From: Candidatus Poriferihabitaceae bacterium
GTDB lineage: Bacteria; Pseudomonadota; Gammaproteobacteria; Arenicellales; Poriferihabitantaceae
Length of the DNA: 64,000 nt
Assembly: GCA_965237995.1 (NCBI GenBank)
Contig: CBDEGO010000003.1
Span: forward strand, 305,925 to 369,924
Direction: 5' to 3'
Both the position numbers and the translations under genes were made by a program. This document shows, in pieces, positions 1 to 64,000 of the stretch (position 1 is its first letter; every line of letters starts with the position of its first letter). A model generated the notes under the pieces. The model was not told the DNA's origin and did no database searches. It saw only the letters and a program-made list of their open reading frames with translations.

Positions 1-2
1 AA

Positions 3-245
3 ACCCCTGGTGAAGATGAAGGCGAGCCTGAAACGGGTGGAGGCGGTAGTATTGAAGCAGAGTATACCTATCCAAATGGTTTGGGTAGCTACGGACCTGG
101 GACAGTTGTGTTAGGTACTGATGGCAGTATCTACGAGTGCCGGCCTTTTCCATATTCAGGCTGGTGCAACAGCTGGGGTTTGTATTACGCACCAGGCACT
201 GGAATTGCGTGGGCAGATGCGTGGATAAAACCAGCTAAGCCCTAA
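3..245 (+). CDS. 3' fragment of a gene for a secreted carbohydrate-binding protein (CBM5/12-like chitin/cellulose-binding module); 5' end lies outside the window
   Basis: Frame 3 is open from the window edge to TAA at 243-245. Translation ...TPGEDEGEPETGGGGSIEAEYTYPNGLGSYGPGTVVLGTDGSIYECRPFPYSGWCNSWGLYYAPGTGIAWADAWIKPAKP shows a Gly/Glu/Pro linker, then the spaced aromatic/Cys pattern of small chitin-binding modules. A clean terminator follows. It is missing from the ORF track because it has no start codon in the window. Confidence 0.5.
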   Translation, partial: TPGEDEGEPETGGGGSIEAEYTYPNGLGSYGPGTVVLGTDGSIYECRPFPYSGWCNSWGLYYAPGTGIAWADAWIKPAKP

Positions 246-267
246 AAACCATATAGGCACATAGATA

Positions 268-298
268 GAGTCAGGCGGAAACGCTTGGCTCTTTTTTT
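268..298 (+). terminator. Rho-independent terminator of the chitin-binding-module gene
   Basis: GAGTCAGGCG-GAAA-CGCTTGGCTC forms a 10-bp stem (two G-U pairs) with a GAAA loop, followed directly by TTTTTTT. It starts about 20 nt after the stop codon. Confidence 0.7.
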
Positions 299-494
299 GT
301 AACTCGGTTTCACGATACGCTGTTTGCATTTGCATCAAATTGAAGTTCATCACAATAAATTTCACACTAACTTGTATAGTATTAGTTTGGCAAAAAACTG
401 ACAGTACCAAGTTAAAATATATACGCCTGAATAAACATAATCAATCGTATCCAATTTCATTGGTTTTCCCAAAGAAAGCGTAAAATAACGCCAT

Positions 495-1193
495 TTATTT
501 CCCTATAGAAACTATACCTATTGATGCCGTTAAATCTTTGAATTCTCTAGGCACACTATTAATCTGAATCGAAACCTTACTCATTTTCGACTCGACGCTG
601 AAAAAACCCGTATAATCCATACTTAATGTCGGTCCATAGATAGGGGAGGCCTTCACAGATTGCATATTTAGATTATATGGTGAAAGCACTTTTTCGTCGA
701 AGGGATAAACTTTCCCCCCAGATGCTCCCGTACCTTTTTTAAATCGCATTATCCATTCACTTTTCGCTGAAGGAAGAACATCCTTCGCTTCAGCCATTCT
801 TAAAAAATGATGATTTATACCTCCGAATAAATTCAGCAATACTTCGTCCTGTTCCCCATATATTTTCAACTCTACATTAGCCGAAAGTTCGTGGAACAAT
901 ATAGGGGTTGGGCTTGTTATATTAAGTCGCGCTGTAGCATAATTGTTCGACTTCATTCCAACAATATCGTACTCTTTCGAAATACCTTCGGCAAAATTAA
1001 ACTCATCTAGAGTCAAGATGTAACTTCTAAGTGGCCACAACCCGTTTTTTTCAAGTACTCCTTCACCTTTGTAGCTAAAACCATAAGCCAATAATACGGC
1101 AATAAGAACACCTACCCCTATTTTTACGGATAAGCCTTTTATTTTGCTCTTATGTGGTCGGTTCATTATTGCGCGTACAAACAATAAATACAC
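495..1193 (-). CDS. Hypothetical membrane-anchored protein, no recognisable domain
   Basis: 232-codon ORF, visibly more AT-rich than its neighbours. It has a basic N-terminus plus one hydrophobic helix (GVGVLIAVLLAYGF) and no motif I recognise. The track start is GTG at 1193; the ATG at 1166 (MNRPHKSK...) is an equally plausible start. No clear Shine-Dalgarno for either. Confidence 0.5.
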   Translation of the reverse strand: MYLLFVRAIMNRPHKSKIKGLSVKIGVGVLIAVLLAYGFSYKGEGVLEKNGLWPLRSYILTLDEFNFAEGISKEYDIVGMKSNNYATARLNITSPTPILFHELSANVELKIYGEQDEVLLNLFGGINHHFLRMAEAKDVLPSAKSEWIMRFKKGTGASGGKVYPFDEKVLSPYNLNMQSVKASPIYGPTLSMDYTGFFSVESKMSKVSIQINSVPREFKDLTASIGIVSIGK

Positions 1194-1441
1194 TTCAAGA
1201 CAACTTCTATCGCTGTTATGTTTACCATGATTAAATTGCGCTGCGTATTGCTCAACAATGCAACTATCGAGTTATTACTCATCAAAAATAAATAGGGTCA
1301 GACTCGATTGATAATAGCACTTTGATACTTCTTAGATTTTCTATCACTCTCTTTCGCTTTAGGAGCAACGGTTCGGTCATTCTTAGTGGCAATCTGGATA
1401 ATTCGAGGGAGATCAGATCTCATTATTCAAACACCAAGGCA

Positions 1442-2953
1442 TTAAACAGCACGATCAAAACTTCGAAATTGAATCGCTTGCATAACATGGTTCTTTTCAA
1501 TGTTTGCTGAACTAGACAAGTCGGCAATCGTGCGGGACAGTTTTAAAATACGATGGTAACTCCGAGCACTCAAACCCAAGCGCTCAATTGCAGAGTTTAA
1601 AAGCTGATTTGAATCAGCATCTAATTGACAAAAGCGTTCTATCTGCTTGTTTGACAGGGATGAATTTAAGCAATCTTGACGATTTAATTGAACCGCTCTG
1701 GCCGACAACACATCCGATCTTACCGTTGCTGTTGAAGGTTCTAACTCGGCTGGCGCGCTCAGTATTTCTTGCGGCACTCTAGGCACTTCAATGTGAATAT
1801 CTATGCGGTCTAATAGCGGGCCAGATAGTTTGGACCTATATTGCTGAATCTGCGCGGGAGTGCAATTACACCGCGTTGGATTAGCGCTGTCTCCGTAATA
1901 GCCGTCCTTACAAGGGTTCATAGCCGCAATTAACAAAAACTTGGCAGGAAACACATTCCTATAGGCTGCTCTAGCAATCGACACTTCACCCGACTCCATT
2001 GGTTCGCGCATGGTTTCAAGTACTTTTCTATCAAATTCCGTGAGCTCGTCTAAAAACAAAATGCCGTTATGGGCTAACGATATTTCACCGGGTTGCGCTT
2101 TTGCACCACCGCCTACTATTGCAGCAGCGGAAGCACTATGATGTGGCGACCTATAAGGTCTATCGCGCCATGTATTTATATTAAGCCCGTCTTGGCTTAA
2201 AGAATTGAGAGCTGCACTCTGCAAGGCTTGGTGTTCAGTAAGTGGCGGTAGTAGCCCTGCAAACCGGCTTGCTAGCATTGTTTTGCCGGTACCCGGCGGG
2301 CCATAGAGCAAAATATTGTGCTCTCCTGCTGCAGCGACTTTCAGTGCATGTTTCGCAAACTGTTGGCCCTTTATGTCACTTAGGTCTTTATTGCCCTCAT
2401 GTTGCGGCGTGTATGGCGCCGGCTCAGTCAGTGTAATCGGTTTTAAACCGTGCAAGTGCGAAACCAAGTCTAGCAAATGGTCTATGCCGATAACCTCGAC
2501 ATTAGGTGCTAACACAGCTTCCGCGGCGTTTTGCTGCGGCACTATCAGTTGCACAGTTTGGTCGACTAAAGCGAGCGCGGCGATTAATATGCCCTTAATT
2601 TGTCTAACGCTGCCGCTTAGGGCCAGTTCACCTAAGAACACTTTATCTCTAGTTCTAATGGCATCGATCTGACCCGAAGCAACCAGAATACCAACTGCGA
2701 TGGCTAAGTCGTAACGCCCTCCCTCTTTCGGCAAATCAGCCGGGGCCAAATTGACTGTTATTTTCTTACGGGGAAATTCAAATTTTGAATTGATTATGGC
2801 GCTACGCACTCTATCCTTACTTTCTCTAACCGCTGCTTCAGGAAGCCCCACGATAGAAAATGCAGGCAACCCACCTGTTAAGTGCACTTCTACACTGACT
2901 TCCGGTGCTGTGATGCCCCGCTCAGCCAGACTCTTGATTATTGCTAACGACAT
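1442..2953 (-). CDS. comM: YifB/ComM family Mg-chelatase-like AAA+ ATPase
   Basis: N-terminal Lon-protease-like fold (LPAFSIVGLPEAAVRESKDRV), Walker A GPPGTGKT, ChlI-like core, ~500 aa. Confidence 0.93.
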   Translation of the reverse strand: MSLAIIKSLAERGITAPEVSVEVHLTGGLPAFSIVGLPEAAVRESKDRVRSAIINSKFEFPRKKITVNLAPADLPKEGGRYDLAIAVGILVASGQIDAIRTRDKVFLGELALSGSVRQIKGILIAALALVDQTVQLIVPQQNAAEAVLAPNVEVIGIDHLLDLVSHLHGLKPITLTEPAPYTPQHEGNKDLSDIKGQQFAKHALKVAAAGEHNILLYGPPGTGKTMLASRFAGLLPPLTEHQALQSAALNSLSQDGLNINTWRDRPYRSPHHSASAAAIVGGGAKAQPGEISLAHNGILFLDELTEFDRKVLETMREPMESGEVSIARAAYRNVFPAKFLLIAAMNPCKDGYYGDSANPTRCNCTPAQIQQYRSKLSGPLLDRIDIHIEVPRVPQEILSAPAELEPSTATVRSDVLSARAVQLNRQDCLNSSLSNKQIERFCQLDADSNQLLNSAIERLGLSARSYHRILKLSRTIADLSSSANIEKNHVMQAIQFRSFDRAV

Positions 2954-2992
2954 ATCCTTTCGCCTTAGTCCTTTAAAAAGAAGCGTTGTTTT

Positions 2993-3217
2993 TTAGGAAG
3001 ATTCTTTTAGCTCTGATAGCGATGACTCTAACTCTTCTAGTTTTTGCCGTGTTTTTTGTAGTACTTTTTGTTGAACATCAAACTCGGTTCGAGAGACCAA
3101 ATTCATTTGTTCAAATTGCGATTGAACCATCTCATTGATGTCTGCTTTTATCTCCTCTGACAAGCCTTGAGGAAACAAAGAAAAAATTGCCTCAGATAGT
3201 TTATTTCGGTTCATCAT
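2993..3217 (-). CDS. ubiK: UbiK/YqiC family ubiquinone-biosynthesis accessory (coiled-coil) protein
   Basis: 74 aa. LVSRTEFDVQQKVLQKTRQKLEELESSLSELK matches the conserved YqiC/BMFP core (LVSREEFDVQ...LEQR..ELE). Confidence 0.75.
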   Translation of the reverse strand: MMNRNKLSEAIFSLFPQGLSEEIKADINEMVQSQFEQMNLVSRTEFDVQQKVLQKTRQKLEELESSLSELKESS

Positions 3218-3223
3218 ACAATG

Positions 3224-4498
3224 CTAATTAACCAACTCAACAACCGCTACCGAGCGTAGGTCATTGAGTAAATCATCCAATTCAGCATTAATCTTTTCCG
3301 CAAATATTAATTGCCTTGCTTTAGCTTCAACCGGACTTTCCTTAAGTTGAGACGTTCTTTTTTGCAATACTTCAATTAAATGCACACCAAAGCGGCTTTG
3401 TACCGCTTGGCTGATGGTATTTAGCGGCAATTGAGTTACTGCGTTAGCAAACCCCGGCACTAAGGTTTCCAGCCGCACCCAGCCAAGAGCGCCTCCATTA
3501 ACCGCTGACCCTTTATCATCAGATTCCTGTCTGGCAATTTCAGCAAAGTCTCCCGACGCAAGAATTTGAGTACGAATGCGATTGATATCAGAAACTGCCG
3601 CACTTGGGTCTTGCCCTGACTCCACCCTTTTTAGTATATGCCGAATGCTATATTCAGCGACGGATAGATTATCACCGCGCTTTTTCGACAACTTTAAAAT
3701 ATGCAAACCGTTAGCACTTTCTAGCACTGGTGATATTTCGTTTTCTTCAAGACTATCTAAGGCCCAAACAAATAATTCAGGTAACTCGCTGGTCGTTTTC
3801 CAGCCAAGATAACCATCCTTAGCACTAGACGAAATAAGCTCGCTTTGACTTATCACCTCCTCAAATGATGCACCCTGCAATAAACTAACACGAGCTTGTT
3901 TAGCCACTGCCAATGCAGCTGCCCGCTCCAACTTGTCATCATTGTCTTTAACGGCGACCGCCATGTGGTGCAGCTCATATTCCGACTGTATTTGCGCTTT
4001 TAATTCTGGCTTATTATTGATGTACTCCCGCACTTCAGTATCAGACACACTAATTCGTGAAGACAGCGGTTGACTCACTACGTTTTGAATTAACAATCGG
4101 TTACGTAATGAAGCTTGGAATACATCAACATCAATGCCATCCTTACGTAAATTCTCAATCAGCTTTGCAGGCGATAGACGGTTTTGCGACGCTAATGAAG
4201 ACACCGCTGATTGAAGCTGTTGCGGCGTCACTTGCTGTGTGGGTGCTATCTGTCCAATATGACTAAGCAACAAAGCATCGTTCACGATGGCTTCTGTGAC
4301 TGGGTCATCTAATTGTGGGCGCGTACTCCCAGACACGCCATTGAGGCCTTGCAAGCGCGCTAATGAGGTAAATTCATTGGCAGTGATAGCCTGATCATTA
4401 ACGATAAGAACGACTTCATCGATGTCTTGCGCGATGACCGCTACCGCACTAAATAGGGCAGCAATCACTATCAAGCCATAGCAAACACTATTTTTCAT
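3224..4498 (-). CDS. surA: Periplasmic chaperone / peptidyl-prolyl isomerase SurA
   Basis: Signal peptide, SurA N-domain and two parvulin-like PPIase regions. Sits immediately downstream of lptD, the conserved lptD-surA arrangement. Confidence 0.9.
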   Translation of the reverse strand: MKNSVCYGLIVIAALFSAVAVIAQDIDEVVLIVNDQAITANEFTSLARLQGLNGVSGSTRPQLDDPVTEAIVNDALLLSHIGQIAPTQQVTPQQLQSAVSSLASQNRLSPAKLIENLRKDGIDVDVFQASLRNRLLIQNVVSQPLSSRISVSDTEVREYINNKPELKAQIQSEYELHHMAVAVKDNDDKLERAAALAVAKQARVSLLQGASFEEVISQSELISSSAKDGYLGWKTTSELPELFVWALDSLEENEISPVLESANGLHILKLSKKRGDNLSVAEYSIRHILKRVESGQDPSAAVSDINRIRTQILASGDFAEIARQESDDKGSAVNGGALGWVRLETLVPGFANAVTQLPLNTISQAVQSRFGVHLIEVLQKRTSQLKESPVEAKARQLIFAEKINAELDDLLNDLRSVAVVELVN

Positions 4499-4541
4499 TA
4501 ACGTAAACCAGCTTAAATACAGCGATATAGCGGGTTAGATA

Positions 4542-6869
4542 TTATTGCCCTGTTGTTTGAATCGAGCCTAAGCCATCAAGTTCAAAGGTCGCTAAGATCG
4601 AATCTCTATACTCTCCATTACCTTGGTATAGTCGATTAGCCGTTAAGCCAATCGCCCAACAACAACTATCATACACAAGCTTAAACGATGACGAGCGAGA
4701 TTCAGAGTCTTCTAGAGAGTAGCGCTGTTCATACCCCAATTGAAGGTGCGGTGATAGCGGCCAATCAAGACCGATGCGCACATCTTCGGCAGTGTCCTTC
4801 GTTAGGAAGTAATCGATAGAAACCTCACGTCTTGGCCCATTTTCGTACTCTAGCCCTAGATTAAAATTTTGGGCCTCGCCTTCAGATGGGTCATACCGCA
4901 AAAAACTGGTTATATTGAAATTTTCAGCCAGTGTCGCATTAACTTCAGCGAAAATATCAGACTTAGATTCAGTCAGACTTGAGTCGTTATCATTGTTACT
5001 TAGACTTATGGTGCGGTCGTCTAGATAATAGAGTTGACCAATACTCGCACGCACCTTTTCTTCGCCTGATTCATCATCAATGATACGAGTAGTTACGCCC
5101 ACAGCGATGTGATTGTCATCACCAATACGGTCACCACCGAAAAAGCGATCATCACGGAATAAATAATTAAAACTACTAATAGATCCAGCACCCGTGTCAA
5201 AATTAGGGAACGCACTTTGGTTTTCATCGCCGACATTCACGTACATTATCCGTGGCTCAAGCGTGTGTAGGTAATCTGTCCCAGCATAATTTACGTCACG
5301 CTCAAAGAACAAGCCAGAATCAATAACCACTTTAGGCACAGTAACTGATGGGCTATCTTCGCCAGTACTATTTTCTAAGCTATAACTTAAATGCTTAACA
5401 GACAACTTCGGCTTAACAAAGCCGTAAATAGGCTCATAAGGCATTGAGATATAGGGTTCCACATTGAGTCTTGAACCTGCTATTCGCGTAGCATCGTCGT
5501 GGTCAAATTGCACTAACTCGGAGTTCAGTCCAAGCTCGAAAACACTGGCTTCCCAAGGTAGTACTTCAAAACCAATCTGTGGAAGTCGATCATAGGGCTT
5601 AGACGAGGCAAACGCGTCATTGACGGTCTGATATTTAGACGCCAGTATGCTAGCTTGTATTCTATCATTACTATAATTAACTCGCCCATTTTGAGCCAAA
5701 TGCGTAACGCTAGTAATTTCTATATCATTACGAAAATCGTTCAAATATTCGTTATCTGAAACATCTTGTAAATCAATTACACTACTCCAGCCATTAGAAT
5801 AATTTTGCTGGTAATCTAATCCAATGGCATAGCGGTCTTCACCATTGAAGGCATCATCGCCTGGCAAGTATTCACCTTTAAGTATGCCGCTGCCGTTTTC
5901 ATTCATATGACGAAATTCACCATATAATTGCAGACCACGTTCTGTCATGTAGGTACCACGCAAAGTGGCATCGTAATTAGGCGCAAGATTAAAATAGTAA
6001 GGAATACTCAGTATCTCACCAGAATCGTCATCAGATCCGACACTAGGCACTAAAACACCCGATTTACGTTCGTCGTTGATTGGGAAAGATAATCTCGGTG
6101 CATATAAAATTGGCACCCCTTTGAACTTAACGCTAACATGCTTGGCATAACCTACACCGGAAGCATGATCGAGCTCAACTTCTTTGCCTGTTATCAATAC
6201 GTCTTCGTTGCCTTCAGGGCAACGAGTCAACCTGGCATTAGTTAGACGTTGAAAATCTTTACCCTCAATATCAATCGCATCAGCATAAACTCGCGTTTCT
6301 ACCACCGGCCGTTCATCAATCTCTTCCTCTTCTTGCTCACCACGATTAAAGAATGGTGCAAAAAATGAAAAGTCTTCAAAAAATTGTTTTACCTTGCGTT
6401 TAACAACACTATCACGCTTAGCAATACGCATTTCACCCGGACCGGTCTCGCCAATAAAAGTATCGACCTCTAACCGCATAGACTCCGTTCTTACTTCATC
6501 ACCATTTACTGTGTAATAACGCACATCACCCGTTGCCGTTGCCTCATACTGGTCGGCGTCGTAGATTATTTGATTTGCAAAAACACCGCGTTTGCCTTGT
6601 ACAATTTGCGAATTGCCGTTGAGTACCATTTTACTACTGCCTTCGGTATCCATTTGGTCGCCTTCAATAATGGTCTCTTGTTCTTCAACTGAGCCATCGG
6701 GGGCGTCTACGAGCATTTGCGGCAAATCAACCCGAGGGCTAGGACAGACTGTTTCGTCTGCAAATCCAATTTCTTCATCTTCCTCAGCGGCTAAGAGCGC
6801 GCTCGAAAAAAAACTGGATACAATTAAAAGGCTGATCTGAAGAGGCTTGTTCATCGAAATATAAGGCAC
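4542..6869 (-). CDS. lptD: LPS-assembly outer-membrane protein LptD
   Basis: 775 aa. Signal peptide (LLIVSSFFSSALLAAEE), N-terminal OstA-like region, large beta-barrel with aromatic-rich strands. Synteny with surA. Confidence 0.92.
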   Translation of the reverse strand: MPYISMNKPLQISLLIVSSFFSSALLAAEEDEEIGFADETVCPSPRVDLPQMLVDAPDGSVEEQETIIEGDQMDTEGSSKMVLNGNSQIVQGKRGVFANQIIYDADQYEATATGDVRYYTVNGDEVRTESMRLEVDTFIGETGPGEMRIAKRDSVVKRKVKQFFEDFSFFAPFFNRGEQEEEEIDERPVVETRVYADAIDIEGKDFQRLTNARLTRCPEGNEDVLITGKEVELDHASGVGYAKHVSVKFKGVPILYAPRLSFPINDERKSGVLVPSVGSDDDSGEILSIPYYFNLAPNYDATLRGTYMTERGLQLYGEFRHMNENGSGILKGEYLPGDDAFNGEDRYAIGLDYQQNYSNGWSSVIDLQDVSDNEYLNDFRNDIEITSVTHLAQNGRVNYSNDRIQASILASKYQTVNDAFASSKPYDRLPQIGFEVLPWEASVFELGLNSELVQFDHDDATRIAGSRLNVEPYISMPYEPIYGFVKPKLSVKHLSYSLENSTGEDSPSVTVPKVVIDSGLFFERDVNYAGTDYLHTLEPRIMYVNVGDENQSAFPNFDTGAGSISSFNYLFRDDRFFGGDRIGDDNHIAVGVTTRIIDDESGEEKVRASIGQLYYLDDRTISLSNNDNDSSLTESKSDIFAEVNATLAENFNITSFLRYDPSEGEAQNFNLGLEYENGPRREVSIDYFLTKDTAEDVRIGLDWPLSPHLQLGYEQRYSLEDSESRSSSFKLVYDSCCWAIGLTANRLYQGNGEYRDSILATFELDGLGSIQTTGQ

Positions 6870-6926
6870 GCTGAATTCTCTATTTTATCTAGTTAAGGGC
6901 TAAATCGTCAGTGACGACGCTTAGGT

Positions 6927-6935
6927 TGATATAAT
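6927..6935 (+). promoter_or_regulatory. Candidate extended -10 promoter element for murU
   Basis: TGATATAAT (TGnTATAAT consensus) 114 nt upstream of the murU ATG. The -35 is weak. Sequence-only prediction. Confidence 0.3.
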
Positions 6936-7048
6936 ATCGCGAATCGCCCTTTAAAGCGATGGAAACTACAGCTAATTCGTTGTTTTTTTATGTTAAACAC
7001 CATCCTTACAAATTGAATGCACATTCTGCAACTAACCATTCTTAACAT

Positions 7049-7774
7049 ATGGATGCAATGATCTTGGCCGCCGGACGCGGCGCGCGCCTAAGGCCCTTAA
7101 CCGACAAAACGCCTAAACCATTAATTAATATCGTAGGGTTAGCTTTAATTGAGTTACATCTTTTACGCTTGCGTCAATGCGGAGTGGACAAGGTTATTAT
7201 TAATCTTGCCCACTTAGGCGAGCAGATTGAAAAAAAACTAGGTGACGGGAAACGATATGGCCTTGATATAGTTTACTCCCCAGAAACACAGGCGCTAGAA
7301 ACCGCAGGCGGTATCGCTAAAGCGCTACCTCTGATTACTAGCGATCCATTCATTGTGGTTAACGCAGATATTATTAGTGACTTCGACTTTAGCCTATTCA
7401 TGACGACTAGTTTACCAACGTCTGCTATGGCGACACTGGTGATGGTAGCTAACCCACCACAACACTTAGCGGGTGATTTTCACTTTAAAAAGGGGCGGTT
7501 ACAAGCTGAACAAGATACCGACAGCAAAACGTTAACATTTAGCGGGATTGCACTCTACCGCAAAATTAATTTTGCCGCGCTAGCGATAGAAAAAGCACCT
7601 TTAGCACCGCTTTTGAATGAACTAATTGCGGCTGGGCAAGTTGATGCCATTGAAGCAACGGGGCTATGGCAGGATATCGGAACGATCGACCGACTAGAAA
7701 ACGCTCGTAATAGCAGGCAAGTTCAAGAGTATATCTCTTCCTTAAGGCGCTCACATAAATTGTCTGCAACCTGA
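7049..7774 (+). CDS. murU: N-acetylmuramate alpha-1-phosphate uridylyltransferase-like nucleotidyltransferase (MurU)
   Basis: MILAAGRGARLRPLTDKTPKPL nucleotidyl-transferase signature. Divergent from lptD, as murU is in pseudomonads. A ~20-aa C-terminal extension overlaps lipB. Confidence 0.78.
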   Translation: MDAMILAAGRGARLRPLTDKTPKPLINIVGLALIELHLLRLRQCGVDKVIINLAHLGEQIEKKLGDGKRYGLDIVYSPETQALETAGGIAKALPLITSDPFIVVNADIISDFDFSLFMTTSLPTSAMATLVMVANPPQHLAGDFHFKKGRLQAEQDTDSKTLTFSGIALYRKINFAALAIEKAPLAPLLNELIAAGQVDAIEATGLWQDIGTIDRLENARNSRQVQEYISSLRRSHKLSAT

Positions 7775-8340
7775 AACAAAGCCACAGATACACCGCATTG
7801 CGCAAGGCTGGTTACTTGCAAGGCTGCATAGCCACACGGGTTAATTTCATTAAACGCGGAAACATCCATATCTACATTTAGGCTCAAGCCGTGATAGCAC
7901 ATTCCTTTTCGTATACGCAAACCCAGCGCTGCAATTTTTTTATCAGCAACATAAACACCCGGCGCGCCTTTAGATCGTTCGCCCACTAAATCATAGTGCA
8001 ACAGCTGATTAATAATAGCTTGTTCAATACTGGCTACTAATCGCTTCGGGCCAATCCCAATACGTTTTATATCTAACAGACAGTAGATTATCAACTGACC
8101 AGGGCCATGATAAGTAATCTGTCCACCACGATCAGACTTAACAATAGGGATATGATCAGGGTTATTACGAGGCACTTCGGTACAGCTTACGCCTTGCGTA
8201 TAGACAGGTGGGTGTTCTAACACCCAAAACTGATCTACCGTGTCAGCTTGTCGCCCCGCATTAAACGCAAGCATGTTTTGATAACTCTGTTGATAGGCAA
8301 CCGTCCCTAATTGCTTAACGACAACATCTGTTTGACTCAA
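7723..8340 (-). CDS. lipB: Octanoyltransferase LipB
   Basis: WVLEHPPVYTQG, RGGQITYHGPGQLIIY and KIAALGLRI motifs. ybeD-lipB synteny. Confidence 0.93.
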   Translation of the reverse strand: MSQTDVVVKQLGTVAYQQSYQNMLAFNAGRQADTVDQFWVLEHPPVYTQGVSCTEVPRNNPDHIPIVKSDRGGQITYHGPGQLIIYCLLDIKRIGIGPKRLVASIEQAIINQLLHYDLVGERSKGAPGVYVADKKIAALGLRIRKGMCYHGLSLNVDMDVSAFNEINPCGYAALQVTSLAQCGVSVALFQVADNLCERLKEEIYS

Positions 8341-8624
8341 ATCACCATCAACACGTTAGGGTGCGCCGATAAGGCGCGAAACAGTTGGTCCATTTGCTCT
8401 CTATTTTGGGCATTCACGCCAGCACTCGCTGAACGATATTTACCGGCGCTGCTTTGTTTACATTGCCATCGTTCTAGCCATCGCTCGTCAATATGTTCCA
8501 TGACTAATTGCTTCACTAATTGTTCGTCATCATCATTATTTAGAAAGAATATTTTAACTTCTATATAACAAGGAAACTCTAAGACATTTAAATCAACTGA
8601 ATTACTACTGTCGTCGGTCATCAA
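8337..8624 (-). CDS. ybeD: YbeD/DUF493 family protein
   Basis: 95 aa. EFPC...SSAGKYRS...MVI pattern as in E. coli YbeD. Canonical dacA-ybeD-lipB position; 4-nt overlaps on both sides. Confidence 0.85.
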   Translation of the reverse strand: MMTDDSSNSVDLNVLEFPCYIEVKIFFLNNDDDEQLVKQLVMEHIDERWLERWQCKQSSAGKYRSASAGVNAQNREQMDQLFRALSAHPNVLMVI

Positions 8625-9808
8625 TTAAACCGATATCTGATGGTGTCAACGAGCTGGGTCCAAAGTGATCCGGTGGGGTAATCAACCAGTGGATATAAAT
8701 CGACTGTACCTAGTTGTAGCGCATTAAACGTCAACTTAGCGGAACCTAAGGCTTGGTCTGCCGAAAGAGGCGCAGCCATTTTGTTAGGCAATTGATACGC
8801 CACCTTTAGCTCTTGACGCCGACCTTTTGGAAGTAACACTGAAACTGTTTTGTCACTACCTATTTGAGCAAGTTGTTGTTCTGCTTTAAACAATGGTATT
8901 TCCTTCACAGGTTGACCGTCAATAAACACTTGTGCAGACTCATACTTGGCAAAGCCAAACTCAACTAACGAATGAACCGCCTGCACTCGTGTCTTTTTAC
9001 TTTCAGAACCCATTACAGCCGCGATAAAGCGAGTGCCCTCTCGTTCCGCCGAACCGACCAGGCAATAACCTGCTGCTTTGGTATAACCCGTTTTAAGCCC
9101 ATCATAACTATCGTGCCGCCAAAGTAGTCTGTTTCGATTCGGCTGATCAATATTGTTGTAACTGTGGCTTTTCACAGAAAATAAGTGATAAAACCCTGGG
9201 TATTGCCGAATTATCGCGCGCGATAACAAGGCAGTATCAAAAGCGGATGTATAGTGTCCATCCTCGGGCAACCCACTGCTATTCTTATAATAAGTTGATT
9301 CCATCCCTAATTGGGCAGCCTTTTCATTCATCATCACCGCAAAGCCTTCCTCACTGCCGCCGATATGCTCTGCCAACGCCACTGCCGCATCGTTACCTGA
9401 TTGAATGATTAGGCCTTTTAATAGCTCGCCAATTGACACTTGACTGTCAACTTTAGCAAACATGCGAGAACCCGGCGCTTTCCAAGCCTTGGTGCTGATA
9501 GTTGCTAAATCATTGCCAGCATATTGGCCCTTATCTAGCAATTCGAACACAATATAAGCGGTCATCAACTTAGTTAAGCTAGCTGGCTCCACTCGCTTTT
9601 GGGCATCTTGAGACGCTAGCAACCAACCTGTATTCGCCTCCATTAACACCCATGAGTCTCCGTTTGGCTCAGGTGGCGTACCCGCTGCACGCAACTCTTG
9701 CGGAATCATCACGGGCGCAGCCCTAAGCGCAGGGTAGGCTAACGCAACATAAGCAGTCACAAGCAAGACTGCACCATGCGCAAGACAAGCTAAGCGACTA
9801 AGCATCAA
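8621..9808 (-). CDS. dacA: D-alanyl-D-alanine carboxypeptidase (PBP5/6 class)
   Basis: Signal peptide plus SLTK (SxxK), SGN and KTG motifs. C-terminal PBP5 domain. Confidence 0.9.
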   Translation of the reverse strand: MMLSRLACLAHGAVLLVTAYVALAYPALRAAPVMIPQELRAAGTPPEPNGDSWVLMEANTGWLLASQDAQKRVEPASLTKLMTAYIVFELLDKGQYAGNDLATISTKAWKAPGSRMFAKVDSQVSIGELLKGLIIQSGNDAAVALAEHIGGSEEGFAVMMNEKAAQLGMESTYYKNSSGLPEDGHYTSAFDTALLSRAIIRQYPGFYHLFSVKSHSYNNIDQPNRNRLLWRHDSYDGLKTGYTKAAGYCLVGSAEREGTRFIAAVMGSESKKTRVQAVHSLVEFGFAKYESAQVFIDGQPVKEIPLFKAEQQLAQIGSDKTVSVLLPKGRRQELKVAYQLPNKMAAPLSADQALGSAKLTFNALQLGTVDLYPLVDYPTGSLWTQLVDTIRYRFN

Positions 9809-9840
9809 TTAGTTGTCTCTTATACTTGTGTATAGATAGA

Positions 9841-10668
9841 TCATTCGAACACCACCCGCGCTTCCATTGCCAGACGCTCATCTACGATCTGCTTTTTCTG
9901 TAACGCAGCATCAGCGTCACGATAGGGGCCAAGCTTTACGGTATAAACCCCTGCTGCATCTGGGGCGGTGTGTATAAAGCCTGTAAACCCATTTTGCAAA
10001 AGGCGCCATAGCATAGCTTGTGCATTGGCAGATTGAGAATAAGTGCCGATCTGCAAATAAGTACCTTCTGCAAGCACACTGCGCACCTTCGGCGCGGTAA
10101 CAGGTTGTCGCTCTACAATGTTGGACTCACTCACTGTAGAGTTAATAGCTTGCACCTCTACCCTTGCCACTCCCGTCGCAATCACGCCCAACTTAGCGGC
10201 GGCGGCGTATGATAAGTCGATAATACGCGAGTCAGTATCTATAAATGGGCCTCGATCATTCACCCTTACAATGACACTGCGTTTGTTTTTTAAATGGGTT
10301 ACCTTGACGTAACTTGGCAACGGTAATGTACGATGCGCGGCGCTCATCGCATACATATTATAGGTTTCGCCGCTAACTGTACCTCGCCCATGAAACTCAG
10401 CGCCATACCATGAAGCCAAACCCACTTCACGGTAACCATTCGCTGAGCCAAGTGGCTGGTAGTGTGTACCAAATACCGTATAAGGGCTATTGCCACTAGC
10501 ACTTTTGGGTTCGTTCTTAGGAACAACCTCTTGGGTTGTCGCTAGACCTACTTCATTATTGGACACCGTATCTCCTGGCACATAAGTAGCCGCGTTATAA
10601 CCACTTCCACTACAAGCCGTTAACAATGCAATCAAGCATACACTCATCGCTTTCTTGTAGTAATTCAT
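9841..10668 (-). CDS. rlpA: Septal-ring lytic transglycosylase RlpA (lipoprotein with SPOR domain)
   Basis: Lipobox LLTAC. DPBB domain ASWYGAEFHGRGTVSGETY. C-terminal SPOR-like repeat. Confidence 0.9.
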   Translation of the reverse strand: MNYYKKAMSVCLIALLTACSGSGYNAATYVPGDTVSNNEVGLATTQEVVPKNEPKSASGNSPYTVFGTHYQPLGSANGYREVGLASWYGAEFHGRGTVSGETYNMYAMSAAHRTLPLPSYVKVTHLKNKRSVIVRVNDRGPFIDTDSRIIDLSYAAAAKLGVIATGVARVEVQAINSTVSESNIVERQPVTAPKVRSVLAEGTYLQIGTYSQSANAQAMLWRLLQNGFTGFIHTAPDAAGVYTVKLGPYRDADAALQKKQIVDERLAMEARVVFE

Positions 10669-10701
10669 CTTGCCCCCTTTATTGGTTGTGTTGTCATCAT
10701 A

Positions 10702-11682
10702 TTAATTTGTACTCGCCAATATTTCGTCAGACAAATCAACAATGGCCATCGCGTATTTGTTACTCGGGTTATAACGAGTAAGCGCATGGAAGTTTTTGAA
10801 GCTTACAAAATACTTCCAACGCTGCTCTTGTTTTAAGCGCATCAAATTCGCTTTGGTACTCGCGTTGTAATTAAGTTTCAATCCCACCGCTGTTAACTCG
10901 GCAATGGTATTTTGAGGCTTTGCTTTCTTCTTTAAAATGGGCAACATAGCATTGCTTACACCTTGCTGTAACCAAATACGCATTGGTTTACCTCGTTGCC
11001 ACCCGTGCATACTCAGATAATTGGCAACACTGCCTATTGCGTCGTCCACTTCGTTAACTAAGTCGCGCTTGCCATTACCATTAAAATCAACCGCATAAGC
11101 TTCATAACTACTTGGCATAAACTGTGGAATGCCTATAGCGCCAGCGTAAGAACCCTCGACATTGTTAGGCACAAGTTGTTCGGTTTTTACGATGGTTAAA
11201 AACTTGCGCAATTCTTTACCAAAAAACTTAGCTCGCCGTGGATACGCCGCGGTCAATGTTACCAATGAACGTAATACACTACGCGACCCCATGCGCGTAC
11301 CATAATAAGTTTCAACACCAATTAAAGCCGCAATAACATGAGGTGGCACACCAAAATCATCTTCTGCACGGGCCAGCGTTTGTGCATTATTCTGCATAAA
11401 GGCGACACCGGCTTTAATTCGATCAGGTCTGACAAAGATATCCCGGTATTTATACCAAGGTTTACCTTCAGCTTGGCGATCCATCAACTCTAATATTTTT
11501 TTATCAATAGTCAGTGGTTCGATCAAGTCTTGTAGTTCTTGCACGCTGTAACTACCCTCTTTCACCAATTGCTTGGCGACTTTATCTAACTGTGTAGAGG
11601 CACTCAACGGTACCGCTTGCGCGCCCGACACCACTATCAGTCCAATAAAAACCACTAAAACCTTTGACCAAATTGAACACAT
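10702..11682 (-). CDS. mltB: Lytic murein transglycosylase B
   Basis: Signal peptide. GAIGIPQFMPSSYEAYAVDFNGNGKRDL motif typical of the MltB/Slt35 family. Confidence 0.88.
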   Translation of the reverse strand: MCSIWSKVLVVFIGLIVVSGAQAVPLSASTQLDKVAKQLVKEGSYSVQELQDLIEPLTIDKKILELMDRQAEGKPWYKYRDIFVRPDRIKAGVAFMQNNAQTLARAEDDFGVPPHVIAALIGVETYYGTRMGSRSVLRSLVTLTAAYPRRAKFFGKELRKFLTIVKTEQLVPNNVEGSYAGAIGIPQFMPSSYEAYAVDFNGNGKRDLVNEVDDAIGSVANYLSMHGWQRGKPMRIWLQQGVSNAMLPILKKKAKPQNTIAELTAVGLKLNYNASTKANLMRLKQEQRWKYFVSFKNFHALTRYNPSNKYAMAIVDLSDEILASTN

Positions 11683-11760
11683 AAATATAAATAACCTTAA
11701 AAGCGAGTTGATTACACTGAATTATAGTTAATCCACCAAGCGTGTATACACTAGTTTAAA

Positions 11761-12858
11761 TTAACCACGAGTTAGTTTGCGCTCCTCAGCTGCAATACTC
11801 ATTAAGATACCAAAACCAATCATTAATGTCACAATCGAGGTGCCGCCGTAACTAATTAATGGCAAGGGTACTCCCACAACAGGCAAAATACCGGAGACCA
11901 TGCCGATATTAACAAACACATAAAATAAAAAGGTCAAGATCACGCTGCCTGCTAGCAATCGGTCATAGGTTTCTTGTGCGTAAAAGGCAATCATCACGCC
12001 GCGAATAACCAAGAACAAGTATACCGTCAATAACAGTAGCACGCCCCAGAACCCGAATTCTTCGCCGAATACGGAGAAGATAAAATCTGTGCTGCGCTCC
12101 GGGATAAACTCTAATTGGGCTTGCGACCCCGCTAGCCAGCCTTTACCAACTAATCCGCCCGAGCCAATTGCGATCATAGATTGAATGGTATGATATCCTG
12201 CACCTAGCGGGTCTTGCCACGGGTCAAATAAAGTAAGGATTCGTGACTTCTGGTACCCATGCAAGACAAAGCTCCACATCAACGGAGCCCCAACGACCAC
12301 AACGGAAAAAAGACCTAATATAAAGCGCCACCCAATCCCCGCTAAGAATATAACAACCAAACCTGCAAACGACACCAACAATGCGGTGCCTAAATCAGGC
12401 TGTACGCCAATTAAGCCTGCGGGCACACCAATAACCACAAAACATAATAAGATATGCCAGATTGTTAAAGGTAAAAAGCGCCGTGTTGCCACCCAAGCCA
12501 CCATCATTGGCACCGCTAGCTTCATTATTTCTGAAGGCTGAAAGCGCAGCACACCAAAATCTAACCAACGTTGCGCACCTTTACCAATAATGCCCATTCC
12601 CAAAACAGCAACCAGCATCACTAAGCCAACAACATATATCTGCGGCGAAATGCGTTGATAACCTGCCGTAGAAAACTGAGCAACCACCAGCATCATCAAC
12701 AATGCAATGCCGATGCGAATACTTTGCTTAACGATTAAGTTAGCATCGCCGCCGCCTGCGCTATACAACACCACCAAACTCATACCGCAAAGCACGAGAA
12801 CCCCCAAGAACAGCGGCATATCTATTTTAAATCTATAATTGGGCATTGAGCTGCTCAC
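11761..12858 (-). CDS. rodA: Rod-shape peptidoglycan glycosyltransferase RodA (SEDS family)
   Basis: 10-TM SEDS protein directly downstream of mrdA. The start may be the ATG at 12846. Confidence 0.95.
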   Translation of the reverse strand: MSSSMPNYRFKIDMPLFLGVLVLCGMSLVVLYSAGGGDANLIVKQSIRIGIALLMMLVVAQFSTAGYQRISPQIYVVGLVMLVAVLGMGIIGKGAQRWLDFGVLRFQPSEIMKLAVPMMVAWVATRRFLPLTIWHILLCFVVIGVPAGLIGVQPDLGTALLVSFAGLVVIFLAGIGWRFILGLFSVVVVGAPLMWSFVLHGYQKSRILTLFDPWQDPLGAGYHTIQSMIAIGSGGLVGKGWLAGSQAQLEFIPERSTDFIFSVFGEEFGFWGVLLLLTVYLFLVIRGVMIAFYAQETYDRLLAGSVILTFLFYVFVNIGMVSGILPVVGVPLPLISYGGTSIVTLMIGFGILMSIAAEERKLTRG

Positions 12859-14797
12859 TTACGCCGGTTTCAATTTCTAACTCAGGCTCTGGAGGTTCGC
12901 GGTCGATCAACTTTAAACGCTCTACTAGGTAGTAATCTATTACTTCTTTAGCAATAGGGGCTGCAACTCTGCTACCACTGCCTCCATGCTCTATAACAAC
13001 TGCAAGCGCTATTTTAGGGTCATCAACCGGCGCAAACGCAACAAATAGAGAATGATCTCGAAATTTCTTTTCCGTGGTCGCTTCGTCATATTTGGCTCCT
13101 TGAGCAATACTCTTTACCTGCGCAGTACCCGTCTTACCTGCGATTTGATATTCTAAATCAACCCCTAAACGTCGCGCGGTACCGCGAGGGCCGTGCACCA
13201 CATCAGTCATCGCTTTGATCACTTCTTCATACGCCGCTGTCGATATTCCATCAACAGGTTCGGGCTTTGGATAAGACACTTCAATTTGCTCACCCGTATC
13301 CGCATCTTGAATCGCGGTTAAAAAGTGCGGGGTTACCCCTTGCCCTCTGTTCGCTAGCAATGCGGTTGCGGAAGCCAATTGTAAAGGAGTAGCCAGCATA
13401 TAGCCTTGGCCAATTCCAGTAATCACCGTCTCGCCCGGATACCATGGTTGCTCTTTAACGCGCTTCTTCCACTCCCGCGATGGCATTAACGCACTCGGCT
13501 CGTTTTTGATATCTACGCCGGTGACTTCGCCAAAGCCGAAGTTAGACATATCAGCATGCAGGCGATCAATCCCTAAGCGCTTGGCAGAGCGATAAAAATA
13601 AACATCACAGGACTGAGTAATCGCATCGTGTAGGTCGACTGAACCATGTCCTGTATGCTTCCAGCAGCGGTATCTATGTTTAGAATTCGGCAATGAATAC
13701 CAACCGGGGCAAAATACCTTAGTATTTGGACTGATTCCATTTTTCATTCCGATCAAGCCAATAAAGCCTTTAATGGTGGAACCGGGCGCATATCGCCCAT
13801 TCATTGCCCTATTTAGCAGAGGCCGCCGGTCTGACTCACGCAAGGCTTGGTAGGCCTTATTGGAAATTCCATTTACGAATGGGTTGGTGTCGTATCCAGG
13901 CTCACTAACGAAAGCTAAAATACCACCCGTTTTAGGATCAATGGCAACCGCCGCGCCCTCATAGCCTCTTAACAGCTGCCTAGTTTTTTGTTGTAGCTTG
14001 GTATCGGTACTCAGATATAAGCTTTTACCCGTAATCGGCTGTTTTTGGCTTAATACTCTAACTTCACGGCCATGTGCGTTAGTTTCAATTTGTTCCGAAC
14101 CCACTTGACCGAGCAAGATAGATTCGTAATTTTCTTCAATCCCTAATTTACCAATGTAGTGGGTGCCTCCGTATGCTTTTTTATCAATATTTTTAACATC
14201 CGTATCATTGATACGACCTACATAGCCGATCACATGCCCCATTAAGTCGCCTTGCGGATAATAACGTTTCAATGCGGCTACTAAAAAAACCCCATCAAAT
14301 TTATGTTGATGCGAGGAAAAACGTCCTGCCTCCGATTCCGTTAAATTAGTTCGTAGAACTTGCCGTTCAAACGAAGGGCGAAACTTAACCAGTTTTTTAA
14401 AATGCTCTACTTCTTCAGGCGTAATGTCCAGCAGGGTTTGCAACCGCTCTATGACTGCATCCATATCCTTCACTTGACTAGGCAAAACCTCTAAGTTATA
14501 GGCCCGTTCGTTCGTTGCGAGCGGTTCTCCATTACGATCAAAAATTAAACCTCGTACCGGCGCGATGGGTTGCGTGTTGACTCTGTTATCGTTCGCTAAA
14601 TCAGCGAAGCGCTGGTATTGATCAATTTGCAAATAGTACAAACGAGCAACCAGTATTAGCAGCAAGATAAAAGTCAATAAAGTCACCATGATCAAGCGAG
14701 ATTGTACTATCGCGACCTCTCGCAACTGGTCTCGAATAGCAGGGACACCTTCAGGCTCTAAAGTGCGCGTATATTGATTCGATTGCTTAGGTTCCAT
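12833..14797 (-). CDS. mrdA: Penicillin-binding protein 2 (elongasome transpeptidase)
   Basis: N-terminal TM anchor plus STIK (SxxK), SCD and KTGTAQ motifs. mreBCD-mrdA-rodA synteny. Confidence 0.95.
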   Translation of the reverse strand: MEPKQSNQYTRTLEPEGVPAIRDQLREVAIVQSRLIMVTLLTFILLLILVARLYYLQIDQYQRFADLANDNRVNTQPIAPVRGLIFDRNGEPLATNERAYNLEVLPSQVKDMDAVIERLQTLLDITPEEVEHFKKLVKFRPSFERQVLRTNLTESEAGRFSSHQHKFDGVFLVAALKRYYPQGDLMGHVIGYVGRINDTDVKNIDKKAYGGTHYIGKLGIEENYESILLGQVGSEQIETNAHGREVRVLSQKQPITGKSLYLSTDTKLQQKTRQLLRGYEGAAVAIDPKTGGILAFVSEPGYDTNPFVNGISNKAYQALRESDRRPLLNRAMNGRYAPGSTIKGFIGLIGMKNGISPNTKVFCPGWYSLPNSKHRYRCWKHTGHGSVDLHDAITQSCDVYFYRSAKRLGIDRLHADMSNFGFGEVTGVDIKNEPSALMPSREWKKRVKEQPWYPGETVITGIGQGYMLATPLQLASATALLANRGQGVTPHFLTAIQDADTGEQIEVSYPKPEPVDGISTAAYEEVIKAMTDVVHGPRGTARRLGVDLEYQIAGKTGTAQVKSIAQGAKYDEATTEKKFRDHSLFVAFAPVDDPKIALAVVIEHGGSGSRVAAPIAKEVIDYYLVERLKLIDREPPEPELEIETGVSEQLNAQL

Positions 14798-14805
14798 GCA
14801 ATAAA

Positions 14806-15303
14806 TTACTGCGCTTTAAATGGGTCTATTCGGCTGAGAATACTCGAGACCAGCGGCCAAACTAGCGCCGTTGTGATTGCGCTCTCCCAGTAAACCGCGC
14901 GTATGGGTATATCGCTAGTCAGTTGGTTCACCCAAGCAATGATAGCGATATTGATAGACTGTAACACGACGATCATAAGCATTTGCTCGATCATGTTAAA
15001 ACGCTTAATATTTTCCGTGCTGGTGCTCACCACCGCGGCGATTAACGCTTTCCCCAGAGCATGCAAGCCAAGCAATGAAAAGCTCAAAATATCATGCGCT
15101 ATGCCGGAAAACCACCCAAAGAACACGCCTAAATGACGCGGCAGATGTAATACCCAATAGATGACGACTAACGCTATCCAGTCTGGCTTTGCATAACGCA
15201 AAAACGCTGGCAAGGGAAGTAAGGTCAGCAATATTGCTACGACAAAGCTTAAGATAATAGTTCGCCAATGCGGTAGGCGAACGGCTGCAAGAGAGGCTTT
15301 CAT
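14806..15303 (-). CDS. mreD: Rod shape-determining protein MreD
   Basis: 165-aa polytopic membrane protein. Overlaps the mreC stop by 4 nt. Confidence 0.9.
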   Translation of the reverse strand: MKASLAAVRLPHWRTIILSFVVAILLTLLPLPAFLRYAKPDWIALVVIYWVLHLPRHLGVFFGWFSGIAHDILSFSLLGLHALGKALIAAVVSTSTENIKRFNMIEQMLMIVVLQSINIAIIAWVNQLTSDIPIRAVYWESAITTALVWPLVSSILSRIDPFKAQ

Positions 15304-16175
15304 TCGCTTAGCTCTGGCGAAGCAATGTCTTCTTCAACTTCAACGGCTGTTTCGTTTTTAGACAGACGGGCCCGTAATAACAAAACTTCTTTAACACGAT
15401 CCACTTTAGAAAAAGGTCGCACTCTAACCGTCATGAACGCTGCCGCTGTCTCGGCGTCAACCTCAACCACTTCCGCTACCGGATGCCCCGGCGGGAAAAC
15501 GTCACCTAAACCAGAAGTCACTAAGATATCACCCACCTCGATATCAGCTTGCTGCGATAAAAAAGGTAACACCATTTGCTGATATTGACCTTGCCCGCGG
15601 ACAATTGTTCGTAGCCCATTGCGCAGCACTTCCACCGGCACCGCATGGCTAGAATCAGTAATCAGCGTAACCACGCTATACGCTTTACTAACAAAACTGA
15701 TTTGTCCAATGACCCCATTAGCATCGATAACCGCTTGCGAATCATATACGCCTGAATTTTTACCGCGATTAATTACATACCGTTGATCTTGAGCGCCTTT
15801 TAATTCTGCATCAACCACTCTACCTAACATCATCACCTCTTCTGGTCGGGCATGACTAGCCGACAGCAAAAGTAATAATCTGTTTTTCTCAAGCTCCAAC
15901 GCATCGTATCGTTGAACTTTTGCTTGTAAGAACTTGTGATCGAGTTGTAACTGATCGTAGCGATCAATAAGCTCACGATTAGGCCAGTAATTAGAGTAGA
16001 AACTACTTAACCTTGAGGGGATATCAAGCACCCGATAGAACGGGACATTGATGTTGGCAGCGTAATAGCGTGCTTGGTTAAAAAACGGGGTGCGATGGTC
16101 AAATATCATTAACGCAACGGTCAAAATTGACACAAATGCAAATCGATAAATCGGCGTTAAGGTATTTAAGGCCAA
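15300..16175 (-). CDS. mreC: Rod shape-determining protein MreC
   Basis: N-terminal TM, coiled coil, then beta-rich domains (GDILVTSGLGDVFPPGHPVA). Confidence 0.93.
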   Translation of the reverse strand: MALNTLTPIYRFAFVSILTVALMIFDHRTPFFNQARYYAANINVPFYRVLDIPSRLSSFYSNYWPNRELIDRYDQLQLDHKFLQAKVQRYDALELEKNRLLLLLSASHARPEEVMMLGRVVDAELKGAQDQRYVINRGKNSGVYDSQAVIDANGVIGQISFVSKAYSVVTLITDSSHAVPVEVLRNGLRTIVRGQGQYQQMVLPFLSQQADIEVGDILVTSGLGDVFPPGHPVAEVVEVDAETAAAFMTVRVRPFSKVDRVKEVLLLRARLSKNETAVEVEEDIASPELSE

Positions 16176-16340
16176 GCTGGAATTGTGAGGGTTAAATTAC
16201 GGCCGAATTATACGCGGGAAATGTTGAATTCGGGTAATTATAACGCCACTTTTAGTAGCAAAATTGCTACTTATTCATGCTAGGTAAAAATGAGGTGCGA
16301 GCACTTAGTTTTATTCAAATATCACAGCTAAATTGGTGTT

Positions 16341-17381
<1,041 letters not shown>

Positions 17382-17633
17382 TTACGTTCCAATTATTCTT
17401 TCATGCGGCCAAAACTTCATATTGAGCCGCGTTTCCCCGAGTTTAATGTCGAGCTTATGCTGCCTAAAGGTGAGGGTAATGACGGCCCGCGTTGCTGAGT
17501 CAGCTACCGATCAAGTGTTCCGATACAGTGCAACTCATTTCAGGGCGTAATTTAACATATTGATCCTGTTTTAGGCGAACAACATTAAGCTATACTAGGC
17601 TAAATTTAATCCTATATTCAGCGGAACATACCT

Positions 17634-17921
17634 GTGTCTTTCGATAACGAGCAAATTCAATCTATTGCCAAATTAGCTATGTTAAGCGTAGCGCCTGAAG
17701 AAATCGACGAAACAATCCAAAAAATGGATGGCATCATGTCGCTTATTGATCAGATGCAACAAGTCGATACAACCAATGTTGAGCCTCTATCTCACCCACA
17801 AGACCCCGTTCTTAGACTACGTAAAGATGAAATAACTGAGCAAAACCACCGCGAAGAATTTCAAGCCTTAACACCCCATGCCAAGCAGGGCCTCTTTACT
17901 GTACCCAAAGTGATTGAATAA
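17634..17921 (+). CDS. gatC: Asp/Glu-tRNA(Asn/Gln) amidotransferase subunit C
   Basis: 95 aa, GTG start, conserved LRKDE...FTVPKVIE end. gatCAB order, divergent from mreB as in pseudomonads. Confidence 0.93.
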   Translation: MSFDNEQIQSIAKLAMLSVAPEEIDETIQKMDGIMSLIDQMQQVDTTNVEPLSHPQDPVLRLRKDEITEQNHREEFQALTPHAKQGLFTVPKVIE

Positions 17922-18005
17922 CATTGTTTTGTCTTAGACTGAATCAGCCCCAATAGACCACACAACCTCAAACAGCAATAAGCGCACACCCCGCTAACAA
18001 TTTTT

Positions 18006-19478
18006 ATGTTGGACAAATCAATTAATGAACTCGCTGCAGCCCTTAGATCGGGCGCCATTAGCAGCGTAGAACTAACTCAAACCGCATTAGATAAAGCTAA
18101 GTGCGACGAACACTTAAATGCCTACATCAGTACCCAGCCAGAAATGGCCTTAGAGCAAGCTAAAGCAGCCGATAAAGCCTTAAAAATGGGTGACCACTCC
18201 AAGCTATGTGGCATTCCGATGGCACATAAAGACCTGTTCTGCACAAAAGATATATTGACCACTTGCGGGTCTAAAATGCTGGCAAACTTTGTCTCGCCTT
18301 ATAACGCCACTGTTGTTGAAAAATTGGCTGCCAGCGGCATGGTTTCAATTGGTAAAACCAATATGGACGAATTTGCCATGGGGTCAACCAACGAAAGTTC
18401 TTACTTTGGTCCTGCATTAAACCCATGGAACCCTAAACATGTTCCCGGCGGCAGTTCTGGTGGTGCAGCGGTCGCAGTCGCTTCTGGCAGCGTACCGATT
18501 GCGACAGGAACCGATACCGGTGGGTCAGTACGTCAACCCGCAGCGCTGTGCGGGTTAACCGGCATTAAGCCGACCTATGGTCGAGTATCTCGATGGGGCA
18601 TCGTGGCGTTTGCTTCTTCATTTGACCAAGCTGGCGTGCTGGCACGTAGCGCTGAGGATGCCAGCATGGTACTTGAAGCCATGAGCGGCTTTGATTTACG
18701 AGATTCAACCTCAATTGAAAAGCAGGTGATCGATTTCACCAGCCAAATTGATAACTCCTTAGCTGGCCTCACTATTGGCTTACCAAAGCAATACTTTTCC
18801 GATAGCTTAGACAGCCAAATTGCGGCGGCTATTGACGAAGCAAAAACAGCGCTTAGCAAAATCGGTGCCAAGTGCGTAGACATTGATTTACCTAATAGCG
18901 AATTAGGCATCCCTTGTTATTACGTGCTAGCCCCAGCGGAGGCATCGTCTAATTTATCTAGATATGATGGCGTGCGCTATGGGCATCGCGCGCAGGAATA
19001 TACTGACCTCGCCAGCATGTACATCAATAGCCGCAACGAAGGCTTTGGTCAGGAAGTTAAGCGTAGAATTTTAGTTGGTACCTACGCACTATCATCCGGT
19101 TACTACGATGCGTATTACATCAAAGCGCAACAACTTAGACGACTGATCGTAAACGACTTTGAAGAAGCCTTTAAACAATGCGACGTCATCTTAGGCCCAA
19201 CCACGCCGCGCACGGCTCCAAAACTTGGCCAAGTAAGCGATGACCCCGTGACAATGTACCTAGAAGACATTTATACAGTCAGTATTAATCTTGCCGGACT
19301 ACCCGCCATGTCAATCCCTGCTGGGCTTGACGACAAGGGCCTACCGATTGGCATGCAATTAATTGGGCGCTATATGGATGAGGCAACCATTTTGAACGTT
19401 GCGCATCAGTATCAACAAGCGACTGATTGGCATACTAAGCAACCCGATATCGCAACACATGGTGGAGGCGAACAATGA
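18006..19478 (+). CDS. gatA: Asp/Glu-tRNA(Asn/Gln) amidotransferase subunit A
   Basis: Amidase signature [14 protein letters not shown]...[14 protein letters not shown]. Confidence 0.97.
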
Positions 19479-20923
19479 GTTACTTAGATCGTTGGGATGT
19501 TGTGATCGGCCTAGAAGTTCATACGCAGCTTAGCACTCAAAGCAAATTATTTTCAGGTTCTTCTACCGCTTATGGCGCAGAACCGAATACCCAAGCAAGC
19601 GCGGTAGATATCGCTTTACCGGGTGTGTTGCCTGTAATGAATAGTGAAGCGGCTAAACTTGCTATCCGCTTTGGTTTAGCTATCGGCGCACAGATAAATC
19701 AACGTTCATTATTCGAACGTAAAAATTATTTCTACCCAGACTCACCCAAAGCCTATCAAATTAGCCAATTTATCACCCCTATCGTCGGTAAAGGTACTAT
19801 CACGATAGACACACCCAATGGCGAAAAAGTAATTGGTATAACGCGGGCGCATCTTGAAGAAGACGCGGGAAAATCGATGCATGATGCGTTCACCAGTGAA
19901 ACTGGAATCGACTTGAATCGTGTTTGTACACCACTCATTGAAATCGTCTCAGAGCCTGATTTAAGCTCCTCACAAGAGGCGGTGGCTTACTTGCGAAAGC
20001 TACACACATTAGTGCGCTACATCGGAATTTCAGACGGCAACATGCAAGAAGGCTCATTTCGTTGTGACGCGAATGTCTCCTTAAAACCAAAAGGGTCTGA
20101 AACACTCGGCACACGGACCGAATTAAAGAATATCAATTCCTTCCGGTTCGTAGAACGGGCTATTGAATACGAAATTGAACGTCAGCTTGATATTTTAGAA
20201 GATGGCGGAGAAATCGTGCAAGAAACGCGGCTGTACGACGCTGATAACGACGAAACACGGTCGATGCGCAGCAAAGAAGAGGCGCATGACTATCGTTACT
20301 TCCCTGATCCAGATCTGCCACCAATGGTAATTGATGACACCGTTATTGAACAAATACAGTCCCAATTACCTGAATTGCCGGAGGCACGTATTACTCGTTT
20401 AACTTCATTAGGCTTAAGCGCAGAAGACGCTAGAATTTTAGTCAATGATCGAGCACTCGCAGACTATTTCGATGCGACTGACCAAGCAACGACCGCAAAG
20501 CCGACTATAGTTAATAATTGGCTAGTCTCTGAATTAGGGGCCTATTTAAATAAATCCAACACACTCATTGCTGATTGTCCTATTTCAGCCACCGATTTTG
20601 CGTGCTTACTTGATCGCATCGCTGACGATACCATCTCTGGAAAAATCGCTAAAGAGGTCTTAACCGCAATGTGGGATAGCGAAGGCAAGCAAAGTGCCGA
20701 TCAAATTATCGAAAGTAAGGGACTCAAGCAAATCACCGACAGTGGAGCGATTGAAGGCTTGGTAAAAGAAATTATTAATAATAACCCTGACCAGGTTAAG
20801 CAGTATTTAGATGGTGAACAAAAGGTGCTAGGCTTTTTTGTTGGTCAAGCCATGAAGGCAAGCCAAGGTAAAGCAAACCCCAAACAAGTTAACGAAATCT
20901 TGCGCGCACTACTTAATAGTTAG
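19475..20923 (+). CDS. gatB: Asp/Glu-tRNA(Asn/Gln) amidotransferase subunit B
   Basis: [13 protein letters not shown] and RCDANVSL motifs. 4-nt overlap with gatA. Confidence 0.97.
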
Positions 20924-20958
20924 GTACAATCCGCCAACTCAAAATTGGCTCAAAATAC

Positions 20959-21035
20959 GCGCCCGTAGCTCAGCTGGATAGAGTACCTGGCTTCGAACCA
21001 GGTGGTCGGGAGTTCGAATCTCTCCGGGCGCGCCA
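20959..21035 (+). tRNA. tRNA-Arg (anticodon TCG)
   Basis: Acceptor stem GCGCCCG/CGGGCGC, D-arm AGCTCAGCTGGATAGAGT, anticodon stem CCTGG/CCAGG with loop CTTCGAA (TCG), T-arm GGGAG-TTCGAAT-CTCTC, encoded CCA. Backbone closely resembles E. coli tRNA-Arg. Confidence 0.93.
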
Positions 21036-21051
21036 TTTTACTTCCTAGATC

Positions 21052-21636
21052 ATGGCAACTCAAACCCTCGTACTCGCCTCTTCCTCTCCCTATCGTAAAG
21101 AGTTATTAAGTCGGCTGGGCCTGCCATTTGAGACGCATTCCCCTGATATCGATGAAAGCGCTTCAAAGCAGGAAACGCCGCAACAATTAGTGCAACGTTT
21201 AGCCGTCAATAAAGCCAAGGCGGTTGAGTCAACCTACCCCCATGCTTTGATCATCGGTTCGGATCAAGTTGCAGTTTTAGAAGGAGAGATTGTCGGCAAA
21301 CCCACTGATCATCACGGTGCCGTTAGACAATTGAGCGATGCCTCCGGCAAGCAAGTCAACTTATATACTGGATTGTGTTTATATAATGCGCGCAGCGGAA
21401 CAGTACAGCACGCGGTTGAAACTTATTCGGTGCAATTTCGTAAGTTGACGCTTGATCAGATCGAGCGCTATTTAGAACGAGATAAGCCCTATGACTGCGC
21501 GGGTAGTTTAAAATCAGAGAGTCTCGGCATTGCTCTTTTACAGTCGTTGGAAGGAAATGACCCGAATACTTTAATTGGACTGCCGCTAATTCGGTTAACG
21601 GATATGCTGTTAAAAGAAGGAGTTTCGCCCGTATAG
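21052..21636 (+). CDS. maf: Maf-like nucleoside triphosphate pyrophosphatase (YceF subfamily)
   Basis: LVLASSSPYRKELLSRLGLPF...IIGSDQV...CAGSLKSESLGIALL...DPNTLIGLPL aligns along the full length with E. coli YceF. Confidence 0.9.
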   Translation: MATQTLVLASSSPYRKELLSRLGLPFETHSPDIDESASKQETPQQLVQRLAVNKAKAVESTYPHALIIGSDQVAVLEGEIVGKPTDHHGAVRQLSDASGKQVNLYTGLCLYNARSGTVQHAVETYSVQFRKLTLDQIERYLERDKPYDCAGSLKSESLGIALLQSLEGNDPNTLIGLPLIRLTDMLLKEGVSPV

Positions 21637-21844
21637 TCTCTGCATAGTAAGCACATCAAGTTTAACTAATGACACTCATCTTAAATAGCGACCGTTAGGT
21701 TCCGAACCTAGAAAGAAATTTAACAGCACAGAGAACCCCTTTCTCATAAAAAGCCCGTTGCTTGAACAACCATACCCTCTCTGGATTTTGGCCACTTATT
21801 TCTAGCACTAGCCTTTAAAAACAGTTTTTACTATGCAAGATTAG

Positions 21845-23098
21845 TTAGTTTTCAGTCAAATAGAAATTTCCCTGCTCGTGCTTGTTTAACCAACCGAGCT
21901 CCGCTTTATTGAGATTAAGACTTACTTTCCAACCTTCTTCACATTCAGTTTCTTCTAATACGGTGTATTTGTTGTGTACCAAGGATCGAAGTTTAGATTG
22001 GTCATACGGTAATACAATATCAATTTCACGGTGATCCTCCGCTAAAATAGTCACCAAGGCTTGACTAATTAAGTCTATGCCTTCACCGCTGATAGCAGAC
22101 AGACGAATTTGAAATTTCTGATTCGTGTCTCCTTCTGTTTCTACAATTCCAGCCGATTCGTTACACAGATCAATTTTGTTATAGACCATGATCAACGGTA
22201 TATGCTCAGCGTCTAATTCGGTCAATACCTTGTTCACCTCATCGATATGGGTCAGATAATTTTCGTCGGACTTGTCAACTACGTGTAGCAAGACGGAAGC
22301 ATTGGCAACTTCTTCTAACGTTGAGTGAAAAGCATTAACTAGGCTGTGCGGTAAATCCTCAATAAAGCCAACCGTATCAGACAGCACAACGTCACCGTAA
22401 TTATCAAGATTTAGCCTACGCATTGTTGGATCAAGTGTCGCGAAAAGCTGATCTGCTGCGTATAGTTCTTCCCCTGTTATCTTATTGAATAAAGTCGACT
22501 TGCCGGCATTGGTGTAACCTAACAGTGACACCACAGGGATAGGCACTTTCCCTCGTGCACGGCGTCTAAGGTCTCTTTGCTTGCTTAGCTTCTTTAGACG
22601 AGCATCCAAAGTTTTTATGCGCTTGCCAATGAGCCGTCTATCTGTCTCCAGCTGGGTCTCACCAGGCCCACGCAAACCAATACCTCCCTTTTGTCGTTCT
22701 AAATGAGTCCAGCCGCGGACTAGCCGAGTTGACAGATGTTTTAATTGCGCTAACTCTACTTGCAGCTTTCCTTCATGCGACGAGGCACGTTGCGCAAAGA
22801 TATCCAGTATTAAGCCCGTGCGGTCCAATACTCTGCAATCAAGCGCTCGTTCGAGCTTACGTTCTTGTATGGGAGAAATCGCGTGATTAACCACCACTAA
22901 ACTGACTTCCATGTCCTTAACGATTTGCTTTAACTCTTCAATTTTTCCTGAACCAATAAAACTAGCGGGGTGTGGTTTATCGCGCAATGCAGTAAGCACA
23001 TGCACAACCTCTCCACCCGCAGAATGTGTTAAAGCAATGGATTCGTCGACACTTAGTCGGTGTTTGAGTTGGCGATGCGTTTGGTCTATGACAACCAC
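21845..23098 (-). CDS. hflX: Ribosome-associated GTPase HflX
   Basis: GLILDIFAQRASSHEGKLQVELAQL; G1 GYTNAGKST, G3 DTVGF, G4 NKID. GTG start. Upstream in-frame sequence has no canonical start before a stop, so the N-terminus is slightly short but intact. Confidence 0.93.
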   Translation of the reverse strand: MVVIDQTHRQLKHRLSVDESIALTHSAGGEVVHVLTALRDKPHPASFIGSGKIEELKQIVKDMEVSLVVVNHAISPIQERKLERALDCRVLDRTGLILDIFAQRASSHEGKLQVELAQLKHLSTRLVRGWTHLERQKGGIGLRGPGETQLETDRRLIGKRIKTLDARLKKLSKQRDLRRRARGKVPIPVVSLLGYTNAGKSTLFNKITGEELYAADQLFATLDPTMRRLNLDNYGDVVLSDTVGFIEDLPHSLVNAFHSTLEEVANASVLLHVVDKSDENYLTHIDEVNKVLTELDAEHIPLIMVYNKIDLCNESAGIVETEGDTNQKFQIRLSAISGEGIDLISQALVTILAEDHREIDIVLPYDQSKLRSLVHNKYTVLEETECEEGWKVSLNLNKAELGWLNKHEQGNFYLTEN

Positions 23099-23244
23099 CC
23101 GCTCGATCTCTAGCCCATTGTGGCTATGACCAGATTCACTAATTGAAGAAAACAGCTGAAAACCTAATATTAAAGATAAGTGAACAAACTCGGCACGCTC
23201 AGCTTCTTATTACAACATAACGTAGCAATAAGAAATACCCTCAC

Positions 23245-23514
23245 TTAATAGTTTGGTTGCTTACCTTCTTCAATGGTCGCTTCTCCATCCCCATCGTGTG
23301 GAATGCTGATTGACTTAACCGGCACGATTGTGGAAATCGCATGTTTATAAATCATTTGATTTACACTGTTTTTGAGCAGTATTACAAATTGATCAAATGA
23401 ATCGATCTGCCCTTGTAATTTAATTCCATTTACCAAGAAGATCGCGACAGCTATACGCTCTTTTCTTAAAATGTTCAAAAATGGGTCCTGAAGCTGTGCG
23501 CCTTTTGCAGCCAT
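23245..23514 (-). CDS. hfq: RNA chaperone Hfq
   Basis: [40 protein letters not shown]...[10 protein letters not shown] Sm1/Sm2 motifs. AGGAGA Shine-Dalgarno 7 nt upstream. Confidence 0.97.
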
Positions 23515-23658
23515 GGGGTTGTTCTCCTAGCGTTAATTATTATTAGAAAACGATATTTTTTCGTCACTTACTACCGACTATCAAGCCATCCATCTCGCTT
23601 AATGGAATAGCTACGTATTTCATCTTGTAGAGGATAGTATGCGATACGCCTAGATACA

Positions 23659-23682
23659 ACATGAATATGACCATATTCATGT
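23659..23682. repeat. Perfect 10-bp inverted repeat ACATGAATAT-GACC-ATATTCATGT
   Basis: Read directly from the sequence. It lies between the terminator-like structure (23684-23758) and hfq. The function (operator or RNA hairpin) is unknown. Confidence 0.85.
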
Positions 23683-23683
23683 T

Positions 23684-23758
23684 AAAAAGAAAGAGCGGTG
23701 CTTTTGGTTAAACCCCTTTCAACAGACACCCCGTGTCTAAAATTTTTATGCACCGCTC
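23684..23758 (-). terminator. Terminator-like structure on the minus strand upstream of hfq
   Basis: Minus strand GAGCGGTGC...GCACCGCTC forms a 9-bp GC-rich stem (23750-23758 / 23693-23701). It encloses an inner hairpin AGACAC-GGG-GTGTCT and is followed directly by TTTCTTTTT (23684-23692). The long interior is atypical for a simple intrinsic terminator. Confidence 0.4.
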
Positions 23759-23850
23759 CCCTCAAATAGATTGTTGATTCCGTTCTTTCAAAGAGATATC
23801 AATTCATTTCTTCGACCCGAAGAATGTACTACCGTTTGTTTATTATATCA
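23684..23850 (-). ncRNA. Candidate ~150-nt small RNA or attenuating 5' leader of hfq (prediction only)
   Basis: Minus strand carries an extended -10 TGATATAAT (23842-23850). This is followed by hairpin CATTCTTCG-GGT-CGAAGAAATG (23805-23826), then the terminator-like structure with a U-tract ending at 23684. The only ATG opens a 2-codon ORF. Confidence 0.3.
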
Positions 23851-23976
23851 ACCTTTTATCTTATTTATTTTACCTTTTGTATGCATATTATCTATTTTTT
23901 GTGACCAAACTCACTGCTTTTAGAACGGATCAACGCCAGACTCTATAGCTCTACAAAAACAAGAAAAAAATCACTC

Positions 23977-24531
23977 ATGAGGAAAATAAAACAAGGCGCT
24001 AATAGACTCAATATAGGTGGATTTACACTAATTGAGTCTATGGTGACGCTCACTATTATCTTAACCATAGCAAACTTTAGCGTACCCAATGTAATGGCCA
24101 TGATGAAGAAAAATACTATCCGATCAATACAAGAACATTTAGTGCAAGACCTGCGTTTATCTAGAGTAACCGCTAAGGCAAACTCAGTGACAGTAACCAT
24201 TTGCCCCAGCATAAACGGGCAATCGTGTGAAAATACTCAGCATTGGCATACAGGTTGGATTTCTTTCGCAGACGAAAATAGCAACAAAATAGTTGAAGCG
24301 AGCGAAAAGGTGATTAGTCGCTTTACCCCAGCGCAACCCTTATCCATTAATGTTAGCCTACATGCCGCCGGCCGAGCTAAGCAGGTAAAGATTAACTCGT
24401 CTGGTTTAATACGAACCAGTGGTCACATTCGAATATGTAATTCATCTATAGAACAGGACAAGATTCAAACTATCAAATTGAACAATAGAGGTAGAATGAA
24501 CAAAGAACTGCGAAAAACTAGCTGCGTTTAA
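23977..24531 (+). CDS. Type IV pilus minor pilin, FimT/FimU (GspH-domain) family
   Basis: Prepilin leader MRKIKQGANRLNIG-GFTLIESMVTLTIIL (G/FTLIE cleavage-methylation site). GspH-like body (LVQDLRLSRVTAKANSVTVTICPS). AT-rich. No other pilus genes nearby. Confidence 0.75.
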   Translation: MRKIKQGANRLNIGGFTLIESMVTLTIILTIANFSVPNVMAMMKKNTIRSIQEHLVQDLRLSRVTAKANSVTVTICPSINGQSCENTQHWHTGWISFADENSNKIVEASEKVISRFTPAQPLSINVSLHAAGRAKQVKINSSGLIRTSGHIRICNSSIEQDKIQTIKLNNRGRMNKELRKTSCV

Positions 24532-24595
24532 TCAAGCTTCACTTAAGATAAGTAAGTCACAACAATACTAACCATACAGGGCGATACCGTTCTAG

Positions 24596-25219
24596 CTAAA
24601 TTGATATTGAAGAAGACTTCGCCTCGCTTTCTAATGCTTTTAGAATTGTTGCCAGTTCAATTGCCGTAACAGAATCATCAAGCGGTTCATGCAACCATAT
24701 ATGGACGCGTCGCCGCTTTAGCCACCTATGGCGCTCATCAGCCTTTGCTCTAGCAAATAGGCTACCCGCCATTCCAAAAATGTAAAACGGCACCACGGGT
24801 GCGTGGCTATTTTTTAAGCTAAATTCGAATCCACGTTTTATTTTGCATATCTCTCCATCTTGGCTTATCTCTCCTTCTGGAAATAAACAAATTACATTTT
24901 GCCCCAGTAGTGCATGGTGAATATCTTTAATAGACTGTTTACTTTTGCTAGGAGAGATTGGCACCGTACCGAATCGCTTTAAAAAACCATGTAATAACTT
25001 CATATCATAAAAACGCCGGTCTATAACAAATCGTATCGGGCGTATCACGGCTAACTGAATAAGCGCCCAGTCAATCCAGCTTATGTGGTTACCTAACAGT
25101 AGCAAACTTCCATCTTGTGGTATCGCTGCTTGATTGTGCACAATGATTTTATAACGCAGCCTAAATAGAAAACCTAGTACGCACTGCAAGAAAGGACGTA
25201 ACCATTGATTGACGTTCAT
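24596..25219 (-). CDS. PlsC-family lysophospholipid/1-acylglycerol-3-phosphate acyltransferase
   Basis: HX4D motif NHISWID and FPEGEIS block, 207 aa. Confidence 0.8.
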   Translation of the reverse strand: MNVNQWLRPFLQCVLGFLFRLRYKIIVHNQAAIPQDGSLLLLGNHISWIDWALIQLAVIRPIRFVIDRRFYDMKLLHGFLKRFGTVPISPSKSKQSIKDIHHALLGQNVICLFPEGEISQDGEICKIKRGFEFSLKNSHAPVVPFYIFGMAGSLFARAKADERHRWLKRRRVHIWLHEPLDDSVTAIELATILKALESEAKSSSISI

Positions 25220-25299
25220 TCTACTATTTGAGGTTGATGATTATCATTATGCGCTGAGCTCTTTGCCGTAAACCACGTTTTGATACACCGCACTGTAAT

Positions 25300-26208
25300 T
25301 TAAGCTCGCGGATGGTGGCGCTTATGCAAACTTTGTAAGCGTGCCTTTGCTACATGCGTATATATCTGCGTTGTCGACAAGTCTGAATGGCCCAACATCA
25401 TTTGCAATGTACGCAGGTCAGCGCCATGGTTCAGTAGGTGCGTAGCGAATGCATGTCTTAGCGTGTGGGGGGACACATCACTGGTTATTCCAGCTTGTTT
25501 AGCGTAGCGTTTGATATTTTGCCAAAATGCCTGACGGCTCATCGCACTGCCGCGCTTAGTTATAAATAACGAAGCACTCTTAGCGTCACTATATAGTGCT
25601 TTTCGATGCCCCCCTAAGTACCGTTTTATTGATACCAGTGCCATCTCGCCAACCGGTACCAGACGTTCTTTATTACCCTTACCCACTATTTTAATGACAC
25701 CGACATCCATATTAATTTGGCTAATTTCCAGGGAAATTAATTCTGACACACGTAATCCACTAGAATATAGCAGCTCAAGCATAGCCCGGTCACGCATCCC
25801 AAGATCGGTTTCGTCTGGGGCCGCTAGTAGAGTCTCAACTTCCTGTTCAGTTAGCGTCTTAGGAAGGCTTAGACCAATCGCTGGTGACTCTAGCTCTGTA
25901 GTTGGGTCAACCGAAACATAATTTTCGCGTAATAACCAACGATAAAAACGCTTAAGCGAGGACAACATTCTAGCTGCACTGCGCGCTTTTACTTGTTTAT
26001 TCCGATAGGCCATAAAGCCAAGTAAATCAGCAGTGCTTGCGTTTTCAAGACCCACGTTTTGGTTAGCTAAATAACGACTAGCAATGCCTAGATCAGTGCG
26101 GTAAGCACTTAGCGAATTATGACTTAAACCCGATTCCATCCAGACACCATCCAAAAATTGCTCGATCCGAATTAAGTTTTCAGACTGCAATTGGGTACGG
26201 TTAGACAA
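25300..26208 (-). CDS. xerD: Site-specific tyrosine recombinase XerD
   Basis: Full-length similarity to XerD. Core-binding domain (SLSAYRTDL), catalytic RD..LELLYSSGLRVSEL, HTLRHAFATHLL, LGHSDLSTTQIYTHV. Confidence 0.93.
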   Translation of the reverse strand: MSNRTQLQSENLIRIEQFLDGVWMESGLSHNSLSAYRTDLGIASRYLANQNVGLENASTADLLGFMAYRNKQVKARSAARMLSSLKRFYRWLLRENYVSVDPTTELESPAIGLSLPKTLTEQEVETLLAAPDETDLGMRDRAMLELLYSSGLRVSELISLEISQINMDVGVIKIVGKGNKERLVPVGEMALVSIKRYLGGHRKALYSDAKSASLFITKRGSAMSRQAFWQNIKRYAKQAGITSDVSPHTLRHAFATHLLNHGADLRTLQMMLGHSDLSTTQIYTHVAKARLQSLHKRHHPRA

Positions 26209-26218
26209 TGTTCCGCTA

Positions 26219-28099
26219 TCAACCCTTCACGCTGTTGTTTTCTAACAGCCATAAGCGCTGCAAGGCCTGTTTAATAGTGGTCAGTCTTGCACTGTCTTTG
26301 GTCGCTAACAATAAGCCTTCGAACAAGCGCTTAGCGTCCTCGTAATATGCGGCCTCCATCAGCGTTGAAGCCGCATGATAACGCGCTGACTGCCCCCATT
26401 CGTCGAAGCCGTTGTCTTGAACTAACGCGGATTCTAGGTACAAAGAAGCAGCTCTTAGGCGCTCACCCATATTCGCATGAGATTGTGCCTTCCAAAATAA
26501 TATCTCTCGCTTATGCCTTTTTGATTGGGTTTTATCAGAAATAAGGTCAAATAATGCCAAGCTAAGTTCATCTTGATTCGCCGCTTGTAAATCGTAAACT
26601 GGTTGTAGAATCTTATCTACTTGCGAGCCATTCAGTACTGGATAAGCATTGATCCAGCTTTCTAATTTCTGTTTACCCTGCTCAAAACGCCCAGCAAAAA
26701 TATCTATTCTAGCCTTTTGCAACAACCAGTCTTCCAATTTAACCGATGGCGGAGCATCACCTAAATAGGGGGCAATTAAAGCAATTAAATCCGCATTACT
26801 TTGTTCTAGCGCATAATTTAAAACTAAAGCACTGTACTGGCTATCCAATTCACTCAAATCTCCAATCGAATCGGCACCATCGCCAAACAAGTGATTAAGT
26901 ATTGGTACGTTATCACCTTTTAGCAAAATTTTTACAAAATGATTTAATGCTGCACTTCTCAACACCGAATTAGACTTATCCTGTAGCACCTGTGTATAAA
27001 GTGCTTTAGCTTGCTGCCAGTTTTCTTGCTCTTCCAGTTTTTGTGCCAGCGAATACCATTGGCCTTTATTAGAACCCAACAGACCCGCTTGATTCACTAA
27101 CGCCGTACTTAAAGACCGGTAAGTTTGGTTTAGGCTTTGCCCTTTATGGCTAACCACTTCTGGATACAAGTCATCGGTATCGATGTGGTGATATTGTTCT
27201 AAACTGCTCGCTCTACCCTCCAGCGCCTTAATGGTTGAGGTCGATGAATACACTTCAGCGGCAATAGCATAGGCTAACTTCTTTTGCTGCTTGCTAATTC
27301 GTTTGCGCTGCAACTGCTTTTGCAATTGTTGCCCCGCCTGAACGCCATTAATATTAGCTATTTTAAAACGAAAGTATATTTGCAATAGTTTGGCGTCAAT
27401 CGCGTTAATTGGAGCCAATATTTGCGCCGCAGATTCCGTTCTGCCGGCCAGATGCTCAATGATGGCGCGCTCGATAAACCAATTTACATCCTGTGGTTTG
27501 AATTCGCTGTGATAACGCGTGGCATCTATCTGCGCGTTTAGGTAATCGCCCGACTCGCTATAAAGCTTGATTAAGTTATGCCTTGCCCTTTTTCTGTCAT
27601 CTGCGGTGGCGCGCTGGTCAACCAATATAGACTGTAATAAGTGAATCGCCTTCGTTTGTTCTCCAAGATGAATTAACGCGAGTGCTTCGTAGGGTTTAAC
27701 GAAAGACGTTACTTGGTTTAATGTTACCGGGGGCAACTGACGAATATCAGCTAGCAAACCGGCGTAATCATTTAACTGCTCGAAAAGACTCCATTTTTGC
27801 TCATACCAAGCTTTCCAGGTGGCGTTCACAATGCTGGGAGCATTGTCCTGCTGCAACTCATTTAATGCTAAACGGGTAACACCCGCTTTAACTAATTGGC
27901 GTACACGCGCCAAGGTCTCTAACGCTTTGTTCTCAGCTGGCGTATCTAGGGCGAGTGAAGACAAACTTGCACCAGACGGCGAAGGTTCTATCGTTTGCGT
28001 TTGCGCTAAAGGAGAAAATAGACAAAGGCTGAAGCTTACTAAATAGTAAAGCACCCTTGTTAATGGAGAGGGTAGAGAAGTCTTACGCAGATTAACCAC
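26219..28099 (-). CDS. Exported alpha-helical (TPR-like) repeat protein of unknown function
   Basis: 626 aa. N-terminal signal-like segment (RVLYYLVSFSLCLFSPLAQTQT), then helical-repeat composition rich in L/A/Q/Y with no catalytic motif I recognise. Stop is 10 nt before the xerD start. Confidence 0.6.
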   Translation of the reverse strand: MVNLRKTSLPSPLTRVLYYLVSFSLCLFSPLAQTQTIEPSPSGASLSSLALDTPAENKALETLARVRQLVKAGVTRLALNELQQDNAPSIVNATWKAWYEQKWSLFEQLNDYAGLLADIRQLPPVTLNQVTSFVKPYEALALIHLGEQTKAIHLLQSILVDQRATADDRKRARHNLIKLYSESGDYLNAQIDATRYHSEFKPQDVNWFIERAIIEHLAGRTESAAQILAPINAIDAKLLQIYFRFKIANINGVQAGQQLQKQLQRKRISKQQKKLAYAIAAEVYSSTSTIKALEGRASSLEQYHHIDTDDLYPEVVSHKGQSLNQTYRSLSTALVNQAGLLGSNKGQWYSLAQKLEEQENWQQAKALYTQVLQDKSNSVLRSAALNHFVKILLKGDNVPILNHLFGDGADSIGDLSELDSQYSALVLNYALEQSNADLIALIAPYLGDAPPSVKLEDWLLQKARIDIFAGRFEQGKQKLESWINAYPVLNGSQVDKILQPVYDLQAANQDELSLALFDLISDKTQSKRHKREILFWKAQSHANMGERLRAASLYLESALVQDNGFDEWGQSARYHAASTLMEAAYYEDAKRLFEGLLLATKDSARLTTIKQALQRLWLLENNSVKG

Positions 28100-28151
28100 G
28101 ACGATGACCTTTTATAGAGCGCTCAACAAACGTTAAGCGCTCTTAATAGGG

Positions 28152-28496
28152 CTATACCTTTTCTTTGATACGTGCTGACTTACCTGTGCGCTCACGCAAA
28201 TAGTATAGCTTAGCGCGACGTACATCGCCGCGCCGCTTAACTTCGACTTCCTGAACAAGCGGGCTGTGCGTTTGAAATACGCGCTCAACACCTTCACCTG
28301 AAGACATTTTACGTACTGTAAACGAAGAGTTAATGCCGCGATTCTTTTTCGCAATCACCACGCCTTCATAAGCCTGAACACGCTGGCGATCGCCTTCACG
28401 AATCAGCACGTTGACCTTCACTGTATCACCTGGACCAAAATCAGGTAAATCAGCCTTCATTTGCTCTGCGTTAATTTCGTCAATAATGGTTGTCAT
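28152..28496 (-). CDS. rplS: 50S ribosomal protein L19
   Basis: [41 protein letters not shown]... Last gene of the rpsP-rimM-trmD-rplS order. Confidence 0.97.
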
Positions 28497-28559
28497 AACC
28501 GTTTCTCTATGTCAATTTAAACTAATCATATTTGGCTTAACCCTAGGGTTGCCTCACTT

Positions 28560-29249
28560 TTAATCAGAGGTACCTAAAAGATCAGGCCGCCTTTGTTTGG
28601 TTCGCTCTGCCGCTTGTTCTGCACGCCAGTTAGCAATATGTTGATGGTTGCCACTTAATAGTACTTCGGGTACTTCAATGCCATCAAACACTTTAGGCTT
28701 GGTAAACTGCGGATAATCTAAACCTTGTTCAAAGGATTCAGTCACCGCTGACTGCGCATTACCTAGTACACCAGGCAATAACCGCGCTATCGCATCTACC
28801 AATACCATCGCAGGAAATTCACCCCCTGCTAAAATATAATCGCCAATAGATATTTCCATATCTACCCGCTGACTAATCAATCTTTCATCAACGCCTTCAT
28901 AACGACCTGAAAGCAAGGTTAAAGCAGGCAACTGCGCCAGCAGTTTTACATCAGCTTGCTCTAAACGTTTACCTTGTGGTGTTAAAAACACAACCGGGCC
29001 AATATTGTTTGCCGCTTTTTGCTTGACTTTAATTGCCTCTAACGCATCGCGAAGCGGCTCAGCCATCATTACCATTCCGGGGCCACCGCCATAAGGCCGG
29101 CCATCCACCGTACGGTGTACGTCAGAGGTGTAGTCTCGTGGATCACACACACTCACATTTAGCGCTTTGCAATCAATCGCACGTCGCACCATTCCATAAT
29201 TTAAAGCCTCAAACATTTGAGGAAAAATAGAAATGATATCAATGTTCAT
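28560..29249 (-). CDS. trmD: tRNA (guanine37-N1)-methyltransferase TrmD
   Basis: IISIFPQMF, RTVDGRPYGGGPGMVM, SGRYEGVDERL and IGDYILAGGE motifs. Lacks the C-terminal tail of the E. coli protein but is otherwise complete. Confidence 0.95.
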   Translation of the reverse strand: MNIDIISIFPQMFEALNYGMVRRAIDCKALNVSVCDPRDYTSDVHRTVDGRPYGGGPGMVMMAEPLRDALEAIKVKQKAANNIGPVVFLTPQGKRLEQADVKLLAQLPALTLLSGRYEGVDERLISQRVDMEISIGDYILAGGEFPAMVLVDAIARLLPGVLGNAQSAVTESFEQGLDYPQFTKPKVFDGIEVPEVLLSGNHQHIANWRAEQAAERTKQRRPDLLGTSD

Positions 29250-29782
29250 GATTCATCATCAAACTGCCAATCGACGTGAATAACTCCCGCCGCAAGGTCA
29301 GTATTTAACACCACACTGGGTATCCAAGGCACTGCAACTAGCGCAGCATTTTGCTTACCCTCGATGACCAGCACATCATTCGCTCCAGTCTCGATTAATT
29401 CTTTAACACTACCCATCTCTTGCTGGTCACTGTTAATAACAGTTAAGCCGATCAATTGATGCCAGTAAAACTCATTATTGTCGAGCGATTCAAGCTGTTG
29501 CTTATGTACGCTAATTTGCGCATTTTTAAGCGACTCCGCTATATTTCTATCATCAACACCAGCAAGCTTTACACTGAGCTTACTACCGTTTGCTGCAAAT
29601 TGCTCAACTACCACCTTTTGCGCACTTAGGCTTTTATCATCGTGCAAAAGCCAGTTAGCATAAGTAAATATATTTTCGGGGGGCCTAGCGTATGAATACA
29701 CTTTAACCCAGCCCTTCAAGCCCTGAGGCCCTTGTATCTTGCCTAAAACGATCTTTTCTGACTTTAAAGTATCTGATGTCAT
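29246..29782 (-). CDS. rimM: 16S rRNA processing protein RimM
   Basis: LGKIQGPQGLKGWVKV N-domain, PRC-barrel C-domain. 4-nt overlap with trmD. Confidence 0.93.
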   Translation of the reverse strand: MTSDTLKSEKIVLGKIQGPQGLKGWVKVYSYARPPENIFTYANWLLHDDKSLSAQKVVVEQFAANGSKLSVKLAGVDDRNIAESLKNAQISVHKQQLESLDNNEFYWHQLIGLTVINSDQQEMGSVKELIETGANDVLVIEGKQNAALVAVPWIPSVVLNTDLAAGVIHVDWQFDDES

Positions 29783-29832
29783 CGTTGCACTATGACTACC
29801 CTACGCCAAATCTATCACAAAGACGTTTTGAC

Positions 29833-29865
29833 CATAATCTTGAGCAACCTAGTTGCCCAAGATTA
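29833..29865 (-). promoter_or_regulatory. Strong 15-bp stem-loop in the rpsP-rimM spacer
   Basis: Minus-strand RNA ATAATCTTGGGCAAC-TAG-GTTGCTCAAGATTAT forms 15 contiguous pairs including one G-U (on the plus strand the same position is an A-C mismatch). No U-tract follows, so it is not a classical terminator. Confidence 0.5.
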
Positions 29866-29878
29866 TTTAAAACTAAAA

Positions 29879-30136
29879 TTATGCCGCAACTGCTGCCTTT
29901 TTAGCTTGCTTAATCAAATCTGCCACGCGGTCTGAAGGTTGCGCACCATTGCCCATCCAATGCTCCACGCGCTCGAGGTCTAAACGTAATTTTTCTTCGC
30001 TGCCACGTGCACTAGGATTAAAAAAACCAATGCGCTCGATAAAACGTTTAGTTGATGCAAAACGCTGGTCAGCGACGCTGATTGAATAAAATGGGCGCTT
30101 CTTTGAACCGCCACGTGCTAGTCTAATCGTTACCAT
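29879..30136 (-). CDS. rpsP: 30S ribosomal protein S16
   Basis: [17 protein letters not shown]... GGAGA Shine-Dalgarno. Starts 23 nt after the pnp stop. Confidence 0.97.
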
Positions 30137-30159
30137 TTCAGTATCTCCAGAATGAGGGG

Positions 30160-32271
30160 TTATGCTTCAGATGCATTATCTGCATCAGATTCAATGAGTG
30201 CTTTCATGCTCAAGCGGATACGACCCTGCTTATCTACTTCTAGCACCTTAACTTTGACAGTATCACCTTCCGACAGCTCGTCGCTCACTGTATTCACACG
30301 TTCGTGCGAAATCTGCGAGATATGAACTAAGCCATCACGACCGGGCAAGATATTCACGAATGCACCGAAGTCCATTAAACGAACTACTTTGCCTTCATAC
30401 ACCATACCCGTTTCAACATCAGCAGTGATCTGCTCGATACGGCGAATAGCTGCTTGACTGCCTTCATTATCGCTAGAGGCAATCTTGATTGTGCCATCAT
30501 CATCGATATCAATCGTCGCACCGGTTTCTTCAGAGATAGAACGAATAACCGCCCCACCCTTACCGATTACGTCGCGAATTTTGTCAGTGTGAATCTTCAT
30601 CGTCAAAATACGCGGCGCGTAATCAGACATTTCTTCACGCGCTGAAGAGATAACTTTGCCCATTTCACCAAGTATAAATAAGCGGCCATCTTTTGCTTGC
30701 GCTAAGGCTTTTTGCATGATTTCTTCAGTGATGCCATCAATCTTGATGTCCATCTGCAACGCAGTAATACCATCTTCAGTACCGGCTACTTTAAAGTCCA
30801 TGTCGCCTAAGTGATCTTCATCACCTAATATATCGCTCAAAACAGCGTAGTCGTCGCCTTCTTTAATCAAACCCATCGCAACACCTGCGACTGGTGCCTT
30901 CATTTGAACACCGGCGTCCATTAACGCTAGACTGGTTCCACAAACAGAAGCCATGGAGCTAGAGCCATTAGATTCCGTAATTTCTGAAACCACGCGAATA
31001 GAGTATGGATATTCGTCCATATCCGGCAAAGCCGCTGCAATTCCGCGATAAGCTAAACGCCCGTGGCCTATTTCGCGACGCTTAGGTGAACCAACACGCC
31101 CCGTTTCACCAACACAGTATGGAGGAAAGTTGTAGTGCAACATAAATGGCTGCTTATACTCACCTTCTAACGCTTCAATGCGTTGCGCGTCCCGATCAGT
31201 GCCTAATGTAGTTACAACTATTGCTTGAGTTTCACCACGTGTAAATAGAGCTGAACCGTGTGTGCGAGGTAAAATACCTGTTTCAACAGTGATAGGGCGT
31301 ACTGTACTAGTATCACGACCGTCAATACGTGGCTCGCCTGCAATAATGCGACCGCGAACAGTTTGCTTTTCTAGCTTCTTGAACGCATCTTTACATTTGC
31401 CTTCAAAGCCGTCCTCGCTGTCTTCATTAACTAACGCTTCAAACATTTTTGCTTTTGCATCACCAATTGCAGCGTAGCGATCCATTTTTTCAGCCACTTG
31501 ATAAGCGGCTGTTAAATCACCGCCAACTGCCGCACTTACAGCTTCAAAAGCAGTATCGTCTTTTTCAGGCGCAGTCCAAGTACTAGGCGTAATATCAAAT
31601 TCAGCACCAAATTCTTTAACTGCGTTTATCGCTGTTTGTAGTTGCTCATGACCATACATAACCGCGCCTAACATCTGCTCTTCAGATAACATTTGCGCTT
31701 CAGACTCCACCATCAACACCGCCTTTTCTGTACCTGCAACCACTAAATCGAGTTGCGAGTTTTCTTTAAGGGCAGTTTGGCTTGGGTTAAGGACATATTC
31801 ACCATTGATATAACCAACACGTGCTGCACTCATTGGGCCATTAAATGGCAAGCCTGATATCTCAATTGCCGCTGATGCGCCAACCAAAGACACGATATCT
31901 GGATCGATCTGTGGATCAATCGATAAAACCGTCACTACGATCTGAACTTCTTGTTTGAAGTCTTTAGGGAACAATGGACGAATTGGGCGATCCATCAGAC
32001 GACAAGTCAAAATTGCCTTTTCTGAAGGACGACCTTCACGCTTAAAGAAACCGCCCGGTATTTTACCTGCAGCATAGAAACGTTCTTCGTAATCTACTGT
32101 TAGCGGGAAAAAATCGCGCTCGATATCATCTTGACGCGCAACAATAGTAACCATCACCATTGTATCGCCAAGGCTTGCAATAACTGCGCCATTGGCTTGC
32201 TTGGCAATTTTGCCAGACTTCAACGTGAACTCATGTTCACCGTACTGAAACTTTTTAACTATGTCTTTCAC
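30160..32271 (-). CDS. pnp: Polyribonucleotide nucleotidyltransferase (PNPase)
   Basis: 703 aa. Two RNase PH domains ([30 protein letters not shown]), KH and S1 domains. GTG start with an AAGGA Shine-Dalgarno. Confidence 0.98.
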
Positions 32272-32289
32272 TTGGATTATCCTTTGCGT

Positions 32290-32559
32290 TTACTTACGTA
32301 AACCTAGTTTTGCGATTAATGCGCGGTATCGCTCAACATCTACTCGCTTTAAATAGTCAAGTAAACTACGACGACGATTAACAAGACGTAATAAGCCCTG
32401 TCGTGAGTGGTGATCGTGAATATGGGTTTTGAAGTGTTCAGTTAAATCTTTGATGCGAGCGGTCAACAACGCAACTTGCACTTCTGTTGAACCAGTGTCG
32501 CCTGCACTTCTTGCGTGGTCTTTAATGATCGCTTCACGATCGGCAAAAGTAAGAGCCAT
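32290..32559 (-). CDS. rpsO: 30S ribosomal protein S15
   Basis: [51 protein letters not shown]. Confidence 0.97.
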
Positions 32560-32712
32560 TTGATGGATTCCTGTATGTGTTATATCGAAATTGTTCGACC
32601 CAATTACCAGACACCCCCCTATTGTGGGTACCAGTTAAGAGGGTGTGATCGCCGTATTGTGGCCACCCCTAAAAGGGGCGCGTATTGTAACGACTCAATG
32701 TTCAATAAACAA
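32560..32712 (-). promoter_or_regulatory. Candidate rpsO promoter and structured 5' leader
   Basis: Minus strand TTGTTT-17 nt-TACAAT (32707-32712 / 32684-32689). The leader contains hairpin GCGCCCC-TTTT-AGGGGTG, a long-range ACACCC/GGGTGT pairing, and two copies of CCACAATA (plus-strand tattgtgg at 32620 and 32655) plus a related TACAATA. Sequence-only prediction. Confidence 0.3.
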
Positions 32713-32897
32713 GCGCTTTACGACAACATTCAAGCTTTACCAAAAGCAAGCATTAACAGACCCTAAACTTATATATGCTCTACTTTATGCCGCCCCTGTT
32801 TTTCAACATATTTATCACAACCACAAGAGGACAAATTTGCAGACAATTTAATATCTGAATTTAGTATATACCCTTATATAATTGATATTAATAAATA

Positions 32898-33932
32898 TTA
32901 CCATTGCAGTACGACTTTACCACTAGACCCATCATTCATAGCTGCAAACCCTTGCTCAAACTGATCCACTGACAACCGATGGGTTATGACCTTACGAACA
33001 TCTAGTCCATTTTGCAACATCGCGATCATTTTGTACCAAGTTTCGAATATTTCTCTACCGTAAACACCTTTAATTGTGATCGCTTTGAACACGATACGTG
33101 ACCAATCGACAGGTGACTTTCCTGGAGGAATACCGAGTAAAGCGACTTTTCCTCCCATTACCATAGCTTCAATCATTTGATTCATTGCTTGTTGATTACC
33201 AGACATTTCTAATCCAACGTCAAACCCTTGCTTTAAACCAAGTTCAGTTTTCACTTCATCTAAACTTTCACGTTGAGGATTCATTGGCCGCACATCTGCC
33301 ACTTCAGCAGCTAAAGCTAAGCGATTGTCATTGATATCGGTGATAACTACATTCCTCGCGCCGACGTACCTTGCAACGGCTGCGGCCATTATCCCAATTG
33401 GACCTGCCCCTGTGATCAATACATCTTCACCAATTAGATTAAAAGTCAACGCCGTGTGAACTGCATTGCCTAATGGGTCAAGAATAGAGCCTATCTCATC
33501 GTCAATATCGTCAGGCAAAGGCACGACATTAAAGGCAGGTAGACATAGGTATTGCGAAAATGCACCCGGTTCGTTAACACCAATACCACGAGTTTCTGGA
33601 TCAAGATGAAATTTGCCTGCGCGCGACTGCCTAGAGGACTTACCTATCAAGTGCCCTTCTCCAGAACAACGCTGGCTAAGTGCTAACTCAGTTACCGCTG
33701 AACCCATCTCCACTATTTTTCCGCTGAATTCATGCCCAGTGATCAGCGGCACAGGTATCGTTTTTTGCGCCCACTCGTCCCAGTTCCATATATGCAAATC
33801 GGTGCCACAAATAGCTGTTTTACTAATTTGTATCAATACGTCTTCCGGACCTAACTCTGGTATTGCTTGGTTTTCCACCCAGAGTCCAACTTCTGGTTTA
33901 GATTTAACTAGCGCCTTCATCGTCGCACTCAT
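32898..33932 (-). CDS. tdh: L-threonine 3-dehydrogenase
   Basis: Zn-ADH motifs [14 protein letters not shown] and GAGPIG. ATGA overlap with the kbl stop. Confidence 0.95.
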
Positions 33933-35131
33933 GACAAAACGCCCATTTCTTTGCCAACTTGTTCAAATACATTTAAGGCACGATTAAGATCGTCACGGGT
34001 CAATGCCGCATTCATTTGCGTACGTATTCTCGCTTCGCCAATAGGTACAACTGGATAAAAAAAGCCAGAAACAAACACTCCCAAAGCAGCTAATCGCACT
34101 GCCATCTCTTGCGCCAATTCTGCCTCGCCTAGCATAACAGGAATTATCGGATGCTCACCCTCAAGCAGGTCAAACCCTAACTCTGACAAGCCTTTACGCC
34201 AGTATCGTGCGTTATCGAATAACTGAGTTCGCAAATCATCTCCTTGCTCAATCAAATTCAAAGCAGCTATACCTGCTGTCACAACCATTGGAGGAAGTGA
34301 ATTTGAAAATAAGTACGGCCTAGCCCGTTGACGTAATAAATTAATCACCGCCAGCGGTCCGGAAACATATCCCCCAATCGCCCCACCCAATGCTTTGCCC
34401 AAGGTACCGGTAAGAATATCGGCTTCAACATTAAAATGCGCTGGTGTGCCTTTCCCGTGAGGCCCCATAAATCCGGTTGCGTGGCAATCATCTACCACCA
34501 GCATGGCATCGTATTTTTCCGCGAGGACTTTAATATCTGGCAAGTTTGCCAGATACCCGTCCATTGAGAACACACCGTCGGTTGCAATTAGGATAAACCT
34601 AGCGCCTTCCTTCCTCGCTATACGTAACTGGGTTTCCAGATCATCCATATCTGAATTTGTAAATCGATATCGCTTTGCCTTACATAATCGAATGCCATCT
34701 ATGATGGAAGCATGATTAAGGGAATCAGAAATAATGGCATCTTCAGGGCCTAATAGTGGCTCAAACAATCCGCCATTTGCGTCAAAGCAAGCTGCGAATA
34801 AAATGGCATCTTCTTTGTCTAAATATTTAGCTAAGCGTTGCTCTAATTGACGATGAATATCTTGTGTTCCACAAATAAATCGAACGGAAGCCATGCCGTA
34901 ACCATACTCATCTAAACCTCGCTTCGCGGCTTGTATCAAACTCGGGTGATCAGCCAATCCAAGGTAATTATTAGCGCATAAATTGATCACTTTATCGCGC
35001 GCTACGTCTCCATCCTTGACTGTGATATTGGCCCCTTGCGGTGAAATAATCTCTCGTTCACGCTTCAAAAGCCCGTTGCTTTCGATTTCATTTAACACGG
35101 TTGATAAATGACTTAAAAATTGAATGGTCAT
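33929..35131 (-). CDS. kbl: 2-amino-3-ketobutyrate CoA ligase (glycine C-acetyltransferase)
   Basis: Alpha-oxoamine synthase family: [34 protein letters not shown]. kbl-tdh order. Confidence 0.95.
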
Positions 35132-35306
35132 AAGTAGGTTCTTTTGTATCTACGTTTTAGCCGGCAACTGGCTGAACAATAATGCAAGAACCTTATCTGT
35201 TATATTAGAGAAGGTGCTTCTTTTATTGCTAATAATTTAGATATATTCAAAAATTTCTTTTGGTAATATGCGATTTATCAGAAGAATACAAAATATCTGC
35301 TTACAT

Positions 35307-35771
35307 ATGAATCCAATCACACTAGACCATATTGACCAAAAGATAATTCGGGAACTGAAAGTTGAAGCGCGAGTGAGCAATGCCGAGCTAGCAAGGCGCG
35401 TAGGTTTATCTCAATCTCCTTGCTGGACCAGGGTAAAGAGTTTAGAAGACAAAGGTGTAATTACGGGATACCAAGCAGTTATCAATCCCAGAGCTCTTGG
35501 CAAAGGTGAAATAATGATGGTCCAAGTCTCTATGGACAGACATGACGACGCAAGTTTTTCTATTGCAGAACAAGCCATTCGCAACATCCCTGAAGTGATT
35601 GAAGCACATCTATGTGCCGCAGAGTTTGACTTCTTAATCAAACTCTCAGTAAAGGACACCAAAGAATTCGAACAATTTTTAAAACAGAAGATTTACAAAA
35701 TTCCTGGCATAAAAAATGTACGCTCTATACTGTGCATTCGAGATATTTTGAAAGAAGAGTCCTCAGTTTAG
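35307..35771 (+). CDS. Lrp/AsnC family transcriptional regulator
   Basis: LDHIDQKIIRELKVEARVSNAELARRVGLSQSPCWTRVKSLEDKGVI helix-turn-helix plus a C-terminal RAM/AsnC domain. I prefer the ATG at 35307 (154 aa, family-typical) over the track start at 35268. Divergent from kbl-tdh. Confidence 0.88.
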   Translation: MNPITLDHIDQKIIRELKVEARVSNAELARRVGLSQSPCWTRVKSLEDKGVITGYQAVINPRALGKGEIMMVQVSMDRHDDASFSIAEQAIRNIPEVIEAHLCAAEFDFLIKLSVKDTKEFEQFLKQKIYKIPGIKNVRSILCIRDILKEESSV

Positions 35772-35889
35772 CGCAATGATTAAGGTTGGTATTGCCTGCA
35801 ATATAACTTAGCAAGTAACTCGATCAGTCTATTTAATGATTGTATTTGCTTAGGAATTTCAAATCTCGCCTCAGTATTAGGCATTTACT

Positions 35890-37323
35890 TTATGACTTCT
35901 TTCGCCAACTAGACAAACCACCGGGTTTGTCCTCAATTTCAATATTCAGGGCTAGCAATTCATCGCGAATCTGGTCAGCTGTCGCCCAATCTTTATCGGT
36001 CTTAGCCTGTTGGCGCCGCGCTAACAAGTCATCTAATTGTGCTGCGGTATATTCACCAACAACCAGCTCTTCATCACTAAAACCAGACAAACCCAAAAAG
36101 TTAGCTGGATTTTGCGTCACCACGCCCAAAATATCACATAAGTAATCAAACTCCGTAGCAAGCGCGCTAAGCTCATTTGTGTCTTGCTGATCTGACGCTT
36201 TATTTATTTCTCTAGCAAGCTCAAATAATACCGACAACGCTTCTGGCGTGTTGAAGTCATCATCCATTGCTTTGTAGAAATTAGCGCGATACTGCCTGCT
36301 CGTACAGGCAGTATTGCGCACCACATCATCTAAGCGATGCTTAACTTTATATAGACGTTCTAAGGCAGATCGCGCGTTATCTAATGTTTCATCGGAATAA
36401 TTGAGCGGGCTACGATAATGACTTGCTAACACCATATAACGGATCACTTCACCCATACGCTGTTGATCGCTATCTTGGGCTAGAACCTCTCGAATGGTGA
36501 AAAAATTGCCTAATGATTTAGACATCTTTTCTTTATCTACTTGCACGAAGCCGTTATGCATCCATAAATTAGCAAAAGTACAACCTGTCGCCCCTTCCGT
36601 TTGAGCTATCTCGTTTTCATGATGTGGAAATTGCAAGTCCATACCTCCCGCGTGGATATCAAACGTATCACTGAGGCAAGTCGTTGACATCGCCGAGCAT
36701 TCGATGTGCCAACCCGGTCTACCATTGCCCCATGGCGAAGGCCAATAAGGCTCGTCAGGTTTAGCGCTCTTCCACAATACGAAGTCAAGCGGGTCTTCTT
36801 TATCGCTGTCTTCTTCAACTCGCGCCCCGACGCGCAGTTGCTCAACATCTTTACCCGACAATTTGCCGTAACCTTTAAACTTGCGGACGCGGTAATACAC
36901 ATCACCGTTCTTTCCTTGGTAGGCGTAGTTCGCTGCAATCAGGCGTTCAGTTAAACTAATGATCTCGTCGATATGTTTTGTCGCGCGCGGCCTAATATCA
37001 GGTTCAAGCACATTGAGAACACGCTCATCTTCACGCATCGCCTCGATAAACCGCTCTGTTAGGCCAAAATACTCTTCACCATTTTCATTAGCGCGTTGAA
37101 TAATTTTATCGTCTATATCCGTAATATTGCTCACGTAGGTTACATCGTAACCTGCCTCGCGCAGGTATCTAGTCACCATATCGTATACAACCATCACACG
37201 CGCATGACCTAAATGACAAAAATCATAGACCGTCATACCGCACACATAGATCCCCACTTTATTCTCTTCAATAGGCGTGAATAACTCTTTTTTGCGCGTT
37301 AGGGTGTTGTATATATGTAGCAT
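35890..37323 (-). CDS. cysS: Cysteine--tRNA ligase
   Basis: HLGHAR (HIGH) and KMSKS motifs, 477 aa. Confidence 0.97.
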   Translation of the reverse strand: MLHIYNTLTRKKELFTPIEENKVGIYVCGMTVYDFCHLGHARVMVVYDMVTRYLREAGYDVTYVSNITDIDDKIIQRANENGEEYFGLTERFIEAMREDERVLNVLEPDIRPRATKHIDEIISLTERLIAANYAYQGKNGDVYYRVRKFKGYGKLSGKDVEQLRVGARVEEDSDKEDPLDFVLWKSAKPDEPYWPSPWGNGRPGWHIECSAMSTTCLSDTFDIHAGGMDLQFPHHENEIAQTEGATGCTFANLWMHNGFVQVDKEKMSKSLGNFFTIREVLAQDSDQQRMGEVIRYMVLASHYRSPLNYSDETLDNARSALERLYKVKHRLDDVVRNTACTSRQYRANFYKAMDDDFNTPEALSVLFELAREINKASDQQDTNELSALATEFDYLCDILGVVTQNPANFLGLSGFSDEELVVGEYTAAQLDDLLARRQQAKTDKDWATADQIRDELLALNIEIEDKPGGLSSWRKKS

Positions 37324-37431
37324 TTGCGTTGTCTTACGTTAAAATCACATCGCGGCCTTAAGTTTAAGGCATAAAATCAAGACGCGAAGTATACCTAAAC
37401 GCATTCATTAATAGCACCGACTATCTCCAAT

Positions 37432-38148
37432 ATGACGATCGCTTTCATTTCAGATTTACATCTCTCAGCAGAACGTCCAGCGTCCATTTCGCTGTTTAAA
37501 GATTTCATTGAAAAGTCTGTCGTATTAATGGATGAACTGTATATTTTGGGTGATTTTTTTGATTACTGGGTGGGCGACGATTGCACCGCTGCTTTAGGTT
37601 TTGAATTAGTAGAAAACCTGTTAAAACAAACGGTAGATAAGGGAACTCCGATTACATTTATAGCGGGCAATCGTGACTTCTTAGTTGGCGATGAGTTTAG
37701 CCAGCGCACAGGAGTCAAATTGATATCTGACGAAACGGTAATAGAGTTAAACGACCAGCGCGTTTTATTAGCCCATGGTGACGTTTACTGTACCGACGAC
37801 TTAGAACATATGGCAGCTCGCAACACTCTGCTGTCTCAAACATGGCAAAGAGAATTTCTGGAAAAGCCGTTAGAACAACGACTCGCGTTCGCACAATCTT
37901 TACGTATGCAAAGCGAAGAAGCTAAAAAGAACAAGAGCATGGACATTATGGATGTTAATCAACAAGCCATTGTCAACGCCATGGAAAAGCACTCCGCTGA
38001 CCTATTGATACACGGACATACGCACCGACCTTACGTGCACCGCCTCACTGTCAACAACCAAGAGCGCAGACGGTATGTATTAGGAGACTGGTATCAAGAT
38101 CGCAGCGTGCTGTATGCTGCTGAAGGCAAGCTATACCTAAAGAAGTGA
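37432..38148 (+). CDS. lpxH: UDP-2,3-diacylglucosamine diphosphatase LpxH
   Basis: Calcineurin-like motifs ISDLHL, GDFFDYW, GNRD, HGD and GHTHRP. Confidence 0.93.
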   Translation: MTIAFISDLHLSAERPASISLFKDFIEKSVVLMDELYILGDFFDYWVGDDCTAALGFELVENLLKQTVDKGTPITFIAGNRDFLVGDEFSQRTGVKLISDETVIELNDQRVLLAHGDVYCTDDLEHMAARNTLLSQTWQREFLEKPLEQRLAFAQSLRMQSEEAKKNKSMDIMDVNQQAIVNAMEKHSADLLIHGHTHRPYVHRLTVNNQERRRYVLGDWYQDRSVLYAAEGKLYLKK

Positions 38149-38164
38149 CTTTTAAGTTTCGGTA

Positions 38165-39697
38165 CTAGCTTCCAACTGCCTGTATCACCGCTAACTCAGA
38201 TGAGTCCAAGTCATTTTCAGCACGATCATGTTTAGCTTGGTCGTTGCGTTCAGCATCGATTGAAGCTAGATATTCCTCAGTAATATCGCCCGTTGGATAA
38301 ACTCCATTAAAGCATGAAGCGTCAAACTCTGTAATTGCACTCTGCCCATATTTGACCGCTTCAACCAGATCGTCCAAGTCTTGAAACAAAATCCAATCTG
38401 CTCCAATTTCCTCTCCAACTTCTGGGATACTGCGCCCATGCGCAACCAATTCACGGCAAGAAGGCATATCAATGCCGTACACATTAGGGTAACGCACAGG
38501 TGGCGCGGCTGACGCAAAATAAACATTCTTAGCCCCTGCTTCACGCGCGAGTTCGATAATCTTACTTGAGGTTGTTCCTCGAACGATTGAATCGTCAACC
38601 AACAACACATTTTTACCTTCAAACTCTGTACGCATTGCGTTTAGCTTTTGTCTGACCGATTTCTTGCGCTCTTGTTGGCCCGGCATAATGAACGTGCGGC
38701 CAATATAACGGTTTTTGATAAATCCTTCTCGATAGGGTAAACCCAGTTTAGTCGCTAGTTGATGCGCAGCTGGTCGCGAGGTATCGGGCACGGGAATGAC
38801 TACGTCGATATCGTGCTCTGGCCAAACGCGCATCAGTTTATCAGCCAAGGCTTCGCCCATGCGCATTCTAGTTTGATACACCTCGATCCCATCGAGAATA
38901 GAATCTGGGCGGGCGAGATAAACATGTTCAAAAATACAGGGCGTAGGCCTCGGGTTTTTTGCGCATATCTTGCGATGCACTGTTCCATCCATTTGAATGT
39001 ACACCGCTTCACCAGGCTGCACGTCGCCCACTAAATCAAACCCAAGAACATCAAACGCGATGCTCTCAGAAGAAAACAAATGTCCAACTCCACTTTGTTT
39101 ATCTCGGGTTCCATAACTCAATGGCCTTATCCCATTAGGGTCGCGGAACGCTAACATACCATTGCCGATCACCATTGCGATAATGGCAAACCCGCCTTTA
39201 CAACGGTCAAACACACCCGACACTGCGGTAAAGATATTTTCCACACTTGCACTCAAGCTATTCCCATCAAGCGTCTCTCGCAATTCATGGGCAAACACAT
39301 TGAGAATGATTTCGGAATCAGACGCGGTATTCAAATGGCGCAGATCTTGTCTAAACAACTCGTCTCGTAAACTATTGGCATTAGTTAAATTGCCGTTATG
39401 ACCGAGGGCAATACCAAATGGAGAATTCACATAAAATGGCTGGGCTTCTGCGCGCGAATCACCGCCCGCGGTTGGGTAGCGTGCGTGGCCTATGCCCATA
39501 TTCCCTTTTAACTGCAGCATATGACGCGTATGAAATACATCGCGTACTAAACCGTTGTCCTTCCTTAAGAATACCTTGTCTCCATCATAGGTAATGATGC
39601 CCGCGGCATCTTGTCCGCGATGCTGCAGTACGGTTAAACCATCATAAATGGATTGATTAACCGGTTCAGAATCTAGAAGCCCTATAATGCCGCACAT
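38165..39697 (-). CDS. purF: Amidophosphoribosyltransferase
   Basis: N-terminal nucleophile MCGIIG. PRPP loop VLLVDDSIVRGTT. accD-folC-dedD-cvpA-purF synteny. Confidence 0.97.
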   Translation of the reverse strand: MCGIIGLLDSEPVNQSIYDGLTVLQHRGQDAAGIITYDGDKVFLRKDNGLVRDVFHTRHMLQLKGNMGIGHARYPTAGGDSRAEAQPFYVNSPFGIALGHNGNLTNANSLRDELFRQDLRHLNTASDSEIILNVFAHELRETLDGNSLSASVENIFTAVSGVFDRCKGGFAIIAMVIGNGMLAFRDPNGIRPLSYGTRDKQSGVGHLFSSESIAFDVLGFDLVGDVQPGEAVYIQMDGTVHRKICAKNPRPTPCIFEHVYLARPDSILDGIEVYQTRMRMGEALADKLMRVWPEHDIDVVIPVPDTSRPAAHQLATKLGLPYREGFIKNRYIGRTFIMPGQQERKKSVRQKLNAMRTEFEGKNVLLVDDSIVRGTTSSKIIELAREAGAKNVYFASAAPPVRYPNVYGIDMPSCRELVAHGRSIPEVGEEIGADWILFQDLDDLVEAVKYGQSAITEFDASCFNGVYPTGDITEEYLASIDAERNDQAKHDRAENDLDSSELAVIQAVGS

Positions 39698-39752
39698 TTA
39701 GTGATTGCCGAAACTGATTCTTGTGAGTAAATGACGAATATGAAAAAAGTAA

Positions 39753-40295
39753 CTACTGTGAAGTTGTTGTTGGTTCTAGAGTCGGTGCAGACGTTGATGT
39801 AGCGTGTTCTATTTTATTCACTACGTCACCCGGCAAGTAGGATTTGATCCAATCAGCAACGGGTTGAAAATATTCTAGCAATTGAGAATCCTGCCACCAG
39901 GATTGCTCTTGCAAGTTCAAGAAATGACCGATAAGAATCAAAAAACCCATGATGACGGCCGCACGCACTGCACCAAATACACTGCCTAATGAACGGTCTA
40001 TTGCGCTCATCCCTGTGGCACTAAACAACTTACTAATTAAGTAGCTAACAATTGAAAAAGCGATCAACGCAAGCAAAAACACGACCACATAAGCAATGGC
40101 TAAAGCGAGCGTAGGTTCACTAATATAAGGGGTTACATAACTAGCAGCAAGCTCGCCGAAGTTATAGGCAATAAAGGCAGCGAGCACCCACGAACTGAGC
40201 GATAAAATTTCTTTAACGAATCCGCGAAAAATACCTACTAAAATAGAAATTGCTACAAACGCAATGACTACGATATCAAGCCATGCAAAACTCAT
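39753..40295 (-). CDS. cvpA: CvpA family membrane protein
   Basis: 4-TM protein in the canonical position upstream of purF. Confidence 0.88.
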   Translation of the reverse strand: MSFAWLDIVVIAFVAISILVGIFRGFVKEILSLSSWVLAAFIAYNFGELAASYVTPYISEPTLALAIAYVVVFLLALIAFSIVSYLISKLFSATGMSAIDRSLGSVFGAVRAAVIMGFLILIGHFLNLQEQSWWQDSQLLEYFQPVADWIKSYLPGDVVNKIEHATSTSAPTLEPTTTSQ

Positions 40296-40331
40296 AAAGT
40301 GCTCCGAATATTAGGAAATCAATAGTTTAGT

Positions 40332-41015
40332 CTATTTAAACGGATAGGGGGCAATATAGCCGCCACTACCGATAATAGATTCTAATTTTGCAGAAACTTT
40401 CTGCGCCTGCTCCTTCGTGTCGTAAGGCCCCAGCCATACACGAGTTCCTTTACCAAAGCTCGCTTGGATCTGCTCAGCATTAGGATTAAAGTCATGCTTT
40501 TTTAGTATTTTTGCAATAGACACTGCATTTTCTTTTTTAGAAAAAATACCCGCCTGTAAGGCCCAACCTTCTTTGATATTCTCTATCTTCTGTACCTTGG
40601 GTTCCTCTTTCTTGGTTACTTGAGTTTGAGTTGGCTCAGCTAATTTCTCAACAGCCTGTGTATCTTCTGGCTGCACTTTTGCAGCTTCTGGTTCAACAGC
40701 TTGCGGCGTAACCGGGCTAGGCGAATTAATTGTTTTGAGCACTAGCCCAGTGGAATCCTCTATATTATCGCTGCCGTCGGCGTTCTGCGAGGTAATCGCT
40801 AGCGGGTCCAGCGATGTGGTTTCTGTTGCTTCGCCCTCTTCTGGCAGTGGCTGAATTTTAGATTGAAATTCGGCTTTTTGCTCTGCTTCAATTTTTTTAA
40901 TACTGCTCTTTGGTTCACCCAGAAACATCGGAATCAACAACACCGCTAAAATGACCAATAAAATGGCGCCAAAAATCCTGTTTTTTAGCTGCGGATTAGG
41001 AACTAAGGAATCCAA
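40332..41015 (-). CDS. dedD: SPOR-domain cell-division protein (DedD-like)
   Basis: N-terminal TM, Pro/Glu/Gln-rich linker, C-terminal SPOR domain (GWALQAGIFSKKENA...RVWLGPYDTKEQAQ). Sits between folC and cvpA as in E. coli. Confidence 0.75.
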   Translation of the reverse strand: MDSLVPNPQLKNRIFGAILLVILAVLLIPMFLGEPKSSIKKIEAEQKAEFQSKIQPLPEEGEATETTSLDPLAITSQNADGSDNIEDSTGLVLKTINSPSPVTPQAVEPEAAKVQPEDTQAVEKLAEPTQTQVTKKEEPKVQKIENIKEGWALQAGIFSKKENAVSIAKILKKHDFNPNAEQIQASFGKGTRVWLGPYDTKEQAQKVSAKLESIIGSGGYIAPYPFK

Positions 41016-41036
41016 AATTAACGTTGTCTATTGCGA

Positions 41037-42335
41037 TTATCGAAGGTGCGCAATTATATCACCCACCACGTGAAACGAACCAAATATTAGTACAGTATCT
41101 TCAGATTTCGCATTACTCAACGCCCATTGATATGCCTCTATTGGGCTGCTGTTCAGGCTCGCGTCTAACATGGGTGCCTCAGCCGACAATTCTAGATCTG
41201 TAACAAGTGAATCATGCAATTGTTTTGCCGTCTGGCCACGCTCCCCTGCTATCGAGCATAAATGCCACTGATGCACCACGGGGATGAGCTGCTGTACCGC
41301 AGCGCTTATATCTTTATCTTCAAGCGCCCCAAAAACCGCTAGCACGCGGGCACTCTCAAAAGATCGCTGTTTAATAGTATGGACTAATTGCTCAATAGAA
41401 TCTTGATTATGTGATACATCTAACAATAAGTTCGGAGCGCCTGCTACCCACTGCTGGCGCCCTAATATTGCAACGCTACTTAGCCCTAGTCGAATAGACG
41501 CTTCAACCACCGGCAACTTATCTTGCAGTAACTGCACCACTGCGATCACTCCTGACGCGTTTTGGTTTTGGTGTTGACCGACTAAATTGGTTTTCAGGTT
41601 GGTAAATATTATTTCGGGCGTGCTGTCGCCATTCATTGACCAATCGAACTGACCATGCTTACCACTTGTGTAATTAAAATCTCTGCTGACTGCCAATAAA
41701 GTCGCACTTTTAGCTTGGGCTACTTGGTCTATCGTAATAGGTCGATTTATATCTGAACACACTGCTAGACCATTTGCTTTGATGATGCCGGCTTTTTCCG
41801 TCGCAATCACTTCGCGGGTGTTACCTAGCCAACTTGCGTGATCGACGCTAATTGAAGTAATTAATGCCACATCATTTCGGACTATATTAGTCGAATCAAG
41901 TCTCCCACCTAAACCTACTTCCAATATTAAAATATCAACCTGCGCTTTAACTAAGCAATAAAGCGCCAATACGGTTCCAAATTCAAAATAGGTCAGCGGG
42001 GTCTCGCCTCGTTTCGCTTCGACCATTTCAAACCCGGCTAGCAACGAAGCATCATCTATTGGCTGACCCTCAATACAAATGCGCTCGTTATAATCGACTA
42101 AGTGGGGTGAGGTAAAGGTGCCCGTTTTATAACCCGCGTGACGATAGACCGATTCCAACATGGCAACGCTAGAGCCTTTGCCATTGGTACCAGCGACCGT
42201 AATAACCGGGCAAGGTATAGTGTGCTCGAACGCTTGCCACACCGATTCAACCCGATCGAGCCCCATTTCGATGGTGCGCGAGTGAAGGGTTTGAATATAC
42301 TTAAGCCAATCTTCGATTTGGCGTTCCGCTGCCAC
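41037..42335 (-). CDS. folC: Bifunctional folylpolyglutamate synthase / dihydrofolate synthase
   Basis: Mur-ligase P-loop VAGTNGKGS. Full length, 432 aa. Confidence 0.93.
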   Translation of the reverse strand: MAAERQIEDWLKYIQTLHSRTIEMGLDRVESVWQAFEHTIPCPVITVAGTNGKGSSVAMLESVYRHAGYKTGTFTSPHLVDYNERICIEGQPIDDASLLAGFEMVEAKRGETPLTYFEFGTVLALYCLVKAQVDILILEVGLGGRLDSTNIVRNDVALITSISVDHASWLGNTREVIATEKAGIIKANGLAVCSDINRPITIDQVAQAKSATLLAVSRDFNYTSGKHGQFDWSMNGDSTPEIIFTNLKTNLVGQHQNQNASGVIAVVQLLQDKLPVVEASIRLGLSSVAILGRQQWVAGAPNLLLDVSHNQDSIEQLVHTIKQRSFESARVLAVFGALEDKDISAAVQQLIPVVHQWHLCSIAGERGQTAKQLHDSLVTDLELSAEAPMLDASLNSSPIEAYQWALSNAKSEDTVLIFGSFHVVGDIIAHLR

Positions 42336-42370
42336 TGTATAAAAACGTTAAATTTAGAATAAAATATGAT

Positions 42371-43270
42371 TTAGGCGGCAGACTCTGTTAGCGTCTCGCC
42401 TTCCTTCAAGGAATTCTTATTGTTAAGACTTAAAGTGCTTAAAAAGGTATAAATTGTGTTGGGTAGCTCATTTCGCGGCACAATCATATCAATAGCCCCA
42501 TGTTCTAATAAAAACTCAGCCCGCTGGAACCCATCTGGCAAAGTTTCACGCACAGTTTGTTCGATGACTCTTGGCCCTGCAAAACCAATTAACGCATTAG
42601 GCTCTGCAACAATAATATCCCCCAACATCGCAAAGCTTGCCGAAACACCGCCCATTGTCGGGTCGGTAAGCACTGAAATATAAGGCACTGAAGCCCTTTT
42701 TAATCGCTTTAGAGCAGCGACGGTTTTAGTCAGTTGCATCAATGAAAACAAGCCTTCTTGCATTCTTGCGCCGCCACTTGCAGAAAAGCAAATAAAGGGA
42801 ATATTTTCTTTCAGACTCAATTCGGCGCCGCGCACAAACCGCTCACCAACCACTGCGCCCATCGAACCGCCCATAAAACCAAAATCAAATGCTGCAACCA
42901 CCACCGGCAAACCATTGATGTCGCCCTTTGCGACGACTAATGCTTCACTTGCTTCGGTATTTTTCTGTGCCTCAACCAAGCGGTCTTTATACTTTTTTAG
43001 GTCTCTAAACTTCAGTGAATCCGTTGTTTTAACGTCTTCACCAATTAATGCTAGCTCTTCGGCATTCAAGAAACTACGCAAACGTTGCATCCCTGTAATT
43101 CGATGATGGTGGCCGCACTTCGGGCACACTTCATTTGCGCTAGATAATTCCGCACCATATAACACCGCTTTGCAGCCATCGCATTTACGCCATAAGCCTT
43201 CAGGCACTCCTTTTCCGGAAATGCGAGATTGCTTAATTTTTGGTGGAATAATGCGATCTAACCAATTCAT
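42371..43270 (-). CDS. accD: Acetyl-CoA carboxylase carboxyltransferase beta subunit
   Basis: N-terminal Zn ribbon CDGC...CPKCGHH. Carboxyltransferase domain with GGSMG and GGARMQEG. Confidence 0.96.
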
Positions 43271-43326
43271 TTAACTTAGCATTTTGAAATTTAAATATAC
43301 GAGAATTATACCTTTTATTACTGCCT

Positions 43327-46104
43327 TCAAATCCAATTAATTGGCTGCTCTAACCAGTCTTGCATTGCTAACTCGTCGACACCTTCAAAAAACGTTGCAT
43401 CTACTAGCCGTGTTACGGCCGTGTATTGTTGCATTTTTTGTTCTAAGTCTTCTACTGACGCTAAATCAAGCACCCTAAGTAAATGCCGACGAATCATGAT
43501 GGGTAACTCAGCTAATCGCTTCGTTTCATGCCCAAACAACCTAACTTCTAGTTGAAAATTACGCATAAATAAAAGCGCCTCATAGATCGGCTGTTGGGCT
43601 ACGGCAGATACAGCTGAGGCCATATTATCAAATAAGTCAGGCCAGTCACTTGGGTTCCCTTGGTAATGCATTATAGACAAACAACAAATCATATATTCTA
43701 GTTCAGACAACCCGCCTGAACGTTGTTTGCTGACAAACAAATTTTCTGCATCCTGCATGGTCCGCTGTTTTTTTATGCGCAATAGCATCTTTAAACAATC
43801 GTTTTTATACTGAACTAGTTCACGAGGCTGCGACAGTACTTTATGTTTGATTGCCTCAAAGCGCCTACCAATTTCAGCATCACCCGCAACGAATTTCGCT
43901 GGGACTAACGCTAGGTGCGCCCATGTGTGCGCATGCTCAAGCTGATGCGCCTCAAAGCTTTGTAAGCTAATTGTAGCAGCGCCAGATTTACCCGACGGTC
44001 GCAAGCGCGTATCAAGCTCGTATACTCGCCCTTGCTTCATCGGTGCGGAAATAACCGTCGTTAATTTGCTGGCAAATTGACTGGCAATTTGTAACTCTTT
44101 TATATCGTCAAATACGAATACGAGATCTAAATCTGACATCGGCATCATCGCAGACATACCGAGCTTACCAAACCCGACAACCGCAATTGGCGCTTGCGCC
44201 AAGTTCATTTCCGCGCAAGTAACCTGCATACACACTTCGATAAGTGATCGAGCCAAATAACTTAGCTGCGCTTCAAATTGTCTAGGGTCTATTTCTCCAT
44301 TGAAGTATTGCAAATAAATGAGATACAGCTCTTCGTTGGCCAGCCTTCGCAAGTTTTGCAAGCGCGTTTCGAAGTCGTCCGTATAGAAAATAATCGAAGT
44401 ATCAAGCTTTTCTCCAACCGACAATGGCGTGCATTCTTCTAAAAACCGATCGATAATATGCGGGGATTGCTGCAATAAAATCGCCATCGACTCAGAGTGC
44501 AATAAAGGCTGAATCAGTTTATCCAACAAGGCAGGATATTCTCGCAATAGCCGAAAATACTGGCCACCTGACGGCAAAGAATGGAAAAACCCATCCAACT
44601 TAACAACCGCTTGTTCAGTATCAACCCCTGCTTCTGCAATGATAGTGTCAAGTTCACTCGCCAATGGTTTTAAGGTAGCAGCGTAACTTTCATGCACACC
44701 ATAATTTCTAAAGCCCTCGGACCACAGATTGGTGATTTCGCTTACGTGCTCAGGCAGGTCTAAAGACGCCCAAGCGAAGTCACTTTTTGTATCTACATCG
44801 GCCGCCCCCGTGTTGTGTTTTTTACTGGTTGAATCGTCAGAAAATAAGGCCGTAAAAGCGGTCGTGACGGCTTCTCGATGCCGCTGTAGCTCGCCCTCAA
44901 ATAACACCCATTCACTGTAGCCCAGTAATGAAATCAGATTTTGTTGATTGTCTTCATTGACTGGCAAGTGATACCTTTGTTTATTTTCTAACATTTGCAA
45001 CGCATTTTCCGTGGTTCTAAAAAATACATAAGCTGCTGTTAGCGAGTCAGCCGTTGCTTGTTCATATAAGCCTAACTGCGCCAACACACGCAATGCAGCC
45101 ATGCTGTTGGTTACTCTAAGCTCTGGCTTTCTACCACCCCACAATAACTGCATGGCATTAACAATAAACTCAATTTCGCGAATACCGCCATGGCCCAGCT
45201 TAATATTAAAACCCTTTGTACCTTGGCCTGCCTCGCTTGCTTGTTGTCGTTGCCCTTTTAACTCAGGATGTTCCAGATTTATCTTTTGTTTTAGTGATTC
45301 CAAATCATCAATCGCGCGGTAATCAAGGTCATGGCGCCAAACAAATGGAGTCAAATCTTTTAAAAACGACTGGCCGCATTTTTCGTCTCCTGCAATAACA
45401 CGTGCCTTGATCATCGCTAAACGATGCCATGGCTGCGCGTGATAATGATAAAACTCGTCCGCTGATTGCGCCGGCATACTTAAATTGCGTAACGAAGCGT
45501 GTGGCCGTAAGCGCCAATCAACACGCCAAACCAATTCCGCCTCACTCCCGCCCATTAACAGTTTGGTGAGTTGTTGCAAAATTTGCGTCACCACATAACT
45601 AGCACCCTGCATTCTTGGGCACTCAAATTGTTGCTTATCGTAAAAAGCAACGAGATCGATGTCACTTGAAAAGTTGAGGTCATAGCCGCCGAGTTTGCCC
45701 ATCGCTAAAATAAATAAGCCGCTTTTTGAAGGTTGAGGCAGCGCCTGAGCACCGTACAATTTTTTAATTATCGGGTGCTGAATAGCCGCCCTTAAGGCCT
45801 GCTGTACACACAGACAGGCGAAGTCACTTTGAAGTTTGCCTAGCTCAGTAAAACTGACTGAATTAGCCATCATGGCCATTGACCAAAGCAACGAAAAGCG
45901 CCCCTTGTCTCGCCTCATCTGCATAGCGAATTTATCAGAGTCGGCAATGAGATCAGCGCTGTATTGATTCACCTCATCAGACACCGCCTGCAGAGCTTCT
46001 AAACACAGACTAGGCTGCGCTATCACTTGTTGATAGTCTTGGCGGTTGGCCTCCCACAAGTGAGTGAGATAGGTTGACGCATTAAGTTGTGATTGTAAAT
46101 TCAT
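43327..46104 (-). CDS. glnE: Bifunctional glutamine synthetase adenylyltransferase/adenylyl-removing enzyme
   Basis: 925 aa with two nucleotidyltransferase domains (GKLGGYDLNFSSDIDLV and GFGKLGMSAMMPMSDLDLVFV). Confidence 0.95.
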   Translation of the reverse strand: MNLQSQLNASTYLTHLWEANRQDYQQVIAQPSLCLEALQAVSDEVNQYSADLIADSDKFAMQMRRDKGRFSLLWSMAMMANSVSFTELGKLQSDFACLCVQQALRAAIQHPIIKKLYGAQALPQPSKSGLFILAMGKLGGYDLNFSSDIDLVAFYDKQQFECPRMQGASYVVTQILQQLTKLLMGGSEAELVWRVDWRLRPHASLRNLSMPAQSADEFYHYHAQPWHRLAMIKARVIAGDEKCGQSFLKDLTPFVWRHDLDYRAIDDLESLKQKINLEHPELKGQRQQASEAGQGTKGFNIKLGHGGIREIEFIVNAMQLLWGGRKPELRVTNSMAALRVLAQLGLYEQATADSLTAAYVFFRTTENALQMLENKQRYHLPVNEDNQQNLISLLGYSEWVLFEGELQRHREAVTTAFTALFSDDSTSKKHNTGAADVDTKSDFAWASLDLPEHVSEITNLWSEGFRNYGVHESYAATLKPLASELDTIIAEAGVDTEQAVVKLDGFFHSLPSGGQYFRLLREYPALLDKLIQPLLHSESMAILLQQSPHIIDRFLEECTPLSVGEKLDTSIIFYTDDFETRLQNLRRLANEELYLIYLQYFNGEIDPRQFEAQLSYLARSLIEVCMQVTCAEMNLAQAPIAVVGFGKLGMSAMMPMSDLDLVFVFDDIKELQIASQFASKLTTVISAPMKQGRVYELDTRLRPSGKSGAATISLQSFEAHQLEHAHTWAHLALVPAKFVAGDAEIGRRFEAIKHKVLSQPRELVQYKNDCLKMLLRIKKQRTMQDAENLFVSKQRSGGLSELEYMICCLSIMHYQGNPSDWPDLFDNMASAVSAVAQQPIYEALLFMRNFQLEVRLFGHETKRLAELPIMIRRHLLRVLDLASVEDLEQKMQQYTAVTRLVDATFFEGVDELAMQDWLEQPINWI

Positions 46105-46226
46105 AGGGTTATCTTAACGTACCTTGATCTTTTAACACCACCTAGAATATTGCACAAAATGTCGTTACTAAGGGCGCACTAAGTTATAAGCCATTGTATT
46201 CTCTGGGCAACTAATCAGCTTCAACA

Positions 46227-47801
46227 ATGCATTTAATGTCTCTTAAGAAAAATCAAAACATCGTTGTCATTATGGCCGACCAACTGACAGCCAAAGCCTT
46301 AGGTTGTTATGGTCACCCCATTGTCAAAAGTCCAAACATTGACCGCTTGGCTAGTGAAGGTGTGACCTTTGATGCGGCATACTCCAGCAGCCCTTTGTGT
46401 ACACCAGCGCGTTATGCGTTCATGACTGGCCAAAACGCCTCCAAAAGCGGAGGTTACGATAACGCAGCTTATATGCCATCAACCACACCCACTTTCGCGC
46501 ATTACTTACGAATGATGGGTTATCGCACTTGCCTTGCCGGTAAAATGCACTTTGTCGGCTCAGATCAACTACACGGCTTTGAAGAGCGTTTAACTACTGA
46601 TGTATACCCAGCTGACTTTGGCTGGATGCCCGATTGGACCAAACCCGATGAGCGCATTGATTTGTGGTATCACAACATGTCCAGCGTTAAGCAGGCTGGT
46701 GTTGCAGCTATCACTAACCAACTAACCTATGATGACGAAGTCGGTGCACAATCAGTACAAGCTATCTATGATCACGCTCGTACAACGGATGATCGCCCGT
46801 TATGTTTGGTCGCTAGCTTTATTCATCCACATGACCCTTATGCCTGTAGGCAAAAGCACTGGGATTTATATCAACATGACACTATTAACATGCCTACTAT
46901 TTCACGGCCTATTACCAGTGCAAATGACGCACACAGCCTACGCCTTGAAAAAGCGATTGCACTAGATGCAGTGGATATCAGTGATGATGAGGTGCGCACC
47001 GCCAGACGTGCCTATTATGCAAATGTGTCCTATGTGGACGAATGGGTGGGTAAACTTACCGACACATTGGCCGAGTGTAATATGCTACAAGACACGACGA
47101 TTATGATTATTTCTGACCACGGTGATATGCTAGGTGAACGTGGCTTGTGGTATAAAATGTCGTTTCTTGAATGGTCTAATCGAATCCCGCTCATTATATG
47201 GCAACCCAATCGATTTAAGGCCGCACGCGTTACTCAGCCTGTTGCTCAGGCAGATGTCCTACCCACGCTTATTGATATCGCTGCCGATAAGGTCAACGCG
47301 AATAAACCCGAGCCTATCGACCCACTTTGTGGCCGTTCATTGCTGCCATTATGTGATGGAAAGCTAAACGATGACCCCAATCGCTGTGTAAGCGAATACT
47401 TAGCGGAAGGCGCTTGTGCACCCATGTTGATGATTCGCGAAGGCAGTCTCAAATACATACATTGTCCTGCTGACGACGAGCTTTTGTATGACCTCAAGGC
47501 GGACCCAAATGAAACCGTGAATTGTGCGTCGAATCCAGATTATACTGCGCAGATGGATTCTTTTCGCCAACAAGCTAGCGCCCACTGGAACACCGACGAA
47601 ATGTTTGCAAAAGTGGTGCACTCACAGCACCGCCGACGGACCTTACATAGCGCACTGCGGATTGGGAAATATACCGCTTGGGATTATGACCCTCGCCCTG
47701 ACCCGAGCGAGCAATATACACGCAGCCATCTTGAACTTAGCGATTTCGACGTAAAATCTCGTTTTCCTCGACCTGAAGTGTTTAAGCCGCGCTGGAAGTA
47801 A
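46227..47801 (+). CDS. betC: Choline-sulfatase
   Basis: Type I sulfatase signature SPLCTPARYAFMTGQ (C-x-P-x-R). LHGFEERLTTDVYPADFGWMPDW and SDHGDMLGERGLWYKM blocks closely match characterised BetC. Confidence 0.85.
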   Translation: MHLMSLKKNQNIVVIMADQLTAKALGCYGHPIVKSPNIDRLASEGVTFDAAYSSSPLCTPARYAFMTGQNASKSGGYDNAAYMPSTTPTFAHYLRMMGYRTCLAGKMHFVGSDQLHGFEERLTTDVYPADFGWMPDWTKPDERIDLWYHNMSSVKQAGVAAITNQLTYDDEVGAQSVQAIYDHARTTDDRPLCLVASFIHPHDPYACRQKHWDLYQHDTINMPTISRPITSANDAHSLRLEKAIALDAVDISDDEVRTARRAYYANVSYVDEWVGKLTDTLAECNMLQDTTIMIISDHGDMLGERGLWYKMSFLEWSNRIPLIIWQPNRFKAARVTQPVAQADVLPTLIDIAADKVNANKPEPIDPLCGRSLLPLCDGKLNDDPNRCVSEYLAEGACAPMLMIREGSLKYIHCPADDELLYDLKADPNETVNCASNPDYTAQMDSFRQQASAHWNTDEMFAKVVHSQHRRRTLHSALRIGKYTAWDYDPRPDPSEQYTRSHLELSDFDVKSRFPRPEVFKPRWK

Positions 47802-47802
47802 G

Positions 47803-48336
47803 TTGGCTGCTAAACCAACAATATATAAATTAAACATCGCGATCGCTGATCTCGACAACCACTACTATGACACAGTTAATCTAACCGCAGCACAGCACCC
47901 TTCAGAAACCATCGATAGAATGATGGTACGGGTATTGGCATATTGTTGTAACGTCCAACAAGGGCTTGAATTCACTAAAGGATTATATGAACCCGAAGAG
48001 CCTGACTTATGGGTAAAGTCGTTAAGCGGTGAACTCACTCTTTGGGTCGATGTAGGCGAACCTGCGCCGGAGCGAATTAAAAAAGCCAGCCGCAAAGCCG
48101 GTAAAGTGTTGATTTATAGCTTCAATCGTAAAGCCGACGTATGGTGGCAACAAAACCAGCGGGAGTTAACTAAACACGGCGCTATCGTGCGTCAATTTGA
48201 CCATCAACAGATCAAAGACCTTACTAATTTATGTGAGCGCACCATGGAGGCCTCGTTAACCCTGTCTGATAACACCGTTTTATTTTCAACTCAAACTGGC
48301 GCCTGCGATTTGTCCTTGCGAGCGTTATCAGAATAA
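47803..48336 (+). CDS. yaeQ: YaeQ family protein
   Basis: AAKPTIYKLNIAIADLDNHYYDTVNLTAAQHPSETIDRMMVRVLAYC aligns with the E. coli YaeQ N-terminus. TTG start 1 nt after the betC stop. Confidence 0.85.
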   Translation: MAAKPTIYKLNIAIADLDNHYYDTVNLTAAQHPSETIDRMMVRVLAYCCNVQQGLEFTKGLYEPEEPDLWVKSLSGELTLWVDVGEPAPERIKKASRKAGKVLIYSFNRKADVWWQQNQRELTKHGAIVRQFDHQQIKDLTNLCERTMEASLTLSDNTVLFSTQTGACDLSLRALSE

Positions 48337-48343
48337 GAGCAAT

Positions 48344-49063
48344 TTGATGGCGTTTACCTTCAAAGAATTAGACTTTCAATCGACACCGCTGGGCGACATC
48401 AGTTTACGCAAACGCGCTGAGCCTAAACTAGATGGAAAAATCGTGTTCGAAGTAAAACTCAATGACGACTTTCTAATGTCGAGCTTATTTCCAGAAGCTG
48501 AAATCGCATTAGCTGAGTTGGCGCTGAGTAAACTTGAAGGTGACCAACTAGAGGTTATCGTCGGCGGTTTAGGTTTGGGTTACACCGCCGCCGCTGCCTT
48601 AAAAGATAGCAGAGTTACCCAATTGACGGTGATCGAAGTCATGCAAGCGGTTATTGACTGGCATCAGCAACACCTAGTCCCACTAGGTGAACAATTAAGT
48701 AACGACAAACGTTGTGAGCTGAGACTCGCCGATTTCTTTGCGCTTGCTACTCAAAAACAAGGGTTTCACGCATCACAGCCAAACCGACTTGTTGACGCTA
48801 TTTTATTAGATATTGATCACTCTCCAAGCCATTGGCTGAATAGCGAGAACAAGAGCTTTTATTCCAAGCAAAATCTCACATTAATGGCGCAAAACATTAA
48901 ACCAAATGGGTGTTTTGGCTTGTGGTCAAATGATCCACCTGAGCCTCAATTTGAAGCGCTGTTACGCACAATATTTCGCAATGTGGAGTCACACGTCATA
49001 AGTTTCACTAATCCTTTCCGAGACGCACCGTCAACTAATACGGTTTATCTCGGCTTAGTTTGA
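48344..49063 (+). CDS. Spermidine-synthase-like (class I methyltransferase fold) protein
   Basis: VIVGGLGLGYTAAAAL glycine loop, acidic TVIEV and DAILLDIDHSP blocks typical of PABS-like proteins. The ATG at 48347 is probably the real start. Confidence 0.65.
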   Translation: MMAFTFKELDFQSTPLGDISLRKRAEPKLDGKIVFEVKLNDDFLMSSLFPEAEIALAELALSKLEGDQLEVIVGGLGLGYTAAAALKDSRVTQLTVIEVMQAVIDWHQQHLVPLGEQLSNDKRCELRLADFFALATQKQGFHASQPNRLVDAILLDIDHSPSHWLNSENKSFYSKQNLTLMAQNIKPNGCFGLWSNDPPEPQFEALLRTIFRNVESHVISFTNPFRDAPSTNTVYLGLV

Positions 49064-49090
49064 GATTGATCATTAGCCTTAATTAACGCA

Positions 49091-50317
49091 GTGCAACGCA
49101 GCCTTTCAAACAATATAAGTCGCTACCCGTGGTTTCAATTTGCGAGTAGTTTGTTAGCTTGGCTGCCGATATTCTTTCTGTACTTCAATCAATTTGTATC
49201 ATTACGACAAACCGTACAACTCGGAGCTATCTATTACCTAGTGGTGTGCTTGTGGGAAGTACCGTCTGGATATTTTTCTGACCGAATTGGTAGGAGAGTC
49301 ACCCTACTGTTGTCGGTTCTTGCGAATATCATCGCATATTGTTGTTTTTTATTAGCCTCCAATTTTCTTGGGCTTGTGCTCGGACAGTGCTTTCTTGCGG
49401 TTTCTATCGCGCTAATGTCGGGCACTGACACCGCATTTTTATATGATTCATTGGTATCACTCAAACAACAAGACAGCTATATAAAGCATGAAGCAAAAGC
49501 ACAAAAATACGGCTTCATCGGTTTGTCATTCGCCTGTTTGGCTGGCGGCGCTTTGGGAACTATTGATCTGCGTTTAGCTTACTGTTTATCTTTATTTGGC
49601 GCAGTATGGTCAGGCTACCTAGTCTATTGTTTTGTTGAGCCAACCGTTAATAGAGAGCTTAGTAGCACGCGCTTTACTAGCGATATCGTTAAATGTTTTA
49701 ACTATTTGCGTAGCCCTACCTTAGCGTGGTTATTTGGCATGATGACACTAATGTATTGCCTCGAACACATAGCCTATGAATTTTATCAACCTTATATAAA
49801 ACTGCTCAACATACAGTGGCTATCTACGGACAGCGCTCCTTTAATTTCGGCGATAATCATAGCTATCTCTATGCTTGGCGGCAGCTTTGGGGCTAGCTGT
49901 AGCTTACGCTTGGTCGATATCTTTGGGGTTAAAAAATTGTTAATAATCGCCATGCTATTTCAGCTGCTGATTGTAACGAGCTTGTCATTCTCTCTTAGTC
50001 TTTTTCTGGTTTGCATCGTTATCTTCCGTAACTTCCCGATGGCGGTCATTAGCGCACCTGTTCGCGCAACCATTGCTCCATTTGTCGGTAGCGAGTTAAG
50101 AGCGACCTACCTGTCGATTCAAAGCCTGAGCGCTCGTTTGGTGTTCTTCAGTTTACTACTCTATCTGTCACGCAGCGCAGTCGAAACGGCTGACCTAGAC
50201 TGGCCAAGTCTATCTACTATTTTGCAACAAGCGCTCTTTATTGGCTTAGCAGGCTTAGCGTTGGCAATAGTTTTTTCTAGGAAAGTGAATCTTCGTTCTG
50301 GCAGGGCTAAAAATTAG
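49091..50317 (+). CDS. MFS transporter
   Basis: Multi-TM protein (about 12 predicted) with the MFS loop signature GYFSDRIGRR. GTG start 27 nt after the previous gene. Confidence 0.85.
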   Translation: MQRSLSNNISRYPWFQFASSLLAWLPIFFLYFNQFVSLRQTVQLGAIYYLVVCLWEVPSGYFSDRIGRRVTLLLSVLANIIAYCCFLLASNFLGLVLGQCFLAVSIALMSGTDTAFLYDSLVSLKQQDSYIKHEAKAQKYGFIGLSFACLAGGALGTIDLRLAYCLSLFGAVWSGYLVYCFVEPTVNRELSSTRFTSDIVKCFNYLRSPTLAWLFGMMTLMYCLEHIAYEFYQPYIKLLNIQWLSTDSAPLISAIIIAISMLGGSFGASCSLRLVDIFGVKKLLIIAMLFQLLIVTSLSFSLSLFLVCIVIFRNFPMAVISAPVRATIAPFVGSELRATYLSIQSLSARLVFFSLLLYLSRSAVETADLDWPSLSTILQQALFIGLAGLALAIVFSRKVNLRSGRAKN

Positions 50318-50332
50318 CGTCGTGAAAAAAAA

Positions 50333-50572
50333 TCAAACCAACAAACTAAATAGACCATCTACGTGCTTAGCTGCTTCAACGCCTCGCTCAGTCAAATATC
50401 CGCCGTCGATTTGGTCTGTTAAACCTTTGTCAAATAATCGCTGCGCCGCCTTAACCGTAGCTTCAGATGCTTCATTAGCATGTACCTTTAGCCCGTTAAG
50501 CGTCCCGTCTAAACTAAATTGAGCAAGTAGTTTCATTTCTTCAATATGGTCTTCAGTAAGCATTATTAACAT
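50333..50572 (-). CDS. Small hypothetical protein (79 aa)
   Basis: ORF only. Helical-looking, no motif I can name. Last gene of the long minus-strand array; no obvious Shine-Dalgarno. Confidence 0.45.
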   Translation of the reverse strand: MLIMLTEDHIEEMKLLAQFSLDGTLNGLKVHANEASEATVKAAQRLFDKGLTDQIDGGYLTERGVEAAKHVDGLFSLLV

Positions 50573-50641
50573 TAAGCTGAGAGGAGGTTAGGTGTTTATG
50601 ATACCACTATTTGAAAAAATACCGCCTCAGAATTACATCTG

Positions 50642-51925
50642 TTAACGCTTAAGTATTTTAGCAACAAGCGAGGTTGTGCGTGCCAACGCACCTTGATTTC
50701 GTTTAATGAGTGTTAAACCAGCCTCGCCCATATTTTGTCTTAACGTTTGGTCATTCAGTAAGCTTTGAGCTTGGCTGGCTAATTCTTCAGCAGAGTCTAC
50801 CTGTGCGCCAGCGCTCACTTCAATGACTTGTGCTTTAGCTTGCTTGAAATTTTGCATGTGTGGCCCAAACAATACCGGGACCCCAGCGTGGCATGACTCA
50901 AGAATATTATGCCCACCAATATCAACCAAGCTCCCCCCCACAAAACAAAAACCTGCACAAGCAATAAAACGCTTCAATTCACCCATTGCATCCAATAACA
51001 GCACCTGAGTATCTGCATCTACGGCGGAAGTTTCAGAGACAAGATTAGACCACTTTTGCACGTTAAACCGCGCCTTAGCTAAAGCATATACTTTATCAAA
51101 CCGTTCAGGGTGGCGCGGCGCAATGACTAGCAACGCATTTGGGGTAGCGTCTAATAATTGCGCATGAACTGAAAGCATAATTTCATCTTCACCTTCGTGG
51201 GTACTACCTGCACACCAAAGATGTGATTTCTTCGATCGCAGCCTGTCATTAAGTTTTGCATCTAAAATAGATTCTGCAGTAAACTGATCGTATTTAAGAT
51301 TGCCGGTTACGGTAACTGATTCTGGCTTTGCTCCCAATTCAATAATGCGATCACGATCAACGTTTGTTTGTACAGAAAATACATCAACCTTATTGAGAAT
51401 AGGTTTTAGCAATGGAATCAGATAGCGGTAGCGGTTAATCGATTTATCCCCAATACGCATATTTGCTGTCATGCTTCGCACGCCGCACTGTTGACAAGCA
51501 ATTAACAAATTCGGCCAAATCTCTGTTTCCATAATAATGAGCAAGCTGGGTTGCATTTGATTTAAAAACCGATTCACAAAGTACCGATAGTCATAGGGCA
51601 AATAGCTATGATGAATGCGAGAACCTAATTGCCCTTCAAACTTTTTTTGAATCAGTGCTGACGCTGTTGGCGTGGTACACGTCAGCGTTATGTGTTTATC
51701 GGGGTATTGTTCTATCAGAGCCTCTATCAGTGGAGTCGACGCAATAAACTCCCCGACTGATACAGCGTGCACCCAAATTCCGTTTGGTTTAGCTGTGGTA
51801 GGCGCTCTACCTGTGCGTTCAATTAGTCTGGATTGATAGGCAGGATTTTTTCTAGATCGAAACCACAAACGAACCAGAATGAATGGGGGCGCACAAAATA
51901 AAATTAGCCGATAGAGCCATATCAT
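50642..51925 (-). CDS. waaA: 3-deoxy-D-manno-octulosonic acid (Kdo) transferase
   Basis: WVHAVSVGE motif, GT30 fold. I prefer the ATG at 51925 (MIWLYRL...), which overlaps the hemF TGA as ATGA. The track start is 51946. Confidence 0.93.
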   Translation of the reverse strand: MIWLYRLILFCAPPFILVRLWFRSRKNPAYQSRLIERTGRAPTTAKPNGIWVHAVSVGEFIASTPLIEALIEQYPDKHITLTCTTPTASALIQKKFEGQLGSRIHHSYLPYDYRYFVNRFLNQMQPSLLIIMETEIWPNLLIACQQCGVRSMTANMRIGDKSINRYRYLIPLLKPILNKVDVFSVQTNVDRDRIIELGAKPESVTVTGNLKYDQFTAESILDAKLNDRLRSKKSHLWCAGSTHEGEDEIMLSVHAQLLDATPNALLVIAPRHPERFDKVYALAKARFNVQKWSNLVSETSAVDADTQVLLLDAMGELKRFIACAGFCFVGGSLVDIGGHNILESCHAGVPVLFGPHMQNFKQAKAQVIEVSAGAQVDSAEELASQAQSLLNDQTLRQNMGEAGLTLIKRNQGALARTTSLVAKILKR

Positions 51926-52887
51926 TTTTCCAACACACCCAACCAATCTCGCGGCTTTAGGTAATATTGCGTTAAGCGACTTTCAGCAGAGTCATTCTGG
52001 GCACACCAGTTATACTTCCAACTGACATTGGCAGGCAGGGACATCAGTATTGATTCAATCCGCCCACCCGCCTGCAGCCCAAATATAGTTCCGCGATCAT
52101 ATAGCAAGTTAAATTCAACATAGCGCCCTCTGCGGTAATGTTGAAAAGCCTGTTGGTCGCGATCATAAGGCGTATTAACTCGTTTATGTAAAATAGGCAA
52201 ATAGGCTTTAGCAAAGCTATTACCAACGCTTTGCGTGAAAGCAAAAGCCTTGCCAAAACCGCCTTCATTAAAATCATCGAAAAACAAGCCGCCTACGCCA
52301 CGTGTTTCGTTTCGGTGCTTTAAGTAAAAGTATTCATCACACCAAGCTTTATAGCGGTTGTAATAGGCAGAATCGAATGGATCACACGCTGCTTTAGCTT
52401 GTTGATGCCAGTGCTTAACATCTTCGTCAAAAGGGTAGTACGGTGTTAAATCGTAGCCTCCTCCGAACCACCAAACAGGGTTAGAAGATTCGTAGTCAGC
52501 CACAAATAGCCTTACATTCATGTGGGCGGTCGGTACGAATGGATTGAGTGGGTGTATCACACTGGAAACACCCATAGCTTGAAATGGCTTGCCAGCAATA
52601 TCAGGGCGCTTAGCTGAGGCCGCTGCAGGCAGCGACTTCCCGTAAACATGAGAAAAATTGACGCCACCTTTTTCTATGGGGCTGACACTTAAATCTAACG
52701 ACCGATCAGCGTCCAGATCATCTACAACACGGGTTCTACCGCCGCCGCCACTTGCATTGTTCCATTCATCGGTATGAAATGGCTTATTGTTATTGAACGC
52801 CGATAGCTCCTTACATAGTACATCTTGCAAACCTAGCAAGTAGTGTTTCACTTCGTCGAGATTTAAATCAGTCATCGCGCTAGTCAA
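51922..52887 (-). CDS. hemF: Oxygen-dependent coproporphyrinogen III oxidase
   Basis: GGGGRTRV, NVRLFVA, WWFGGGYDLTPYYP and YRRGRYVEFNLLYDRGTIFGLQ motifs. Confidence 0.96.
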   Translation of the reverse strand: MTSAMTDLNLDEVKHYLLGLQDVLCKELSAFNNNKPFHTDEWNNASGGGGRTRVVDDLDADRSLDLSVSPIEKGGVNFSHVYGKSLPAAASAKRPDIAGKPFQAMGVSSVIHPLNPFVPTAHMNVRLFVADYESSNPVWWFGGGYDLTPYYPFDEDVKHWHQQAKAACDPFDSAYYNRYKAWCDEYFYLKHRNETRGVGGLFFDDFNEGGFGKAFAFTQSVGNSFAKAYLPILHKRVNTPYDRDQQAFQHYRRGRYVEFNLLYDRGTIFGLQAGGRIESILMSLPANVSWKYNWCAQNDSAESRLTQYYLKPRDWLGVLEK

Positions 52888-52898
52888 TTGGGTTTTCG

Positions 52899-53456
52899 TT
52901 AAGCAGACCGAATGATTGTATCGGTCAATAAATCTCGAATCTCGCTGGGGTTGGTGTCACCGCCGGTATGCCCCGGTAAGATGTAATCAACTTCTTTACC
53001 AAACTGACGCACGGCATCGGCATATTCAGTCACTGCAGATTCGCCCTGGCGATTAGCACTGGTGGACACGATGGCACTATTTGCGCGCGCGCACAGCGCC
53101 CTAACAAATTCGTGTGCACTAATGCGTAACGCAACACTTTCAAATTCACCCTTTATCCACACAGGGCACGAAGCACTTACGGGGAACAACCATGTATACG
53201 GTCCCGGCCAAGTCGCCTGCGCTTTAGTTAAATGATGCGGAGAAACCACTTGGGTAAAAGTGGAAAATTGCTTAAAGTTACTGCCGACTAGAATCAGCCC
53301 TTTTGTCCAACAACGTTGCTTGATGACTAAGATTCTGTCTACACCCGCTTTCTCAGTAGGCAAGCAACCTAAACCGTAACAAGATTCCGTGGGATAGGCT
53401 ATTACCCCTCCCGCGAGTAATGTCTCTATTGCCTTGTTTACCTCAACTTCATTCAT
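52899..53456 (-). CDS. tsaC: L-threonylcarbamoyladenylate synthase type 1 (TsaC/YrdC)
   Basis: YrdC domain YPTESCYGLGC...TSANRQGE, 185 aa. Confidence 0.9.
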   Translation of the reverse strand: MNEVEVNKAIETLLAGGVIAYPTESCYGLGCLPTEKAGVDRILVIKQRCWTKGLILVGSNFKQFSTFTQVVSPHHLTKAQATWPGPYTWLFPVSASCPVWIKGEFESVALRISAHEFVRALCARANSAIVSTSANRQGESAVTEYADAVRQFGKEVDYILPGHTGGDTNPSEIRDLLTDTIIRSA

Positions 53457-53464
53457 GCCCTTAA

Positions 53465-53839
53465 TTATGTCCGACTAAGCGCAATCAGTTTATTAAATAA
53501 CTTAATAATTAAAGGACAGATTATTAGCACACCCGACCAATCTGCTAACCAATCAAAAGTGGAATAACCACGCCCAGGAATGAAGTGTTGTATGACTTCC
53601 GTGGTTACCCCATAGAGGCATAAAACCACAGCCACTGTGGGCCAGTATTGAAATTTACCTAAACTAGCCATATAGGCGGTTAAGCTTAGCCATGTGAACC
53701 CAGCAGCATGGTAAATTTTGTCGTATCCAGCGACTACTTTAACTTCTGGAACCGGTGTGAACAGTTGCCAGCTTAGAAGAAGTAAGCTTACTACGAATAG
53801 TAAACCGCTCAGTACACTGATAAAGTTAGACCGTGGCAC
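53465..53839 (-). CDS. VanZ family membrane protein
   Basis: 4 TM segments. DKIYHAAGF and TEVIQHFIPGRGYSTFDWLADWSG motifs. Confidence 0.75.
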   Translation of the reverse strand: MPRSNFISVLSGLLFVVSLLLLSWQLFTPVPEVKVVAGYDKIYHAAGFTWLSLTAYMASLGKFQYWPTVAVVLCLYGVTTEVIQHFIPGRGYSTFDWLADWSGVLIICPLIIKLFNKLIALSRT

Positions 53840-53852
53840 AGAGTAAAATCAG

Positions 53853-55136
53853 TTACGGTTTATTTTCTCGCGCAATGGCTTTGTGACCAATATCACGCCG
53901 ATACCACATGCCATCCCAACTGATAGCTGACACGCTTTGATAAGCGTTAGTTTGTGCCTGCAATGTAGATTCACCGAGTGCACAGACGCACAGCACTCTG
54001 CCACCGCTGGTCAGTAATTGCTCATCTTGCTGCTTCACACCCGCATAAAATACCTTGGCTTGACTTTGTTCGGTGGGCATAGAAATTACTTTCCCACTCG
54101 TATAACTGCCAGGATAGCCCTCAGAAGCTAATACCACTCCAAGTGCGGTATGTTGCGACCATTGTAACGATTCATGTTGTAACATCTGCTTAGTCGCAGC
54201 AAGACAGTGGCTAACCAAATCAGACTGTAAACGCATCATGATAGGCTGTGTTTCTGGGTCTCCCATCCGGCAGTTAAACTCCAAGACTTTTGGCGTACCT
54301 TGAGCATCTATCATTACACCTGCATATAAAAAGCCCGTGTACGGCATACCTTCAGCGGCTAAGCCATTTAAAGTCGGGTGAATAATCGTAGACATAATTC
54401 GTTCATGCATGACGTCATCAACAACAGGTGCGGGCGAATAAGCGCCCATACCGCCCGTGTTTGGTCCCGTATCATCTTCGTAGGCTGCCTTATGATCCTG
54501 ACTGGTCGCCAACGGAACAACCGATTGACCATCCGCCATGCAAATAAAACTGGCCTCTTCACCGTGTAAAAATTCTTCAATAACCACGCTGGCCCCCGCG
54601 TCACCGAACTGGCTGTCGGTTAGAATGTCATTCAGTGCTTCAAAGGCCTGCGCTTGATCTTCAGCAATAATCACGCCCTTTCCTGCCGCTAAGCCATCGG
54701 CTTTAATCACGATCGGCGTACCCATCATTTCGACGTAACGCTTCGCTTCATCAACATCGACAAAACTGGCATAACGTGCGGTTGGTATACCATGGCGCTC
54801 TAAAAAGTCCTTCGCAAATACTTTCGAGCCTTCTAACCGCGCCGCCTCTTTACTCGGACCAAAGCAGGCAATATTGCGTGATTTAAGCTCGTCACTCAAG
54901 CCAAGCACTAAAGGAACTTCAGGGCCGATAATGCATAAATCAACGCCTTCATCAACGCAAAATTGCGAAATGCCTTCAACGTCATCAACCTTAATGTCAA
55001 TGTTAGTGGCCTTGTCTTCGGTCGCAGTACCTGCGTTACCGGGTAGTGCAAATATTTGCGAAACTAAGGGAGACTGCGCAGATTTCCATACCAAGGCATG
55101 CTCTCGTCCACCCTCGCCGACAATAACAACTTTCAT
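53853..55136 (-). CDS. purD: Phosphoribosylamine--glycine ligase
   Basis: MKVVIVGEGGREHAL...ATP-grasp...GGMGAYSPAP. Confidence 0.97.
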   Translation of the reverse strand: MKVVIVGEGGREHALVWKSAQSPLVSQIFALPGNAGTATEDKATNIDIKVDDVEGISQFCVDEGVDLCIIGPEVPLVLGLSDELKSRNIACFGPSKEAARLEGSKVFAKDFLERHGIPTARYASFVDVDEAKRYVEMMGTPIVIKADGLAAGKGVIIAEDQAQAFEALNDILTDSQFGDAGASVVIEEFLHGEEASFICMADGQSVVPLATSQDHKAAYEDDTGPNTGGMGAYSPAPVVDDVMHERIMSTIIHPTLNGLAAEGMPYTGFLYAGVMIDAQGTPKVLEFNCRMGDPETQPIMMRLQSDLVSHCLAATKQMLQHESLQWSQHTALGVVLASEGYPGSYTSGKVISMPTEQSQAKVFYAGVKQQDEQLLTSGGRVLCVCALGESTLQAQTNAYQSVSAISWDGMWYRRDIGHKAIARENKP

Positions 55137-55139
55137 GCT

Positions 55140-56705
55140 TTAATGCCTAAAGTGGCGAATACCAGTAAATACCATGGCAATATTGTGTTCATTCGCCGCT
55201 GCAATGACTTCTTCATCCTTCATCGAACCACCGGGTTGAATCACAGCGCGAATGCCCACACTCGCGGCATTATCTATACCATCTCGAAAAGGAAAAAATG
55301 CATCCGATGCCATGACCGCGCCTGAAACCGACAACTCGGCCTGTTCGGCTTTTATAGCGGCAATTCTCGCTGAATTGACTCTACTCATTTGGCCTGCACC
55401 AACTCCAATAGTCATGCCATTTTTTGCGTAAATAATCGCATTAGACTTTACAAATTTAGCAACCTTCCAACTAAATAATAGATCAACCATTTCCTGCTCA
55501 CTTGGTGCTCGATCGGTCACAATCTTTAATTCACTCACTAACTGTTGATCAGCGTTTTGCAATAATAATCCGCCATTTACTCGCTTTGATTCAAATCTTA
55601 CAGGCACCTGTTTTTCCCAAACACCGCTTTGTAGTACGCGCACGTTTTGCTTTGACGCTAAAACCTCGCTTGCACCTTCGCTGACGCTGGGAGCGATGAT
55701 CACTTCAACGAATTGCTGTTCTACAATCAAGCGCGCGGTTTGCTTATCTAATGGTTGATTGAACGCGATTATTCCACCAAAAGCAGATTCCTTATCGGTA
55801 CTGAATGCCTTGCGATAAGCTTCTACTTGGGAATCAGCCATCGCAACACCGCAAGGGTTGGCGTGCTTTACAATCACGCAGGCCGCCCCTTCATCAAACT
55901 GCTTAACGCACTCTAACGCTGCATCAGTATCTGCGATATTGTTATATGAAAGCGCTTTACCTTGCAATTGAACAGCACTTGCGATACTGGCAACCTGCGG
56001 CGGCTGTTCAACATAAAACGCTGCATTTTGATGCGGATTTTCACCATAGCGCATCTCTTGGCTTAATTTAAATTGTTGATTATACGTATTAGAAAACAGC
56101 TTAACCTCGCCAGACGGCTTAATTGCCCCAAGATAATTTGCGATTGCACCATCGTAACGCGCGGTAAGTTCAAACGCTTTAATACTAAACTGATAGCGCG
56201 ACGCAGCACTCGTTCCTCTGTGAGTTACGAGCTCTTCCAATAATATTGCATAGTCACAAGGATCAACCACAACGGTTACATCTTGATGATTCTTTGCCGC
56301 TGCCCGTAACATCGTTGGACCCCCAATATCGATATTTTCTATTGCCGTCTCAAAAGTGCAATCACTACGCGCAACCGTATCTTCAAACGGGTACAAATTG
56401 ATGACCACTAAATCAATAGGGGCAATGTGATGTTCTGCCATGACTTCGTCATCAATACCACGACGCCCTAGGATACCCCCGTGGACTTTAGGGTGTAGAG
56501 TTTTTACTCGACCATCCATCATTTCGGGAAACTCTGTGTAATCGCTTACGTCTTGCACGGCAATACCCGCGTCTTTTAAGACCTGTGCGGTCCCACCCGT
56601 AGATAGAATTTCAACGCCCTGCTCTATTAAACTATTGGCTAACTCCAACAAACCTGATTTATCAGATACGCTAATCAAAGCTCGATTTATTTTTTTATAT
56701 GACAT
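55140..56705 (-). CDS. purH: Bifunctional AICAR transformylase / IMP cyclohydrolase
   Basis: [14 protein letters not shown] domain, [13 protein letters not shown]-terminal AICARFT domain ending FRH. Confidence 0.97.
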
Positions 56706-56758
56706 ATAAACAATAGCTTATAAAGCTATTTTAACAACGATATAGATATTAAAAACGC

Positions 56759-57004
56759 TTAATCGAGCATATCAAATTTAGCTAATCTGTTGCGCAAAGT
56801 ATTTCGATTAACCCCTAAAATACTCGCTGCATCAGTTTGATTCCCATTAGCGTATTTCATGGCATAGGCAACCAACGGCCGCTCAACCTCTAGCATCACC
56901 ATTTTATGCAAATGCCCCGGGTGCTCCCCGTTCAGATCTTCAATATATTGGTCTAGCGCTCGGTTAACCGCATCAGCTAAATAGAGTTTTTTTGGTTGAC
57001 TCAT
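56759..57004 (-). CDS. fis: Nucleoid-associated DNA-binding protein Fis (short form, 81 aa)
   Basis: C-terminal helix-turn-helix GNQTDAASILGVNRNTLRNRLAKF. dusB-fis synteny. The ATG is immediately preceded in-frame by the dusB TAA. Confidence 0.9.
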   Translation of the reverse strand: MSQPKKLYLADAVNRALDQYIEDLNGEHPGHLHKMVMLEVERPLVAYAMKYANGNQTDAASILGVNRNTLRNRLAKFDMLD

Positions 57005-58015
57005 TTAGGCTGCTACCAATAACGGTGTGTTAGCAATGCGACTGTATAGATCTTCAACCTCAGTAAGCACTTTGTTCGGGTCGGTAAGGTTATTGATGTT
57101 CTTCAACTGGCACATTAACTCAGGGTCAGTTTTAACTATATTCAATAGATACCAACGGATATGTTTTCGAGCAATCCTAACGCCCATCTGCACACCATAG
57201 TGCTGAAAAATCATTTCTATATGCCATAAACACACTTCCATCTGTTGAACTATCGTTGGGCTACTGGGCATTATCACGTTCTCATTTTCAGATAAAGCTT
57301 CAACCAGTTGACCTAAAAACCAAGGACAGCCTTGAACGCCACGTCCTACCATGACGGCATCCGCCTGTGTATCGTTGATCACCGTGATTGCTTTGGCGAC
57401 ACTAGTGATATCACCATTAGCTACGACTGGGATAGCAACTTGTTGCTTTATCTGCTTAATGGTCTCGTATTCAGCCTCTCCATTAAATTTGCAAGCGCGA
57501 GTTCGACCATGGACAGCCAAGCTTTGAATTCCTGCATTTTCCGCGATACTGGCGATACGTAATGCGTTTTTATTTAGCTTATCATAGCCAGTACGTATCT
57601 TTAAGGTAACCGGCACTTCAACCGCGTTAACTACCGTTGTGAGGATATCATCCACTAAACTTTCATTAGCTAATAAGGCAGAACCAGCGGCTTTTTTAAG
57701 TACCTTCTTAGCCGGACAACCCATATTGATATCAATTATTTTTGCGCCATTATCAACGTTATAACGCGCGGCAGCCGCCAAGACTTTAGGGTCATTTCCA
57801 ACTAACTGCACCGAAGTAATCCCTGCTTCGTTCTGCCTTAATCTCCTGAGTTGGCTTTTCTTAGAATCACGTAGCTTTTCTGAGGATGCGACCATCTCGG
57901 ATACAGTCATCCCTACTCCATACTTTCGAGCAACTTGCCTAAACGGGAAATCTGTTATTCCGCTCATTGGTGCGAAAATGACCGGTGCAACTAGGTGTAG
58001 ACTATCGATGTTCAC
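57005..58015 (-). CDS. dusB: tRNA-dihydrouridine synthase B
   Basis: APMSGITDFPFR, DINMGCPAKKV and HGRTR motifs. Confidence 0.95.
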   Translation of the reverse strand: MNIDSLHLVAPVIFAPMSGITDFPFRQVARKYGVGMTVSEMVASSEKLRDSKKSQLRRLRQNEAGITSVQLVGNDPKVLAAAARYNVDNGAKIIDINMGCPAKKVLKKAAGSALLANESLVDDILTTVVNAVEVPVTLKIRTGYDKLNKNALRIASIAENAGIQSLAVHGRTRACKFNGEAEYETIKQIKQQVAIPVVANGDITSVAKAITVINDTQADAVMVGRGVQGCPWFLGQLVEALSENENVIMPSSPTIVQQMEVCLWHIEMIFQHYGVQMGVRIARKHIRWYLLNIVKTDPELMCQLKNINNLTDPNKVLTEVEDLYSRIANTPLLVAA

Positions 58016-59278
58016 TTAATGAAGGCTAACTTCAAAGCCCACTGCATTGTCCGGTGGATTATCTAGTTTCAAAATAACTTTACCGATATTGCCCGGGGGA
58101 ATGACCGCTTCTGGCTTGGTTAAATAATCTTCCGGGTTTAAAAATCGCTGACCAACGGTTAGACCTCGCAGGTTTTTCAAACTCAACTTAACGACAGGAT
58201 ACTTCTGCGGCACCTTGAGCCGATTAAGGATAAACAATGACACATTAAGCGGCTCGCTCGGCGTTAGGTTCAAATCCATTCGGGATACGACAATATCTAA
58301 CGACGAAGGATCTATACCTGTTTCACATTCAATAAATTTACAGCCATATTGCACCACAGCGCTATTAGATATTTTATTCTGTAGGCTGGTGCTTAACGTC
58401 GGCTTGAACTGATAAACCAATAAACCAAGCAGCGCTAGCGCGATGATTATCCAGAATAAGAAACTTGCTGTATGTTTAATCGCAATCCAAAAAGCTCCAG
58501 CATTTCCTATCGCTTTTGGCTCATCGTCAACATCATCTAAAATACTAAGCGCCGGTTCTAGCTGCTCTGTATTACCGTTACGGTCTATATCTTGTGCATC
58601 ATCTCCCATTTGCGGCTCATTGTAGTTAACCATTCCATCCGTTTGATCTGTGCCGAAAATTGCTTTTCGCTGCAGCTCATCTTCTTTTTCTAATTCGGCA
58701 CGCAAAGAGGCATCTAGAAAGTCTTCATCATCTACTTGACGCAAATCGCCTGTTACATCGCTAGATTTAGCACTCCCACTTACATTAGTAGTTTCATCAG
58801 CATTTAAAAACTCGTCTGCATCATTTCGGACAAATAAACCGCTATCGCGAGTTGGCTTTAGTTTCGGCTCGCGTAGTTCATCGTCATGCTCACCATACTG
58901 GTTGAAAACTATATTTGCCTTATCTGACTCGCTATCGCTCTCTGGCCTTAGGTCAGCAGACGATAAGCGTTCTTCTTCATCACTAAATAGCTCTGAATCA
59001 GCGACATGTTGTTCCGAAGATACATCAATTTTTTCATCTTGAGGTTCAGTCTGCTGTTCAATAAGTTTGCTTACTTCAGTATCGTCATGCTCGGCGCTAG
59101 TAGTAACAGGTAGAAGAAACTCTTTACGAGTTAAATCGTTCACTGGCGACTCAAATTGATCATAGAAGTTAAATTTGAAATCACACTTACCGCAACGAAA
59201 AAAACCGCCATAAGAATCCACCATGCTTTGCGATGCACGGTATCTTGTCTGACAGTTTGGGCATTGAGTCACTAACAT
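58016..59278 (-). CDS. Zinc-ribbon (MJ0042-type) membrane protein with C-terminal DUF3426-like domain
   Basis: N-terminal CPNCQTRY...CGKCDFKF ribbon, ~200-aa acidic low-complexity linker, one TM (FLFWIIIALALLGLLVY), beta-rich C-domain. Conserved prmA-X-dusB position. Confidence 0.7.
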   Translation of the reverse strand: MLVTQCPNCQTRYRASQSMVDSYGGFFRCGKCDFKFNFYDQFESPVNDLTRKEFLLPVTTSAEHDDTEVSKLIEQQTEPQDEKIDVSSEQHVADSELFSDEEERLSSADLRPESDSESDKANIVFNQYGEHDDELREPKLKPTRDSGLFVRNDADEFLNADETTNVSGSAKSSDVTGDLRQVDDEDFLDASLRAELEKEDELQRKAIFGTDQTDGMVNYNEPQMGDDAQDIDRNGNTEQLEPALSILDDVDDEPKAIGNAGAFWIAIKHTASFLFWIIIALALLGLLVYQFKPTLSTSLQNKISNSAVVQYGCKFIECETGIDPSSLDIVVSRMDLNLTPSEPLNVSLFILNRLKVPQKYPVVKLSLKNLRGLTVGQRFLNPEDYLTKPEAVIPPGNIGKVILKLDNPPDNAVGFEVSLH

Positions 59279-60162
59279 GGCTGATCTTTAGTCCCTAGCA
59301 GGGCAACCCATTCGTTCTTTTGTATTGTTTCAAAATCGAACTCATTATCGTATGCAGAAATAACCGATTGCGCCTGATGGGCCAGTATTCCAGAGAGTAT
59401 TAACGTACCGCCCGTATCTACTGCATTTGCGATTGCATCGTGCAAGTCAACGAGCGCTCCAGCAAGAATATTGGCGACCACCACATTATAACGTTCTCCT
59501 TCAACTTGTGAAGCTGATCGTACCTTAAATTGGTCGCTTACTCCGTTAGTCTGACTGTTTTCTATAGCAACTTGCTCAGCTTTAGGGTCTATATCAACAC
59601 CAACTGCTTGTTGTGCACCGAGCTTTATGGCCGCTATCGCTAAAATACCAGAACCACAGCCATAATCTAAGATGGACAGGTTGTTCGTGTAGTCGAGCCG
59701 CTTCAAAAGCCGCATGCACAATTGGGTCGTTTCATGGGTACCGGTACCAAATGCCAACCCCGGATCTATTTTTATAACAATAGCGCTTTGTGGAAATTGC
59801 TCTTCGCTCCAGCTAGGGCAAACCCATAAATCAGATTCAATTTCTTGAGCGACATATTGGTTTTGCCAAACGGTCTCCCAGTTTTGATCTTCCAAGTTAC
59901 TAATAGAAACTGCGCTCACTTCTGGCAAACTACTCTTAATAGTGAGCAACAGTCCATCGATAGATTGGTCATGTTCAAACAAGGCCGTTACGCGTTGCTT
60001 TTGCCATTGAGGTAAGCTTGGCGCGGCCAAGTCATAATACGAATCTTCACCAGCGTTTTCTTGCATAACCGCCTGCGCGCCATGCGCTTGCGCCATATCG
60101 ATCAAACAGTCTACCTTATCTAACTCACAATGAGCAGACAGTTGTTTCCACGCCGCAGTCAC
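59272..60162 (-). CDS. prmA: Ribosomal protein L11 methyltransferase
   Basis: DPGLAFGTGTHETT and DYGCGSGILAIAA SAM-binding motif. Confidence 0.94.
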   Translation of the reverse strand: MTAAWKQLSAHCELDKVDCLIDMAQAHGAQAVMQENAGEDSYYDLAAPSLPQWQKQRVTALFEHDQSIDGLLLTIKSSLPEVSAVSISNLEDQNWETVWQNQYVAQEIESDLWVCPSWSEEQFPQSAIVIKIDPGLAFGTGTHETTQLCMRLLKRLDYTNNLSILDYGCGSGILAIAAIKLGAQQAVGVDIDPKAEQVAIENSQTNGVSDQFKVRSASQVEGERYNVVVANILAGALVDLHDAIANAVDTGGTLILSGILAHQAQSVISAYDNEFDFETIQKNEWVALLGTKDQPC

Positions 60163-60163
60163 G

Positions 60164-61513
60164 TTAGTGATTGGTCGCTAACTTCTTTTCAAGGTAGTGA
60201 ATGTCTTGCTCGCCTTCGACAAACCCTTGATCTTGTAGTAAATCTACATGTAGCGGCAAATTAGTCTTAATACCATCAACCACCATCTCTTGCAAAGCAC
60301 CCTGCATTCTTGCTATTGCCTGTTCTCTTGTTGCGCCATGAGTAATCAATTTGCCAATCATCGAATCATAGTAAGGCGGCACGACGTAGTTGGTGTAGGC
60401 ATGTGAGTCGACTCGCACGCCTGGCCCGCCCGCCATATGATAATGGGTGATCTCGCCAGGAGATGGCAGGAAAGTTTCGGGGTCTTCTGCGTTAATACGA
60501 CACTCTATCGCATGCCCATTAAACTTAATATCGTCTTGTTTAAACCGTATAGGCCTGCCATCCGCAACGATTAATTGTTGGCGTATCAAGTCGATTCCCG
60601 TAATCATTTCTGTTACAGGGTGCTCTACCTGAATACGGGTATTCATCTCAATAAAGTAAAATATTTCATCTTGATACAAAAACTCGAACGTACCAACACC
60701 GCGATAACTAATCGCCTTGGCCGCTTCAGCACAGCGATTACCAATTTCTTGACGCAATTTGTCACTTATTCCTGGAGCTGGCGCCTCTTCTATCACTTTC
60801 TGATGACGGCGTTGCATTGAACAATCTCGATCACCTAAATGCACCGCATTACCGTGCTGGTCGGCCAGCACTTGAATTTCGACGTGTCGAGGCCGGGTTA
60901 AAAACTTTTCCATATAAACAACTTCGTTATTAAACGCAGCCGCTGCTTCCTGTTGAGTAAGCTTAATAGAGGAAAGCAAGTCTTCTTCTGATTCAACTAC
61001 CCGCATCCCCCGACCACCACCGCCACCGGCAGCTTTTATAATCACGGGCAAGCCAATCTGCCTAGCCATCGCTATAATTTCATCTGGCTTATTGACATCT
61101 AACGGCCCGTCCGAGCCTGGCACACAAGGAACACCCGTTGCCTTCATGGCTTTAATGGCAGAAATTTTATCGCCCATCATGCGAATGCTATGCGCTTGTG
61201 GTCCAACAAAAATGAAACCACTTTGTTCTACACGCTCGGCAAAATCTGCGTTTTCGGACAGCAAACCATAACCAGGGTGAATGGCATCTGAGCCCGTGAC
61301 TTCCGCCGCCGCAATCACTGCTGAAATATCTAAATAGCTTTTAATTGCTGGAGGCGGCCCTATGCAAACTGATTCGTCCGCCAGTTTCACGTACTTCGCT
61401 TTAGCATCGGCTTGCGAATGCAAAGCAACCGTCTGAATACCTAATTGTTTACAGGCGCGCAGTATACGTAGGGCTATTTCGCCGCGATTGGCGATGGCTA
61501 GCTTTTTGATCAT
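60164..61513 (-). CDS. accC: Acetyl-CoA carboxylase biotin carboxylase subunit
   Basis: ATP-grasp; [10 protein letters not shown] and [14 protein letters not shown]. Confidence 0.98.
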
Positions 61514-61522
61514 TATGACAAC

Positions 61523-61975
61523 CTAAGAAATAACAAATAAGGTTTCGCCAAACTCAACAGGGTCTCCATCTGTCTTTCGTATTTCCAACACGGTGCCTGC
61601 TTTATCAGATTGTATTTCGTTAAAGGTTTTCATGGCTTCAACTACACATAAAGTAGTGCCCACGCTTACACTATCCCCTACGGATACAAATTGTTTTGCA
61701 TCCGGTGAAGAGCGCGAATAAAACGTGCCAACCGTAGGTGATTCAACTTCATGGCCCGCCGCTGCCACAGTGGTTTCAACGGGACTATCAGGCTGCGCGT
61801 TGCTCACGCCTTGTGCAATCGGGACGCCGTAATTAACCGGCGCCATTGGTGCCGCAGCCATTGCTGGGCCATGGCGACTGATGCGAATACTCTCTTCACC
61901 TTCAGTAATCTCGAGTTCGCTTAACTGAGAGGCTTCTAACAGTTCAATTAATTTTTTAACTTTACGTAGATCCAC
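61523..61975 (-). CDS. accB: Acetyl-CoA carboxylase biotin carboxyl carrier protein
   Basis: Ala/Pro linker and biotinylation motif [11 protein letters not shown]. Confidence 0.96.
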
Positions 61976-61990
61976 TTTTTATTTACCTAT

Positions 61991-62440
61991 TTATTCTTTT
62001 ATCTTTGAAACTGCCGCTGTAAAAGCGAGTTCATAACCAATGGCACCAAGACCCATTATCACGCCACTGGCTAATGCCGATAGATAGGAATGGTGCCTAA
62101 ATTCTTCACGGGCATGCACGTTCGACAAGTGAATTTCAACGAACGGAATTTGTGTTCCAGAAAAAGCATCTCGCAACGCAATACTCGTGTGAGTAAATGC
62201 GCCTGGATTAATAAGAATGAAATCCACGCCATCTGCTTTTGCTGCATGAATAGCGTCGACTAACTCGTGTTCAGCATTACTCTGTAAGCTGCTAAATTCA
62301 ACATCGTGCTGTACAGCTAAAGCTTGCAACTTTGCCGTGATGTCCGCCAACGTTTCATAGCCGTAAACTTCAGGTTCCCGAGAACCTAGCAAATTTAGAT
62401 TCGGGCCATTTAGTAATACTATCTTAGGCAGAATTGTCAT
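61991..62440 (-). CDS. aroQ: Type II 3-dehydroquinate dehydratase
   Basis: [18 protein letters not shown] and [12 protein letters not shown] motifs. aroQ-accB-accC order. Confidence 0.95.
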
Positions 62441-62579
62441 GCTTTGTAGATTTGATCGCTATACGGGAAAGAGCGCAATATTAACTTATTTAGCCTATTT
62501 TAGGCACCATTTAAGCGAATTTAAAATCAAGAATACTCAATTATACCTAGGTGATTGCACTTCTATGCTTTGCACAAAT

Positions 62580-63116
62580 TTAAGTTTTAAGATTCTGTTT
62601 ATACCAATCAATTATAAACGCCGCAACTTGCTCAACATTATTTAAATCTAGCTGCGGAATTTTGCGCTTCAGTTTAACTGGCGAGTCGCTCGCAAGCGCA
62701 ATGATGTACTCGTCTTTCTCACAAAGCGTTGCAAACTCACTAATACCAGGCCGGTATAGTTCTATTTTTGGAATTGGCGCGCGTTTAAACCCCTCCGAAA
62801 TCACTAAGTCTAAGCGCTCAAACCGCAAGAGGGATAGCGCATCCAGTAGCAAAGGTTCTACCTCCCGTTCACCTACCTCTTCAATGAAGGCCATTCTATG
62901 TTTAGAAGCGATGGCAATTTGTGCTGCCCCTGCCTTACGAATCGTGTGACTATCACGCCCTTCATGGTCGATATCAAAACCATGATGAGCATGCTTTACC
63001 ACGCCCACCCTTAAGCCGGCCTCAGATAATAAGGGCAATAACGAACTCAGTAACGTTGTTTTGCCCATGCCACTGTAGGCGCAAAGACCGATTACGGGGA
63101 TTGGAAAATCAAACAC
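62580..63116 (-). CDS. mobB: Molybdopterin-guanine dinucleotide biosynthesis adapter protein MobB
   Basis: P-loop GMGKTTL. VVKHAHHGFDIDHEGRDS motif. Confidence 0.9.
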   Translation of the reverse strand: MFDFPIPVIGLCAYSGMGKTTLLSSLLPLLSEAGLRVGVVKHAHHGFDIDHEGRDSHTIRKAGAAQIAIASKHRMAFIEEVGEREVEPLLLDALSLLRFERLDLVISEGFKRAPIPKIELYRPGISEFATLCEKDEYIIALASDSPVKLKRKIPQLDLNNVEQVAAFIIDWYKQNLKT

Positions 63117-63699
63117 GGCGGCTTAGGTAGTTTTCTAGTTGTTCAGGCGTATTAAAGTTTTCAAACATTTGTTGGCAATCAGAAAAGCTCACCTCTTGCT
63201 TTTCATGCTGTTCGTACCACCGATCAATCTTACGCTGCCCTGATTCTAAAAACGTCTGCAAGCTGGTGAGTAAATCAGTAGAAATCAATGCATAAACAGG
63301 CTGCAACCGTTCCGCGTCACGCGCCACCACCAATTTTACCGATGCTACTTGAGCAGCTAACAACATTCTAGAGACATAATCTGAGGCTACCAGCGGGCCG
63401 TCGCACGGCACCGTTATCACCCACGGGGTGTTACTCGCTGCCAAGCCACAAGCCATCCCAGCTAACGGGCCTTGAAACCCAGTATGTGCGTCCTCGATCA
63501 CCTGATGCCCTAGCTGCCTGTAGCGCTGTTGATTGCGATTAGCGTTAATCAACACCGTATCACATTGCGGGCTAAAAGCAGTAAGAATATGGGCGATTAA
63601 CGGTTTACCGTCTAACGCTAGCAACCCCTTATCTTGTTCGCCCATTCGTCGACCCTGTCCACCCGCTAACACCACACCCGTTACGCCTTGGTTTTTCAT
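63109..63699 (-). CDS. mobA: Molybdenum cofactor guanylyltransferase MobA
   Basis: VVLAGGQGRRMGEQDKGLL signature. 8-nt overlap with mobB. Confidence 0.92.
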   Translation of the reverse strand: MKNQGVTGVVLAGGQGRRMGEQDKGLLALDGKPLIAHILTAFSPQCDTVLINANRNQQRYRQLGHQVIEDAHTGFQGPLAGMACGLAASNTPWVITVPCDGPLVASDYVSRMLLAAQVASVKLVVARDAERLQPVYALISTDLLTSLQTFLESGQRKIDRWYEQHEKQEVSFSDCQQMFENFNTPEQLENYLSRRV

Positions 63700-63710
63700 A
63701 TTATCGTGTT

Positions 63711-64000
63711 TTAAATAGAAGCACGAACTGCCTCAAGTACATTCGGTATTTGTTTTACTCGGTTCAGCGCGGTCGCCAAAGTGGTTAACCCGACCACCTC
63801 AATTGCCAGACTTAACTGCACAATTGAATCCTCTTCTTGTACATCCAATGCTGCTTTTTGAATTTGAATCTTAGCGTCATTGAGGGTTTTAGTGACATCG
63901 TGCAATAAACCAGAGCGATTGTATGCAGTAATATTGATATTGGCGATAAAACTGGTTTCGCTACGACTACCCCAGTTGACGTCGATCAAACGCGCATGGT
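63711..64000 (-). CDS. relA: 3' end of GTP pyrophosphokinase RelA (C-terminal ACT domain); 5' part outside the window
   Basis: The frame stays open to the window edge (the track M is an internal TTG). ...RLIDVNWGS...ITAYNRSGLLHDVTKTLNDAKIQI...LNRVKQIPNVLEAVR aligns with the E. coli RelA C-terminus. Confidence 0.85.
   Translation of the reverse strand, partial: HARLIDVNWGSRSETSFIANINITAYNRSGLLHDVTKTLNDAKIQIQKAALDVQEEDSIVQLSLAIEVVGLTTLATALNRVKQIPNVLEAVRASI

What the first reader, a model, noticed from the sequence alone, without database searches (positions are those of the whole stretch)
23684..23850. Promoter-to-terminator unit with no ORF directly upstream of hfq: candidate sRNA or attenuating hfq leader
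Seen on the minus strand, the same orientation as hfq: an extended -10 TGATATAAT (23842-23850). It is followed by a 7+2-bp hairpin CATTCTTCG-GGT-CGAAGAAATG (23805-23826). Next comes a 9-bp GC-rich stem GAGCGGTGC/GCACCGCTC enclosing an inner hairpin AGACAC-GGG-GTGTCT and an AU-rich stretch, followed immediately by UUUCUUUUU (23684-23692). The only ATG opens a 2-codon ORF. No minus-strand gene lies upstream that would need this terminator; the next upstream gene is on the plus strand. Inference: either a ~150-nt independent sRNA, whose AU-rich segment plus terminal hairpin and U-tail resemble the architecture of Hfq-dependent sRNAs, or a terminator/antiterminator-type leader controlling read-through into hfq. 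Hfq autoregulation through its own 5' UTR is established in E. coli, but a terminator-type element is not part of that paradigm.
Basis: partly seen in the sequence, partly recalled or inferred. Interest (0 to 1): 0.55.

Follow-up and report, generated by a model that had tools for sequence, protein, structure and literature searches.

The report
Conserved small RNA gene upstream of hfq
Just upstream of the RNA-chaperone gene hfq sits a short promoter-to-terminator unit with no protein-coding potential; it is conserved in five related uncultured bacteria and most likely makes a previously uncatalogued small regulatory RNA, an ordinary kind of gene in an interesting place.

Summary
The described features are all at the stated coordinates on the minus strand. 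The 3' part is real and under selection. It is a long three-tier hairpin (23690-23761) running into UUUCUUUUU (23684-23692). It folds far better than shuffles (z -4.5). It is kept in five lineages whose hfq synonymous sites are saturated, with compensatory changes and G·U pairs that fit only the hfq-sense strand.

The 5' part needs correcting. Across lineages the conserved promoter is a canonical -35 TTGATA (23846-23851), 17 bp, -10 TACATT (23823-23828). The first hairpin overlaps the -10/start site and is not conserved. The RNA is about 133 nt (at most about 152).

No Rfam family, plasmid, phage or second copy matches. Sister groups with the same gene order lack it.

The evidence leans to an independent small RNA:
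- a variable 5' half with no conserved alternative helix
- a candidate hfq promoter just after the terminator
- a U-rich stretch, hairpin and U-tail like Hfq-binding modules
- an apparently intact copy in a relative where insertion sequences separate it from a disrupted hfq

A read-through or attenuating hfq leader is not excluded. I rate it a new member of a known kind, of moderate interest.

The parts
23900..23915 (.). CRP/FNR-type palindrome AGTGA-GTTTGG-TCACA. It is centred about 72 bp upstream of the predicted RNA start and about 70 bp upstream of the divergent pilin gene's ATG. It is a possible shared activator site (inferred only).
   Evidence: Sequence. L081 keeps it as AGTGATGTTAATCACA and L082 keeps it only partly.
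23852..23879 (-). Conserved A-rich upstream block (CAAAAGG ... GATAAAAGG), in the position of an UP element.
   Evidence: AAAGG and G.TAAA.G are invariant in all five lineages. Block identity is 0.62-0.75 against 0.37-0.58 at hfq third codon positions.
23846..23851 (-). -35 hexamer TTGATA of the RNA's promoter.
   Evidence: Promoter scan. The same position reads TTGAAA in L082 and L087, TTGTAA in L147 and TTGCAT in L081.
23842..23850 (-). It is an alternative, less conserved promoter reading that overlaps the -35.
   Evidence: It is perfect only in the window. It reads TGAAATAAT in L082, TGAAATGAT in L087, TGCATAAAA in L081 and TGTAAATTA in L147.
23823..23828 (-). -10 hexamer TACATT, 17 bp after the -35.
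   Evidence: It reads TACATT, TACATT, TACAAT and TAAATT in four lineages and is degraded to TATAGA in L081.
23684..23818 (-). Predicted RNA of about 133 nt. It would be up to about 152 nt if transcription starts near 23835 from the alternative -10.
   Evidence: Inferred from the promoter and terminator positions. No transcript data exist.
23769..23818 (-). Variable 5' part of the RNA.
   Evidence: Identity between lineages is 0.15-0.48, the level of neutral sites. Predicted folds differ between lineages.
23762..23768 (-). U-rich single-stranded stretch UAUUUGA just 5' of the terminator hairpin.
   Evidence: Relatives have UUUUAAG, UUUUAUAG and UUUUCUAAG. It resembles the internal U-rich site of Hfq-binding modules (from general knowledge; see also the papers listed).
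23750..23761 (-). 5' arm of the outer stem P1, GGGGAGCGGUGC.
23739..23748 (-). 5' sides of the middle helices: UAAA (23745-23748) and UUUU (23739-23742).
   Evidence: They pair with UUUA (23709-23712) and GAAA (23717-23720). In L082, L087 and L147 the equivalents are UAGAC/GUCUA or UAGGC/GUCUA, a G-C to A-U double change.
23724..23738 (-). Apical hairpin AGACAC-GGG-GUGUCU, inside the most conserved sequence block GACGGGGUGUCUGUUGAAAG.
   Evidence: G.GGG.U.UCU.U..AA is invariant in all five lineages.
23702..23723 (-). 3' sides of the middle helices, followed by the asymmetric A-rich internal loop ACCAAAA (23702-23708).
   Evidence: The loop is A-rich in all lineages (AAACAAAAA, AUAAAAAC, GUUAAAA).
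23690..23701 (-). 3' arm of the outer stem P1, GCACCGCUCUUU.
23684..23692 (-). U-tract UUUCUUUUU of the intrinsic terminator.
   Evidence: UCUU...UUU is invariant in all five lineages.
23658..23683 (.). Perfect 12-2-12 palindrome AACATGAATATG-GT-CATATTCATGTT directly after the U-tract. Its right half abuts the candidate hfq -35. Its role is unknown.
   Evidence: L081 has a shorter palindrome. Only the right half is kept in L082 and L147.
23631..23659 (-). Candidate hfq promoter: TTGTAT (23654-23659), 17 bp, TATCCT (23631-23636).
   Evidence: Read by eye from the alignment. L081 has TTGTGT-17-TATACT and L147 has TTGAAT-17-TATTCT. It is weaker in L082 and not alignable in L087. It falls below the threshold of the promoter scan.
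23536..23544 (-). AAUAAUAAU, three ARN triplets, just upstream of the hfq Shine-Dalgarno (23524-23528). It is a possible site for Hfq translational autoregulation and is not part of the RNA unit.
   Evidence: Kept in the window, L081 and L082. The comparison is with E. coli hfq autoregulation through the distal face and the 5' UTR (PMC6348989).
23245..23514 (-). hfq coding sequence (89 aa).

Best explanation
The unit is an independently transcribed, clade-specific small non-coding RNA gene lying between a divergent GspH-like pilin gene and hfq, in the hfq orientation.

A sigma-70-type promoter (-35 TTGATA, 17 bp, -10 TACATT, preceded by an A-rich block) starts transcription near 23816-23818. 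About 50 nt of fast-evolving sequence follow. The RNA ends in a conserved module: a U-rich stretch, a roughly 70-nt three-tier hairpin with a conserved apex (GACGGGGUGUCUGUUGAAAG) and an A-rich internal loop, and a U-tail. That module acts as an intrinsic terminator and releases an RNA of about 133 nt.

The 3' architecture is that of the Hfq-binding module of enterobacterial sRNAs. The RNA is therefore most likely an Hfq-associated regulator, either base-pairing or Hfq-titrating. hfq itself would be transcribed mainly from its own weaker promoter directly after the terminator, with any terminator read-through adding to hfq transcription.

Shown here: the sequence features, their conservation, the covariation, the strand, the lack of coding potential, and that the element is single-copy in the 64-kb window, with no second copy in the relatives' loci.

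Inferred: that it is transcribed, where the ends lie, that it binds Hfq, and what it regulates.
For: 1. Selection. hfq third codon positions are 37-58% identical among the lineages, which is saturated. The promoter block is 62-75% identical and the 3' domain 60-71% in most pairs, while the middle of the RNA is 15-48%.
2. Promoter. A -35/17 bp/-10 arrangement is kept in four lineages and degraded in the fifth.
3. Structure. The outer 13-bp stem has 3 pairs with changes on both sides. Over 26 pairs and five sequences, 92.4% of cells pair (1 of 500 shuffles reaches this) and the covariation score is 0.342 (0 of 500). Registers slid by 1-3 columns pair at only 42-64%. The MAFFT-only alignment of four sequences gives 88.5% and 5 double changes.
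4. Strand. Sense versus antisense folding energy is -28.0/-23.2 (window), -27.1/-8.7 (L082), -34.9/-28.3 (L087) and -23.9/-8.6 (L147). This reflects G·U pairs. The U-tract exists only on the hfq-sense strand.
5. Independence from hfq. In L147 the element (58.9 bits, E 3e-15) keeps its promoter and hairpin although an insertion sequence separates it from hfq and hfq itself is split by insertion sequences. In L087 it has lost the pilin neighbour but still lies upstream of hfq.
6. No conserved aptamer or antiterminator. The 5' half is at neutral divergence, and alternative pairings of the 5' arm fall at different places in each lineage.
7. A candidate hfq promoter directly after the terminator is kept in three or four lineages.
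8. Sister groups with the same pilin-hfq-hflX gene order lack the unit, so hfq expression does not inherently need it.
9. It is non-coding. It matches no Rfam family and no plasmid or phage sequence. There is one copy in the 64-kb window.
Against: - There is no transcript evidence of any kind.
- Only five lineages could be found, so the covariation statistics are thin. The alignment was fitted to the model.
- Under the favoured start site no conserved single-stranded seed is evident. The only conserved RNA sequence lies inside the terminator hairpin, which is unusual for a base-pairing sRNA.
- The closest relative (L081) carries a degraded copy with a weakened promoter, a 12-nt deletion and three stem mismatches. 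Its fold is no better than shuffles, and its antisense strand folds better.
- The candidate hfq promoter is weak (7-8 of 12 consensus positions), was read by eye, and is absent in L087. hfq may therefore depend on read-through.
- The U-tract is interrupted by a C (longest run 5 U in the window). Hfq-binding sRNAs of E. coli typically have 7 or more (PMC5558911).
- The insertion sequences in L147 may be too recent for the element to have decayed.
Confidence: 0.55

Rival explanations
1. The unit is an attenuating hfq leader. hfq is transcribed from the conserved upstream promoter, and the long hairpin with its U-tract is a conditional terminator. Read-through is set by a trans-acting factor, most attractively Hfq itself binding the U-rich stretch, the A-rich internal loop or the U-tail. 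The terminated product is a by-product.
For: - The unit has the same orientation as hfq and ends only 170 nt before its start codon. In all five lineages it lies, or ancestrally lay, upstream of hfq.
- The promoter scan finds no robust sigma-70 promoter between terminator and hfq in L081 or L087, and only chance-level ones in the window and L082.
- U-rich and A-rich single-stranded motifs flank the 3' arm of the stem.
- sRNA-type terminators are known to be leaky and condition-dependent (PMC4509938).
Against: - The 5' half of the leader evolves at the neutral rate and has no conserved alternative helix. No Rfam cis-regulatory family matches.
- A conserved -35/-10-like pair sits directly after the terminator in the window, L081 and L147.
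- In E. coli, Hfq did not affect read-through at sRNA terminators (PMC4509938 abstract).
- Sister groups express hfq from the same gene order without such a unit.
- The element persists in L147 after being cut off from a disrupted hfq.
- A terminator hairpin of -24 to -35 kcal/mol with a long U-tract would be a severe block.
Confidence: 0.22
2. It is a decaying or neutral relic, for example the promoter and terminator of a lost gene. It has no present function, and its apparent conservation reflects shared ancestry.
For: The copy in the closest relative (L081) is visibly degraded. The unit is confined to a small clade.
Against: - Synonymous sites of the adjacent hfq are saturated while the promoter and hairpin are kept.
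- Compensatory and G·U-preserving changes maintain pairing in four lineages.
- Flanking intergenic DNA and the middle of the unit have diverged to the neutral level.
Confidence: 0.07
3. It acts on the other strand or as DNA. Either it is a plus-strand transcript antisense to a long hfq leader, like h2cR or Anti-hfq, or it is a protein-bound DNA palindrome.
For: Known hfq-linked sRNAs (h2cR, PMC3474761; Anti-hfq, PMC5225317) are antisense to the hfq 5' UTR. In L081 the antisense strand folds better than the sense strand.
Against: - The plus strand has no U-tract after the hairpin.
- In four of five lineages the sense strand folds better, by up to 18 kcal/mol, because of G·U pairs that become C·A mismatches on the other strand.
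- The conserved -35/-10 pair points in the hfq direction.
- Covarying arms argue against a sequence-specific DNA operator.
Confidence: 0.04
4. It encodes a small protein or leader peptide.
For: Short TTG/GTG-started frames cross the conserved GACGGGGTGTCTGTTGAA block and give D-G-V-S-like residues in three lineages.
Against: - There is no ATG-started ORF of 8 or more codons in the window, and by eye no Shine-Dalgarno sequence.
- Starts, stops and lengths differ in every lineage.
- Indels lie within the region.
- The pattern of substitutions preserves base pairs, not codons.
Confidence: 0.02

Closest known systems
Hfq-binding trans-acting sRNAs of enterobacteria (e.g. SgrS, RyhB, RybB; class II examples ChiX and MgrR, which carry A-rich motifs)
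   Same: - It is a stand-alone gene with its own promoter and is about 100-150 nt long.
- It is non-coding.
- Its 3' module consists of a U-rich stretch, a GC-rich terminator hairpin and a U-tail.
- It carries an A-rich, ARN-like single-stranded segment.
- It is restricted to one clade.
   Different: - It has no sequence or Rfam relationship to any of them.
- The terminator hairpin is about 70 nt long with three tiers and a sequence-conserved apex, not a short stem-loop.
- The U-tail is interrupted by a C.
- No conserved single-stranded seed can be recognised.
- Hfq binding is untested.
h2cR of Burkholderia cenocepacia (PMC3474761) and Anti-hfq of Legionella pneumophila (PMC5225317)
   Same: Each is a small RNA gene located in the region just upstream of an hfq gene, restricted to one genus, with a 3' poly-U. 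h2cR is described as a long duplex-like fold. Both regulate hfq expression.
   Different: Both are transcribed antisense to the hfq 5' UTR and act by perfect complementarity. The element here is in the sense orientation, ends before the candidate hfq promoter, and has no complementarity to hfq mRNA that is kept across lineages. The GGGG(U)/ACCCC match to the start region in the window is absent in L081 and L082.
Translational autoregulation of E. coli hfq through its 5' UTR (PMC6348989)
   Same: An A-rich (AAU)3 motif lies just upstream of the hfq Shine-Dalgarno in three lineages. This suggests the same distal-face autoregulation may operate here, downstream of the unit.
   Different: That mechanism acts on translation and involves no terminator. 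The motif lies outside the promoter-to-terminator unit. It is untested here.
Terminator/antiterminator leaders (riboswitches, protein-dependent attenuators)
   Same: The order promoter, leader, intrinsic terminator, gene is in one orientation.
   Different: There is no conserved aptamer or antiterminator. The leader's 5' half is not conserved, and a candidate promoter lies between the terminator and the gene.

Membership tests
Hfq-binding (Hfq-dependent) sRNA | Independent transcription unit with its own promoter | tested here: inconclusive
   A -35/17 bp/-10 pair is conserved in four lineages. This is sequence evidence only, with no transcript-end data.
Hfq-binding (Hfq-dependent) sRNA | Rho-independent terminator whose hairpin is followed by a long U-tail (7 or more T in E. 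coli sRNA genes, PMC5558911) | tested here: inconclusive
   The hairpin and U-rich tail are present and conserved. The tail is UUUCUUUUU in the window (8 U of 9, longest run 5). L087 has a run of 7.
Hfq-binding (Hfq-dependent) sRNA | U-rich or A/U-rich single-stranded site next to the terminator hairpin | tested here: met
   UAUUUGA at 23762-23768. Relatives have UUUUAAG, UUUUAUAG and UUUUCUAAG.
Hfq-binding (Hfq-dependent) sRNA | Conserved seed that pairs with target mRNAs | tested here: inconclusive
   The 5' half is not conserved. The block ACGGUAGUACAU is conserved, but under the favoured promoter reading it is the promoter spacer and -10. A search for its complement in the window gave 32 matches against 40 expected. 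Only 64 kb of genome was available.
Hfq-binding (Hfq-dependent) sRNA | Physical binding to, and stabilisation by, Hfq | not testable with these tools
   This needs co-immunoprecipitation or CLIP, or RNA half-life measurements in an hfq mutant.
Terminator/antiterminator leader (attenuator, riboswitch) | Conserved sensing domain or alternative antiterminator helix competing with the terminator | tested here: not met
   The 5' half is at neutral divergence. Predicted alternative partners of the 5' arm differ in position in every lineage. There is no Rfam hit.
Terminator/antiterminator leader (attenuator, riboswitch) | No promoter between the terminator and the regulated gene | tested here: inconclusive
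   A candidate TTGTAT-17-TATCCT pair is kept in the window, L081 and L147, but it is weak. The scan finds nothing robust.
cis-antisense hfq regulators (h2cR, Anti-hfq) | Transcribed from the strand opposite to the hfq 5' UTR | tested here: not met
   The promoter, the U-tract and the G·U-containing stems all lie on the hfq-sense strand.
Any Rfam 15 family | Covariance-model match at or near the gathering score | tested here: not met
   The only hit at gathering score in the window is a tRNA at 20959-21032. Nothing falls on the element at E up to 10 in the window or up to 1-5 in four relatives.

The most novel reading that the evidence does not exclude
The long hairpin is an Hfq-responsive intrinsic terminator in the hfq leader. 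Hfq would bind the U-rich stretch, the A-rich internal loop or the nascent U-tail and so set how much transcription from the strong upstream promoter reaches hfq. That would be transcriptional autoregulation of the RNA chaperone by attenuation, with the terminated leader doubling as an Hfq-bound small RNA. No such mechanism is known for hfq.
Probability: 0.12. Interest if true: 0.65.

Novelty: new member of a known kind. Interest (0 to 1): 0.36.

Why it matters
If it is transcribed as predicted, this is a new small-RNA family with a defined structure, in an uncultured gammaproteobacterial clade for which no regulatory RNAs are catalogued.

Its fixed position directly upstream of hfq, in the same orientation, is unusual. 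The two hfq-linked sRNAs compared here, h2cR and Anti-hfq, are antisense. The position suggests that production of the RNA is coupled to production of the chaperone, through co-regulation, titration of Hfq, or read-through into hfq.

It gives a compact, testable case for how Hfq levels are set outside the enterobacterial miaA-hfq arrangement. In itself a new candidate sRNA is an ordinary finding.

Tried and rejected
**Searches for more relatives**
It returned only distant gammaproteobacteria at 58% identity or less, and none carries the element.
- A metagenome-contig scan with the core DNA pattern ACGGGGTGTCTNTNNAAAN{15,35}TTCTTTTT gave 0 hits.
- A metagenome-contig scan with a clade-specific HflX N-terminal fragment found no close relative and no element.
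- Look-ups of the next-nearest Hfq proteins (P0125, P0137, P0135) gave loci without the element. L090 and L094 have the same gene order and L089 does not. P0126 gave a contig with only 154 nt upstream of hfq, which is uninformative. P0123 is an unrelated tandem Hfq.
- Exact look-ups of the window's own Hfq and HflX found no contig. The organism's name could not be obtained. The nearest named HflX is Arenicella at about 59%.

**Ideas tested and dropped**
- An antiterminator from the 10-nt complementarity GAAAGAACGG/CCGCUCUUUC (pair I6) is not kept in relatives.
- Pairing of the apical GGGGU with ACCCC at the hfq start is seen in the window only.
- CsrA-type GGA loop motif: no match by eye.
- Sigma-32-type reading of the block after the terminator: the spacing does not fit.
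- Targets of the conserved ACGGUAGUACAU block in the window are at chance level.
- Small-ORF reading.
- Plasmid or phage origin.
- Repeat or mobile element: the covariance model finds one copy in the 64-kb window and no second copy in any relative's locus.
Full report
**1. What is in the window**

All features below are on the minus strand.
- hfq occupies 23245-23514 (Pfam Hfq, E 3.7e-29) and is followed by hflX at 21845-23098.
- The next gene upstream is divergent: a GspH-like prepilin-type protein at 23977-24531 on the plus strand.
  - TGATATAAT at 23842-23850
  - hairpin at 23805-23826
  - outer stem GAGCGGTGC/GCACCGCTC at 23750-23758 and 23693-23701
  - inner hairpin at 23724-23738
  - UUUCUUUUU at 23684-23692
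- The only ATG opens a two-codon frame, and no ORF is shared with relatives.
- The simple terminator scan misses the structure because its loop limit is 8 nt.

**2. Is it more than chance?**

- The 161-nt stretch as a whole is only mildly more stable than shuffles (z -2.2).
- The 75-nt 3' domain is clearly exceptional: -28.0 kcal/mol against -15.9 +/- 2.7 (z -4.5, 0 of 300 shuffles).
- No Rfam family matches at gathering scores or at E up to 10.

**3. Relatives**

The organism is an uncultured gammaproteobacterium without close relatives among the genome representatives that the truncated scan returned. The best HflX match was 58%, and the nearest named genus is Arenicella at about 59%.

The protein collection gave four further lineages:

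| Lineage | HflX identity to window | Note |
|---|---|---|
| L081 | 87% | |
| L082 (and identical copies) | 77% | |
| L086/L147 | 76% | |
| L087/L088 | 75% | |

Synonymous sites are saturated. hfq third codon positions are 37-58% identical although Hfq proteins are 80-94% identical.

Against that background the spacer shows a mosaic:
- Conserved: the promoter block (mostly 62-75%), the 3' domain (mostly 60-71%), and a short block after the terminator.
- At the neutral level: the far-upstream DNA, the middle of the unit (15-48%), and most of the hfq 5' region.

**4. Promoter**

The promoter scan calls the same canonical promoter independently in three lineages, and I read it by eye in a fourth:

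| Lineage | -35 | Spacer | -10 |
|---|---|---|---|
| window | TTGATA | 17 | TACATT |
| L082 | TTGAAA | 17 | TACATT |
| L087 | TTGAAA | 17 | TACAAT |
| L147 | TTGTAA | 17 | TAAATT |

It is perfect only in the window and is lost in L147 (TGTAAATTA).
- I therefore place the start near 23816-23818, giving an RNA of about 133 nt. A start near 23835 remains a possible second or alternative start.
- On this reading the first hairpin (23805-23826) overlaps the -10 and the start site. It is also not conserved.
- An invariant A-rich block lies upstream: CAAAAGG ... GATAAAAGG.
- A CRP-type palindrome AGTGA-N6-TCACA at 23900-23915 is also present in L081. It sits at about -72 from the RNA start and about -70 from the pilin ATG. 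Its role is conjecture.

**5. Structure**

In L082, L087 and L147 the minimum-energy fold of the 3' domain is a single long hairpin:
- a 12-14-bp GC-rich outer stem
- an 8-nt A-rich bulge on the 3' side
- a 5-bp middle stem (UAGAC/GUCUA)
- a short U/A helix
- an apical stem closing a GGGGU-type loop

The window can form the same tiers. Its middle stem is UAAA/UUUA, a G-C to A-U double change, and its apical stem is two pairs longer.

Pair counts:

| Alignment | Cells paired | Double changes | Covariation score | Slid registers |
|---|---|---|---|---|
| MAFFT, 4 sequences | 88.5% | 5 pairs | | 38-66% |
| Model-fitted, 5 sequences | 92.4% (1 of 500 shuffles as high) | | 0.342 (0 of 500) | 42-64% |

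- The outer stem alone shows C-G to U-A, U-A to C-G and C-G to A-U exchanges.
- Many pairs are G·U, so the structure is strand-specific. Sense beats antisense by 5-18 kcal/mol in four lineages.
- With five sequences, and one alignment fitted to the model, this is supportive rather than conclusive.
- The apex sequence GACGGGGUGUCUGUUGAAAG is conserved beyond what pairing requires. This suggests a recognised motif, either a partner RNA or a protein.

**6. Exceptions and distribution**

- The copy in the closest relative, L081, is degraded. Its promoter is weakened (TTGCAT ... TATAGA), it has a 12-nt deletion and three stem mismatches, and its fold is no better than shuffles.
- A covariance model built from L082 and L087 finds the following:
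  - one copy in the window (47.8 bits, E 3e-10)
  - the L147 copy (58.9 bits)
  - the L081 copy only weakly (18.4 bits)
  - nothing in 80 distant gammaproteobacterial hfq-hflX loci
  - nothing in three sister groups, two of which share the MFS/acyltransferase, pilin, hfq, hflX gene order
  - nothing in 46 metagenome loci
- The sister groups have no comparable promoter-terminator unit upstream of hfq.
- The element has no similarity to plasmids or phages.
- It is therefore a young, clade-specific, dispensable element. That profile is typical of small RNA genes.

**7. Small RNA or leader?**

For an independent RNA:
- The 5' half is unconstrained, and no alternative helix is shared between lineages. 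This argues against a riboswitch-like or structured attenuator.
- The conserved block just after the terminator reads as a weak promoter at constant 17-bp spacing: TTGTAT-17-TATCCT in the window (23631-23659), TTGTGT-17-TATACT in L081, and TTGAAT-17-TATTCT in L147.
- The U-rich stretch, hairpin and U-tail resemble the Hfq-binding module of E. coli sRNAs (PMC5558911 and PMC4509938).
- In L147 the element keeps its promoter and fold although one insertion sequence lies between it and hfq, and hfq is itself split after about codon 47 by nested insertion sequences.
- In L087 the pilin neighbour is replaced but the element still lies upstream of hfq.

For a leader:
- The orientation matches hfq and the unit is close to it.
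- The candidate hfq promoter is weak and was read by eye. It is absent in L087, and the scan finds nothing robust.
- sRNA terminators are known to be leaky (PMC4509938).
- No obvious seed is present.

The two readings are not exclusive, because read-through from the strong upstream promoter would add to hfq transcription. My estimates are:

| Reading | Probability |
|---|---|
| Independent small RNA | about 0.55 |
| Attenuating or read-through leader as the main function | about 0.22 |
| Relic | about 0.07 |
| Other-strand or DNA element | about 0.04 |
| Small protein | about 0.02 |

These five readings sum to 0.90; I leave the remaining 0.10 unassigned.

**8. Comparison with what is known**

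- The nearest functional analogues by location are h2cR of Burkholderia (PMC3474761) and Anti-hfq of Legionella (PMC5225317). Both are antisense to the hfq 5' UTR. This element is sense and does not overlap it, so it is not a member of that kind.
- By architecture it resembles Hfq-binding sRNAs, but binding, a seed and an uninterrupted U-tail are unverified.
- Separately, an (AAU)3 motif just upstream of the hfq Shine-Dalgarno is kept in three lineages. It recalls the distal-face translational autoregulation of E. coli hfq (PMC6348989). It lies outside the unit.

**9. Verdict**

- The element is best filed as a new, structured, clade-specific candidate small RNA gene next to hfq: a new member of a known kind.
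- Interest is moderate (0.36). The position next to hfq and the unexcluded attenuation reading (probability about 0.12) are what lift it above a routine sRNA prediction.

Noticed in passing
window 23658-23683: A perfect 12-2-12 palindrome, AACATGAATATG-GT-CATATTCATGTT, lies directly after the U-tract and abuts the candidate hfq -35. L081 has a shorter version with different spacing (ACATGAATA|TATTCATGT). L082 and L147 keep only the right half. The spacing change fits a hairpin better than a dimeric operator. Its function is unknown.
   Followed up: partly
window 23900-23915: A CRP/FNR-type site, AGTGA-GTTTGG-TCACA, lies between the divergent pilin gene and the RNA promoter and is also present in L081. 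GTGA-N6-TCAC occurs 5 times in the window against 0.45 expected. By coordinates, the other four lie inside ORFs.
   Followed up: partly
window 23536-23544: AAUAAUAAU, three ARN triplets, lies just upstream of the hfq Shine-Dalgarno (23524-23528). It is kept in the window, L081 and L082. It may be a site for Hfq translational autoregulation as in E. coli.
   Followed up: no
window 23245-25219; L081, L082, L090, L094, L147: hfq is not preceded by miaA. Instead the gene order is acyltransferase (fused to an MFS domain in relatives), a GspH-like pilin gene on the opposite strand, hfq, then hflX. This order is kept across the clade and its sister groups.
   Followed up: partly
L147 1720-9473 (same contig as L086): In one relative, hfq is split after about codon 47 by nested insertion sequences (IS21-type istB/rve, DDE_Tnp_1, rve). 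Another insertion sequence separates the RNA element from hfq. The same IS families recur nearby (13864-15609), which suggests a genome undergoing IS expansion that may lack functional Hfq.
   Followed up: partly
L081 2058-2208: The closest relative carries a degraded copy of the element, with a weakened promoter, a 12-nt deletion and three stem mismatches. This is either loss in that lineage or an assembly problem in a single-run contig.
   Followed up: partly
window 23098 (hflX start): The hflX ORF as listed (GTG start, 417 aa) is about 30 residues longer at the N-terminus than the products called in three relatives (383-386 aa). The L081 product is called at 418 aa. The true start may lie downstream, which would lengthen the hfq-hflX spacer.
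   Followed up: no
window 20959-21032 (+): A tRNA gene between gatB and the maf-like gene is the only Rfam match in the 64-kb window at gathering scores.
   Followed up: no
window 23568-23575 and 23826-23833: The octamer CGGTAGTA occurs twice on the minus strand. One copy is in the spacer and -10 of the RNA promoter. The other is about 55 nt upstream of the hfq start, within a stretch (TCGGTAGTAAGT) that is also kept in L081. This could be a shared protein site or a partial duplication. It remains unexplained.
   Followed up: no
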